Assembly: GCA_016748015.1 (NCBI GenBank)
Contig: JAAOMT010000553.1
Coordinates: forward strand, 62,001-126,000
Length of the DNA: 64,000 nt
Direction of reading: 5' to 3'
Origin: Geosiphon pyriformis uo1
Taxonomy: Eukaryota > Fungi > Glomeromycota
A program made the translations under genes and the position numbers. Positions 1 through 64,000 of this stretch are shown here, piece by piece. Under the pieces are notes generated by a model. That model had not been told where the DNA came from. It ran no database searches and saw only the letters and a program-made list of their open reading frames with translations. Position 1 is the first letter of the stretch. Each line of letters opens with the position of its first letter.

Positions 1-3000
1 TTTTCTGAGATAGTACTACTCCTAATGCTTAACCAAATGCATTTGTTGTGATTATGAATGACTTGCTATAATCTGAATAGATCAGTACTGGAGCTTGAAT
101 AAGCTTTCTTCTTAATATATCAAGCTTCTTGTTAAGTTTTTGTCTATTTATATCTGGTGTTCTTTGTTTGGAGCTGGTATAATAGCTGAGCCAGTTTAGA
201 AAAATCTTTGATAAAACAGCAGTAATAATCTGTAAATCCTAAGAATGCTTGTAGTTCTGTCAAGTTGGTGGGTACTAGAAAGTTCTTAACTATCTCAATT
301 TTGTCTGGATCTATTTTGATTCCATTTTTGCTTACAACATGTCCCAAAAACTTGAGTTCAGTTTTTCTAAAGAAACACTTGGTTGTATTTAATTTTAATT
401 TAGCTCTTCTTAGTTTTTCAAATACTTGTTGAAAATAGTGTAAATGATCATCAAATGTTTTAGAGAACATGTTAGTGTTGTCCAAATATACGACTACTGA
501 TTTTTATAGTAGTTTAGTATAGACAATTTTTATAAGCCATTGAAATATGGCCAGAGTATTTATCAAGCCAAATGGCATAACTTCAAATTCAAAATTTTCT
601 TCTCAAATTGTAAAAGCCATTTTTTCTTTGTTTTCTGGGTTCATGACTACTTGTCAGTAACCACTGTCTAAGTCTAAAGTTAAAAACCATTTTTTTCCTC
701 CAAAAACATTGAACAGCTCTTGGATCTTTGATGTTAGATAGCTATCTCTTTTGGTTACTCTATTTAGTTTTTGGTAATCCACACAAAAGTGGATTTTTCC
801 ATTTTTCTTACGAATTAGTACTACTGGTGATGACTATAGACTCATTAATGACTGAATTAGTCCATTGTCAAACATCTGATTGATTTTTTGATGAATGATC
901 TTATGGCTGGCTGATGGTACTCTGTATACTCTTTGTTTAATTGGCATTATATCTCCAGTTTTAATTTAATGTTAAATAAAGTCAGTTCTGCCAAATTTGT
1001 TCTTGCTGGCAAAGATGTTATTGAAATTGTTGAGCAATATTTTCAGCTGCATATGTTGCAGTAGGTCTAGATTTCCCAAGTTTATTTGTTCCAATTGTTC
1101 TGGTTGAAACAAATAACATTCTTCTTGTCTGTATATTGTTTGAGATGTAATGTTGACATATCTACACAGTTGTGGAAAGTCTGGAATGGAGTTTGGTAAT
1201 TGTTCTTTAATTTCAATGATTAAATATTTAATAGTGGTTTTTTTTGGTATCTTGATGGTATTTTTTGTGTTGTTGTAAATAGAAATTTTGATGTAACTGT
1301 GGTTTTTGGCTGGTATGTGTAGATTGACTAATCCAATTTCTCCTGATTCACAAAGTGTTGCTTCTGTCTCAAAAATCTGTACTTGATCTTTTATTTTTTT
1401 CTCTATAACTAACATGTACTGGTCATATAGTAGAATGAAAATTAATTGACAAGTGGAGATAATTTTTTCCTTGTCAGCAATTTCTTTTTTTGCCATATTA
1501 ACTGGTACATCTATTCTACCTATTGATCTGAATTCCTATATCTCTCTAGCTGTAATCCCTAATTTTTTACTGTTTTCTACTGATACTAATTGAGCTATTT
1601 TAACCAGAGGCAAGAATATTGCCTATGTTATCTTTTCATTTGGCTCTATAATATAGGCCTTTTTTGAATCATTTTGTAGCATAGCAATGATATTTCTTAC
1701 ATATTCCATGTCAATTATTCTTCTTTTAATATTGATCCCTTTTTTTACTAAACTACTCCTGGATGCTAACTGAACTATTGTCATTGCTAGAATTTCTATG
1801 GCTACTTTCAGATCAATGCATGTACATAAATGTGGTTCTAATTTGATGGCATTTTTTCCTGAATATCTCAAATTAAACTCTGTATTAGTATTATGTACAC
1901 ATTCTGGCATAATACTTTCATTATTATCACTAAACCATTTCAATTCCTACTTTTTGATGAGATTAGGGAGTACAATGTATTGTTCAGAGTTTGAATTGGA
2001 GTTCAAATTATTGTTGTTTTCATTGCCATTTTAAACAGAGCTGGAACCATTGTTTTCATTGTCATTGTTATTGGAGTTTGAATTAGGATTGAAAATTGAT
2101 TTCAATTCTAATGTGCAGCTGCTGATTGGTTCTTTCTCTTTTGGAATTGTATAGATCATGCGTGGTAATAGATTGTAAATAAAATCACACTCATTACAGT
2201 ATTAAAAGTCATATGAGATCAAACAGTGGTCACATAATTGGATGTTTATTTCTTTCAAGTGCTGTTTCTGTTTTTTTTTTGTGGGTGTTAAATTCTAATA
2301 GTGCTTGTAAAACTCTTCTGGACCTGTCTCTATGTCAAGAAAAACATTTGTGTTTGTAATAAGAATGATGTTAAATGGTTCTGGAGGATTATTTTTGATT
2401 TTCAATATTTTGCTGGGCATGGCTCTTTTGACTTTGGCATTTGCCATCTGCCAGATTTTATCTTTGTCATGTGAGTAACCATCCAAATAAGTTATTGCTC
2501 AGTGTTAGACTACAGTAATAGGAGTGTTATGACTGACTCAGTCATTTATAAAGATTGTGTACTGGCACAAAGCATTACATGTTCATCTTTAACCAGAAAT
2601 GTCATTCTACATTTCTTTGTCAAGCAACTGTTTTTTATAAACAAAACATGATTCATTGTTTTACTTGCCTTGTTATTTTGAATAGCCATATCATTCTCTG
2701 TGACATGGCTTGTAATAATAGTGGGTTCACATTCAGTAATTTTTGTTAGATGCAATCCAAGCTTCTATGAAAGAAATTTTTTTGTCACAATCTTGGCATT
2801 TAAGTAGGATATATGGCAGTTGCTTTAGTGGCTTGTGTGAGTAGAATTTTTTCCAGCCACTAGTTATTTCTTTGGTAATGGTGTCTTTTTCTGCTGCATC
2901 CTTTTCCCTTTTTTTCTTTTTGTTGTCCCAAGAAAGTACTGGTAGTAATTCATTGTGCTCAGCATCAGCCCAAGAAACTTGGTAGGCTTTCCAGGTAGGT

Positions 3001-5641
3001 TTTTTTTCTTTTTTTTCCAATTTGATGAGTGGCTTGTCATTGGTAGTAGTCTTGAAATAACTACAAGTGGCTGGCATGCATGTTGTGGCCATTTTAACTG
3101 AGCTGCAATTCTTGGGTGTTTCAGTCAAGCACTGCATTGGTTTTGAACAGCCAGTTGTTTTCAACAAAAGCTTGGTATTAAGTTGCTTTTATTATTAATA
3201 TCTTAATTAGTATTATGATGCTGTTAACTTTAAATAGGAAGTCATCTATTTCACTAATTGGAGTTTTCATTGCCCTATTGGCCATGATTATTTATGCACT
3301 GGCAGTGCAATTAACTCAGCAACTTAATTGATCCATGAGTTGTTATGTGATGATGCTGCCAGCTGATCTACTGTCTAGAATTAGTTTAATGTGCTGCCTA
3401 TCAACTTTAATATCTGTATACATTGCAGTAATGAGTTTTGATTCTAGAGTGACTTTATTGAATAGCAGTGTTTCAACTGGTTCCTTAAGTTCAAAAGGAA
3501 AGATAGCAGTAAGTGATTTGTCCTCAGTAATGATTGCTGGTAATATATTATTGGTAAGTGGCTGCTTTTGTTTGGTTTCCAAGTTGTGAGATGTGGCATC
3601 TTTTGGAGTTATCAAGAGACTTAAATAGTTTTGGGAACTCAGGTTTTGGGTATATCCAGTTTCTGAACTCCACTGGCATAATCCCAATGACTGGTTTGAA
3701 AAGCTGGACATTAGTTAGTAAACAACCATTACTGATCTCCAGTTTTGAGTGATCCTTAATCTGGAATTTCCTGATGTCATCTGAGCTAAATTTGATGATA
3801 GTGTTAGAATTTGTTAGAGTTGATAGATTATTTGGGGCTGCAGCTGATAGATGGGTTGTGTCTGCAGTTGATAAACTACAGCTGCTGGAGACTAATAAAT
3901 TGATGATTAATAGATTGGCTGCTGCATCATAAATAAGTAATTCGGTTGATATGGTGCTAAGTTGGGTTGATAACTCAGAGTTTGAAACTGGCAATTGGGG
4001 TTTCGATATAGGTTTTCCAATTGTTGGTTATTTAATCAATGATAGCAGTCAATTTGTAGATGTCTTTGTTTACCACAATAGTGGCAAGCACATGTTTTCT
4101 GTTGCCACTGTTGATTGGTTGATGATGATAGACACAATAGATTTTGGAAATGATTGAAGTTTCCTTAATTATTGTATTGTTAAAGAGGTTAATAAATTGT
4201 CTGATTATTGTTAGCTAAGTATCCCTCTAATTTCTAATTGATCAAGTTACTAAATTGTTTCAATTTGGAATCCAAATCAGATGATCTGTTTATTACTAGA
4301 TTTATGGCTTGGGCATGATTGGCTTTTAATTTAGCAGCTTTAAAATCTTTGGCATAGATGACTGCAGTTTGAAGATTTGCTGGATATAATAGACATATGC
4401 ATTGAAGAATACTACTGCACAGGCCTCTGATGAATTGATTTAGTATTTGTGGTGCTGTAAAATAATCAGCTTGAATTGCCTAAATTTGGCACAGATTTTT
4501 ATAAAAGCATCCTAAATAGATAGTGACTGCTTTATTTTCTCCTTGTTTGATGGTGGTAAAAATATTTGCTAGACAATTAATGCTATTATTATTGCTAAAA
4601 TATTGTAAGAATACAAGCTTAAATCTATTAAAGTTCTGAGGTTTGTTGGCCAAGCTTTGATATCATGAGTTAACAGTATCCTGAAAAAAGTATGGAATGG
4701 CTTGCATAGCTTTGGCATCATTCCATCTGTTGGTTGTGATGGTTTTTTTGACATTGTTTAGCCATATTTGGACATTATCTTTTTTACTGGTAAATTTTTC
4801 TATTTTGGTAATTGGAGTGTAGGCCATTAGTTGTTGTTATGGTTACTATTGTGGTTGCTGTTAAAATTGTTGTTGGGGTAGTGGTTGTAGCTGTTATTGC
4901 TGTTCAGTAATTAGTGGAATGGGTAGTGGATTAATCTCGATTACTGGAGATAAGTTTTGCTGATTAATTATTTCAGAGTTTAGATCATTCTGATTTTCCA
5001 GAGTTTGAATATTTAGGGTTTTGATTTCTGAATTTTCTAGGATTGGATTTCGCTTGCTAATTTCTTGATCACTACTTTTTTCTTCCTTAGAATTGGTTAT
5101 TTTCCAAGGACTAATGGCTCTGAAATCTGGTTGTGGTAATGGTAATCAAATTTCTGATGGCATTGGGGATTGCAATTTAAATTCCTCAAAATAATTGCTA
5201 TATGTTCCTAATAACTCTGCTTTCTTTTGTTTACTTTGAAACAGGATTCTGTTCAGTAGTGTTGTTGCACTTGCTGTAGCCACACTTATTATATTGATAG
5301 TACTTCCAAGTATGTAATAATATAATAGATTAGCAGATAAATCAAATTTTTGTTTCTTCCAAGTGAGTAGTTAAATTTGTTTTGGTATTCTGGCTGGTGT
5401 TTGTAACCTTCTTTTTCCTTTGTCAGCAAAAGTGATAGGAAATCTCTGCTTGATATATTTTTCAATTTTTCTGTTTATTTCTGTGATTAGTGATGTGAAT
5501 AAGTAGTTTTGTGAAAGAATGGTGCTCTGGAGTAGTTCACTAAAGAAGTTATTGAAGATAGATTCTGGATCTCCTTGGCCTTCTAAATGATATACTATTC
5601 TTTTGTTAATGTAGCAGTTAAAAGCTGATTCTGTTGGCTAA

Positions 5642-6621
5642 TGTTACCAGACAAAATTAGAGATATCATTGAGCATGAAACTATCTTATAATTCCTATCA
5701 TTAATTAGCATATATTATTGTTTCAAATTATCACTTATTACATTAGCAAAAATGTCTGAAATTATCATTTAATTAATAACCCAAATTGTATACAACACAA
5801 ATTTAACCTAATTGCGATGATCAATCATGCAATACCCCGAACTATGTAACATTTAAAAGTTCACCAAAATTTATAGAAATTTGCCGAAATAATTGATAGT
5901 TCACCGAAATATTTAATAGTTCGCAGAAATAACTTGTAGTTTGCCGAAATATATCTTTAGTTCAGCAAAATTGTAGAAAATAGCAAAGTTCAAGTTCATA
6001 GAATAGTGTTATGACAAGTTGTATAAAAAGAAGAGCTTCTTTTTTCGAGAAAATGTATCTTACTTTAGATTTATCACTTAGAACCATTCCTACACACACA
6101 AAAAGAAATAAATATCAAATAATTTAAAAAACCAAATTCTTTAATTATTGCACTTGGAAAATCCTCAAAACCCAATTAAAGTTTTGAAATTAATTAGCTA
6201 CCAATTTCAATAATCTGTTAGTGACTCCAAGCCTGGATTGAAAACGTTTCTCTTGACAGAATTTCATTTCTTTTACATCTTTTTATTTTTTTCTTTTATT
6301 TTCTTACTATAATCATTAGGGTAGCCTACAGACAAGATTTCTGTAGAAGAGTTGACTTTCACAGCAAAGTAACTATACATTTTAGTGAGCTTCCAGACAA
6401 GCAATTCCTGGGAAAGAGTTGATGTTTACTACAATGTAACTACATAAAGTAACTGGCACAGAATTGGCCATTCCACTTATAAGCCCAGCAATTCAAATTA
6501 TAGGAGATAATTTGAAGATAAATTCAGTTACTGGAGGTTCAACCACATTCAGAAAATGTGAATTCACAGCAAACAAGCATTGACAACATTTAAAAAAAGA
6601 GACCAAAAACCTCCGGTAACA
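5642..6621 (+). repeat. 5' LTR of the family A element (980 bp)
   Basis: Direct repeat of 14401-15380 with terminal inverted TGTTACC/GGTAACA. Confidence 0.96.
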
Positions 6622-6623
6622 TT

Positions 6624-6639
6624 TGGTGCTCTCTCACGG
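6624..6639 (+). other. Primer-binding site TGGTGCTCTCTCACGG (complementary to a tRNA ending ...GAGCACCA; tRNA identity not assigned)
   Basis: Begins with TGG 2 nt after the 5' LTR. Family B has related TGGTGCT-type PBSs. Confidence 0.8.
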
Positions 6640-6660
6640 AAATAACACAGCAACAACAAA

Positions 6661-7565
6661 TTCAAAGTGGCAACCACCTCAGACATCACAACCTTAGAGT
6701 ACTATCAATCAATTTACACACACTGCAAACAATGATTTAAAATACGCGATGGAATCATAGCTTTTAAGAAAACACTTTTTCAATACATTGAAAATCGAAT
6801 CAACGACTATCTTTTTGGAAACTATAACATTACAACAGTTAAAAGAGATCTTCTTGAGAACATACTATACTATTCCAACACTGAATCAGAAAACATTAGT
6901 GCTGAAGCTTGCGCTACTTATTTTGAAGAACTTGATTATAATATCATTCGATTCTGTAAAAAAAAATATTCTGCAAATGCACAATTTGTCTTTAAACTCG
7001 AATCTGAACCTGAAACCAGTAGCAACAAAAGACAAAGAGATAACTGACCTGTTCACACAACACCCAATACTCCCAAAATATCATTCAAACATTTACAAAC
7101 ACCTGAACAAGGAACCAGTTCAAAACTTCTACTTACTATCACACCTTTTTCAGCTTCACTTGCACAAACACAAACATCTAATTTACCCTTAAATCGATTT
7201 GCAAGACCAGAAGATTTTACATTACTCAGAAGTCCCATTAGACAACAAGAACCCCTTTAAACTAGTTCCAATCTCCTTGATTTTCTAGCTGAAAATCAAA
7301 GTGAACACTCTGAGACAGCAGCAAACAAAGAAAACAACTCTGAAATAACTGAAGAAGAATCAATAGACAGTGAAAAGGAAGAAGACGAAATGACAACATA
7401 CATTGCAAAAATCCCTGAATTCAATGGAGAAGATATTGAGACCAGTCCCCAAGAATGGCTTGACCAAGTTACTAAAGCTGGAGATGCAAATGGATGGAAT
7501 GCTGCCAGAATGTTAAGAACAATTCCCTACTTTCTCAAAGAAACAGCAGAAGAATGGTTTGAAAA
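6661..7565 (+). pseudogene. gag of the family A element (5' part; remainder lies in the N gap)
   Basis: KIPEFNGEDIETSPQEWLDQVTKAGDANGWNAARMLRTIPYFLKETAEEWF is a retrotransposon gag capsid motif. Upstream part contains stops. Confidence 0.8.
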
Positions 7566-8472
7566 NNNNNNNNNNNNNNNNNNNNNNNNNNNNNNNNNNN
7601 NNNNNNNNNNNNNNNNNNNNNNNNNNNNNNNNNNNNNNNNNNNNNNNNNNNNNNNNNNNNNNNNNNNNNNNNNNNNNNNNNNNNNNNNNNNNNNNNNNNN
7701 NNNNNNNNNNNNNNNNNNNNNNNNNNNNNNNNNNNNNNNNNNNNNNNNNNNNNNNNNNNNNNNNNNNNNNNNNNNNNNNNNNNNNNNNNNNNNNNNNNNN
7801 NNNNNNNNNNNNNNNNNNNNNNNNNNNNNNNNNNNNNNNNNNNNNNNNNNNNNNNNNNNNNNNNNNNNNNNNNNNNNNNNNNNNNNNNNNNNNNNNNNNN
7901 NNNNNNNNNNNNNNNNNNNNNNNNNNNNNNNNNNNNNNNNNNNNNNNNNNNNNNNNNNNNNNNNNNNNNNNNNNNNNNNNNNNNNNNNNNNNNNNNNNNN
8001 NNNNNNNNNNNNNNNNNNNNNNNNNNNNNNNNNNNNNNNNNNNNNNNNNNNNNNNNNNNNNNNNNNNNNNNNNNNNNNNNNNNNNNNNNNNNNNNNNNNN
8101 NNNNNNNNNNNNNNNNNNNNNNNNNNNNNNNNNNNNNNNNNNNNNNNNNNNNNNNNNNNNNNNNNNNNNNNNNNNNNNNNNNNNNNNNNNNNNNNNNNNN
8201 NNNNNNNNNNNNNNNNNNNNNNNNNNNNNNNNNNNNNNNNNNNNNNNNNNNNNNNNNNNNNNNNNNNNNNNNNNNNNNNNNNNNNNNNNNNNNNNNNNNN
8301 NNNNNNNNNNNNNNNNNNNNNNNNNNNNNNNNNNNNNNNNNNNNNNNNNNNNNNNNNNNNNNNNNNNNNNNNNNNNNNNNNNNNNNNNNNNNNNNNNNNN
8401 NNNNNNNNNNNNNNNNNNNNNNNNNNNNNNNNNNNNNNNNNNNNNNNNNNNNNNNNNNNNNNNNNNNNNNNN
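7566..8472. other. Assembly gap (907 N)
   Basis: Run of N. ORFs that span it are artefacts. Confidence 0.99.
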
Positions 8473-8574
8473 GCTAAAAACACTAACCTTTCAGATATAT
8501 TTCCTTTTGAGTTCAAAGCAAATGAGTTACCATTTCTGCTTAGCAATGCAGCTGCCAATGAACAAAAAGCAATC

Positions 8575-8960
8575 ACGGCCATGTACACTGAAGCCGAAGT
8601 CGAAGGAAAGACAATTCACTTAATTCTAGACAGTGGATCTGCCAGAAGCATTATCACCTACCAGTTAATGCAACAGTTGAAAAGAAATGTTGACCGACCA
8701 GCTCAAACAGTAATTGTCACTGCCGATGGCATGAAAAAGACCCCAGTAGGAGAAATTGACAATTTTCCATTCACTCTTGATGGAATCACCATTCCAGTCA
8801 AAGTTCTTGTAATGGATGCACCCCAATACTAAGCTCTCGTCAGAAATGATTGGCTTCAAAAAGCCAATGCTAATTTGAATTGGAAAACATAAGAGTTAAC
8901 AATCTCCTACCAAGAACAACACACCCAGGTACCTGCCATTTGTGGTACATTCAACAAACA
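8575..8960 (+). pseudogene. Retropepsin-like aspartic protease of the family A element
   Basis: IHLILDSGSARSII catalytic motif, followed by VTADG and a degenerate ALVGNDWL motif. Interrupted by stops. Confidence 0.9.
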
Positions 8961-9894
8961 CTCTGAAAAAGCCCCGGCTTTTGAATTTGAACTGGAAGAA
9001 GAAAAACCCCTCATTAAAACATTCATGGCTCTTGGATCAATGTCCAACTGGGCCAATGAAACAGAACAAGAACATTTTACCCTGTACTCTGAACCCGAAA
9101 CCTCTGAATGGAATATACCTTACTCAAAACCCGAACCAAGGAAACAATGCCCCTATATTCCCCTTAAATGTAAGGACTGCCACAAAAAACTATCGTCAAT
9201 GGGAGCCTGCATTTCATCTGAAGAAGAATATGAAAATCATACTTGTTATTACTGCAAGACTTGTCACAGAGAACGATAGGGCCATCTAATAAAAAAGAGC
9301 AGAAAATGGGACAACACCCCTTGTTTGACTTGTGGAGATATGCTACTGGAAGAATGCAATTGGATTGATGTAGCCATAAGAGGAGGAGTCTGTGATCAGA
9401 TCTGCCAATATGCTTTATCAATTTCAGAAAAAGTAAAAAGAGGAACACCCTTTAATGCAGCATACAACAGTGCTTTTAACAAACTTTATCACTACCCCTA
9501 TGATGCCGAAATGATTTTTGACCTAGCAATGGCATTAATTAATAGAGCTACCAAAGAAAATGTTCGCCAAATGAAGGAAGCAGAATACATTGAATACACC
9601 ATGGAATTAGCTGGATTCGATTATGAAGACGAAGTAAAAGTCTACCACCAAATCACAAGTCACACCTATCCAACCCAAGAAGCTCAAATTCAACAATTAG
9701 AGCAAATGAACATTAGGCTATGTGAAGAATGTATTATGCCTTGTAATAAACAGTGGTGTCCTGAATGCTATGCTCTTAGCATTCCCTTGCCCAGCAAAAA
9801 TGATGAATACAAAATTGAATTTGGAGAACTTGAAGTGACAGAAGAAATTAAGACAACACCTATCTATCTCATCGAAAATCAGCCTGCTTTACAA

Positions 9895-10320
9895 CTCAAA
9901 TATTTCAACAACAATGGACAAGGAATAAAACCAGAAAAAGCCCACAAAATCGATGCTGGATATGATCTAAGATATTCAGGAAAAGATACTCTTACTCTCA
10001 AACCCAAATTTCTCACAAAAATTAACCTCAAAATTGCCCTCAAAATCCCACCAGGAGCAATGGTTCAAATTGCTTCTCAATCATCCTTGGCAAGCAAAGA
10101 AATCAATGTTAGAGGAGGAATCATCGATGCTGAATACACAGGAGACATCACAGTCATATTACAAAATGAAACTGATAAATCTTTCAAAATTGGATATGCT
10201 GAAAAAAATTGCTCAAGCTATCTATCTACCCTTAATTAACATTTTGGGTTTACAATTAGTTAATTAAAGAGAACAGTTGGGAAAAAGCGAAAAAGAAACA
10301 CAAGGTTTTGGTTCAACTGA
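9895..10320 (+). pseudogene. dUTPase domain of the family A element
   Basis: Degenerate forms of all five dUTPase motifs: DAGYDL; IASQSSLA; GGIIDAEYTGDI; EKIAQAI (after a frameshift); QGFGST. Confidence 0.9.
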
Positions 10321-10849
10321 ACGTTTCACAGTTCCAGTAAACATAGCTCTCAATGAACAGAAAGAATCTCACCAGATTTTACAACTTCTACAACCAATTA
10401 CCATTTCACTCTTTGGAGAACACTCTGAAATTTACATTTGTGAAAAGTCAACAACCACACAACAAATTTTTGAATCAAATGAACAAATCTGCTTGAAACA
10501 TAATATCTCAATTCCAAACATTTATATTCCAGAAGAAACAAAGAAAGTCCGAATTACTTTTTACAATCCCAACAATTATCTCATAGTTTTATTAAATAAC
10601 TTAGAAATTGGAATCATTCACAGTAACATATTTCAACAAGAATTACCCCAAACAGTCCTCAATTTTTCTGAAATTATTGGACATTCACTACCAAAAATCA
10701 ATCCAAATCCCAGCTCCAAAAACTACCATGTTGTCATGGAAAAACTATCTCAAATCAACATGGGACAACTTGAACCACAACAACAGACCCAGCTCAAAGA
10801 ACTAATTGCAGAATTTGCTGATATTTTCGCTGAAAACAACAATGACTTA

Positions 10850-12150
10850 GAAAGAACTGATTTGGTCCAACACCAAATTTATACAGGAGATGCCAAACCA
10901 AGAAGACAACAAGAATATCAAGTTGCTCCAGAAAGCCACCAATTTATCTGAGAAAAAGTACAACAGATGCTTAACAATAAACTTATCCAACCATCAATGA
11001 GTCCATGGGCCTTACCAGTGGTTCTAGTTAAAAAGAAGAATGAAAAAATATAATTTTGTGTTGATTATCAACAACTTAACAGTGTCACCATTGGGGATGC
11101 TTACCCTCTTCCGTAAATCGATGACATGTTAGATGCCCTTGGAAAATCTAAATACTTTTCAACATTAGATCTAGAAAGCGAATACTGGCAAGTTACCATG
11201 GATCTCAAGAACCACCCCAAAACAGCATTCACAACACAAGGAGGAAATTATGAATTCAATATAATGCTCTTTGGATTATGCAATGTCCCAGCAACATTCC
11301 AAAGACTCATGGATGTTGTATATGCTGAACTCCTTTGAAAATCAGTAGTTGTCTATCTTGATGACACTGATGTTTATTCCCCATCTTTCGGACTTCATTT
11401 AATTCACCTGCAAGAAGTTTTTCAATGATTACATAGAGCAGGATTAAAACTAAACATTGAAAAATGCCATTTTGGAAAAACAAGTTTGGCCTTTCTTGGT
11501 TACATAGTTAGTGAAAAAGGAGTCAAACCAGATCTAAGAAAAATCAGTGCTGTTAAGAACTTCAAAGTTCCATGAAATACTACAGAACTAAGAGGATTTA
11601 TAAGATTAACATTCTACTATTGGAAGTTTATCAAAGAATTCTCAGAAATTGCAAAACCTCTCAACCAGCTCACCACCAAAAACGTGGAATACAAATGGAC
11701 TACCAAACACCAAAAAGCTTTTGAAATTCTCAAGGAAAAACTGACAACAGCTCCAATCCTCACCTACCCGGATTTCAGCAACCGATTTTGACTAGCTACA
11801 GATGCTTCATATACTGTCTTTGGTGCCATCTTATCACAACTAGAGGACAATGGAAATGAGCAAGTAATTGCTTATGCTAGCAGAACATTAAAACCAGCTG
11901 AGAAAAACTACCTTGTCACAAAACTAGAAACAGCAGCCATAATTTGGGCCCTACACCATTTCAACCTTTATCTCAGGCCTAAAGAATTCGATATTATTAC
12001 TGATAATATTGGACTCAAATGGCTTCAGAACAAAAATACTCAGCTGAATGCAAAACAAACCCGATGGACAGGATTTCTAGCAAATTATTGATACATAGGA
12101 CATCACAAACCAAGAAAACTCCACACCAATGTTGACTGTCTCTCCAGAAT
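10850..12150 (+). pseudogene. Reverse transcriptase and RNase H of the family A element
   Basis: FSTLDLESEYWQV; FGLCNVPATFQRLMD; YLDD at 11354-11365; RNase H LATDAS..IAYASR..AEKNY. Multiple stops. Confidence 0.95.
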
Positions 12151-12199
12151 GAGACAAGATTAGAAAACAAAAACCAACTTAACCAACCAAAAGAGCCAA

Positions 12200-13540
12200 C
12201 AAACAATGAATTCAGAAAACTACAACAATCTCAAACAATATTTGGAAACATTAACAATCCCAACAGATTGGTCTCCAGATAAAAAACATTAACTACAACA
12301 ACAAGCCAAACAATATTTTCTACACAACAACATTATTTATCATCGAAATTTCAAAAACCCAGACAAACCACTCAGACTAATACAAGAACAGGAAAAAGAG
12401 ACCATATTATATAACATGCACTTAGATCCTTTATCAGCACACTTCGGAAAAGATAGCACCACTCAAAGAACACTAGAATACTACTTTTGGCCTCGAATGA
12501 GGAAAAACATTCACAAATATGTCAAATCTTGTAATAGTTGTCAAAAAAGAGGAAGAACATGCCCTACTGAACCATTAAATCCAATCAAAGTTGGACAACC
12601 CTTTGACCGAGTTGGTATCAATTTAGTCGGACCATTATCTATCACCACTCAAGAAAACCATTATATTGCAGTAGCTATAGACTATCTTACTAAATGGCCC
12701 AAAGTCAGAGCCATTCAACGAGCAGATGTGAAATCAGTAGCAAATTTCATCTATGAAGACATCATTTGTAGACACGGATGTCCAATTGAACTTTTATCCA
12801 ACCAGGGAACACATTTTGTGAACAACCTAATATAAGAAATTTGCAAACAATTCAATGTCAAAAGACCTCTGTCTTCGCCCTATCATCCACAAACAAATGA
12901 ACTTGTGGAATGTTTTAACAAAATATTGTGTGAGTTATTAGCCAAAGTCTCAACTGATTTTAAGCAAGAATGGGATATTTTTATTCCATCAGTGTTACTA
13001 GCATATAGAACACTAAAACAAGATACCACAAAACACACACCATTTGATTTAACTTACGGAAAGACAGCAATGCTACCAATTAAGTTCACAGTGGAAACAT
13101 ACTCAGCACAACCAATCAATAAAAACAATTTTCAAGAAACACTTCAACGAAGAGCCTACACTCTGCTTAGCACGTTGAAAAGAAAACAACAAATAGCAGC
13201 CACCCATATTGAAAACTCCCAAGCTCGACAAAAAGAACAGCATAATGACAAATTGTCTTCAGTCACCAATGAATTTAAAATTGGAAACAAAGTTCTCTTA
13301 CACAGAACTAAAGCTGAAAAACAATGGAGTGAGAAATTTGAAAATAAATGAGATGGATCATTCTTTATCCATGAAGGTTTAGACAACGGATCATACAAGC
13401 TAAGACTTGATGACAAAATTCTAGCAAAAGTGGCACATGGAGATCGTTTGAAACACTATAATTCCAGAAACAATCCTGAATTATTAATTCCACAAATTGG
13501 TACACATTTCCCTTTAATCAATCCTGAAGACATTCCCTGA
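12200..13540 (+). pseudogene. Integrase of the family A element (HHCC, rve core, GPF/Y-like C-terminus; no chromodomain seen)
   Basis: H..AHFG...CNSCQ; GINLVGPL; LSNQGTHF (catalytic D>N); SPYHPQTN; DGSFFIHEGLDNGSYKL. Confidence 0.93.
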
Positions 13541-13754
13541 AATTTAGAACCAATAGTTGTCATTGAACAGCCTCCCAACTTGAACACTTAATTTAAATTA
13601 ATTATTATAGTTATCTTCTTATAATTTAAAAACAATCTCACAAAAACAAAACAAAAATAACATAAAAACCCATGCACCAAAAATAATTTTCTTTTATTTC
13701 AAATTGCTTATAATGACTATTCCTCAAAACATTTAACAATTATCCCAAAAACTA

Positions 13755-14450
13755 ATGTTAGCTTTAAAAACAATACCCAAATTATCCATTACTGTTACTG
13801 GAAACCACATTAATTATATCCAAACAGAAGTAGTTACAAATTTAGTCCCAAATTCACAAAAATATCACCCGTATAAAAAGAACACAAGAAGTTATACTGG
13901 AATTCACCTGCCAGAACTTTTAAAGCTTGCTTTAAGAGAAAATCTAATGCTCACTCCGATTAGTATTCTACCAAATGCTACAATTCAACAAAGACTTCAA
14001 CTGTGTCTCAATGAGGAAAACACTGAATATCCTCCAATCTATAGATATTTTCACATTGGAAAAACACTCTACAAACAGAAACTGGAATTTACAACAGCAA
14101 ACCTCACAAAAAAAGCTATTCAGAAACAACTCCACAATGAATTTAAGACAACAGCTGGATCAACAAACAGTCGCTACAGGCTCAGAGCTGCTCTTAGACT
14201 TTATGACCTATTCCACACCTGTGAAAATGTACTACAAAACCCAATTTTTCAACCTTTGAAGATTCAATATATTGGAAAGCTCACAGAACTGAAATTTCAA
14301 CAATTTTCAGACCAAATTTCTTCAATAATTTTGGATTATTATCTGGAAATAACAAACAGTACTTGGACTTTGACAGAGCTCAGTCTTAAGAAGGAGGTTA
14401 TGTTACCAGACAAAATTAGAAATATCATTGAGCATGAAACTATCTTATAA
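13755..14450 (+). CDS. Accessory ORF3 of the family A element in the env position, 231 aa, unknown function; runs into the 3' LTR
   Basis: Open ORF between IN and the PPT. A probable ancestral ATG lies in frame at 13713, separated by one TAA (likely from CAA). A degenerate homologue sits at the same position in family B. Confidence 0.65.
   Translation: MLALKTIPKLSITVTGNHINYIQTEVVTNLVPNSQKYHPYKKNTRSYTGIHLPELLKLALRENLMLTPISILPNATIQQRLQLCLNEENTEYPPIYRYFHIGKTLYKQKLEFTTANLTKKAIQKQLHNEFKTTAGSTNSRYRLRAALRLYDLFHTCENVLQNPIFQPLKIQYIGKLTELKFQQFSDQISSIILDYYLEITNSTWTLTELSLKKEVMLPDKIRNIIEHETIL
14388..14398 (+). other. Polypurine tract AAGAAGGAGG(T)
   Basis: Purine run immediately upstream of the 3' LTR. 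Confidence 0.8.
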
Positions 14451-15380
14451 TTCCTATCATTAATTAGCATATATTATCGTTTCAAATTATCACTTATTAC
14501 ATTAGCAAAAATGTCCGAAATTATCATTTAATTAATAACCCAAATTGTACACAACACAAATGTAACCTAATTGCGATGATCAATCATGCAATATCCCGAA
14601 CTATATAACATTCAAAAGTTCGCCAAAATTTATAGAAATTTGCCGAAATAATTGATAGTTTACCGAAATATCTAATAGTTTGCAGAAATAACTTGTAGTT
14701 CGCCGAAATGTATCTTTAGTTCAGCAAAATTGTAAAAAATAGCAAAGTTCAAGTTTATAAAATAGTGTTACGACAAGTTGTATAAAAAGAAGAGCTTCTC
14801 TCTTCAAGAAAATGTATCTTACTTTAGATTTATTACTTAGAACTATTCTTACACACACAAAAAGAAATAAATATCAAATAATTTAAAAAACCAAATTTTT
14901 TAATTATTGCACTTGGAAAATCCTCAAAACCCAACTAAAGTTTTGAAATTGATTAGCTACCAATTTCAATAATCTGTTAGTGATTCCAAGTCTGGATTGA
15001 AAACGTTTCTCTTGACAGAATTTCATTTCTTTTACATCTTTTTATTTTTTTCTTTTATTTTTTTACTATAATCATTAGAGTAGTCTACAGACAAGATTTC
15101 TGTAGAAGAATTGACTTTCACAGCAAAGTAACTATACATTTTAGTGAGCTTCCAGATGAGCAATTCCTGGGAAAGAGTTGACATTTACTACAATGTAACT
15201 ACATAAAGTAACTGGCACAGAATTGGCCATTCCACTTATAAGCTTAGCAATTCAAATTATAGGAGATAATTTGAAGATAAATTCAGTTACTGGAGGTTCA
15301 ACCACATCCAGAAAATGTGAATTCACAGCAAACAAGCATTGACAACATTTAAGAAAAGAGACCAAAAACCTCTGGTAACA
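14401..15380 (+). repeat. 3' LTR of the family A element (980 bp)
   Basis: Direct repeat of 5642-6621. Confidence 0.96.
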
Positions 15381-15544
15381 CCAACTATTATTTGTTAATC
15401 CAAGATAGGTGTGATAGTGTTGAAATAAGAATTTTGTGAATCTCAAATGGTTTGTTCTTGTTTTTTTGGATTCTGCTACTGTTTCAGATGGGTGTTTGTT
15501 GGTGCCAGTTCTCTGTAAGATTATATTTCACAAAGAGCACCAAA

Positions 15545-16409
15545 TATTACAAGTAATTATTTGGGGTCTCAATACAAATAACAAATCTGTAACTTAGTGC
15601 TCAATTGATATAATGATAGATGTTGGTTTCTGAAGGTTTTCATGATTTGAAGGTTTTGGTTGATCTGAAGGTTTTTGTTGTGGAGTTTTTTGTATAATAG
15701 ACAGAGATTCAGTAGTAATTGTAGTAGTTTTTTTTAATTGTAATTCTGCCCAATTTCTTTCTCAGCTTGGTGGCCAGATTTATTCTGGCATTTATGTCTT
15801 TCTGGTAAGCTATCTGTTAATATATATGTAATTTTACTCTTATTTTTAGGTCTTTTACCAGGCTATTCTTGATGTCAATAATTTAGTACTTAATCTTCAA
15901 TCAATTAGTAAAACAAAAAAGAAATAATGAAAGAAAATAAAAGAAAATAAAAGAAGATAAAGAAATAAGCCAAGACAATTACAAGTTAGTATCCCATCAA
16001 TAGCCGTGATTAAGAACTATTGTTTTAGTATAGTTAAGTATCAATTATTATCAACATGAAGTATTAATAATGAAGAATAGATTTGAGATAGTGAATAGTG
16101 ATTTATTGATAGTGGTATATAAAAAGATTGCTTAGATTAAATTTAAATTAAGAGGTCTGTCTTTTTTGCTTCTAATGCTACTGTTATATATACCTAATTT
16201 ATGTTCTACAAGATCATTCATATTTTCAAGTAATGTGCTATGATTTCTTGAACAATGTGCCCTAATTTTCTAATATTGCTTTATATTGCTGAGCAATGTG
16301 CTGTAATTTTTGATATTGTTCTATATTCTTGAGCAATATGCTCATATGCTAACTACTATTCCCTTATTGGTCTACTATTTTTCTATATCTGTTTTCTTTA
16401 TGAGTAATA
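15545..16409 (-). repeat. 5' LTR of family B copy 1
   Basis: Termini TATTACA...GAGTAATA (mutated TGTTAC/GTAACA), adjacent PBS, and homology to the other family B LTRs. Confidence 0.85.
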
Positions 16410-19400
16410 ATGACTACTTGTCAGTAACCACTATCTAAATCTAATATCAAGAACTATTTCTTTCTTCTAATAGCATCAAATAATTCCTGAATCCATGGAG
16501 TTAGATAACTGTCTCTACGAGTTACATCATTAAGTTTTTTGTAATTCACACAAAAGTAGATTTTCCCATTTTTTTTACAGACTAGTATCATTGGTGATAA
16601 CCATGGGCTTATTAATGGCTGAATTAGTCCATTGTCTAGCATCCAATTAATTTCTTGATAAATAATCTCATAACTGGCTAGTGGTATTCAGTATGCTTTT
16701 TGTTTGGTTAACATTACATCTCCCATTTTGATTTGGTATTAGATAATGTCAGTTCTGCCAAACTCATTTTTACTGACAAAATGTTGTTGAAGTTGTTAAG
16801 CAATATCTTAAGTTGCATATGTTGAAGTGGGTCTAGATTTTCCAAGTTTATTTGTTTCAATTGTTTTGGTTAGAGCAAATAGCATTCACTTCATTTGTAG
16901 ATTGTTTGTGATGTGATATCAACATATTCACAAAGCTGTAGAAAGTTTGGAATGGGGTTTAGTAATTGGCTTTCAATTTTAGTGCTCAAGTATCCAATGA
17001 TAGTTCCTTTTAGTATTTTTATGATGTCTCCTGTGTTGTTGTAAATGGAAATTTTGATGTTTCTATAGTTTTTGGCTGGTATGTGTAGATTAACCAATCC
17101 AATTTTTTTTGTTTCACACAGTATTGGTTTTGCTTTGAAAATTTGGGCTTGATCTCTCATTTTCTTTTTTATGACTAACATGTACTAGTTATATAGTGGA
17201 ATAAAAATTGATTGATGGTTGAAAATAATTTTTCTCTTGTCAATAACTTTTTCTTCTGCTATGTTGACTGGTACATCTATTCTATCTATTGATCTGAATC
17301 CACTAATCTCTCTAGCTGTAATTCTTAATTCTTCCTAGTTTTTTACTAATACTAACTATGTTACTTTGACCAGAAGCAGAAATATTGTCTGTGCTATCTT
17401 TTCATTTGGCTTTATAATGTAGGCTTTTTCTGAATCATTTTGTAGCATAGCAATAATATTTTCTACATATTCTATGTCAATTATTCTTCTTCTGATATTG
17501 ATCCCTTTTTTCACTAAACTACTTCTGGATACTAACTGAACTATTGTTATTGCTGGAATTTCTATGGCTACTTTCAGATCAATGCATATACATAAATGTG
17601 GTTCTAATTTGATGACATTTTTTCTTGGATACCTCAAATCAAACTCTGCATTAGTATTATGTATACGTTCTGGCATAATACTTTCATTATTATCACTAAA
17701 CCATTTCAATTTTTGCTTTTTGGTAAGATTAGGGAATACAATGTATTGTTTGGGATTTGAATTGGAGTTCAAATTATTGTTGTTTTCATTGCCATTTTAA
17801 ACAGAGCTGGAATTATTGTTTTCATTGTCATTGTTGTCAGGATTTAAATTGGGATTGAAAATTGATTCTGATTCTGATGCACAACTGCTGATTGGTTTTT
17901 TTTCTTCTGGGATCATGTAAATCATGCATAATAGTGGATTGTAAATGAAGTCACACTTATTACAATATTGAAAGTCATAGAAAATTAAGCAGTATTGGCA
18001 AAGTTGAGTGTTTAGCTGTTCTAGACACTGCTTCTGTTCTTTTCAGGTGAGTGCTAAGTTCTGGTAATGTTTGTGGAAATGCTTTGAATCATTTTTGATG
18101 TTATCAAAGATGTCAAAAGTAAGAATATATTCAGGTTCTAAAAACAAAAGTGGGTTGTTTTTAATTTTCAGCAGTTTACTGGATAAAGCTTTTTTAATTT
18201 TGATATTTGCCATTCTTCAGATCTCATGCTTGTCATGTGGGTAACCTTTCAGATGTCTGAGTGCTTGTTTTTAAGCATTATTAATCAAGATCCCTTTTCT
18301 TATCCAGTTATTTATAAGAATCATGTATTGACACATTTTATCACATGTTTCTTTTTGTCCAAAAATGTCATTTTATATTCCTTTGTTTGATAGAGTGGTT
18401 CTACATATGAAACAAGATTTATTGTCCTATTTTTCTTGCCTTTTTGGTCATCCAAAGTGTTTAAGAATGCATGAGTGGCAATAAAACTTTGTTCCAGTTT
18501 GCCATTCTTTATTATTGTCACAGCATGTGTCTATTGTAAACAATTTCTTGCCACAATCAACACATATAAGCTTGGGTCAATGATAATTTGTTTAATGAGT
18601 GGTGGAGTGTAGTGTATAAGTGGAGGTAGTGACTGTTATTGACTCTTTTTTTCTTTTCTTTCTTTTTCCTTTTTCCTCCCAAGTTAGAATTGGTGGTAGT
18701 TTATTGTAATTGTTGTCAGCCCATAAGACTTGATAGGCTTCCCAGGTAGGTTGCTTCTTTTTTTTTTTAACTTAATTACTGGTTTTTTATTGGTGGTGGT
18801 CTTGAAATATTCATATATTGCTGGTACTTGCATGTGTTGCCCATTTTGACTGAGTTGTAGTTCTTGGGTGTTCCAGTTAAGTACAGCATTAGTCTTAGAC
18901 AGCCAGTTATTACTAACTAGTGCTTGATACTGAGTGGCTTTTATGATGAGAACTTTGATTGGCATGATGATGTCACTGACTTCAAAAAAGAAGTCATTGA
19001 TTTTACTTATTGAGAGTTTTTGTTGTTCCATTAGTGGTAATTATTCATGCACTGGCAGCACAATTAACTCAGTAACCTAATTAATCCATGAGTTGTCAGA
19101 TGATAATACTGCCAGCTGACCCACTGTCTAGAATCAGTTTGATGGACTGACTATTTACTTTAGCATCAGTATATATTGCAGTAATGAGTTTTAATTTTAG
19201 GACAGTTCTACTGAATAGTGGTGTTTCAACTGATTTCTCAAGTTCAAAGAGAAAAATAATAATAAGTGATTCATTTTCAGTAATGGTTGCTGGTAGAATA
19301 TTACTAGTAAGTGGCTTTTGGTTGATTTCCAAGTGGTTGGATGTGGTGTCTTCTAAAGTAACTAATAGACTTAAATAGTTTTGGAAATTCAGGTTTTGGG

Positions 19401-20889
19401 TGTATCTAGTTCCTAAACTCTGCTGTTGTAATTCTGATAGTTGGTTTGAGGAATTGGAAATCAGTTAGTACATGACTATTGCTAATCTCCAGTTTTATTA
19501 GATATGGGTAATTCTCAGTTTTTGAATTCCTGTAACTAATGGAGCTGAGTCTGATGGCAGTAGTTGAATTTGTTGAAACTAATAGATTATTTGGGACTGT
19601 ATCTGATAGATAAGTTGTGGCTGTGGTTAATAAATTACAGATGCTGGAGGCTAATAAATTGGTGGTAAGTATATTTGCTGTATTATTGATGGGTAATTTG
19701 GTTGATATGGTTCTGAGTTTGATTGATATCTCGAAGTTTAAAACTGGCAATTGGGATTTTGATATTGATTTCCCAATCATTGGTTATTTAAGCAATAGTG
19801 GCAGTCAATTTGCAGATGTTTTTGTTTATCACAATAATGGTAAACACGCGTTTCCTGTTGCCACTGTTGATTGGTTGATGATGATGGATGTGATTGATTT
19901 TGGAAATAATTAAAGTTTCTTGAATTATTGCATCATTATAGAGGTTGATAAATGGTCTGATTGTTGTTAGCTAAATATCTCTCTAATTTTTAATTGATTG
20001 AATTACTGAATTGCTTTAATTTGGAATCCAAGTCAGATGATCCATTCATTACTAGATTTATGGCTTGGATGTAATTGGCTTCTAATTCAGCAGCTTCAAA
20101 ATTTCTGGCATGAGTGACTGCTGCTTGTAAATCTGCTGAATACAATAAGCATATATGTTGAAAGATACTACTGTGCAGGTCTTTAATAAACTGATTTAAG
20201 ATTTGTGGCATAGTCAAATAATCAGCTTAGATTATCTGAATTTGGTGCAAATTCCTGTGGAAGCATTTTAGATAAGTAGTGACTGCTTCAGTTTCTTCTT
20301 GCTTGATGGTAGTGAAGGTATTGACTAAACAGTTAATACTATTATTGTTGCTAAAATATTTTAAGAACTTAAGCTTAAATGTATTGAAATTTTGAGGTTT
20401 GTTGACCAAGCTTTGATACCATGAATTGGCAGTATTCTGAAAAAAATATGAAATGGCTTGTATGGCTCTGGTGTTATTCTATCTGTTGGCTGCAATGGCT
20501 TTTTCCACATTGTTCAGCCACACTTACATGTCATTTTCTTTGCTGGTAAACTTTTTAAGCTTGATAATAGGTGTGTATACCATTGGCACAATTGGTTGTT
20601 GTTATTGTACTAATGATTGTTAAAGTAGTATTGGTAGCTGTTGCTGTATTGGCTTAGCAATTAGGTCAATTGGTAGTTGATTGATCATAATTACTGAAGG
20701 TAAGTTTTGTTGATTAATAAGATCAGAGTTTAGATGGTGTTGATTTTTCTGAGATTGAATATTTGGAGTTTCAACTTTTGGGTTTTCTACAATTGGGTTG
20801 TGGTAATAAAATTTCTGATTGTTGTTTTTCTCTTTTTCCAATTCATTTATTTTCCAGGAACTCACTGACCTAAAATCTGGTTGAGACAA
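16410..20889 (-). mobile_element. Family B Ty3/Gypsy copy 2, internal fragment (gag to RT N-terminus); host of copies 1 and 3
   Basis: gag (19990-20889), protease LILDSGSAGS (19096-19332), dUTPase (17356-17772), RT start (16454-16642). Both ends are cut by LTRs of other copies. Confidence 0.88.
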
Positions 20890-21676
20890 TATTACAGGTG
20901 ATTATTTGGAATCTCAAATCAAATAACAAACTCATAACTTGGTGTTTAATTAATATAATAATGTTAGTTTCTAAAGGTTTTCATAATCTAAAGGTTTTGG
21001 TTGGGTTCTTTGTATAATGAACAGAGATTCAATGGTTTTTCTCAGTAGCCTCTTAAAATTGCAATTCCATTGAATTTCTTTCTTAGCATAATAACTAGTA
21101 ATCTAGCAGAAATGTCTTTCTGGTAAGCTATCCTTAAATTCTCAATGCTATATCCTTCCTTTGGGGTTTTTTACCAGGCTATTCTTAACATCAATAATTC
21201 AGTGCTTGCTTCTCAATCAATTAGTAAACACAAAAATAAAAATAAAATAAAATAAAGAAATAAAAAAAAGATAAATAAAATAAGCCAAGACAATTACAAA
21301 TTAGTATTCTGTCAATAGTCATGATTAAGAGCTATTGTTCTAGTGTGGTTAAGTATCAATTACTATCAACATAAAGTGTTAATAGTGGAGAATAGATTGA
21401 GATAGGGAATAATTATTTATTGAGGTTTGTAAACAGAAAGATTGCTTAGATCAAATCTAAACTGAAAAGTCTGTTTTTTCCATTTTCTAATACTACTACT
21501 ATATATACATAATTGAGATTCCTTAATTTCTCAATTTTTCACACCAGGAATCCTGGAATTTTGGAATCTTATACAAGAATCTTGAAATTCCTAGAATCCT
21601 GAAATTCCACATCTATTACAATTACTTCTAATTGGCTAATTTATGCTAATATACTTCCTATATTCTATAAGTAACA
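20890..21676 (-). repeat. 3' LTR of family B copy 3
   Basis: TATTACAGG...AGTAACA termini, followed on the + strand by a pyrimidine run (PPT on -). Confidence 0.85.
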
Positions 21677-24600
21677 TTATTTTTTCCTTTTAATATTAAG
21701 CTCTATTAAGATTTCCTAATTCTAATTCTCTGTCTTTGAGTATTTTTTGAACTTTTTTTTCAAGAATTACTTGTGTTATCTTGTTTTGTAATTTTTTAAA
21801 TTGGGCATTGGTTATTTTTCCCATTTAGTTAATGATAATGGAGTCTATTGCTAAATTGAGTAGGATTTTGGATCAGTTCTAAAATCCAATTTGTAATCAA
21901 TATATGGCTTGTGTTTGTGTAGTTAGATTGTTCTTTTTCACAAATTGTTCAAGTTGTTAATATCTTTGGATTGAATAATTGCTTTGTCTTATTCATATAT
22001 AAGTTTCAGATATTTATATGTTATTCCAAGTGGAAATAACAAAAGTTTCTTGGAAATTGTTGTATCCACCACTTTCAAGTTTTTTTAGTTACTTCTTGGT
22101 ATGAAGTGACACTTGTTGGCTCTTCTATTGTCAATTTTACTTTTAGCATTATTTTGTCGACAGTACTTTCTGGTTTCTTCTGTACTTTGTATTGGCATAT
22201 TTTTCTGGTATCTTAGTATTGAATGGTTTGTTGATTAATAATAATTTCCATATTCTGTTGTTAAATTAGTTGGAAGAGTTGTTGTGCCATTGTGTATATG
22301 TTGTTGGTAATTTTCTTTTTTTTTTGTTGCCTTTATTACATATACCATTTTTTTATATACTCTTTTGGTTGTTTAATTTGACATATTTGGTTCAATGATT
22401 ATAATTGGTTCCAGATCTTGTGAAATCTCATCTGGTTGGATTAATATTTTCTGTACTCTCAGTTGTAGAATATTACTGGTGGATGCTAATGCTATATTTT
22501 GATATAGTTTTAGTCAATCTCTATGTGCTGCTTTGGTTAAGATTTTGTTGTTTAATCTTAATTTATAAACTCCATTTTCTAGAATTTTTTCTATGTAAAA
22601 TGGTCTGTCTCATTTGGGGTCAAATTTTTTATTTTGGTATGATGTAAAAGTACTTTGTCTCCAATTCTGAATTCGACTGGTTTATCTGGTAATTGGTTAT
22701 CATGTTTTTTTTGTGACTTTTGGATGTTATTAGCTGCTCTTTGCCATTTGTTTTCTAGTGTTTCTATTAAGTTATATGTTTTTCTTAACAATGTCTTTTG
22801 AAAATTTTCTTCTGTTATTGGTTCTGTTGGATATGTTTTGACTTCTATCTTAACTAGTAATGTTGTTGTTCTACCATATATTAATTTAAATGGTGTTGCT
22901 TGTGTAGTGTTTTGCTTTGTTGTCTGATAAGCAAATAATACTAATAGTATGAACAAATCCCATTCTTTTTGATTTTCTTGGCTGATTTTGGCAATTGCTT
23001 TACACAATGTTCTATTGAATTTTTCGACCAATTTGTTGGTTTGTGAATAATATAGTGATAATATTAATCTTTTTATTTCAAATTTTTGATTTAATTCTGT
23101 TAATGTTCTATTCACAAAATGAGTTTCTTTGTCAAATAGTAATTCTTTTGGGCACCCATGTTGACAAATTAAATCTTGATAAATGAATTTGGCAATGGAT
23201 TCTGCATCTGCTCTTTGAATGGCTTTTACTTTTGGCCATTTTGTGAGATAGTCTATGACTATTGCAATATATCTGTTGTCTCTGCTGGTTATAGTTAATA
23301 GTCCAACTAAGTCAATTATAATGTGATTAAATGGTTGTCTTACTTTGATTGGTCTTAATGGCTTATTGAATTTTGTTCCTTTTTTTTCCTGACAAGCATC
23401 ACAATTTTAAATATATTAGATAATGTCTGGATACATTGATGGCCAATAGTATCTTTTTCTGATTTTTTCTATGGTTGCTTCTTTGTCAAAATGTCCTGCT
23501 GTTGGATCTGAATATATGTTGAATAATATTGTCTCTTTCTCTGATTTTGTAATTACTCTGGTTGATTGATCTGAATTTTTTTTGTTTTTCTGGTAAAGTA
23601 TATTTTAATGGTTAATAAAATATTTTGATTGTTGTTTTATGTTGTTTTATTCTTTTTGAGATAATTTTTTCTTGAACTGTTGAGTATTTATATAGTGCTG
23701 GAGTTGTTGATATTTTTGTATATTTATTTTTTGTTATATTTTTGGGTTGAAATGTTTTTAGATTTGTCTTATTCTCAACAAACCATTGGCATTTCCATTT
23801 TCTTTTTCTTTTTTGTAATGTACTGTATAATTAAATGGTAAAAGTTCTATTTTCTATTGGGATGGCAATTGTCTTCAAATTTTTGCTTCTGAATTAAAGT
23901 CAATCCTTTGTGATTAGTGTATACATCAAACTTTTGACTCAAGTATTATTTCTATTTGATAACAGCCCAATAGATAGCTAAGTGTTTTAATGCTAAAGTT
24001 CTATAGTTCTTTTCAGCTGGACTTAAGCTTCTGCTGGTGTAAGCTACTGGGTGTTCTCATCCATCCAGTTTTTTCTAAGATAGTACAGCTTTTAATGCTT
24101 GGCCAGATGCATTAGTAATAATGATGAATGGTTTGCTGTGATCTGGATAGATTAATACTAGGGCTTGAATAAGTTTTCTTCTCAGTGTGTTAAAGGCTTT
24201 TTGTTGGGTTTCAGTCCATTCATATTTGGTGTTCTTTGTTTAGAGTTGGTGTAGTGATTGAGTTATTTTGGAAAAGTCTTTGATAAAGCAGTAGTAGTAT
24301 CCAACAAATTTCAAGAATGTTCTTAATTTCATGAGATTATTTGGTACTGGAAAATTTTTAACAATCTCAATTTTATCTGGATCTGTTTTGATTCTGTTTT
24401 TGCTCACAACATGTCCCAAAAACTTGAGTTCAGTTTTTCCAAAGGAATACTTGGTTGTATTTAGTTTTAATCCAGCTCTTCTTAATCTTTCAAATACTTG
24501 TTGAAGATAATGCAAATGATTATCAAATGTTTTAGAGAACACCTTGATATCATCCAGATATACAACTACTGATTTCTATAGCAGTCTAGTATAGACAATT

Positions 24601-27600
24601 TTCATAAGCCATTGAAATATGGCAGGAGCATTCATTAAGCCAAATGATATAACTTCAAATTCAAAATTTTTTTCTCAAGTTGTAAAAGCCATTTTCTTCT
24701 TGTCTTTTGGTTTCATGGCTACTTGTTAATAACTACTGTTTAAGTCTAAAGTTGAAAACTATTTTTTTCTTCCAAAAGCATCAAACAGTTCTTGGATCTT
24801 TAGAGTTGGGTAATTATCTCTCTTAGTTACTCCATTAAGTTTCTAGTAATCTACACAAAAATGGATTTTTCTATTTTTTTTATGGACTAGTACCACTGGT
24901 GACGACCATGGGCTTATTGATGATTAAATTAATCCATTGTTCAACATCTAATTGATTTCTTGACAAATGATTTTGTGGTTAACTGGTGGTACTCAGTATG
25001 CTTTTTGTTTGATTGACATTGTGTCTCCAGTTTTGATCTGATACTGAATTATGTCAGTTCTGTCAAATTCATTTTCATTTGCAAAAATGGCAGTAAAGTT
25101 GTTGAGTAACATTTTGAGTTGCATATGCTGGAGTAAGTCTAAATTTTCCAGATTCATTTGTTCTAATTGTTCTAGTTGGAGCAAATAATATTTGTTCTGT
25201 CCATAGATTGTTTGTAATGTTATGTTGACATATTTACATAGTTGTAAATAGTCTAAAATGGGGTTTGGTGGTTGGTTTTTGATTTCAATGGTTAAATATC
25301 CAATGATGGTTCTTTCTGGTATCTCAATGATGTCTCTTATGTTGTTATAAATGGAAATTTTGATGTGACTATGGTTTTTTGCTGGTATGTGTAGATTAAC
25401 TAGTCCGATCTTTCTTGATTCACAAAATGTGGCTTTTGCTTTAAAAATTTGAACCTGATCTTTCACTTTTCTTTCTATGGCTAATATGTACTGGTCATAT
25501 AGTGGAATGGAAATTGATTAATGAGTGGAGATAATTTCTCCTTTGTTAATAACTTCTTCTTCTGCCATATTAACTGGTATATCTATTCTATTTATTGATC
25601 TGAATTTTTGTATCCCTCTAATTGTAATCTCTAATTTTTTTCTGTTTCCCACTAATACTAATTGAGCTATTTTAACCAGAGACAGGAATATTGTCTGTGC
25701 TATCTTTTTATTTGGTTCTATGATATAGGTCTTTTTTGAGTCATTTTGTAGCATTGCAATAATATTTCTCACATATTCTGTGTTAATTATTCTTTTTTTG
25801 ATGTTGATTCCTTTTTTTGCTAAACTATTCCTAGATGTTAATTGAACTATTGTTGTTGCTAGAATTTCCAGTGCTATTTTGAGATCAATGCAAGTATGTG
25901 AATGTGATTCCAATTTAATGGTATTTTTTCTGGGATATCTCAGATTAAACTCTGCATTGGTATCATGCACATGTTCTGACATAATATCTTTATTATTATT
26001 ACTAAACCATTTAAGTTTCTGTTTTTTGATGAGGTCAGAAAGCACAATATATTGTTCTGGGTTTGAATCTGAATTCGAATTGTTGTCATTGCTATTGCCA
26101 ATTTTAACAGAGCTGGAACTGTTATTATTGTCATCATTGTTGTCAAAGTTTGAATCGGGATTGAATCATAATTCTAATTCTAATATGCAGCTGCTAATTG
26201 GTTTATCTTCCTCTGGAATTATGTAGATTATGTGGGGTGGTAGATTGTAGATGAGATCACACTTATTACAATATTAGAAGTCACATAAAATCAAACAGTG
26301 ATTACATAATCAGATGTTTATTTCTTCTAAACACTGTTTCTGCTTTTCTTTTGTTGGTGCCAAATTTTGGTAATGCTTGTTAAATTCCTCTGAGCCTGTC
26401 TCAATGTCTAAAAATGCATTTGGATTGGGAATAAAGATAATGTCAACTAGTTCTGGAGAGTTGTTTTTTATCTCCAGAATCTCACTGGGCAAAGCATCTT
26501 TTACTTTGGCACTGGCCATTTGCCAGATCTTGTCTTCATTATGTGGATGACTGTCCAAGCAAGAGATTACTTGGTGCCAGATGGCAGTAATAAGTGTGCC
26601 ATGACTGACCCAGTTGCTTATAAGAATTATGTATTGGCACAAAGCATCACATATTCCTCCTCATCCAGGAATGTTGTTCTACATTTTTTTGTTCAATAGT
26701 TGTTTGCCACAAGCAAGACATGGTTTGTTGTCCTACTTGCCTTGTTTTTTAGGATAACCATAGCATTTGCAGTGGCATGATTTGCAGTAGTAATGGGTTT
26801 GTATTCAGTAATCTTCATCTGACATGACCCAAGCTCTTATGAAAGACAGTTTCTTCTTGTAGTCTTTGCACTTAAGGGGAATATGAGGTGGTTCTGGCCT
26901 GGTATCTGTGGAGTATGAACTTCCCTAACTGCTAGTTTCCATGGTGTCATTGGTTTTTTTAGGTATGTTTTCTTCTTTTTTTTTCCCTTTTTCTTTGTCT
27001 TTTTTTTCTCAGTTTAGAATTGGTGATAGCTTGTTGTGGTTATTATTGGCCCAGAAAATTTGATAGGCTTTTCAGGTAGATTTTCCTTTTTCATTATCAA
27101 ACTTGATAAGAGGTGTTGATGGTGTAGTGATAGGTTTGAAGTGGCCGCATGTGGCTAGTACACATGTGTGTCAACTGTTCTGGCTAAGTTGAAGCTCCTG
27201 CATGTTTCAATCAAGTGTCACATTGGTTTTGGACAACCAGTTATTGCCAACAAGTGCTTAGTATTAAGTGGTTTCTATGACTAATACCTTAATTGGTATG
27301 ATGATGCCATTGACTTTTATGAGGAGATCATCAATTTTGCCAATTGGAGTTTTGGTCACTCTATTGGTTGTTATGATTTTGACGCTGACAGTACAATCAA
27401 CTTGACAACCTAATTGGTCCATGAGTTGTCATATAATAATGCTGTCTGCTAATTTACTATCTAATATGAGTTTGATGGAATGGTCATCAATTTTAACATT
27501 AGTGTATATGATAGTAATTGGTTTTTTTTCAAGTGTGACTTTACTGAACAAAGGTGTAAATAACAGTTCCTCAAGTTTAAATAGAAAAATTGCTACTAGT

Positions 27601-28234
27601 AATTCATCATTAGTGACTGTGGCTAGAGGTATGTTGCTTATGAGTGGTTGTGTTTGGTTGGTTTCTATGTTATTGGATAAGGCATCTTCTGGGATAACCA
27701 GAAAACTTAAATAGTGTTGGAAATTCAGTTTTTGAGTGAACTTGGTTCTCAAACTCTGCTGCTGTAATCCTGATGGTTAGTTGGAAGAACTGGAGATTAA
27801 TTAGTGGATAACCATCACCAATCTCCAGTTTTGGGCAACCCTTGATCTGGGATTTTCTGATGTTATCTGAGCTGAGTTTGGTGGCAGTATTGAGATTGCT
27901 GGTGCCTGATAGATTATTTGTGGCTGCAGTGGTTGATAGATTATGGATGTTGCCAGTTGATATATTGGAGGTGAGTATAATTGCTGTATCATTGATGCTT
28001 GATACATTGGTTAAGTCATTTAAGCATAATGTGGTTAATATTGGTAAGATTCTTGTGATTGATTACTGACATAATTCTGAGTTTGGATTCAGTAATCAGA
28101 GTTTTGATACTAATGGCCTGATTGTTGTTCACTTAATCATTTATGGCATTCAAATTGTAAATGTCTTTGTTTACCACAATAGTAGTATGCACATGTTTCC
28201 TGCTGTCACTGTTGATTGGTTGAGGATAATGCAG

Positions 28235-29208
28235 TGTTACCAGAGGTTTTTGGTCTCTTTTCTTGAATGTTGTTAATGTTAATTTGCTGTGAATTCATGT
28301 TTTCAGAAAGTAGTTGGATCTCCAGTAATTGAATTTATCTTCAAATTATCTTCTATAATTTGAACTGCTGGACTTATAAGTGGAATGACCAATTCCTTGC
28401 CAGTTATTTTATGTAGTTATGTTGTAATAAATGTTAACTCTTTCCCAGGAATTGCTCATCTAAAAGCCCACTAAAAATGTGTAGTTATTTTGCTATAAAA
28501 GTCAACTCTTTTTCAAAAATCTTGTCTGTAAAATACCCTAATGATTATGATAATAAAAGAACAGAAAAATAAAAGAAATGTAAAAGAAATAAAATTCTGT
28601 TAAGAGAAACATTTTCTATTCAGGCCTAGAGTTACTAACAGTTTATTGAAATTGGTAGCTAATCAATTTCAAAATGTTAGTTGTGTTGAAGGAATTTCAA
28701 GTGTAATAATTTTAAGGATTTGTTTTTCAAATACTTTTAATTTTTATTTGAATGTATAAAAGGTGATTTGTTTCAATTAAGATATCTAAAGTAGAATGCT
28801 ATGGTAAAATACTATAAGAAAATACATTTTTTTAAAGAGAGAAGCTTTTTTTTTATACAACTTGCTGTAGTACTAGTCTTTGAACTTGCACTTTTCTTTT
28901 TGCTACAATTTGGGTAAACTAAAGATACATTTCAGCAAACTACAAGTTATTTCATTAAACTATTGATTATTTCGGCCAATTTTTATTAATTTTAGCAAAT
29001 TTTGACTATGTTAAATAGTTCAGGATATTGTGTAATTTGATTATCTTAATTTTTATGATACAAATTAAATTATTGATTGAGTAATGATATTTAATAATTT
29101 GATTAAATAATAAGTAATATTCAAGATAATAATAATATATGTTAATTAATAATAGGAATTATGAGAGTAATTTTATGCTAATTAATAGCTAAAATTCTAT
29201 TAGTAACA
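28235..29208 (-). repeat. Solo LTR of family A (974 bp) inserted in gag of family B copy 3
   Basis: Reverse-complement homologue of 5642-6621. TSD GCAG/GCAA. Confidence 0.93.
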
Positions 29209-30624
29209 GCAAAATGCGACTAATTTTGAAAGCAATTTCTGTTTTTCTGATTGTTGCATTATTATAAAGGTTGATAAATGGCTTGATTGTTGTTAGCTAA
29301 ATATCTCTCTAATTTCTGATTAATTGAGTCACTAAATTGCTTCAACTTGGAATCCAAGTTAGATGATTTGTTCATTACTAGGTTTATGGCTTGGGTGTAA
29401 TTGGCTTTGAGTTCAGCTCCTTCAAAATCTCTGGCATTTGTAATGGTAGCTTGAAGGTCTACTGAATGCAATGAATGTATGCATTCAAAAATGCTACTGC
29501 ACAGGCCTCTAATGAATTGGTTTAGAATTTGTGACACTGTGAAATAATCAGCCTGTATTGTCTGAATTTGGCATAGATTTCTATAGAAGCATCTCAAGTA
29601 AGTAGTGATTGCTTCAGTTTCTCCTTGTTTAATAGTGGTAAATGTATTAGCCAAGTGATTAATACTGTTGTTATTGCTAAAATATTTTAGAAATTCTAGC
29701 TTGAATGTATCGAAAGTTTGGGGTTTCTGGACCAAATTCTGATATCAAGAGTTAACAGTATCTTAAAGAAAATATGAAATGACTTGAAAGGCTTTTGTGT
29801 TATTCTATCTATTAGCTATAATGGCTTTTTCAATATCATTAAGTCATATTTGAGCATTATTCTCTTTACCCATGCACTTTTTGAGTTTTGCTATTGGGGT
29901 GTAGACTATTGTATCCAAGTTTGGTTATTGTTGTTGTGGTTGAAGTGGTAACTGAATTTAAGATTGTGACAGTGGTTGTTGTTGTGTGGCAACTAGTAGT
30001 GGGTTGATGACAATTACTGGAAGTAAGTGTTGTTGATTATTAATGTTGGAGTTTGAATCATTCTAATTTTGCTGATTATTGGGATTGAGATTGTTCTGAT
30101 TTTCCTGAGTTTGAATATTCAGAGTTTTAATTTCCAGGTTTTCTACAATCAGATTCTGGTAATTAAATTCTTAATTGTCATCTTCTTTTTCTTCTGATTT
30201 GGTTATCTTCTAAAGACTTGCAGTTCCAAAATCTGGTTGAGGTGGTGGTAATCAAAATTCTGATAGTATTGAAAATTATGATTTGAATCCTTCAAAGTAA
30301 TCACTGTAGGTTTTCAATAATTCTGCTTTCTTTTATTTACTTTGAAATGAGAGTTGTCCAAATGTTGATGTTGTGTTTGATGTGGACATGTCTGCTAATA
30401 TAATATTGATAGTACTTTTGGGTGTGTGATAATATAATAGATATAGTAGAGATTCAATTTTTTGTTTCTTTTATATTAGTAATTGTATTTTTTTTGAAGT
30501 TATTGCTGATGTTTGTAGCTTTCCTTTACTCTTATCTGCATAGATAATGGGAAATTGTTGCTGAGTGTATCTTTTAATTTCTTGATTAATTTCTCTAATA
30601 ATTGGTGCAAATTTTGGGCTTATA

Positions 30625-33300
30625 AAAAGATATATTGTATATAATAGTCTGAATCAAAAAGAAGTTTTTTTGCCACTACTATAGAAAATTTTCTACAATT
30701 TTTTGTTTTATAAGAATAAAAAGCATAACTATTTATATGACTATAAATTAGATTCAAAGTTTTTTACAAAAACTAACAAACAGAATTCTAAGAGTAATAT
30801 GACTTTTTTTCTGGCAATTAGAGTTTTTATGAATAATACAATCTAGTTTAAGAATAACATAACAGTTATTCAACATATTTTAAACATTATTAGTGAATTT
30901 TTTCAGATCAATAACATTTTAATTAACTTAAAAAAAACAGTTGCTATATCTATTAGTCAAAAAACAAAAACTTTATGTTTATTAATAGGTAGATTAAATA
31001 TTTTAATAACTAAAAAATATGTGTTTTATAGATACTTAAGCATTTTTTTGTTTACAGATGGTTTTTTTAAGTCAAATCTGGTCAAAACTTATTTAGACAT
31101 CAAGTTTTTTATGAATTTAGTTTTGAGAAAAACTGTTTTTAATAAACAATTTTTGTACTTAATGTTTGTTATTCTATAGTTTATAATTAGTTACAGATTG
31201 TAATTTAGTTATATGTCAATAAGTATATATAAAAAATATAACAAAATATTAAGAAAAGAGTTAAAACTCAAGACCAATTTACTTAAAGACTTTTTTAATA
31301 AAGCCATTTTCTATTTTAAATTATATGGTTTTAAAACATTTAAACAAATACAGACCAAAAATTTGCTGACTAATTTGGTGGTTTTTGTCAATTCAGAAAA
31401 AATTTTTGGCAAATTATTTGAATACAAAGCTATAAATCTGCAAAATATTAGTTAGATGTTTTAATACTTTTTTAGTTTTTGATTAAATTGTTGATTAATT
31501 TCATAAATTGTTTTTTAACAAATATAACCAACACTTTGGTATTATATAAATTGTTTTTGAATAATAATCTACTTAATGTTTTTTAAACTAATAGTAGTGT
31601 TATTGTTACAAATATCTTGAATTTAAAATATTATTTGAATATAGTAAGTTTATTAAAAAGATTTGATATCATTTTTGTAAACCAACTTTTGGATTGTTAA
31701 GATACATGCTTTACATAACATATATTTTACAAATAGAAAAGACTAAATTTTAAGGATTCAGTTTTTGGTTAGTTTATTTTACTTGTTAATTTTATTAAGA
31801 TTGATAGTATAGTCAACAATAGTTTTTTGGTTTTTTATCTTATTTTTAGTGATTACTTGTATAACTTTGGTTTTATTAATAAGTATTTTATAAAAAATAA
31901 GTTTAACAATATAGTTGTTTATACAAATAAATTGGTAAAAAATTTGGAATCTATAAGTACTTATAATAATACTACTGTCTATTTTTTAAACATTAATGTG
32001 AATATAAAAATTAAGATATATGGCTTGCTCTTTTCAATTTTAGTAAAACTGCAAACTATTGTTCTTGTTTTAGAATATGTTTTTGTGTTTAGCTCAATTA
32101 TATTGTTTATAAATAACCAAATAATATTAAATATATATAAGTTAATTAAAAAAAATATCAGTCTTAATTTTTGTAATAAATACTGAATAAAAAAAGAATA
32201 TATTTATTAGACTATTATGTCTAGACATTTGTTAATTGATTAAAACAAAATCAAAAATTATTCCAAAGTTGTTGGCAATAAGCATACAGATTTTTTTGCC
32301 AATACTATTACTATGTCTAATTTTATGTTATCTGTTAAGATACTATATTACTTTTTTGTTATTAAAAACAGATCTGTTTCTGAAAATATTTATTATTTTA
32401 TTAGATATTTGTTTAAGACTATTAATTTTGTTAATTGAAAATTCAAATATACTAATAATGCTGTAAATAAAACTTTTTACAACTTTTTTAATATATATAA
32501 AATCTTTAAAATATAGCATTCTAATAATTGAGTTTATCCTGGCTTTATCAGTTTTATATTTACAGTATTTTGGTTTTATTTTATAAAGGCACTGTATTAT
32601 CACTTATTTATAATTAAAAAAAGAGATTATATAACTTAAATTATCTTAGTGTATTGTGTATTTAATGTAGATTAATTAAAAACTTTAATTATATATTTTT
32701 ATATATTTACAATAATTGTGCCAGAAAAAAACTAATTTTGAATACTATTTGAAAATAAACTGTTTTGCTAGATGTTAGTATTATTAATTATAAAATGATC
32801 TAAACTTTATATAAGACTGAGTCTTCTAATTATTTATATATATTATTGACTAAAAGTTTATAATAAAAAAATAAATGGCTAATATAATACATTTGTTGAG
32901 TATTGAATTTAATAGTAGTTTATTGGTTATTAATTTGGTCTAGAGTTTTGCTGAAAATTACAGATTTGTCATATAGTTACTGACTACTAAACTGAAAGTA
33001 TATTATAAAAAATATAATTTTCTGTTATGTAATAGATCTGTAATTCCGACCATTTCTGACTTGTTATTTTTGTAATTTCTTAAAATAATTCATGATTTTG
33101 GCATTAAATTGGATATGTATATTTGCTTTGGATTGTATTTTTGTTTGATCAATATATATTTGGGTTTTTTGTATAACTTTTCTGTAATAGATAATTTAAG
33201 TATATAATACTGTCTTGATTGACTTAAGTGACTAGTTATATGTAAAAAAACATAAATCATACTTAATATAAAATCTTATATGATTATATATTTTTAAGTA
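30625..33300 (+). mobile_element. Heavily mutated LINE fragment (RT C-terminal half, RNase H, 3' end)
   Basis: Collinear with the LINE at 38340-43066 from the YCVHDGLDQGEVFSPLLWRIFYD region onward, with AT-shifted codons. Boundaries are approximate. Confidence 0.85.
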
Positions 33301-34080
33301 ATAGTTAAACTGTATTTATAAAATAATAATAATTAAAAAATCAAAAAATTAACAATTAAAAACTAATTACTACTTAAATTTTCAAATATTAATAATAATT
33401 AATTAGCAAAATTAAAAATTATTCTAATTTAAAAACTTTAATTTATTTTTATAATTGAATAAAAAAACGTATTATTAAAAAATATTCTAATTTAATAACT
33501 AAATACTTTTTTAATATTAATAATTATATTTTGTTTAAGAAAATTAATCTCTTAAAAAAGAATTTATTAAGCTAAAAAAACCTCAAAAACAAAGCCTTTC
33601 TACTTTTACAAAACAAAAATAATTACAGTTCTGTCTTAAAATCAATGAATAAAATATTAAAAATTAAACTAAAACTTTTAAATTTTAATATTAAATGACA
33701 AATTATCAAGTTATAAAATCAAGTCTGTAAAAAGATATCATAAAATTTAACGAAAAAATAAAGCAAAAAATGTATAATGGTCATAAACAACAATTTTTTG
33801 GAATTAATTATTAAAGCCAAAAAAGCTTTTGAAAGCAAAAACTTGGCAGAATTAGTAAAAGTTTTAAAAAAAATAGAAATATTACAACATTAGTGTTTAT
33901 GCTAATAATCAAATAACAATTAATAACATAATCAGCAATTAGGAAATAATAAGAATAAGCCATTAAATTATCCTCTTATTTTTGTATTTTTAGCAAGTGT
34001 TAAGTTTATTGTTAGTAAGAAAACTGGCTTTTAGAAAGAAAAACCAAAATTTAACTGCTTCTCTTAATGTTATGACCCAG

Positions 34081-34226
34081 TGACGTCACAAATCCACTTT
34101 GTCTGTTTTGTTGCAAATAACAATTTTGAATTTTTAGTACAACTTTTTGATGAATAATAATCAAGACGCGAATGGCATGAGACTATTGATCTTTCTTATT
34201 GGTCAATTTAAGTGACTCCAACGCGT
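34081..34226 (+). promoter_or_regulatory. Putative NSE2 promoter motifs: CRE/ATF palindrome TGACGTCA (34081), MCB-like ACGCGAA (34166) and MCB ACGCGT (34221)
   Basis: CpG-containing motifs clustered within 200 bp of the ATG, directly after CpG-depleted DNA. MCB boxes are typical of fungal G1/S and DNA-repair genes. Confidence 0.45.
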
Positions 34227-34274
34227 GTAAATTATTGAGATCATGGTTTCATATCTCGAAAAGAATTTTCTACT

Positions 34275-35494
34275 ATGTCCGGAACGCCAAGCGGAAGCTC
34301 TTCTGCAATAATAACAGTACAAACTCCTTCAAGTATTAAATTGCTACATGATCCCAATAAATTCAATACCTTAATACCGGATTTTGCTGTAGCTTTGAGC
34401 TTTATTCAGCGGGGCATCACCTTTGCTACTGATGCCGCGGTTGACATGGAAGAGGCTGAAGAAAAGGTTTTCCTTCTATCTCTTCTCAAAACAGCAACAT
34501 GTTTGAACCCCACCCCCCCCCCAATTGCAGCACAGTCCCTACCCCTCTAACTTAAGTTTTTCATAGACAGATTCACTAGAAGCGGCTACTCAATACTTAA
34601 TTGACCTTGAAAATCAGCTCAAAGTTCAAAAAAATGTTTTGGAAAGTATGCGATCACGGTTAGCCAGGAGAGAGCCTATTGTAAGTATAATTTACATTGT
34701 AATTTTAAAGCAAAAAGTAATAACTTTGTTTTATTTTTATTCAGCCCAATCTTTTGGATTGTTACGAGAAGGAGACAGCCCAAAAAATTCAAGAATCACA
34801 GACAATCCCATTTCGATATGAACAACATCCTGGCTATAACGAATTCAGACAAAAAATATGGGTAATTAATGTTTGATTATTTTTCTATGCATTGAATCTT
34901 TTTATTAATTTCATTTTATTTTGAAGGAAGTAAAAAATCCTGGCGCACCTATGCCACAAACTAGCAATCTAGACGATGATGAGATTGTAGTATCCACCGC
35001 TAAACAATCCTTGCTATGTCCCATCACTACGATGCTTTTTGAAGATCCTGTAACTAGGTTTGAAAATGAGGTTTATTATTTAAACCTTTTGTGTTCCTTT
35101 TTTCTAAACCTAATTTTTAAATTTCATTTTCAGCTTAAAATGTCGCCACAGCTTTTCAAAAAATGCTATTCTCGCCCACCTGAGCAGTGCTGGAGGGCAA
35201 GCGAGATGTCCTGAACCAGGTATGTAACCTTATATATGATCTCTACGCACAATTGTTCAAGCTCATACTCTCGACTTAGTTAGCACTATACTTTTTTGTA
35301 TTCTTAGGTTGTGACAAGCTTATCACCGAAAGTGATCTGAAGCTTGATAAATCTTTGGCACGTAAAGTCGCTATGTACAGAGCACAACCGGAGAGTGATG
35401 AGGATGAGGTAATTCAATGTTCCAATAACTTCACCAATTTCCGCCTCAATTATTTTATTAACTCAAATTTTCATAGTACACAAATGTGGATTAA
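34275..35494 (+). CDS. NSE2: E3 SUMO ligase NSE2/MMS21 (SMC5/6 subunit), 252 aa, 7 exons: 34275-34466, 34567-34680, 34745-34861, 34927-35057, 35134-35219, 35308-35408, 35477-35494
   Basis: All introns are GT-AG and the 759-nt CDS stays in frame. DDDEIVV is followed by the SP-RING SLLCPIT..FEDPVTSLKCRHSFSKNAI..RCPEPGC; YNEFRQKIW motif. Confidence 0.88.
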
Positions 35495-35680
35495 GATCTG
35501 ACTTGATCTGATAAGACCAATATTTTTGTTAAAGGATTTAAGACGGAGACGATTGTGGTGTGTATAATTACTTGTGATTTGTATAATATTTCCAAATAAA
35601 TTAAAAGGCAAAAAGCTTTGGCTTTCATTAATTCAAACCACGCAATATACAAAAAATCGGAATTCATTCTTTTGGATGCC

Positions 35681-37911
35681 TTATGAACCGGAATATAGCT
35701 GTCTGCATTCCTCATCTGTATATCCTAAGAGGTATAAAACATACTTAAGGCTGGGCTGATTTATTCGTGTTCGCGCCTTATTATATCGATCAAAGTTTCT
35801 TAGTAAATAAGTATTTGAACCTCATTACCAAGGAATGTGGATTTGTTACCTTTTCTTGAACGCGTGGCTTCGCGTTGAACGCGATCCCCAAACCTGCCTT
35901 TGCGAGCATATATAAATCGTTTGCCCCATCTCCTATAGCGATTACTTGATCAAGCGTTACGCTTTCAGCTTGTGCAATTACCTCCAAAAGTTCCGCCTTG
36001 CGTTCTCCATCTACTATTGGCCCTACAGTTTCACCCATGAGGGTGAGGCCGTCCGAAGATACTTTCAACTAAGCATCCATTCTTTAATTCTATCATTTTA
36101 TGAAAAACGTGAAAATAAATAATTTTTAAAAATTTTCTCACTTGATTGGCGAACGCGTAATCCAATCCGAGCTCATGCTTAACAAATTGAGCAAGTGGAG
36201 TAAAACCACCTAATAGAAATAGATGAGTTATTGAGAAGCTTGCCAGTCTTCCAAAAACCTTAAATATACTCGCCAGAGATAACTGCTAACTTGAAACCAA
36301 TCTTTTTCAATGCCCGGCATAAAAAGTGTGCCCCTTCGGTAAAATTAAGATTTTCTTTGACAGTCGATAAAACATTTACCGGTGTTCCCTTCAAAAGAGC
36401 CACGCGACGTTTCAAGGATTCCTTAAAGTCAATTTCCCCATTCATAGCGGATTCTGTAATTTTCTGGATATAGAGCAGGAGATCAATCATTTGAAAGCGA
36501 CAAATACTTCACGGAATTATGTTGAAGAGAAACGTACCGCAACTTCATCAACAACTCCGGCCATCCTAGCAATTTCATCGATCACCTCCTGTTGAATTAA
36601 GGTAGAGTCCATATCAAAGACTACCAATCTTTTATGCCTTCTAAATACATCATAAGGCTGAAGGGCAACATCCGTTCCGTGACTGGTGCTAAATTGAAAT
36701 AATTGATGCCGCAATTTTTCAATGTTTGTTCCTAAAGGAACGGAAAGCTTATAATCAGCGCAAGAGACTTTGCCCTCATTCAATCTCTGCATTTTCTCTA
36801 CAGATATTTTTGCATCAAGCAAGATTTTTGTCCATTCGTCAAGAAATTTGGCTGTGAGCCCGTTCTGATTAAGTACTGTGGCTGCATATTTAGTACGATT
36901 TTGATAAGGAGCATCCTCAATTGATTGCGCAATTTGTGTTTCAACGTCATGTAAATCAAAGGCGAGAGTACCATCCCACTTACGGGCCGCCTCGGCGAGG
37001 TCACGAAATAACTCAACACTATCAAATTTTAAGTTGATAAGAACTCCAAAAGTGACATTGTGATAAAGACGCGACAACATAAAATCCTCAATATCACAAT
37101 CATGTGCCGCTACGCATTCCAAAACACAACCGATAATGTCAGTTCCATGCCGCCCTGTTAAAGAGACCAATATTTTTTGATTTGGAAGCAAAGTCGTAGG
37201 CGGAAATAAATTTTGATTATGAGATGGGGGAAAGTCTAATCGTAAGAATGGCCTTTCGATTTTGTTCAGGGGACGTTCACCGGAGTTGCACTGAACGTTT
37301 CCAATCAAATGATCCACTAAACTTTTTTTTAAAGATGAAAGCTCCTCAGATTTGACGAAGGAAAGAGAAGAAGCACGATACAAATATGGAGCACTAATAT
37401 TAAGTCCCGAATGTTTATCATGCTTTTTCAATATTTTTGTTAACCCAGTATAGTTCAGAAAAATGAATTTTTCTAATTTAATGATAGATTGAAGCAAATC
37501 GGAAACCTCATTTTCTTCAGTTTGTATGGTATTTATAGATCTTTGATAGGTACAGATGAGCTCAGCTGAGTATTCTGTAAAAAAATCGGATACCTTTTGA
37601 ACTTCAAAGTCTAACAGCTCCAAAAATTCAGTGACTTTCACTTGAAGTAAAGCTAAGCGTGATAGAACTAGTTGAGGGAAACTAGGTTGATCAGCAGCCG
37701 GTTTCCAAGAGAGCAAAGGTGCGCTATCGGAAATTTTAGCAATTCTTCGTTCATCGTCGGTCATGCGAGACGAAAATTTGGTTAAATTCAAAGGCCCGGA
37801 AGAAATGTGGTGTTTAATATAGAGTTTCAGAGTTTTATAATCAATGCACTGTTCCTGCCATGTTGTGGGTAGAAGTGCCTTCCTTTCTTCGAGATATTTA
37901 CCGAACTTCAT
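35681..37911 (-). CDS. SPX-ACT-ACT-phosphoserine phosphatase (SerB-type HAD) fusion, 648 aa, 5 exons: 37911-36538, 36463-36274, 36209-36142, 36068-35850, 35776-35681
   Basis: SPX hallmarks MKFGK, IDYKTLK and LNYTGLTKILKKHDKH; ACT-like ILVSLTGRHGTDII; HAD motifs FDMDSTLIQQEVIDE, ISGGF and GDGANDL..AGLGIAFNAKP. The 1947-nt spliced CDS is in frame. Confidence 0.92.
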
Positions 37912-38103
37912 TGCGGTACAAGAAACAGGATTAATAAATTTTGATGCCAAAAATTTCGAACAAATAAAAACGCGTCGATTATCTGGTGAATGTGGATAGC
38001 GAATTTCATTGGTAGGATATTTATTTTTCAATTTTTAGCTTTTTACAAATGTTGAATTGAATCTTATATATTACTGTGTAGCACAATATTTAAAAACTTA
38101 ACA

Positions 38104-38135
<32 letters not shown>
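38104..38135. repeat. (ATT)n microsatellite
   Basis: About 10 perfect trinucleotide units. Confidence 0.9.
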
Positions 38136-38339
38136 GATAATTTATGTTTTTATAACTTAAATAGAAAAAAAACAAAATAAATAAGAAAAAAAGCAAAAAT
38201 AAAAAATAAAAAAAACTAAAATCAAATACCAAAACATTTTTATTTAAATTAATACAAATTAAATTAAGTTAAATATAAATATAATTAATTAATTAATTTA
38301 ATTAATTTAATTTAGTTTAACTTGATTTTATTTTTATTT

Positions 38340-41300
38340 TTTTTATTTTAACGAGTGAGGTCCAAATGTGACCTAGTGCTATACATCATACAAATGATCT
38401 AAACTAGATGCGAATTATGTGTTTTCTACACGTGACCAGCCACTCGGGCCAGTCAGGACTACACTACACACCTATATGCACATAAACTGGATCTCCAATA
38501 CCTGAAAAAAATGGACAAAACTTATGAAACCCAAAACCAACTCCAAAAGCCTTAGCCACTCCCAGCAACCTGACCACACCAGCCGAAAACACCATAGGCA
38601 AACCAGAAACTAAAGCAGGAGCGGAGCCATCACGTGGAATCAAACCATGCTTTTCCATAAACACTCAGTGTCTGGTCCGGACCAACCAAACATCATCCCG
38701 AAATGCTAGACAAAACTCATGCACAAAGCTCACAATCCTCTTAGCACCCTTCTTAGAATCTTTAAAGACCGAAACAGACTCACAAAACCATTCATTGAAA
38801 ACAAAGCCTTTACACAGAGCAACACTAACTCCAACCTCAGAAACACAAAAAGCCAAGGCCTATAAGACACATGAAGAAGAGCGAAAAAGACCAGAAAGAG
38901 CCTCCCAAGCTAAAGCATATGCACCCAACAAATGAGCATGGCCAACGGCATCCTGAGAACATGAAAAGACATGATCCGAGGTTTCAACATCACCACAAAA
39001 CAGACAGACCACACTGGGGTATCTTCTATCATATAAATGCTTGTGCACAGCAACAGGAAGCCGATGATGGAGAGCCTTCATAAAGTAAGTATGACAGCCT
39101 GCCATGCACATGCTGGTAAAACCGGATGCCAAGTGAGAATTGGGGTGCCACACCATAGAAGACTTAGACCAATTGATATCAGCATGCAAACTATTATCCA
39201 CAACACAAGAACCCACTCCAATCTCCCAACGAGCTCGATGAACTAACCAGAAAACATCATGAACAAAGTGTCTAGAATTACCAGAAACTGCTGTACCACC
39301 AGCACATAAAAAACGTTCACTGACTAAATAAGGTAGGCGCCAAGCAGAGAGAGCAGCACCTTTGGCAAGCGCATCAGCACACTCGTTGCCTGAGACACCT
39401 GAATAATCTTTCACCTTAACCCAATTTACATCCAAATTCTTTTGATGAATGACGGTGGCAATGTGACGACGCTCGATCCAACAGCAGTTCCTGAAATCCA
39501 GACAAACCAGCAAAGACTCTGATCTACATGCATCCAAAGCAGCCTGGCTATCCGAGAACAAGTCAATTGAACGAGAAAAAAGAACACACTCAAGGGCCAA
39601 AGCTATGGCTTGCAGTTCTGTCAGAGTAGAAGAAACCAAACCAGTCACCCCAACACCTAAACCCAAGTTAATGTCCTCAAAAAAGACGGCAGCACCTGCT
39701 CTCATGTCAACAGTGCCCAGACCAGAAAGAGATTTATTCGTATACACAGAAAGGCGGGCAGCATCAATGGTCGGCAAAGTGTCACGAATTACACCAAAAT
39801 CATGAGAAAGACAAATATCAGACACTGCATGACCATCCACCAAAGAAAAGCTTGAGGAGAGAGGCACAACACTACCAAGAAAGCGAACAGAAAGATTAAA
39901 CCAGAAAGGGACTGGGCCATGAGGGTCCAGCCTTTTCCAATGCTTGAAGGTCCCCCAACTGAAAACATCACCATTATGGTCATGAAGCTGTTCCACAAAA
40001 GCAATTCCATAACACCTGAGCGAAGAGATGCACTTGAAAAAACAGGATTTACCAAGAACCAAAGACATAGGAGTACTGCACTGACGACAAAAAGCACAAG
40101 CTAGAGGGCCTCCCAAAGACAAATCACACCCAGAAAAAATGCAAACCACACCCGCCAAAAAATTATCTAAGGGACTGATACCAACACGAGCCGGAAACAG
40201 CAAGGGATAACAAGGATGCCAGCTGAAAACCTGGAGGTCATGAGACCTATGAGAAAACAAACGACCCAAGACACCAGTAGAATTTGCAAAAGCAACAATA
40301 GAGGCCAATTTACTCTCAGCCTGGATCTGTTCGAAAGTTTTTAAATTGTACAAAGAGGGGTGATGAAGTGCATTACTGGGGAAATCACGTGGCAATCCAG
40401 ACTTTGACTTTAAGACCTTGTATATCAAAGCATCCCATTTACTACAAACACCAACAGAAATGAAACTGAACTGAGTCCTGTAGCTGATGATAGAGAAAAA
40501 GACTGCAGACACCAAATATGCATACTGTTTGTCCGAAATTGCCTTTCTCAAAACAAGATTCACAAAAAACCATACATCAGCCTGAGCTTTAGCCAAGCTA
40601 GGCTTCGAAAGACCCTCAGAAGACAAAAAAATACCCAAATAGCGATGAGATTCCCCTCTCTTGGCAATGGAAATAGGCGCATCACTGATAGTTAAATAAG
40701 GATCCAGCACCCGGCAATTGATGGGAATGGCCACCGTTTTGTCATTGTTTACAGAAATATCATTAAACCTAAAAAACTCACTAGCAACATCAAGGATGTG
40801 TTGTGTAGCAGTCTGGCTACTACCAACCCAAATAGTATCATTGACAAAAGTGCCGGCAGCAAGAAACAAAGACAGCCCAGCTTGAGGATCCACCTGGCCA
40901 GTTCTAGATATGAAATGAGAATTCAACCTGTAGCCATACACACTATCCTGTCTCTTGATCTCGCACAAAAGTGAATCATAGAAAATACGCCAGAGAAGAG
41001 GCGAAAAGACTTCTCCCTGATCCAGCCCATCGTGGACACAATACCTATCAGTCAAGCCAAAGTCAGTCATCACTCTGTTAATGCAACCATTGTGAATACT
41101 GCCAAAAAATCTAATAAACCTGTCACACATTTTGATCCTGACTAGACTCCTCCTAAGATGTTCCCAACCAACCGAGTTATAAGCCTTGCGCATGTCTTGT
41201 AAAACCAGCCAAAGTTCATGGTTCTTCTCCAAGGCATCCTCAACCACAGAACTGATAGCAAAAATGGGAGATTGTATCATTGTACCCTTCAAAACCAAAA

Positions 41301-43066
41301 AATTGTCCCCATGAAGAACATCAAAAGTGCTGCAAGCCAGAGAGATCCTATCTGAAAGGATTTTGGAGAGAATTTTGCAGGCTGTTTCAATTAAAGCTAT
41401 AGGATGGGTGTTCATGAGAACTCCCTTCCATTCATATGGTTTAGAAATCATCGAAACCCAAGCTTCTTTCCAAGGCCCAGGGACCGACTTGCCAACCAAA
41501 CAGAAATTCAAGAGCACCAAAAGCATATTCAAAACAGATTTGTCACAATGTTTCCATAATTCATTGGAGATACCAGAAAGACCAGCCGCTTTTTCATCAG
41601 GAAGATCCTTAACAACAGCTGACAACTCATCAAAACTAATTGAACACATGACATCAAAGAAAGCACCATCGAACACATAATCCAGAGGCCAATATTGACG
41701 AGCCCAATCCTCAGACAAGTCAGACACCATCTCACATTTTCTGGTCCATCCCTCCATAATTTTGTCCACCTTAGACTTAACCAAAACAGGCTCTAAAATC
41801 AACTCATCTTCTACAACCAAATGATCCAGGACCACCTTGCAAAAAGAACGCTCCAAGACACTCCTAATGGTGTAACTCTTGTTCAGCTCAAAACTCTCCA
41901 TTCTTCTATTAATAGCCTGCTTAATAGAGGATTCCTCAGTGCACTTGGATTCCACTAATTTGAAGGAGTGGTATGATTTTCTTGCTTTGGCCAGTGCAGA
42001 ATGAATAAGATCAAAATTAGAACCTAAAAGAAACAGAGACTTAACTACCGATGCACCAGGAGAGTCGAGTCTGTGCCACACCTCCAACAAAGAAGCAAAA
42101 CCATCACTAGAAGCCAAACGCGATGCCTTGACCAACTTAAAAACCAGCAGCTCCAGCTTGTGAAACCTAGAAGAAGTCTTAGTAAACACGCTATCAAAAC
42201 CTTTAAACCATTTTTTCTTAAATGTACCACCCGCTGAAAGAACCATAGTCTTGCGAACAATGTTCCACATAGTGTCCACATCTGAAAATCTTACTGCCAC
42301 ACCAAAAGCATCCAAGAACAAAGAGACATTAGCAGCTAAGGTGTCCTTGAACTCCAACTACTTAGCTTTACTGGCACTTTTGACGTCAAACTTCCAACAG
42401 TCTTTATTCACTTGCTTGCGAAGAAAATTCAAACACGTATCCAAGAGCCCGCCCAAACCCAAATCCACTAAAACAGCTTGATGGTCCGTGTCAAAATACT
42501 CACTGACATTCAAAACTTCACGACGCACTATCGCATTGACAAGACTCGAGGAGACAAACACGTAATCAATTGTTTTCTTAACACCCTTAAAATTTTCTCA
42601 AGTGGGCATCTTTGCAGCCGGGCTACCAACTAAAGAATTGACCAGACCCAAATCAAAACATCTTTTGAAACTTGCACTTTTATGAGAGCCATCTTCATTA
42701 AAATCGCCACCGAGAATGATGAAAGAAGATTCGTTGACAGCCTTTACAATGAGAGAATTGATTTCACCAGCCTGAGAGAACCAAACCACCGAAGAAGCAC
42801 TAGCATAAAGCCCCAAAATTGACACAGAAAGTTTACCCTTGAAAAGTAATTTAATGGAAAGGAGCCGACCAGGCACCTCAGAAATCTTGCACACATGACA
42901 AGCCAAAGAAACGTCTATGATAACAGCAACACCCGCACCCAAGTGACCAGAGTCCAAACCAGAAGTGAACACTCGGACACCATCAAACTTGTCTGCAATC
43001 CACGGACAAACCCTACTTCTCAATTTTGTTTCAGTAACAATAAAGACCAAATTGTTCATTTCCTGA
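38340..43066 (-). mobile_element. 5'-truncated non-LTR retrotransposon (LINE) ORF2: APE endonuclease-RT-RNase H-CCHC; least decayed copy
   Basis: APE motifs VTETKL, ILGGDFNE, IDYVF and TDH; RT motifs LQDMRKAYNSV, GLDQGEVFSPLLW and FVND (D>N); RNase H motifs ELQAI, SDSQAAL and GNECADALA; CLFCG..ETSDHVFSC. (TAAAA)n-like 3' tail near 38325-38350. Confidence 0.95.
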
Positions 43067-43399
43067 TTTTTTTAAAACTTAAAACCATTAGCATACATTT
43101 TTAAAGCACTAAATAACAATTAATATTTATTATTTATATTAAAAATTAATATTAAATTAAAACTAAGTTTTATTATAGTAAGTTTTTTAAAAAAATTGAA
43201 TTTTTTAAATAAAATAAATAAATTTATAAACATATTATATTACAACTTAAATTTTTAATAAATTATATGTTTTTTATTATTATTTTTATTATTTTTATTA
43301 TTATAAAACATTAAAATTAATTATATAATTATTAATTAATTAAAAAAATATATTAAATATTTAAAATATAAATTTTTTTTTATATTTTTATAATTACTT

Positions 43400-44190
43400 T
43401 TTTTTTAAAATTTATTAACAAGTACAATTTAATTATTATTTAATATATATAAACAAATTAATATTTATAATTAAATATAATTTATATATTTATTATATAT
43501 AATCAGTTATTTAAGTTAGTTAAAACTATATTATATATTTATATTTATACAAATATTATTATTAAGACTAAAAAAACAGATACTTATTATATAAATTAAA
43601 ATTAACTGTAAAAACTTTAATAATATTAGATATATAAATCATTTTACTAGATAAACTATTAGTTAAATTATATAAATTATAAAAAACAAATATATTATTA
43701 TTAATAAAATCATTTTTTTTATTATAATTTTATATTTAAATTTATATAATTACATATTTTTTCTATAATTTACTATTAAATAACATGTAAAAAAACCAAA
43801 TATAAGCAAATTTACTTAATAAAATATTTAAATAAACAAAAAATATAAGCAAATAAGCTTAATATTTTTGAATATCAATATTATTTTAACAAACCAAATA
43901 TTAAAAACAAAACTTTTATATATAATAATATACAAAATATTATTTAAAACACCAAAAGTAAAAGATTATAAAATTAAAGATAATAAAAATAAAACATTAG
44001 TAAATAATACTCAAAATTCAAACAAATTTTTTAATAACTTTAAACAAATAACAAAATTTGTTTACATTAATTTTTTTACAATAAAAACAAAAAATCCCAA
44101 AGTATTATTTATTATTTAAATATTTTTAAACAGTATTACTTGTAAAATAAAACAAAAAATTAAAAATTAAAAAAATATAGTAAAAATAAC
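43400..44190 (-). mobile_element. Extremely AT-eroded 3' end of another LINE copy
   Basis: The reverse complement of about 43450-43570 resembles the LINE 3' UTR at 33200-33290 and 59130-59210. Almost no G/C remains. Boundaries are approximate. Confidence 0.5.
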
Positions 44191-44756
44191 TAGTAGTAAA
44201 ATATAAGATTATTAGAACATATAATATTAAAAATTTTAAAAATACTAATAAAAATTTTAGAAATTTCAAAAATACCAAAAATTCTAAAAATACTTACAAA
44301 AATATCAAAATTTCTAGGAATATCAAAATTTTTAACAATAATTTAGAAATTTTATATTATGAAAATTTATGTATATATAACAAAAATATTAAAAACAGAA
44401 AAGACAAATAAATTTAATTAAATAATTAAAACCAATTTAATTTTATTTTTATAAATATTTTTTATAATTAAAACAAACTAATACTTAAAATTTATAATTA
44501 TTTTTAAATAAAATAATTAAATTATATTAAAATCTAATTGGTTTTTTATTAATATTATAATAATATTAATAATATTAAAACAATAATTATAAAAACTTTT
44601 TTTTTCTACATCCTAAATTTTTTAAAGAGTATATTTTTAAAAAGAAAGTTTTTTATTTTTTTTTGTTATTTCTTTGTAAATATTTTTCAAGCAAATAATT
44701 TTTTGTAATAAACTTAGTAACTATTTCAGATAATATTATGTCTAAAAAGAAAGCAT

Positions 44757-45690
44757 TGTTACTGAAAGTTTTTGGTTTCTTTTCTTGAATGTTGTTAATG
44801 TTTGTTTGCTATTAATTCACATTTTCTGAAAGTTAATAGACTTCCAATAACTGAATTTATATTTAAATTATCTCCTATAATTTGAACTGCTAAATTTATA
44901 AGTAAAATAACCAATTCCATACCAGTTACTTTGTAGTAAAAGTCAACTCTTTCTCAAGAATTGCTTATCTAAAAACTCACTAAAATATGTAGTTATTTTG
45001 CTGTAAAAGTCAACTCTTCTATAGGAATTTTGTCTGTAAACTACCCTAATAATTATTATAATAAAAATAAGAAATATAAAAAAAATATAAAAGAAATAAA
45101 ATTTTGTCAAGGAAATTGTTTTCTGTTCAGATCTGGAGTTACTAACGAATTATTGAAATTGGTAGCTAATTAATTTCAAAATATTAGTTGAGTTTTGGAA
45201 GTTTTTAAGTATAAATAGTTAAAAAATTTGGTTTTCAAGTATTTTGATGTTTTTATTACTTTTTATAAAGTTAATTAATTCGAAGTAAGATAATTGTGAA
45301 TAAGATATATTTTTTCGAAAAGAAAAGCTCTTTTTTTATACAACTTGTTATAGTACTAGTCTATAAATTTGAACTTTTTTTTTTGCTATAATTTTGATAA
45401 ACTAAATATATATTTCAATAAACTATTAACTATTTCAGTGAATTATTTATTATTTCAGCAAATTTTTACAAATTTTGGTGAATTTTTAAGTATTATTTAA
45501 TTCAGAATATTGTGCAATTTGATTATTTTAATTTCTATTGTATAAATCAGATTATTAATTAAATAGTAATATTTGATAATTTGATTAAATTATAAGTAAT
45601 AATTTAAATTAATATTAATATATGCTAATTAATAATAAGAATTATAAAGGTAATTTTAATTAGTTAATAGTTAAAATTTTATTGGTAACA
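44757..45690 (-). repeat. Solo LTR of family A (934 bp) in LINE ORF1
   Basis: Homologue of the family A LTR. TSD GCAT/GTAT. Confidence 0.92.
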
Positions 45691-48558
45691 GTATTTAAGA
45701 GAATTTTGTATGATTTTGTTAAAGGTTTTTTTCCCAAAAAAAAAATTTTATTGATAATATTAAGCATTTTAATAATAAAAAATATATTTTTTTAGTCAAA
45801 TCTGGTGTTGATAATAATATATATTCGAATATGAACAGTAAGTCTAATAATAGTAAAAATAATAGTGTTTTAGTTGATATTGAAGATGACTTCTTTTTTG
45901 TTTTAGCAGTGAATATTTTTAAAGCTAAAAAAATGAATACTGGTCTGGTCTGTGGCTCTCCTATTGGTTTAATTAATTATAGCATAAATAAAAATAAAAA
46001 CTTTTTCCTTTCTTTCTTAATCTTTCTTTTGAAAAAAAATGAATTGATTTTAAAATAGTAAAGACTTAATTAGAAGTAGCTGTTAAAAAATTTTTGCTTT
46101 AGACATTAATTGAAAGAAGTTAGTAATAGCAAAAACTCTGGTAATTAGAAAATTTTTTTCAATAATCAATGATTTTAAAGGGCTATTATCTTTTCAAAAT
46201 TTGAAAAAATTATCTAATTAATGTTTACATCTAAAAAAAATATAAAGAAGACTGTATTATTGGCTGAAAATAAGAAAAATATCATAAATAATAATGTTAA
46301 AAAACAAAAAATGTGCTTAGATCAGACTGTGATAATTAAAGAAATTTTTATAAATACACCAAAAAAAATAATTATTGATACAATATCTGAGTTTGGACAA
46401 ATTAAGTTAATTTGATTGCAATTAGTTAGGCTGTGGCAGAAAACTATAGTGAAGTTTGCCAAATTGGAGCAAACAAATTAGTTGACAGAAAAATGGTTGT
46501 TTTTAATTAAAAAAAATTCAATATGTATAGTCAAGACTGTAAAAGATTGTAAGATTTGAATATTAAGGGATTGTGTTAGAATGCTTTTGTTTATTCTGTT
46601 AGTAAAAATAACAGTTTATAATTTTGGTATTTTTTTAAAAAAAAGAAAAATTTGTATTATCAATTGTTTACTTGAAACTGTCAATAAGGTTTACTATACT
46701 GTAATTGGCTTTAAATCAAAGAAAAAACTTGAATTTGTCTTTTATATAAAGCCAATTTTTGGTAGTATAAAACTTATTTGGGCTAGAATAAATTTGGTTT
46801 GGTGTAAAAAGTGTAGGAGATTTGGTCATTTTGCTTTAAAGTACAATACACTAAATGCATCTACTCCAAAGCTCTTGAAAATATTTAAAAGACCTATTTC
46901 AAATACAAATTGTTTTTAATTGGCCAAGTTATATGTAAAAAAAAGTGTTTTTATCTTCCATTTTATTGTCTTTGATAGCAAATTATAAGCACAAATAGTC
47001 TTATTTGCTTTTATTTTTAATGATGATGGCTTTGGTTCTGGTTTTAAGTTGTCTTCTTATGGTATTTTTTATAAAAAAAGAGGTTTTTTGGCTAATTAGA
47101 ACAATTTTTTAATTAATACCTATTTAGTTTCTTTGGAATACTTCTTAGAGCTTTTGGCTAATCAGATTTCTGGTATTATATAACAATTAAGCAATATAAT
47201 ACTAGTAACTTTAATGCTCAATTCTTAATTTTTGCTTTTAGTAGTTTTTGTGTTAGCATTGTTAAAGTTAGATACAGACATAGTTTTGAATGACTCTTAG
47301 TTATCTTTTGTTTTTTTTTCTTAGACAATGAAAAACAAGGTTTTGAATTTAGATTTAAGTAGTTTGAAGGTTTTTATTACTAAGATAGGTGGATTAAAAT
47401 CAAAATTAGTAGCTTTTAAAGTTTTTGTTGGCTTAATTTTGAAGAAGTTAGATTAGTTATATGCAAATTCAGATTTTTTGGTATATTTTTTATCTTAATA
47501 GATAAGTTTATCTGAAAATTAGCTACATGTAATATTAAGAGTATGAAAATTTGGTAAAACAAAAGAACATTGTTTATTGGTATTTGAAATCTAAAAATAT
47601 GATTTTTATTTATATTAAGATTAAGTTGAGGTTTAATATTAGGTTATAGATTGAAAATAAGTTTAATAGTATTTGAATTTTTATATTAAGTATTTAAAAA
47701 AGTTTTTTTGGTGCTAAAATAACTGTTGTTATAAACTATTCTTTGATTTGACATGTGTCAAAGGTTAAAAAAGTTTCTAACAAAGTCATTTTAGTTTGGT
47801 TGTTGTTTAAAGACAAATTTTCAGTTATAGTTCTAAGTTTATATGCTAATGTATCAACCAGAATGTGATTTAATTAGGCTTTTAATGTTAATTTAGTTAT
47901 TTTTAATGTAATCAATTCTAGCTTCTTTGTAATTCTGGATGGTAATTTCAATAAGAATGGTTCTAAAAAGTGTACAAGTTTTAAGAAATGTTCAAATATA
48001 AGTTTAATTAACTTATTAAATGGATATTTTTTGGTTAAGTTAACTACTTAAAACAATTTCAGATAAGTAAAAAAGATTATTGACTATATTTTTATAAGTA
48101 AAAGTCTGTTTTCAGCAATTATTGAATATAAGATTAGATCTGTATTTGAGTTCTTTAATACTGATCATAAGACAATTATAGTTTTAGTTAGATTAAAAAG
48201 TCTATTAAATGTTTATTTAAACAATGTTTATAAGTAAGCTAATAAAGATTAGTAAAAGTTTTAAATTAAGGATACAAATAAGGTTAAATAGATGCATTTT
48301 AAAGATTGTTCTTCTGTTAAATTGTTGACAGCACTAAGTAATTTTGTAAATACAAAGAATAAAAAAAATCTGTATAAAATATGAAAAATGTTAAAAAATG
48401 TTGTAATTAACTTGACTGATAAGGTGTTTATTAAACATTGGTTCTATAATTTTGATTGTTCAAAAAACAAACAATCTTTGAAGTTTTTCAAACTAAAATT
48501 ATTAATTGGTAAGATAGTAAAAAATTTGAATTCAAGTAGAGTGTCTGATTTTAAATAG

Positions 48559-49400
48559 TATTACTCATAAAATATAGAAATTATATATTAGTACATAAAT
48601 TAGCCAATTAGAATAGATATAGTAAAAGTAAAATTCCAGAATTTCTTTTAGAGAAATTGCAGGATTTTAGAATTACAGAATTTCTATATGAAGAATTACA
48701 AAATTTTAAGAATTTCTGAATTCTTGGCTAGAAAATTGAAGAATTTAAGGAATCTTGTATAATAAAATTTATGTATATATAGTAAGAGTATTAAAAGCAA
48801 AAAAAGCAATTCTAGAAAAATTCAATAGAGTTTTATTAATTTAGAACAATACCCTTTCTTCAAAAGATAGTTTTTTATGACTTAAAGTAAAATCGTTCCC
48901 ATATTAATAAAATTATTCATTATTCTCAAATCCATATTATTATCCACTACTTAACCTGCTGACACAATAGCTCTTGATCACAGCTATTAACAAGACACTT
49001 ATTTCTTATTTTATTTTATTTTATTTTTTTATTTTTTTATTTTTTTTTATTTTTTTTTATTTTATTTTCTTTTGTTGTTCACTAAATTGATTAAAAAGAT
49101 TAAGCACTGAGTTATTGATGTCAAAAATTGTCTGATAAAAAACCTTTGCAAAAAAGTAAATACTTAAAATTAAGGATTATTTACCAGAGAATTGTTGGCC
49201 ACCAAGCCAAGAAAAAAATTGATAAAATTATGATTTCAGAAGGCTACTAAAACAAGTATTGAATCTCTGTCCATTATACAAAGAACTTAACCAAAATCTT
49301 TAGATCACAAAAACCTTCAGATACCAACACCATTATATCAATTAAGTACCAAGTTATAGGTTTGTTATTTGTTTCAGACTCCAAATAATTATCTGTAACA
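48559..49400 (+). repeat. Solo LTR of family B (842 bp) in LINE ORF2
   Basis: TATTACTC...TGTAACA termini. TSD ATAG/ATGG. Confidence 0.9.
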
Positions 49401-49708
49401 ATGGCTTGTTAAAGTCTGGTTAATCATTAATAATACTAAGACTTTTAAAGTTATTGTTATGTTCCATAATAGTATAGAACCAATAAAAATTATTGAATAT
49501 TTGTCAAAAATTAAGAAGAGATATTAAAAATCAAAATACTATAAATTAGAAGTAGTCAAAGATGCATTTATCAAAAATGTGATTAAAAAGCAAATAGAAA
49601 ATTTTAGTTTGGATAAAAAAAACATGATAAAAAGTGTTTTAAAATAATTTTTTTGCAAGATTGTTCTGAATCATTTAGTAGTTAAAGAAAAGTTGATTTT
49701 GGAACTAG

Positions 49709-52700
49709 TATTATAGATAATTATTTAGAGTATTAGAACAAATAACAAACTTGTAACTTAGTGCTTAATAGCTGAAAATATTGGTAATTTTTGAAGGTTT
49801 TAGAATCTGAAAATTTTGGTTAAGTTTTTTATATAATAAACAGAGATTTAATTAATGGTTTTTTCTGTGAATTTTTTTTTAGCATAATAGCCAGTTTATT
49901 TTGGCAGTTATGCTCTTCTAATAAATTATTCTTAAATTTCTACTCTTGTTCCTAAGTTTTTTATTAAACTATTTTTGACATCAAATACTCAATGCTTAAT
50001 TTTTTTAATTAATTAGTAAACAACAAAAAAATAAAACAAAAAAAAACAAAAAATTAGCATCCTATTAATAATCATAATTAAAAGCTATTGGTTTAGTATA
50101 ATTAAGTATTAAATTTTATTAATATAGAGTATTAATAGTATAGAATAGATTAATATTTCTTTAATCAAATAATGATAATATAAATTTGAATGATAATAGA
50201 TGTTTTATTGATATAAGTATAATTTTATTTTAAGTTATAAAAAACTATTTTTTGAAAAAAGAAGTATTGTTGTTTTGAGTTAATTTAAATTTTATTAAAT
50301 ACTTTTTCTGCTTTTAACATTTTCACTATATATTCATAATTTATGTTATATAAGATTCTTTAAATTTTTTAATTCCTTTAAAAAAAATCTTGGAATTCTG
50401 GAATTCTGGAATTTTTCTTTTTATTATGTTTATTTTTGATTGGTTATTTTACCTATTATTATAATTTCTAATTTTTATAAGTAATATTATTCTTTCTTTT
50501 TAATATTAAGCTCTATTGAAATCTCTTAAATTTCTTAAATCTATATTGATATATAAGTAAGATTCTAATCTGATGGCAGTTTTTCTGGAATATCTAAAAT
50601 TAAATTTTGTATTAGTATTATATACATGTTTTGACATAATATCTTTATTATTATTACTGAACCATTTAAGTTTCTGCTTCTTTAAAAGATTTGAGAGCAT
50701 GATATATTGTTTAAGATTGTAATTGGAGTTTAAATTATTATTATTATTATTGTCATAGTGAATAGTATTAGAAATGGTGTTGTTATTATTATTACAGTCT
50801 AAATTGTAATTGAATTTTAATTTTGATTCCAAAACATACTTATTGATTGGTTTTTTTTCTTCAAAAAATGAATAGATCATGTATAATAACAAATTTTAAA
50901 TAAGATCATAATTATCACAATATTCAAAGTTACTGAAAATTAGGCAATATTTACAAAGTCTAATATTTAAATGTTCTAAACACTGCTCTTGTTTTTTTTA
51001 AGTAGGTGCTAGATTTTAATAATAAAGTGGTTTTTTCTTTAGTCTTAATGAATATAAAACATGCCAACTATTATTTGTTTCTTTTGAAAAGATAATAGTT
51101 TAAGATTTGTTCTCTTTTTTTTTTCTTGTTATTCCAGAATAGAATTGATAATAGCTTATTGTGGTTGTTATTAATTTATAAAACTTGATAAACTTCTCAG
51201 ATAGGTTTGTTTATTTTTTTAAATTCGATTAGTAATGGTGTTTGAATTGGTTTAAAGTGTTTGCAAGTAGCTGGTACTCAAGTATGCTGATTATTTTGAC
51301 TGAGCTGTAGCTTTTGTATGGTCCAGTTAAGTACAGGATTGGTTTTAAACAGCCAGTTATTACCAATAAGAGCTTAATATTGTGTGGCTTCTATGACTAG
51401 AACTTTGATTAATACAATGATATCATTGACTTCAAAAAAAAGGCATCAATTTTGCCAATAGAAGTCTTTATTGTTTCATTGGCTATAATGATTTTAGTGT
51501 TGGCAGTTTGATTAACTTAGTGACTTAATTGGTCTATAAGTTGTTGTGTGATAATATTGTCTGCTAAACTACTATCAAGAATTAGTTTAATAGAATGGCC
51601 ATTAACTTTGGCATTAATATACATAGCAGTAATTGGTTTAGTGTTAAGAACAGCTTTACTAAAAAGAAACATTGTTAAGAATCTTTCTAATTTGAAAGAG
51701 AAGATGACTGTAAGTAACTTGTTTTCAATAATTGTTATTGGTAGAATATTATTGGAAAGTTGTTGTTTTGGCTGTTTTAAATTGTTAGATTGAATGTTTT
51801 CTAAGGTAATTAAGAGACTTAAATAGTTCTAAAAATTTGGGTTTTGGGTGTACTCACTTTTCAAATTTCTTGGACATAATTTTGATATCTAATTTTAAGA
51901 ACTGAAAATTGGTTGGTGCATAACCATTGCCAATCTTCAGTTTTGTTGTACATGAATAATTCTTGGTCTTTGGCTTTCAATTAGTATTAACACAGTATTT
52001 TATAGTGGTGCTTGAATTTATTGGGGTTGATAAATGATTTGTGGTTGTGGCTAATATATTATTAATGCTAAAGTCTAATATACTGGAAGTAGATATATTG
52101 GTTGTTATATCATTAGAGTGTAATGAGATTGATATTAATATTGTTCCTAATTCAAGATATAATTTGGAATTTGAGATCTACAATTGGGTTTTAATATTAA
52201 CTTCCCAATTATTAGTTGTTAAATCTAAAATAACAATCTGCTTTTAGATAGCTTTGTTTATTACAATAATAGCAATTACACATTTGTTGTTGTCATAATT
52301 GATTGGCTGATAATAATAACAGATGTAATTAATTTTGGAAATAATTAAAGTTTTCTGAATTATTACAACATTGAGAAGATTAATAAATTGCTTAATTATT
52401 AGCTAAGTATTTCTTGATTTTCTGATTGATAGTTTTGCTAAATTGCTTCAATTTGATATCTAATTCAGATGATCTATTCATCACTAAATTTATGGCTTAA
52501 ACATAATTGGCTTTAAAATTTGCTAATTTAAAATTTCTGGTGTGAGTGACTGCATTTTAGAAAGTATTTGAGTACATTAGACATACTTGTTGTAGTAAAC
52601 CACTACATAATTCACAAATAAACTGGTTTAAAATCTGTGTTGCTATAAAATAGTTAGCTTTAATTGCCTAGATTTGGTGCATATTCTTGTAAAAGCATTT

Positions 52701-55700
52701 CAAATAAGTGATAACTGCTTCAATATCATTTTGTTTAATTGTGGTGAAACTAGTTAATAAGCAATTGATGATATTATTATTGCTGAAATATTGTAGAAAT
52801 GTTGTTACTAGAGGTTTTTGGTCTCTTTTCTGGAATATTATTAATGTCTGTTTGTTGTGAATTCACGTTTCTAGAAGTAATTGAACCTCCAATAACTGAA
52901 TTTATTTTCAAATTATCTCCTATAATTTGAACTGCTAGGCTTATAAGTGGAATGGTCAATTCCATACCAATTACTTTGTGTAATTACATTGTAGTAAATG
53001 TCAACTCTTTCCCAAAAATTGCTCATCTGGAAGCTCATTAAAAATATGTAGTTACTTTGCTGTAAAAGTCAACTCTTCTACAAGAATCTTGTTTATAGGC
53101 TACTTTAATAATTATAATAAGAAAAAAAAGAAAAATAAAAGAAATGTAAAAGAAATAGAATTGTATTAAGAAAAAACGTTTTCTATTCAGACCTGAAGTC
53201 ATTAACAAATTACTGAAATTAGTAGCTAATCAATTCCAAAATATTAGTTGTGTTGAGAGAATTTCAAGTGTAATAATTTTAAAGGATTTGGTTTTCGAAT
53301 ATTTAATTTTTATTTGAGATGTGTAAAAGATGATTTGTTCTAATTAAGATATTCAAAGTAAAATACTATGGTAAAATACTATAAGAAAATACATTTTCTT
53401 AAAAAGAAAAGCTTTTTTTTTATACAACATGTTGTAGTACTAGTCTTTAAACTTGCACTTTTCTTTTTGCTCTAATTTTAGTAAACTAAAAATACATTTT
53501 GGTGAACTACAAGTTATTTATACAAACTATTGATTATTTTGGCCAATTTTTCATCAATTTTGGCGAATTTTGACTATTTTAAATGGTTCAGGGTATTGTG
53601 TAATTTGATCATCTTAATTTCTATGGTACAAATCGAATTATTAATTGAGTAATAATATTTGATAATTTGATTAAATAATAAATAATAATTGAAATGATAA
53701 TAGTATATGCTAATTAATAATAAGAATTATGAAAATAATTTCATGCTAATTAATAGCTAAAATTCTACTGATAACAATGTGGTTTTAAATATGTCTAAAT
53801 CTTAAGATTTGTTTACAAGATTTTAATACCACAAGTTAATGGTGTTTTGAAGAAAGTATAAGATAGTTTAAAGTACTCTGGTATTATTTTATTCATTAAC
53901 TGTGATGGCTTTTTCCATATTGTTTAGTCATACTTAAGTATTGTTCTCTTTATTGGTAAATTTTTCTAATTTGGCAATAAGTGTATATGTTATTGATACA
54001 ATTAATAATTGTTGTTAGAGTTGTTGCTAAGTGGCAATTAATGCTATTAGTAATTGATTAATTAGAACAACAAAAGGTAAGTTTTATTGAATAATAAGAA
54101 TGAAGTTTGAATTGTTCAAGTTTTATTAGATTTGAACAATTAGAATTTGTATTTTCAGGTTATCTAAAATCAAATTTTGATTATTATTTCTTTAATTGTT
54201 ATTTTTCTTTTCTTCTGAATTGATGTTTTTTCAATAACTGGTAGATTCGAAATTTAGTTAAAGTAACAGTAATCAAAGTCTTGATAGTGTTATTGGTCAC
54301 AATTTAAATTTTTTAAAGAAATTGCTATAGATTCCTAATAGTTTGGCTTTCTTTTAATTATTTTAGAATAGAACTCTGGATAATAGTGTTTTTGCAGTTG
54401 ATAATAATATGGATTCAGATAGTATGTGAATAGTATTTTTTAATATATAATGATATAATAAGTGAATGGATAAAATAACTCTTGGTTTCTTTCAAGTAGG
54501 CAGTTGTATTTTTCTTGATATCTCTACTAGAGTTTATAATTTTTTTTTGTCTACAAAAATAATAAAAAATTTCTGTTGGGGTAATTCTTAATTTTTTAAT
54601 TTATCTCTGTGATTAATAAAGCAAACAAATAGTTTTGTAAAAACATAATGCTTTAAAGTAATTTACTATAGAAATTTTTAAGAGCAGTTTTTAGATCTCT
54701 TTGATTTTTCAAGCAGAATTTAATTTTTTTGTTGATATAAAAATTGAAAGCTGATTTTGCTAACCAATAATTACTTGTTAGTTCAAGATGAGTTTAGTAA
54801 TGTTAAAATAAAAATTTTGTAAATTTTAAATGATTTTTTCTTATAATTTTTTGATTTGTTACTTTTACAGATAGTTGATATTAATGCTAGTTTTTTGTTG
54901 AATTATATTTCACAAGAAGCACCAAATATTACAAGTAATTATTTGGAGTGTTGAAACAAATAACAAACCCATAACTTGGTGCTTAATAGCTAGAAATATT
55001 GGTAATTCTAAAGATTTTGAAGTTTAAAGATTTTGGTTAAGTCTTTTATATAATAAACAGAGATTTAATTGATGATTTCTTCTGTAAATTTTTTTCTTCA
55101 ATGTGGTGACTAGTTTATTCTGACAGTTGTGCTTTTTTGTTAAGCTATTTTTAAATTTTTATTCTTGTTCCTAAGTCTTTTATCAGACTATTCTTAATGT
55201 CAAATATTTAATGCTTAATTTTTTTAATTAATTAATAAACAACAAAGAAATAAAACAAAAGAAAAGAAAATAAAATAAAATAAGAAAATAAGAAATTAGT
55301 ATTTTATTAATAGTCATAATCAAAAACTATTGGTTCAGTATGATTAAGTATTAAATTTTATTAACATTTCATGTTAATAGTGTGGAATAGATTAATATTT
55401 TTTTAATCAAGTAATAATAACATAAATTTGGATAATAATAGATGTTTTATTACTATAAGTATAATTCCATTTTAAGTTATAGAAAACTATCTTTTAAAAA
55501 GAAGAATATTGTTGTTTTAAATTAATCTGAACTCTATTGAATACTTTTTCTGTTTTAATACTCTTATTATATATTTATATTTATGTTATATGAGATTTCT
55601 TGAAATCTTTCAATTTTTTTAAAAAGAATTCTGAGATTTTGGAATTTTGAAATCTTGCAATTCTTTAAAAGGAATCTTAAAATTCTGAAATTCTGAAATT

Positions 55701-55803
55701 CTGCAATTTTTCAAGAGGAATTTTAGAATTTCTTTTTTTATTATATTTATTTCTAATTGGCTATTTTATTTATTATTATAATTCCTAATTTTTATGAGTA
55801 ATA
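49709..55803 (-). mobile_element. Internally deleted family B element (copy 4): LTR-PBS-gag-PR-partial dUTPase-PPT-LTR, lacking RT/RH/IN
   Basis: LTRs at 49709-50486 and 54927-55803; PBS near 54911-54924; TSD CTAG/TTAG. The dUTPase N-terminus is joined to the PPT region near 50540. Confidence 0.88.
52803..53776 (-). repeat. Solo LTR of family A (974 bp) in gag of family B copy 4
   Basis: Homologue of the family A LTR. Perfect TSD ATGT/ATGT. Confidence 0.94.
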
Positions 55804-58800
55804 TTAGATAAAGTAAAGTCTAAGGTAAATAATATTATAGTAGAATAAACAAGAAAGCAGAAAATCTCTTTGGCTAATTTGTGGGCTTATTAATATGTTC
55901 TTTTGGGACATGTAAGAGATAATGCTTTTTCTGGCATAATAAACAACATTAGTTTAAGAAAATTGATTTTGATAGTTAATGAGTTATTTGATAAAAAAGC
56001 CACTGGTCTTTTCAGTATATTGAATAAGCTGTAAAAATACTATGATAATAAAATAATAAGATGCTTTTTGAATCTACTGAATTTTTGTCTTAGGCTTGGT
56101 AATATTTCAGAGACTTGGTAATATTCCAAATCCTTAAAAGAAGACATAGATTTCAATAATTTTCAAGTTTTATAAATAAGATAATATTTTGACTAACACA
56201 AAGTCTATGATATTAATTAAAACTACAAGAAAGATTTTGTTTAAGATTCTATTGAATTGAATCTTGTTTGTTTGTAGCAAGCTTAACATTTTGCATGGTA
56301 ATAATTTTTCAGTTTTGAAGAGTATTTTAATTCAGTCTTCTATGTTTGTTATTGATTTAATAATAGAAAATACTCTAAAAAAAAGTCAAAAAATCTGGTT
56401 GGTTTTACAAAATATGCACAAAGTCTATGATTCAGTTGGGTAATATCATTTGAGATCTAGTTTGAAACATATCAAAATATGTGACAGATTTATCAAGTTT
56501 TTTGGAAATATTCATAAAAACAAAGTTAATAAAGTAATGACTAATTTTGACCTTTTAAATAACCATATAATTTATGATAAACTAAATTAGGATGAAGTTT
56601 TTTTACCACTTCTTTGGAAAATTTTTTATGATTTTTTGTTGTGTAAAATTAAAAAATATGAATATTTGTGTAAATATAGTATTAACTTTAATTTTGTGAC
56701 AAAAACAGACAGAGTGAAGATTAATAAAAGTATTTCCTTATTTTTTGCAGCTGGTGTTTTTGTTAATGACACAATATGAATAAAAAATGGTCAGATATTG
56801 ACACAATATATTTTAAATATTACAAGTAAATTCTTCTGAATTAATAATATTTCTATCAATAATGACAAAACAGTGACTATTCTCATTAATCAGAGAGTAA
56901 CAAAAACTTTTTTGTGTATTAGTAATTAACTAATTTTTATAGTCAAATTTGGTGAATTTTATAAATATCTAGGTATTTTTTTATCAACAGAAGACTTATT
57001 CAAGCCAAGTTTTACTAAAACATACTCAAATGTCAAGTTTTTTTTAAATATGGTTCTTAAAAAAGTATTGTCAAATAAGCAGTTTTTTTATTTAGTTTTA
57101 GCAGTTTTGCAGTCTATAATTAGTTACTAAACACAATTCAGTTTTGTATCTAAGAGCATATGTCATAAATAGAATATTATAATAAGAAAAAAACTTAGAT
57201 TTAAAGCCAATTTGTCAAAAAATTTTCTTAATAAAGCTTTATACTACTTGTTTCTATATAGTTTAAAATCTTTTAAGCAAGTGCAAGTAAAAGTTCAGAT
57301 AGCTTTAGTGGTTAGATTCTTTAATACTGCTGGAATTTTTGGCCAATTGTTTAAGCATTATGTTTTGGATTTGCAAGTTTTGGGGTGAACATCTTTGAAT
57401 TTTTTACAATACTTAGTCAAGTTAAAAATCAATCTAATAAACAATTTTTTAGTAAAAGTTATCAGAATTTTTTTGGACACTAAAATCTCTTTGGCCAATA
57501 ATCTGCTTAATGTATTTCATAAGTCTGGCCATTTTTTAATGTTCAAAATATTGGAAAATGCCTATTATTTTGATGTGATGCATTTTTTAAAATATTTTAG
57601 TTTTGTCTTTAAAGACTGTTTAATAAACAAGCATGATTTGGTTATAAATTGAAAAACTTTTCAATATTAAAAAGATTAAGCCTAAGAGATTTGATGCTAT
57701 TATGGTTTAAAAAAATATTAGTATATATAAGCAATCTTCTTGTTAAGTTTAATGAGACTGCTGTTAATTTAGTTTGTTCAAATTTTTTTAACTTAACTAA
57801 ATTCTTAGATGTTTGTAAATATTTGTATAAATTGTGGTCTGGATTAATTAACATTTATATTAATGGTTTATTGAGAGATCTAAATACAACAAAAATAGCT
57901 AGTGGAATAACAGCTTATTTTTCTAATATTAAAATGGGTATAGATATAAAGATGCATGGAATTTTATCTTCAACATTGTTAGAACTACAGACAATTATCT
58001 TGATCTTAAAGTATGCTCTCTTATCTTATTTGGTAGTTTTGTATATAAATAACTAAGTAACTATAAATATGTGTATATTAGAACTTAAGCTTTGTCAATC
58101 TGATTTTCAAAACAAATATTAAATAAAAAAATATTATATAATTAATTTGATTAGATTAAAGAACATTTCTGTAAAGTGAATAAAAATAAAAAACTATTTT
58201 AAAGATTTAAGCAATAATTGAGCAGATGTTTTTGCTTGTGCTGCTGTATAGTCATGTTTGACTCTTTTTATTAAAATTCATAAGAAGATTTTAATAACAA
58301 ATAGTCAAGTAGTTTTAGAAAATACTTGTTATTTTGTTTGTAATATTTATTAAATTGTTTGTTGTGTTCAATGAAAAGTGAGTCCTAATGTGGAGGTTTT
58401 AAATGATTTGCTTGTCCAGTGTATTGATTAAAAATGTATTGTTTTAGTTTGGCATCTAGACTCTCACATGTTGGCTGAATTTACAAGTAAAAAGTCAATT
58501 GCTTTGTACACATATTTGATAAAAGCTGTTCACAAGAGATTACTGGTTGCTGTTTGTAAAAAACTTTATAATAAAAATTACCTAAACATTTTGTGCTTAA
58601 TGTATGATAATATCAAGTTGTCTAATTATGCTTTTACTTGTTTTAAAAATGTTTTTATGTACTCTAATATTCTTTTTGGTTATATTAAACTGTGGAAATC
58701 TTTAGTAGAAGATTGGTTTGTATAATTATCTTTGATATTGAACACTCTTTTTTCAGAAGCTTCAGATGTTAATATTTATGCAGTCTTGTATAAAAGTTTT

Positions 58801-59399
58801 GTTTTTAAGAAATAAATAGATAAGATGGTATTAATTTTTGTTAATAGAAAAAGAATAGAGTCTGTAATAGTTAATTTTATTTATTATTTAACTAATAAAC
58901 ATTATAGTAAGTTGTGATTATTAAGATCCAAGTTTAAGACAGACATAAAAAAGAATGATTTGGTCTATAATATTAGAATAATATTTGATTTGTTATATAA
59001 TTGTCTAGTTTTTTGTCTAAAGAGATGGTCTATTTATTTGGTATTTTTGAATCTTTTACTGTTAATTTTGGTTTGCATAGGTTATGTTGTTTTTTTTTTT
59101 ATATGAATAATAGTGTAAAAGTTTTTGTAAGTGTATAGTGTTGTTTTAATTAGTCTAAGTGGCTGGTTATATATAGGAAGTATATAAGTTATATTTAGTT
59201 TAATTTATCCATTTGTTTCTGTATATTAAGTAGTAATTAGATTGTATTTATTAAATAAATAAATAAATTTTTTAATTATAGTTATTAATAAGATATTAAT
59301 TTCTATTTTATTTTTATTTTTATTTTTTTTGTTTTATTTTGTTTTATATTAATTAATTAATTAATTAAAAAAAAGTACTAAAATTATGATATCAATAAT

Positions 59400-61560
59400 T
59401 ATTTGATAAAAAATATTAAAAAAATATAATATATAAGTATAAAAACTAAAATTGCTTATTAAAAGAGTGAAAACCACCAGAATAAATTGGCTATTATACT
59501 AAAAAAGTTAAATATTAAGTATTATTTGTTATTATCTTAAATTATACAAAAAATTTCAATTTAAAATCTTTAAAAAATTTTTAAATTAACAAATTAATAA
59601 ACTCAAATATTAAGTTACAAAAAACTTCAATAATTTTAATATTTAATGCTTTTTATAAAATATAATTTACAAAGAAGAGAAATACTATTAACTTAATTAG
59701 CAAAAGTAACAAAACTAAAAACTATAAAAATCAATTATTTAAAATTTACAAGTTTTATTTTAATATTACCAGAAACATTTAAAATTAACCAATAATAGTT
59801 TATTAACAGAATTAACTTTTAATTTTTATGTTAATAAAAACTCTAAATATAGATTTTTATTTTAGAATAATTTTAGAATTTAAAGCTTACTTAGAAAATA
59901 TAAAAAATATTTTAAAAGATTTTAGTCTTAATTATTAATGTTTTTACTATTATAATTATTGTTATTAAGACTTAATTTCAGCTTTTTTAATAATTAAACA
60001 AATACTAAGTCTGAAAAAAAAACCAAAATCAAAAAATACTTAAAAAAAACCTGAGTTTAAATCTTGTTGCACTATAAACTCTGGCCATTTAAAATTCAAA
60101 ATTAATTCAAAATTTAATAAATCCAATTCTGTTAATAAATCTATTAATATTATTAATTATTATAGTTTTATTAATTTTATTATTAATACTTATACTTTTT
60201 TTAGCAATAGCATTAATAATATATACTTTAATTACTAAATTAAAAAAATTTACCAATAAAAAAACAATATTTAAGTTTAATTTAATAATATAAAAAAAAC
60301 TATTGTTGTTAATAATTAAAATAACACTAAAGTTTTATAAATAATTTTGTATTTTCTATAAAATATTACAAATTTATAATATTAAAGTTTTATTGTAAAA
60401 TCTAATATGTTTAATGTTTTTAAAACTGTATTTTTTTAATATTTTAACAATCAAAACAATTTTATCTAATTGTAAAAACATTTTAACACAATTAAATAAA
60501 AAAATAATAAAACAATTGTTATTTATTTGAAATGTTTTTATTATTATTTGCATTAAATTTAAGTAATTAATCTTAACTATTATATTATATTGCAAATTCT
60601 AAATCAATTTATTAAAAAATAATACAATAATATTTTTTAATAAATATATCTAATATATTTAAACAATTTTCAAATAGCAATTATATTAGTAAGAAATTTT
60701 AAATTGGCCAAACTCAAGACTAATTATATTTAAGTTATTAATCTAAAATAAATAAATTATTTGGACTGAATATTAAATTAAAACAATTCAATAATACAAT
60801 TAATCAAAAATTAAAAAGATATTTAATTAATAATTAAGCTATATATTAATTTTTTTAATATTATAAAAATAAATAAAACAATAATTATTTCCAAAATCAA
60901 TTATAATTATTATTTTCTAATTAGTTATAACAACAAAAAACCCAAATCTGCAATTATTGTTACAAACAAAACCATATTAAAATTAATTGCTATTTATAGT
61001 TAAATAATTAAAAATTGAAAAATTAATATCAAAAATTTAAATATAAGTTTTAAACTCCAAATTATAGATTTGAAGTTTTGTAAGAATAATATCAATTATT
61101 ACAATATTATATACAAATATTTTAACAACAATTCCAATTACAACTAGTTTACTTACTATATTTTTAATTACAGTTATAAATTACTTATTAATTATTATTC
61201 TGAAAATCAGTATTATAATTACAATTCTTAATTCAAACCCAAAATCTGAGATTTTAAACTATTCAACAGAACTGGTAATTGGCAATGATTATCAACTGAT
61301 TTCCAATGTTAACTTACAAACAGAAAACCATGCCAAAAATTCAGGAAATATACAGTTACAATTTTTGAATTTTTAGAACTATATAAGTTTTCTTATTATA
61401 ACTAAAAGCCAGCCATCCAACAACAATTACAGTAATAACATTATTTTATCTGCAACCATCACTGAAAACAGCACTCTTACTGCTATCTTCCCATTTAAAC
61501 TAAAAAAAAAACAAAATGTCTCTTTAATGGAACCACTTTAAACTCTAACAAACCACTGTT
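59400..61560 (+). mobile_element. Extremely AT-eroded Gypsy gag/pre-protease relic
   Basis: 61440-61510 translates ILSATITENSTLTAIFPFKLK, matching the family B pre-protease motif ILPATITENESL..IFPFEL. The upstream extent is uncertain. Confidence 0.55.
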
Positions 61561-61645
61561 ATCTATTTTTATAATATTTTGTTGAATGTTTCAGAGATTA
61601 CAATTCAATTTGTGTACATTAGAAAATTTAATAAATGATATTTTT

Positions 61646-62284
61646 TTATTTTTGTTGTTTTGTTAGAGTTCGTGTACAAACAAGATTTTTCTCAAAGTTA
61701 TACTGATTTTCACATATAGGTCGCCTTCTTTTCCTCGCATGTTTCTGTTCAATTTCGCAACTTTCATACACAGCAAAACTCAAAAACTCAGCACCATCCA
61801 ACTTGCTATATGTTTTGATGAGCTGGTTTAACTCATCTCGTAACATAACCATAAGCTTTAGCTTGTCAAGCCATTGTTTACTTTTACAAGCTTCTGGCTT
61901 TCCATTCTTGATTCCACCAGATACCTCACCATGCACAATTTGCAATACATAATTAGAGTTTTCCAAGGTAATTTTGAAATCAACCTTGTGCCCAATTTTT
62001 GCTTTTTTCTCAGGACTTGTATCACTGTTTTTAGCGTCAGAACTCGAAACAAAAATTATTTTAGTTCTTAAATTATTAACCGTTTTTCAAATATAAAATC
62101 ACCTATACTTACCCATTCCAGTAGCAATGCGTCATCACCACTATCATTGAGAATTGTATTGATTAAAGGATAGTACAGTGCAATCGGGGCCGGATCGCGA
62201 CCGTTGCGCTCTCGAAGAGTCGAGTTGTTTGGGATTGCAGCTCTAAATGGGTGGTAAATTCCATCTAAGGCTAAATATGGGCGA

Positions 62285-62318
<34 letters not shown>

Positions 62319-62506
62319 ATGAAAAGCACTTTGAAAAGAGAGTTAAACAGTAGGTGAAATTGTTGAAAGGGAAACGATTGAAGCCAGTCGTGCCGGCGTG
62401 AAATCAGCCTCGTGATCTGAAATCGGTTCGTCCGGTGTCAGAAAATTGGGTGCATGGACTGCATGATTTTCAGACATATCGTTTTTGAGAGGATAGCTCG
62501 TTCATC
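61646..62506 (-). pseudogene. Fragment of a spliced gene with a PD-(D/E)XK/restriction-endonuclease-like motif pattern; disrupted by an rDNA insertion and loss of a splice acceptor
   Basis: Reconstructed from both arms: YPLKNDMSENHAVHA|LYYPLINTILNDSGDDALLLEW / GEVVSCSSSDAKN..GHKVDFKITL..GEVSGG..DKLKLMVMLRDELN. GTAAGT donor at 62113. The fold assignment is pattern recognition only. Confidence 0.5.
62183..62454 (+). rRNA. Isolated ~270-bp fragment of the 28S/25S LSU rRNA gene (D1-D2 region); not a functional rDNA unit
   Basis: Contains the conserved LSU stretch TCGAAGAGTCGAGTTGTTTGGGA..GGTGGTAAATTCCATCTAAGGCTAAATA..GAGACCGATAGCGAACAAGTACCGTGAGGGAAAGATGAAAAG..GTGAAATTGTTGAAAGGGAAACG. Confidence 0.95.
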
Positions 62507-63044
62507 TGTGTATATAGGGTAAATTAATAAAAACGGTTAATAATTTAAGAGCTAAAATAATTTTTGTTTCAAAGGGTGAAGTCGTTTCTTGTTCGAGTTC
62601 TGACGCTAAAAACAGTGATACAAGTCCTGAGAAAAAAGCAAAAATTGGGCACAAGGTTGATTTCAAAATTACCTTGGAAAACTCTAATTATGTATTGCAA
62701 ATTGTGCATGGTGAGGTATCTGGTGGAATCAAGAATGGAAAGCCAGAAGCTTGTAAAAGTAAACAATGGCTTGACAAGCTAAAGCTTATGGTTATGTTAC
62801 GAGATGAGTTAAACCAGCTCATCAAAACATATAGCAAGTTAGATGGTGCTGAGTTTTTGAGTTTTGCTGTGTATGAAAGTTGCGAAATTGAACAGAAACA
62901 TGCGAGGAAAAGAAGACGACCTATATGGAAAATCAACATAACTTTGAGAAAGATCTCGTTTGTACACGAACAAAACAAATAAAAAAAATATCATTCATTA
63001 AATTTTCTAATGTGCATAAATTGAATCAATTATAATTACCTAAT

Positions 63045-63050
63045 ACGCGT
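63045..63050. promoter_or_regulatory. MCB box ACGCGT immediately upstream of the Sos7-like ATG
   Basis: Exact motif ending 8 nt before the ATG at 63058. Confidence 0.35.
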
Positions 63051-63057
63051 CACCCAA

Positions 63058-64000
63058 ATGGAAAAACAAACTGAGACCACAAACCATTTTTCGGTTGAAA
63101 TTCCGTTAGATTTTCAAGAAATTCAATAGTAAGCCTTTTCACTTCTTTCACTGCTGTTAACTTTTACAAGGACATGAATTGTGAATATTTCAACTTTGAT
63201 CTTTAAAAGACGAATTTTATAGTACTATAGACTCTTTCCGTAACACCAAACCTTATTCCTTCAAACTTCGCGATGATTTTTATCAACAGCTTGTTGCTGA
63301 AAGGGTGGAAGCAGGTGGTGATGGTAGTTCTCTTGCTCTTCAAACCTTGCAAGACCCAAGAAAATATTTCTCAGATTTTAAAAATTCCAAGGTTTCACAT
63401 TCCAAGAATCTCAGTCCTCACAACGCTGCGCTATCCAGTGAAAATATTTTTTGATATTTTTTTGATCAATGTCTAGGAACGATGTTCAAAGTTACGCTTC
63501 AATCATATTGAATTGGAGACGCGTGACCGTTTTGTCAAAGTAATTCTTGATGGGCAGCCACAAAAAGTAGATTATGGTGGTGACCAGATCATGGACCTAC
63601 AATTGAAGTCACAGACGGTGATGGTGGAGCAAAAGGATATAGTCGAATTGGGTGATTATATATTTACACAACGCAAATAATGTTCTTCCCAAATTGATGA
63701 CAAGCTCAAACTTTTAATTTTAGAACAGTACGATGCTTTAAAGAAAAAGAATTGGAAAGAAATGAAAATCCATTTTCAAAATATTGAAAATGAGATTGAA
63801 GCCGTGGCAAACGCGTTTTCAAATGGTATTCTTACGTTAATTTGTTAGAGCCTGACTTTAATAAAGGGCCCACCCTAGAGCACTATCATTAATATTTAGT
63901 ATACCCCTTTTCGGATTTATCCATGGGTACTTATCTATTTTCAAAAAGGAAATGATAAAGTACCTCAAGTATTCGTGGCAGTGCTCTATGTTAATTAATT
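63058..64000 (+). CDS. Probable kinetochore protein Sos7/Kre28-like (Spc7/KNL1 partner), 5' part; exons 63058-63128, 63223-63391, 63477-63651, 63724-63825, continuing beyond the window
   Basis: GT-AG introns keep the frame. DFKNSKERCSKLRFNHIELETRDRFVKVILDGQPQKV, followed by a coiled coil, resembles the Sos7 motif DL.HYKELFSKLRFSY.EQ.TKEKFLRAI..DPP as I recall it. Confidence 0.6.

Follow-up and report, generated by a model that had tools for sequence, protein, structure and literature searches.

An SPX domain fused to a SerB2-type phosphoserine phosphatase in Geosiphon pyriformis: an old fungal architecture and a candidate phosphate-status input to serine biosynthesis

Within the window, a stretch of 64,000 nucleotides of Geosiphon pyriformis DNA, a gene of five exons, read from the minus strand (35681-37911), codes for a protein of 648 amino acids that is identical to G9A89_009090 of this fungus (database protein P0001). 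The length and both end coordinates agree with those given in an earlier note on this DNA. The features of the gene and of its product are as follows:

35681..37911, minus strand: whole coding region, five exons, 648 codons plus TAA
36538..37911, minus strand: exon 1, 458 codons, with SPX, linker, ACT1, ACT2 and the start of the HAD domain (DMDST)
37288..37911, minus strand: SPX domain, aa 1-208 (Pfam, PDB sequence matches, AF2, Foldseek)
37825..37839, minus strand: Y25...K29 (YKTLK), equivalent to Vtc4 Y22/K26, phosphate-binding cluster
37414..37437, minus strand: K159-I-L-K162-K163-H-D-K166 in helix 4, equivalent to Vtc4 K129/K132/K133/K136
37180..37287, minus strand: disordered linker, aa 209-244, pLDDT 32-48
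36946..37179, minus strand: ACT1, aa 245-322 (Pfam ACT_6, SerB2 alignment, model fold)
36652..36900, minus strand: ACT2, aa 338-420 (SerB2 alignment, model fold)
35684..36630, minus strand: SerB-type HAD phosphoserine phosphatase (PSP), aa 428-648, split by four introns
36274..36463, minus strand: exon 2, aa 459-521 and the first base of G522
36210..36273, minus strand: intron 2, 64 nt, non-canonical GC-AG (GCGAGT...TTAG)
36142..36209, minus strand: exon 3, the remainder of G522 and aa 523-544
35850..36068, minus strand: exon 4, aa 545-617, with K568 and GDGAND
35681..35776, minus strand: exon 5, aa 618-648 and the stop codon

Each exon was compared separately with G9A89_009090, and the five lie consecutively on it (aa 1-458, 459-521, the split codon 522, 523-544, 545-617 and 618-648). 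The ATG at 37911 is located inside an open frame that runs without interruption over 36517-38031 on the minus strand, and 458 codons extend from it to a GTACGT donor at 36537; the stop codon (TAA) is found at 35681. Three of the introns are of the GT-AG type, while intron 2 is GC-AG, the only splice that leaves the invariant SGGF motif in frame. The earlier note had taken the fusion to be genuine and encoded by one 458-codon exon, and the open exon at 36538..37911 bears this out. Its reading of the motifs also held, as both the SPX ligand signatures (MKFGK at aa 1-5, Y25/K29 and the KILKKHDK stretch from K159 to K166) and the PSP catalytic motifs (DMDST at 433, SGGF at 521, K568 and GDGAND at 590) are retained, and the profile search that it had proposed placed SPX, ACT_6 and TIGR00338 all above their curated cut-offs.

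The SPX profile (PF03105) scored 59.7 bits on exon 1 alone and 57.4 on the full-length sequence, with a cut-off of 27.8. The AF2 model of the domain (pLDDT 89, pTM 0.83) is composed of a helical hairpin and a long-helix bundle, with helices at residues 3-12, 16-19, 25-36, 78-127, 133-168, 173-180 and 189-208 and a low-confidence insert at approximately 40-77. Rice SPX1/2, Vtc4 and XPR1 were returned as PDB sequence matches of the SPX part, and a Foldseek search of the PDB with the model gave SPX domains or SPX-containing proteins for all of the top 50 hits (XPR1, rice SPX1, Vtc4, Gde1), with TM values of 0.80-0.83 for the SPX domain of XPR1. The MKFGK motif forms the extreme N-terminus. Six residues of Vtc4 contact InsP6 (PMC9911596), and the corresponding positions of the Geosiphon protein, Y25, K29, K163, K159, K162 and K166, all retain them. 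The lysines of helix 4 form the lysine surface cluster (K159, K162, K166) and provide the third residue of the phosphate-binding cluster (K163). Among homologues, Y25 and K29 are each conserved in 115 of 115 and K159, K162 and K163 each in 120 of 120, and position 166 is lysine or arginine in all 120. The SPX region, with a mean column identity of just 31%, evolves more quickly than the catalytic part does. The deep conservation of the ligand residues makes an InsP or PP-InsP input to the SPX domain plausible. The linker that follows differs in length among homologues.

The remainder of the protein is an ACT-ACT-HAD phosphoserine phosphatase. ACT_6 scored 28.1 bits on exon 1 (cut-off 23) for the first ACT domain, which aligns with ACT1 of Mycobacterium avium SerB2 and has a beta-alpha-beta-beta-alpha-beta fold in the model. 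For the second, the ACT_PSP_2 profile gave a weak score below its cut-off (13.2 bits versus 24), and the domain is assigned from the alignment of aa 243-458 with residues 9-216 of SerB2 (PDB code 3P96) and from its predicted fold. In the model, two ACT folds lie directly N-terminal to the HAD domain, which is the order of SerB2. The equivalog profile TIGR00338 (serB) scored 270.7 bits over aa 414-634 of the whole protein, compared with a cut-off of 144.15, and the catalytic positions D433/D435, S521, K568 and D591/D595 are invariant in 36 homologues. A Foldseek search identified the PSP fold with its cap domain (TM 0.91-0.95, r.m.s.d. 1.2-1.9 Å versus the M. jannaschii and H. pylori enzymes), and the substrate-bound M. 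jannaschii PSP superimposes with a TM of 0.93 and 46% identity to the HAD domain. In the AF2 model of the whole protein (pTM 0.47), the arrangement of the domains relative to each other carries no confidence.

The closest known system for the core is mycobacterial SerB2 (M. avium and M. tuberculosis; PDB codes 3P96, 5IS2, 8A1Z), also an ACT1-ACT2-HAD phosphoserine phosphatase, which aligns end-to-end with aa 243-648 at 35% identity (Foldseek E 1e-34). SerB2 senses serine via its ACT domains, and its activity is tied to its oligomeric state; it has no SPX domain, whereas the fungal protein carries about 240 additional N-terminal residues (SPX and linker). Saccharomyces cerevisiae Ser2 and E. 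coli SerB belong to the same catalytic family (TIGR00338) and act at the same serine step. Yeast Ser2, a protein of approximately 309 residues, is not known to contain an SPX domain and is not counted among the ten yeast SPX proteins.

SPX domains are general eukaryotic phosphate-status receptors, known so far from phosphate transporters, the synthesis of polyphosphate, the scavenging of phosphodiesters and PHO/PHR signalling. The classical fusions, Vtc4 (polyP polymerase), Gde1 (glycerophosphodiesterase), Pho81, Pho87/90/91 and Syg1/XPR1, likewise begin with an MKFGK SPX domain, present the same Tyr/Lys surface to the ligand, adopt the same fold (for XPR1, TM up to 0.83) and follow a common logic, in which a phosphate-status receptor is placed in cis with an effector. 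Their effectors serve phosphate transport, storage or scavenging, whereas the Geosiphon effector is a central amino-acid enzyme with a second allosteric module (ACT-ACT). The C-terminal modules that define these classes (TTM, ankyrin-GDPD, SLC13, EXS, GDPD) were not found in the protein, where only ACT and HAD follow SPX. The classical SPX partners of yeast do not include this architecture, as had been noted earlier. Among solved structures, the SPX part is matched best in sequence by plant SPX1 and SPX2 (PDB codes 7E40, 7D3Y; E 2.7e-11). These stand-alone proteins carry no enzyme domain and work in trans, on PHR transcription factors.

In the 128-Mb Geosiphon genome, the only strong serB locus is the gene described here, and genes for PSAT, IPK-family kinases and PPIP5K were found as well. 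The sole serB locus and the presence of PSAT lend indirect support to phosphoserine hydrolysis as the predicted activity. In a Mucorales relative, a spliced mRNA contig carries the entire open reading frame from SPX to HAD. The one Geosiphon sequencing run that we found contains no contig on the SPX-ACT-ACT-PSP gene at 35400-38300, where it covers just 34 nt that belong to the spliced contig of a neighbouring gene. The run looks RNA-derived because it includes this spliced contig, and the missing contig does not indicate a silent gene. For the orthologue in Rhizophagus irregularis, a transcript-contig search returned genomic records only.

The fusion is widely distributed and is shared by nearly all of the early-diverging fungi. 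Among the matches listed, it is present in Glomeromycotina, Mucoromycota, Mortierellomycota, Zoopagomycota, Kickxellomycota, Chytridiomycota, Neocallimastigomycota and Blastocladiomycota, and the fungi that carry it include saprotrophs, gut anaerobes, mycoparasites and zoosporic species. A tree built from the catalytic part tracks fungal phylogeny, with one fungal clade (SH-aLRT 99), so the fusion has been inherited vertically since near the root of Fungi. In the Gigasporaceae, an arbuscular mycorrhizal family, SPX has been lost secondarily and ACT-ACT-HAD is intact; Gigaspora lacks the domain, and Diversispora has it. A decaying SPX domain is seen in Taphrinomycotina (Saitoella, Neolecta) and in the metagenomic protein P0131. 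Wherever SPX is lost or degraded, the ACT-ACT-HAD enzyme stays whole, as expected of a regulatory add-on. No protein of Basidiomycota, Pezizomycotina or Saccharomycotina was found among the matches listed (best 120-150), and the SPX input was apparently lost in most Dikarya, a view that draws in part on yeast Ser2. These losses indicate that the input is dispensable. The earlier note had found the fusion fitting for a lineage specialised for phosphate trading; given the wide distribution and the loss in Gigasporaceae, the reading as a mycorrhiza-specific adaptation fails, and mycorrhizal biology should treat the feature with caution, as an inheritance from the fungal ancestor. The expected novelty stood in part: a search of the full-text literature returned no paper describing the SPX-ACT-ACT-PSP architecture, but hundreds of database entries are already labelled SPX+ACT+HAD by Pfam. 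The fusion is old, not specific to mycorrhiza and apparently never studied.

Taken together, we rather favour the following reading: the protein is the single housekeeping phosphoserine phosphatase of Geosiphon, it is of the SerB2 type, and PP-InsP on the SPX domain would tune its activity or its oligomeric state. A flexible linker, approximately 35 residues long, tethers the complete SPX domain to the N-terminus of the ACT1-ACT2-HAD core. The SPX domain would bind InsP6 or inositol pyrophosphates at its conserved Tyr/Lys surface and would relay the phosphate status of the cell to the enzyme, with the ACT domains adding serine feedback beside this input. The most probable route would be an altered docking of SPX, or a shift in the equilibrium between oligomeric states of the SerB2-like core. 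In VTC and XPR1, the SPX domains work through a release of SPX contacts that depends on the ligand. The activity of SerB2 depends on its dimer and tetramer states, with L-serine allostery and oligomeric switching described for MtSerB2 (PMC10564941). Ligand binding, its effect on catalysis and the direction of that effect are inferred; by analogy with VTC and XPR1, our guess leans slightly towards an enzyme that is activated by high PP-InsP, in the phosphate-replete state, which would match the supply of serine, one-carbon units and phospholipids to phosphorus availability.

Other readings of the architecture have to be weighed against this one. The SPX domain may bind PP-InsPs and yet steer the location or the partners of the protein rather than its catalysis, either by sequestering a regulator, as in plant SPX1-PHR, or by joining an SPX complex. 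The conserved ligand residues would fit this, the stand-alone SPX proteins that are the top matches (PDB codes 7E40, 7D3Y) do work by ligand-dependent partner binding, and the AF2 model offers no confident intramolecular interface; we nevertheless regard it as unlikely, since SPX stays fused to one and the same enzyme across most non-Dikarya phyla surveyed, its loss leaves the enzyme alone, for which regulation in cis is the simpler account, and no partner is known. A purely structural or oligomerisation appendage, an evolutionary relic without signalling, would agree with the faster evolution of the SPX region, with its decay in Saitoella, Neolecta and P0131, and with the Gigasporaceae, whose enzyme core shows no visible change after the loss of SPX. 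Such a relic is hard to reconcile with six ligand-contacting residues that are near-invariant across most non-Dikarya phyla surveyed, in a domain whose other positions have drifted to about 30% identity, and it seems to us a long shot.

The HAD domain might also act mainly on another substrate, for example a phosphoprotein or some phosphorylated inositol species, with SPX as a targeting module. HAD enzymes are often promiscuous, and one study reports moonlighting of M. tuberculosis SerB2 that depends on its phosphatase activity (PMC4270767). However, the equivalog score is far above its cut-off, the likeness to the substrate-bound M. jannaschii enzyme is close, and without this sole serB-type locus the phosphoserine expected from PSAT would have no phosphatase, which makes another main substrate very improbable. 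An annotation or assembly artefact of two genes, finally, has no observation in its favour and is ruled out with next to no residual doubt, because a single open exon runs from SPX through the two ACT domains to the first HAD motif (DMDST); the architecture is also repeated in hundreds of independent assemblies, and the spliced transcript contig of the Mucorales relative spans the fusion.

If regulation by PP-InsP holds, SPX signalling would reach central amino-acid and one-carbon metabolism through the committed serine phosphatase, and a single polypeptide with two candidate allosteric inputs (PP-InsP and serine) would provide a system for studying how SPX ligands are transmitted. The proposal lends itself to tests in tractable Mucorales or Mortierella species, and the SPX-less Gigasporaceae and the decaying Taphrinomycotina copies serve as natural controls. 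We give about an even chance to the broader possibility that, in the ancestor of fungi, PP-InsP/SPX signalling directly gated the final serine-forming step, as it would still do in most non-Dikarya, the arrangement having been dismantled in Dikarya and Gigasporaceae; ancestral gating of this kind would extend to the supply of one-carbon units, nucleotides and phospholipid head-groups.

One non-fungal protist, the ancyromonad Fabomonas, also carries the fusion, and a shorter isoform is suggested there. A word-index search with its SPX region gave no match. Fungal contamination is unlikely because the protein branches outside the fungal clade, where it occupies a long branch of unresolved position. 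Were the Fabomonas fusion independent or older, it would point to repeated selection for a coupling between phosphate and serine.

The minus-strand open frame 36517-38031 contains the start of the gene (ORF listing). Its first ATG, at 37911, opens a protein beginning MKFGKYLEERK, with an in-frame stop 40 codons upstream and no ATG between, and 458 codons run from this ATG to a GTACGT donor at 36537. In a word-index search, exon 1 was 100% identical to the 648-aa database protein P0001 ("hypothetical protein G9A89_009090 [Geosiphon pyriformis]"). The exon pieces were translated one by one and each was then placed on P0001, which upheld the coordinates, the 458-codon exon and the 648-aa product of the earlier note:

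36538-37911, minus strand, exon 1 (amino acids 1-458)
36274-36463, minus strand, exon 2 (amino acids 459-521 and the first base of G522)
36142-36209, minus strand, exon 3 (remainder of G522, amino acids 523-544)
35850-36068, minus strand, exon 4 (amino acids 545-617)
35681-35776, minus strand, exon 5 (amino acids 618-648 and TAA)

Introns 1, 3 and 4 are of the GT-AG type, with lengths of 74, 73 and 73 nt. Intron 2 (36210-36273, minus strand, 64 nt) has the splice pair GC-AG (GCGAGT...TTAG), and only with this splice is the invariant SGGF motif in frame.

Searched alone against Pfam, exon 1 matched SPX with 59.7 bits (gathering score 27.8) and ACT_6 with 28.1 bits (gathering score 23, amino acids 246-318), together with a weak ACT_PSP_2 match of 13.2 bits at amino acids 350-418. 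The NCBIfam equivalog model TIGR00338 (serB) covers amino acids 414-634 with 270.7 bits (cut-off 144.15). With these SPX, ACT_6 and serB profiles above their cut-offs, and everything from SPX to the start of the HAD domain in one exon, the fusion of SPX to a phosphoserine phosphatase (PSP) described in the earlier note is confirmed. Sequence searches of solved structures aligned amino acids 243-458 over their whole length with M. avium SerB2 (3P96, residues 9-216; E = 2.9e-13). The SPX part matched rice SPX2 and SPX1, the Vtc4 proteins of Chaetomium and yeast, and XPR1; the lowest E was 2.7e-11.

In an AlphaFold model of the whole protein, built from 36 homologues (mean pLDDT 81), residues 1-208 form a helical SPX domain, 209-244 a disordered linker (pLDDT 32-48), 246-321 and 339-419 two ACT folds of beta-alpha-beta-beta-alpha-beta topology, and 429-648 the HAD domain; the pTM of 0.47 gives the inter-domain geometry no confidence. 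Foldseek matched this model to SerB2 (E = 1e-34) and to M. jannaschii PSP (TM 0.93, r.m.s.d. 1.2-1.9 Å, 46% identity). When SPX was modelled alone (pLDDT 89, pTM 0.83), all of the best 50 PDB matches were SPX domains or SPX-containing proteins, headed by the XPR1 SPX (TM 0.80-0.83) and followed by rice SPX1, Vtc4 and Gde1.

In Vtc4, InsP6 is contacted by a phosphate-binding cluster (Y22, K26, K133) and a lysine surface cluster (K129, K132, K136) (PMC9911596). HMMER alignment to Vtc4 chains places these at Y25, K29 and K163, and at K159, K162 and K166, of the Geosiphon protein. In a MAFFT alignment of 120 homologues, Y25 and K29 are retained in all 115 sequences covering both sites and K159, K162 and K163 in 120/120, while position 166 is always basic (R in 108 sequences, K in the other 12). 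As these residues are near-invariant in an SPX region whose mean column identity is only 31%, selection is concentrated on the ligand surface. At the level of residues, this surface is shown to be complete and selectively maintained; ligand binding itself is predicted. Across 36 diverse homologues, the HAD motifs D433-x-D435-S-T, S521-G-G-F, K568 and G590-D-G-A-N-D595 show no variation.

Among the matches listed, proteins with Pfam labels for SPX, ACT and HAD were found in the following groups:

Glomeromycotina: Ambispora, Diversispora, Rhizophagus, Glomus, Funneliformis
Mortierellomycotina: many
Mucoromycotina: Endogone, Jimgerdemannia, Umbelopsis, Mucor, Rhizopus, Phycomyces, Absidia
Zoopagomycota, Entomophthoromycotina, Kickxellomycotina: Syncephalis, Thamnocephalis, Basidiobolus, Coemansia, Smittium
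Chytridiomycota: Spizellomyces, Powellomyces, Rhizophlyctis, Geranomyces
Neocallimastigomycota: Piromyces
Blastocladiomycota: Catenaria, Allomyces, Sorochytrium

Besides Taphrinomycotina, no Dikarya were among the matches listed. This spread rules out a feature confined to Geosiphon or to mycorrhizal fungi. The interpretation in the earlier note thus survives in part: the fusion is real and its ligand and catalytic residues are retained, but the proposed link to mycorrhizal phosphate trading is rejected, since the fusion spans early-diverging fungal groups and the arbuscular mycorrhizal Gigasporaceae lack SPX. An IQ-TREE analysis (quick search with SH-aLRT support) restricted to the ACT-ACT-HAD columns unites all fungal sequences in one clade (SH-aLRT 99), within which the order largely tracks fungal phylogeny; this argues for vertical inheritance of the fusion from near the fungal root.

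In Gigasporaceae, the phosphoserine phosphatases of Gigaspora margarita, G. rosea, two Dentiscutata species and Racocetra have 417-430 aa and start just before ACT1; the SPX-less set comprises the G. margarita sequences L007:1-7587 and L008:1-1365 and the proteins P0314-P0316 and P0318-P0320. Searches by tblastn with three Glomeromycotina queries (E up to 10) found no SPX-coding sequence within 6 kb upstream of the G. margarita locus, and an intron-free G. margarita Logan contig begins only 84 nt before the ATG. Because these proteins are sister to the SPX-bearing Diversispora, the absence is, on the tree, a secondary loss within arbuscular mycorrhizal fungi, and it is shown that the enzyme can dispense with SPX where a lineage has lost it. 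Taphrinomycotina display stepwise SPX decay: Saitoella (P0124) has a recognisable SPX with K29 replaced by T, and in Neolecta (P0317) the N-terminal helices are absent and the lysine helix is incomplete, where a gene-model error is possible. In the metagenomic relative P0131 most ligand residues are gone.

Beyond fungi, the ancyromonad Fabomonas tropica shares the architecture: a Trinity transcript (P0279, 622 aa) encodes SPX (46 bits, Pfam), two ACT domains and a PSP domain, with all six basic/Tyr ligand residues present. In the tree it does not join the fungal clade but sits on a long, unresolved branch, and may reflect either an ancient origin or an independent fusion, both of which fit the tree. 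A second Trinity isoform, P0147, equals residues 213-622 exactly and begins with an internal Met immediately ahead of ACT1; it could be a form without SPX or a fragment left by the assembly. In Sanchytrium tribonematis P0166 (652 aa), whose branch is very long, the SPX profile found no match in the N-terminal extension of ~175 aa before ACT1, which could be an SPX diverged past recognition or unrelated. Five SerB-type protist and metagenome proteins of 817-1664 aa (P0133, P0135, P0141, P0144, P0187), from other eukaryotic lineages, lack SPX; either their N-terminal extensions are long and contain ACT domains, or their ACT/HAD modules are duplicated. This enzyme type seems prone to gaining regulatory modules.

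A six-frame search of the 128-Mb Geosiphon assembly gave strong TIGR00338 matches solely at the gene. Weaker matches (E = 1e-5 to 4e-4) reach only the end portion of the profile, two of them in open frames of 810 and 1228 aa. Phosphoserine aminotransferase is present (TIGR01364, 501 bits), indicating that phosphoserine is made, and with a sole strong serB locus the fusion enzyme is the only evident route for its dephosphorylation. Two loci for IPK-family inositol phosphate kinases and one for a PPIP5K/Vip1 N-domain indicate that the presumed SPX ligands can be synthesised; SPX itself matches at least eight further genomic loci.

SPX domains, such as those of VTC and XPR1, work by ligand-dependent release or rearrangement of SPX contacts. 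Here the disordered linker is a flexible tether between SPX and a core that forms a SerB2-type regulatory and catalytic unit. The activity of MtSerB2 depends on a dimer/trimer/tetramer equilibrium that L-serine shifts (PMC10564941). Binding of inositol pyrophosphate (PP-InsP) to SPX could change how SPX docks or which oligomeric state the core adopts, which would alter PSP activity in combination with serine feedback. Activation at high PP-InsP, which we slightly favour over inhibition, would couple the provision of serine, one-carbon units and phospholipids to adequate phosphorus; from the logic of phosphate release, the opposite sign can be argued just as well. That SPX regulates the PSP is a plausible hypothesis, which deep conservation strengthens.

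Full-text literature searches found no published description or listing of the SPX-ACT-ACT-PSP architecture, and one genome-wide study of how mycorrhizal fungi signal phosphate covers yeast-like SPX proteins only (PMC8401276). Fusion sequences are public, some named phosphoserine phosphatase with a precomputed SPX hit, so that the fusion adds to the SPX-effector theme a variant that had gone unnoticed and is not a new sequence discovery.

The single transcript sought for the fusion was seen in a relative, not in Geosiphon. Logan contigs from SRR14532558 (2058 nt) and SRR14532556 (2014 nt) each hold the full 650-codon P0052 ORF of a Mucorales relative. The former (L016) lacks a 76-nt intron of the Helicostylum genomic orthologue and ends in Illumina adapter, which marks it as spliced mRNA that covers the fusion from SPX to HAD. 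The Fabomonas sequence, too, is a transcript. The one Geosiphon run analysed, X1, yielded no assembled contig on the gene. Since the single X1 contig that maps to this region bridges 35408 to 35477 over a GT-AG interval in the neighbouring gene, it supports a spliced transcript of that neighbour, and the run looks RNA-derived, without an assembled contig for the gene. The convergent neighbour (34921-35508, plus strand) has a weak, sub-threshold zf-Nse match (22.6 bits, cut-off 27) of the Nse2/Mms21-type SP-RING exon kind. Beyond a stretch of 15% G+C, some 950 nt upstream of the gene, an open 1165-aa frame on its strand (38860-42357, minus) matches reverse transcriptase (RVT_1, 52 bits) and RNase H (28.7 bits); it is a retroelement whose ORF is apparently intact.
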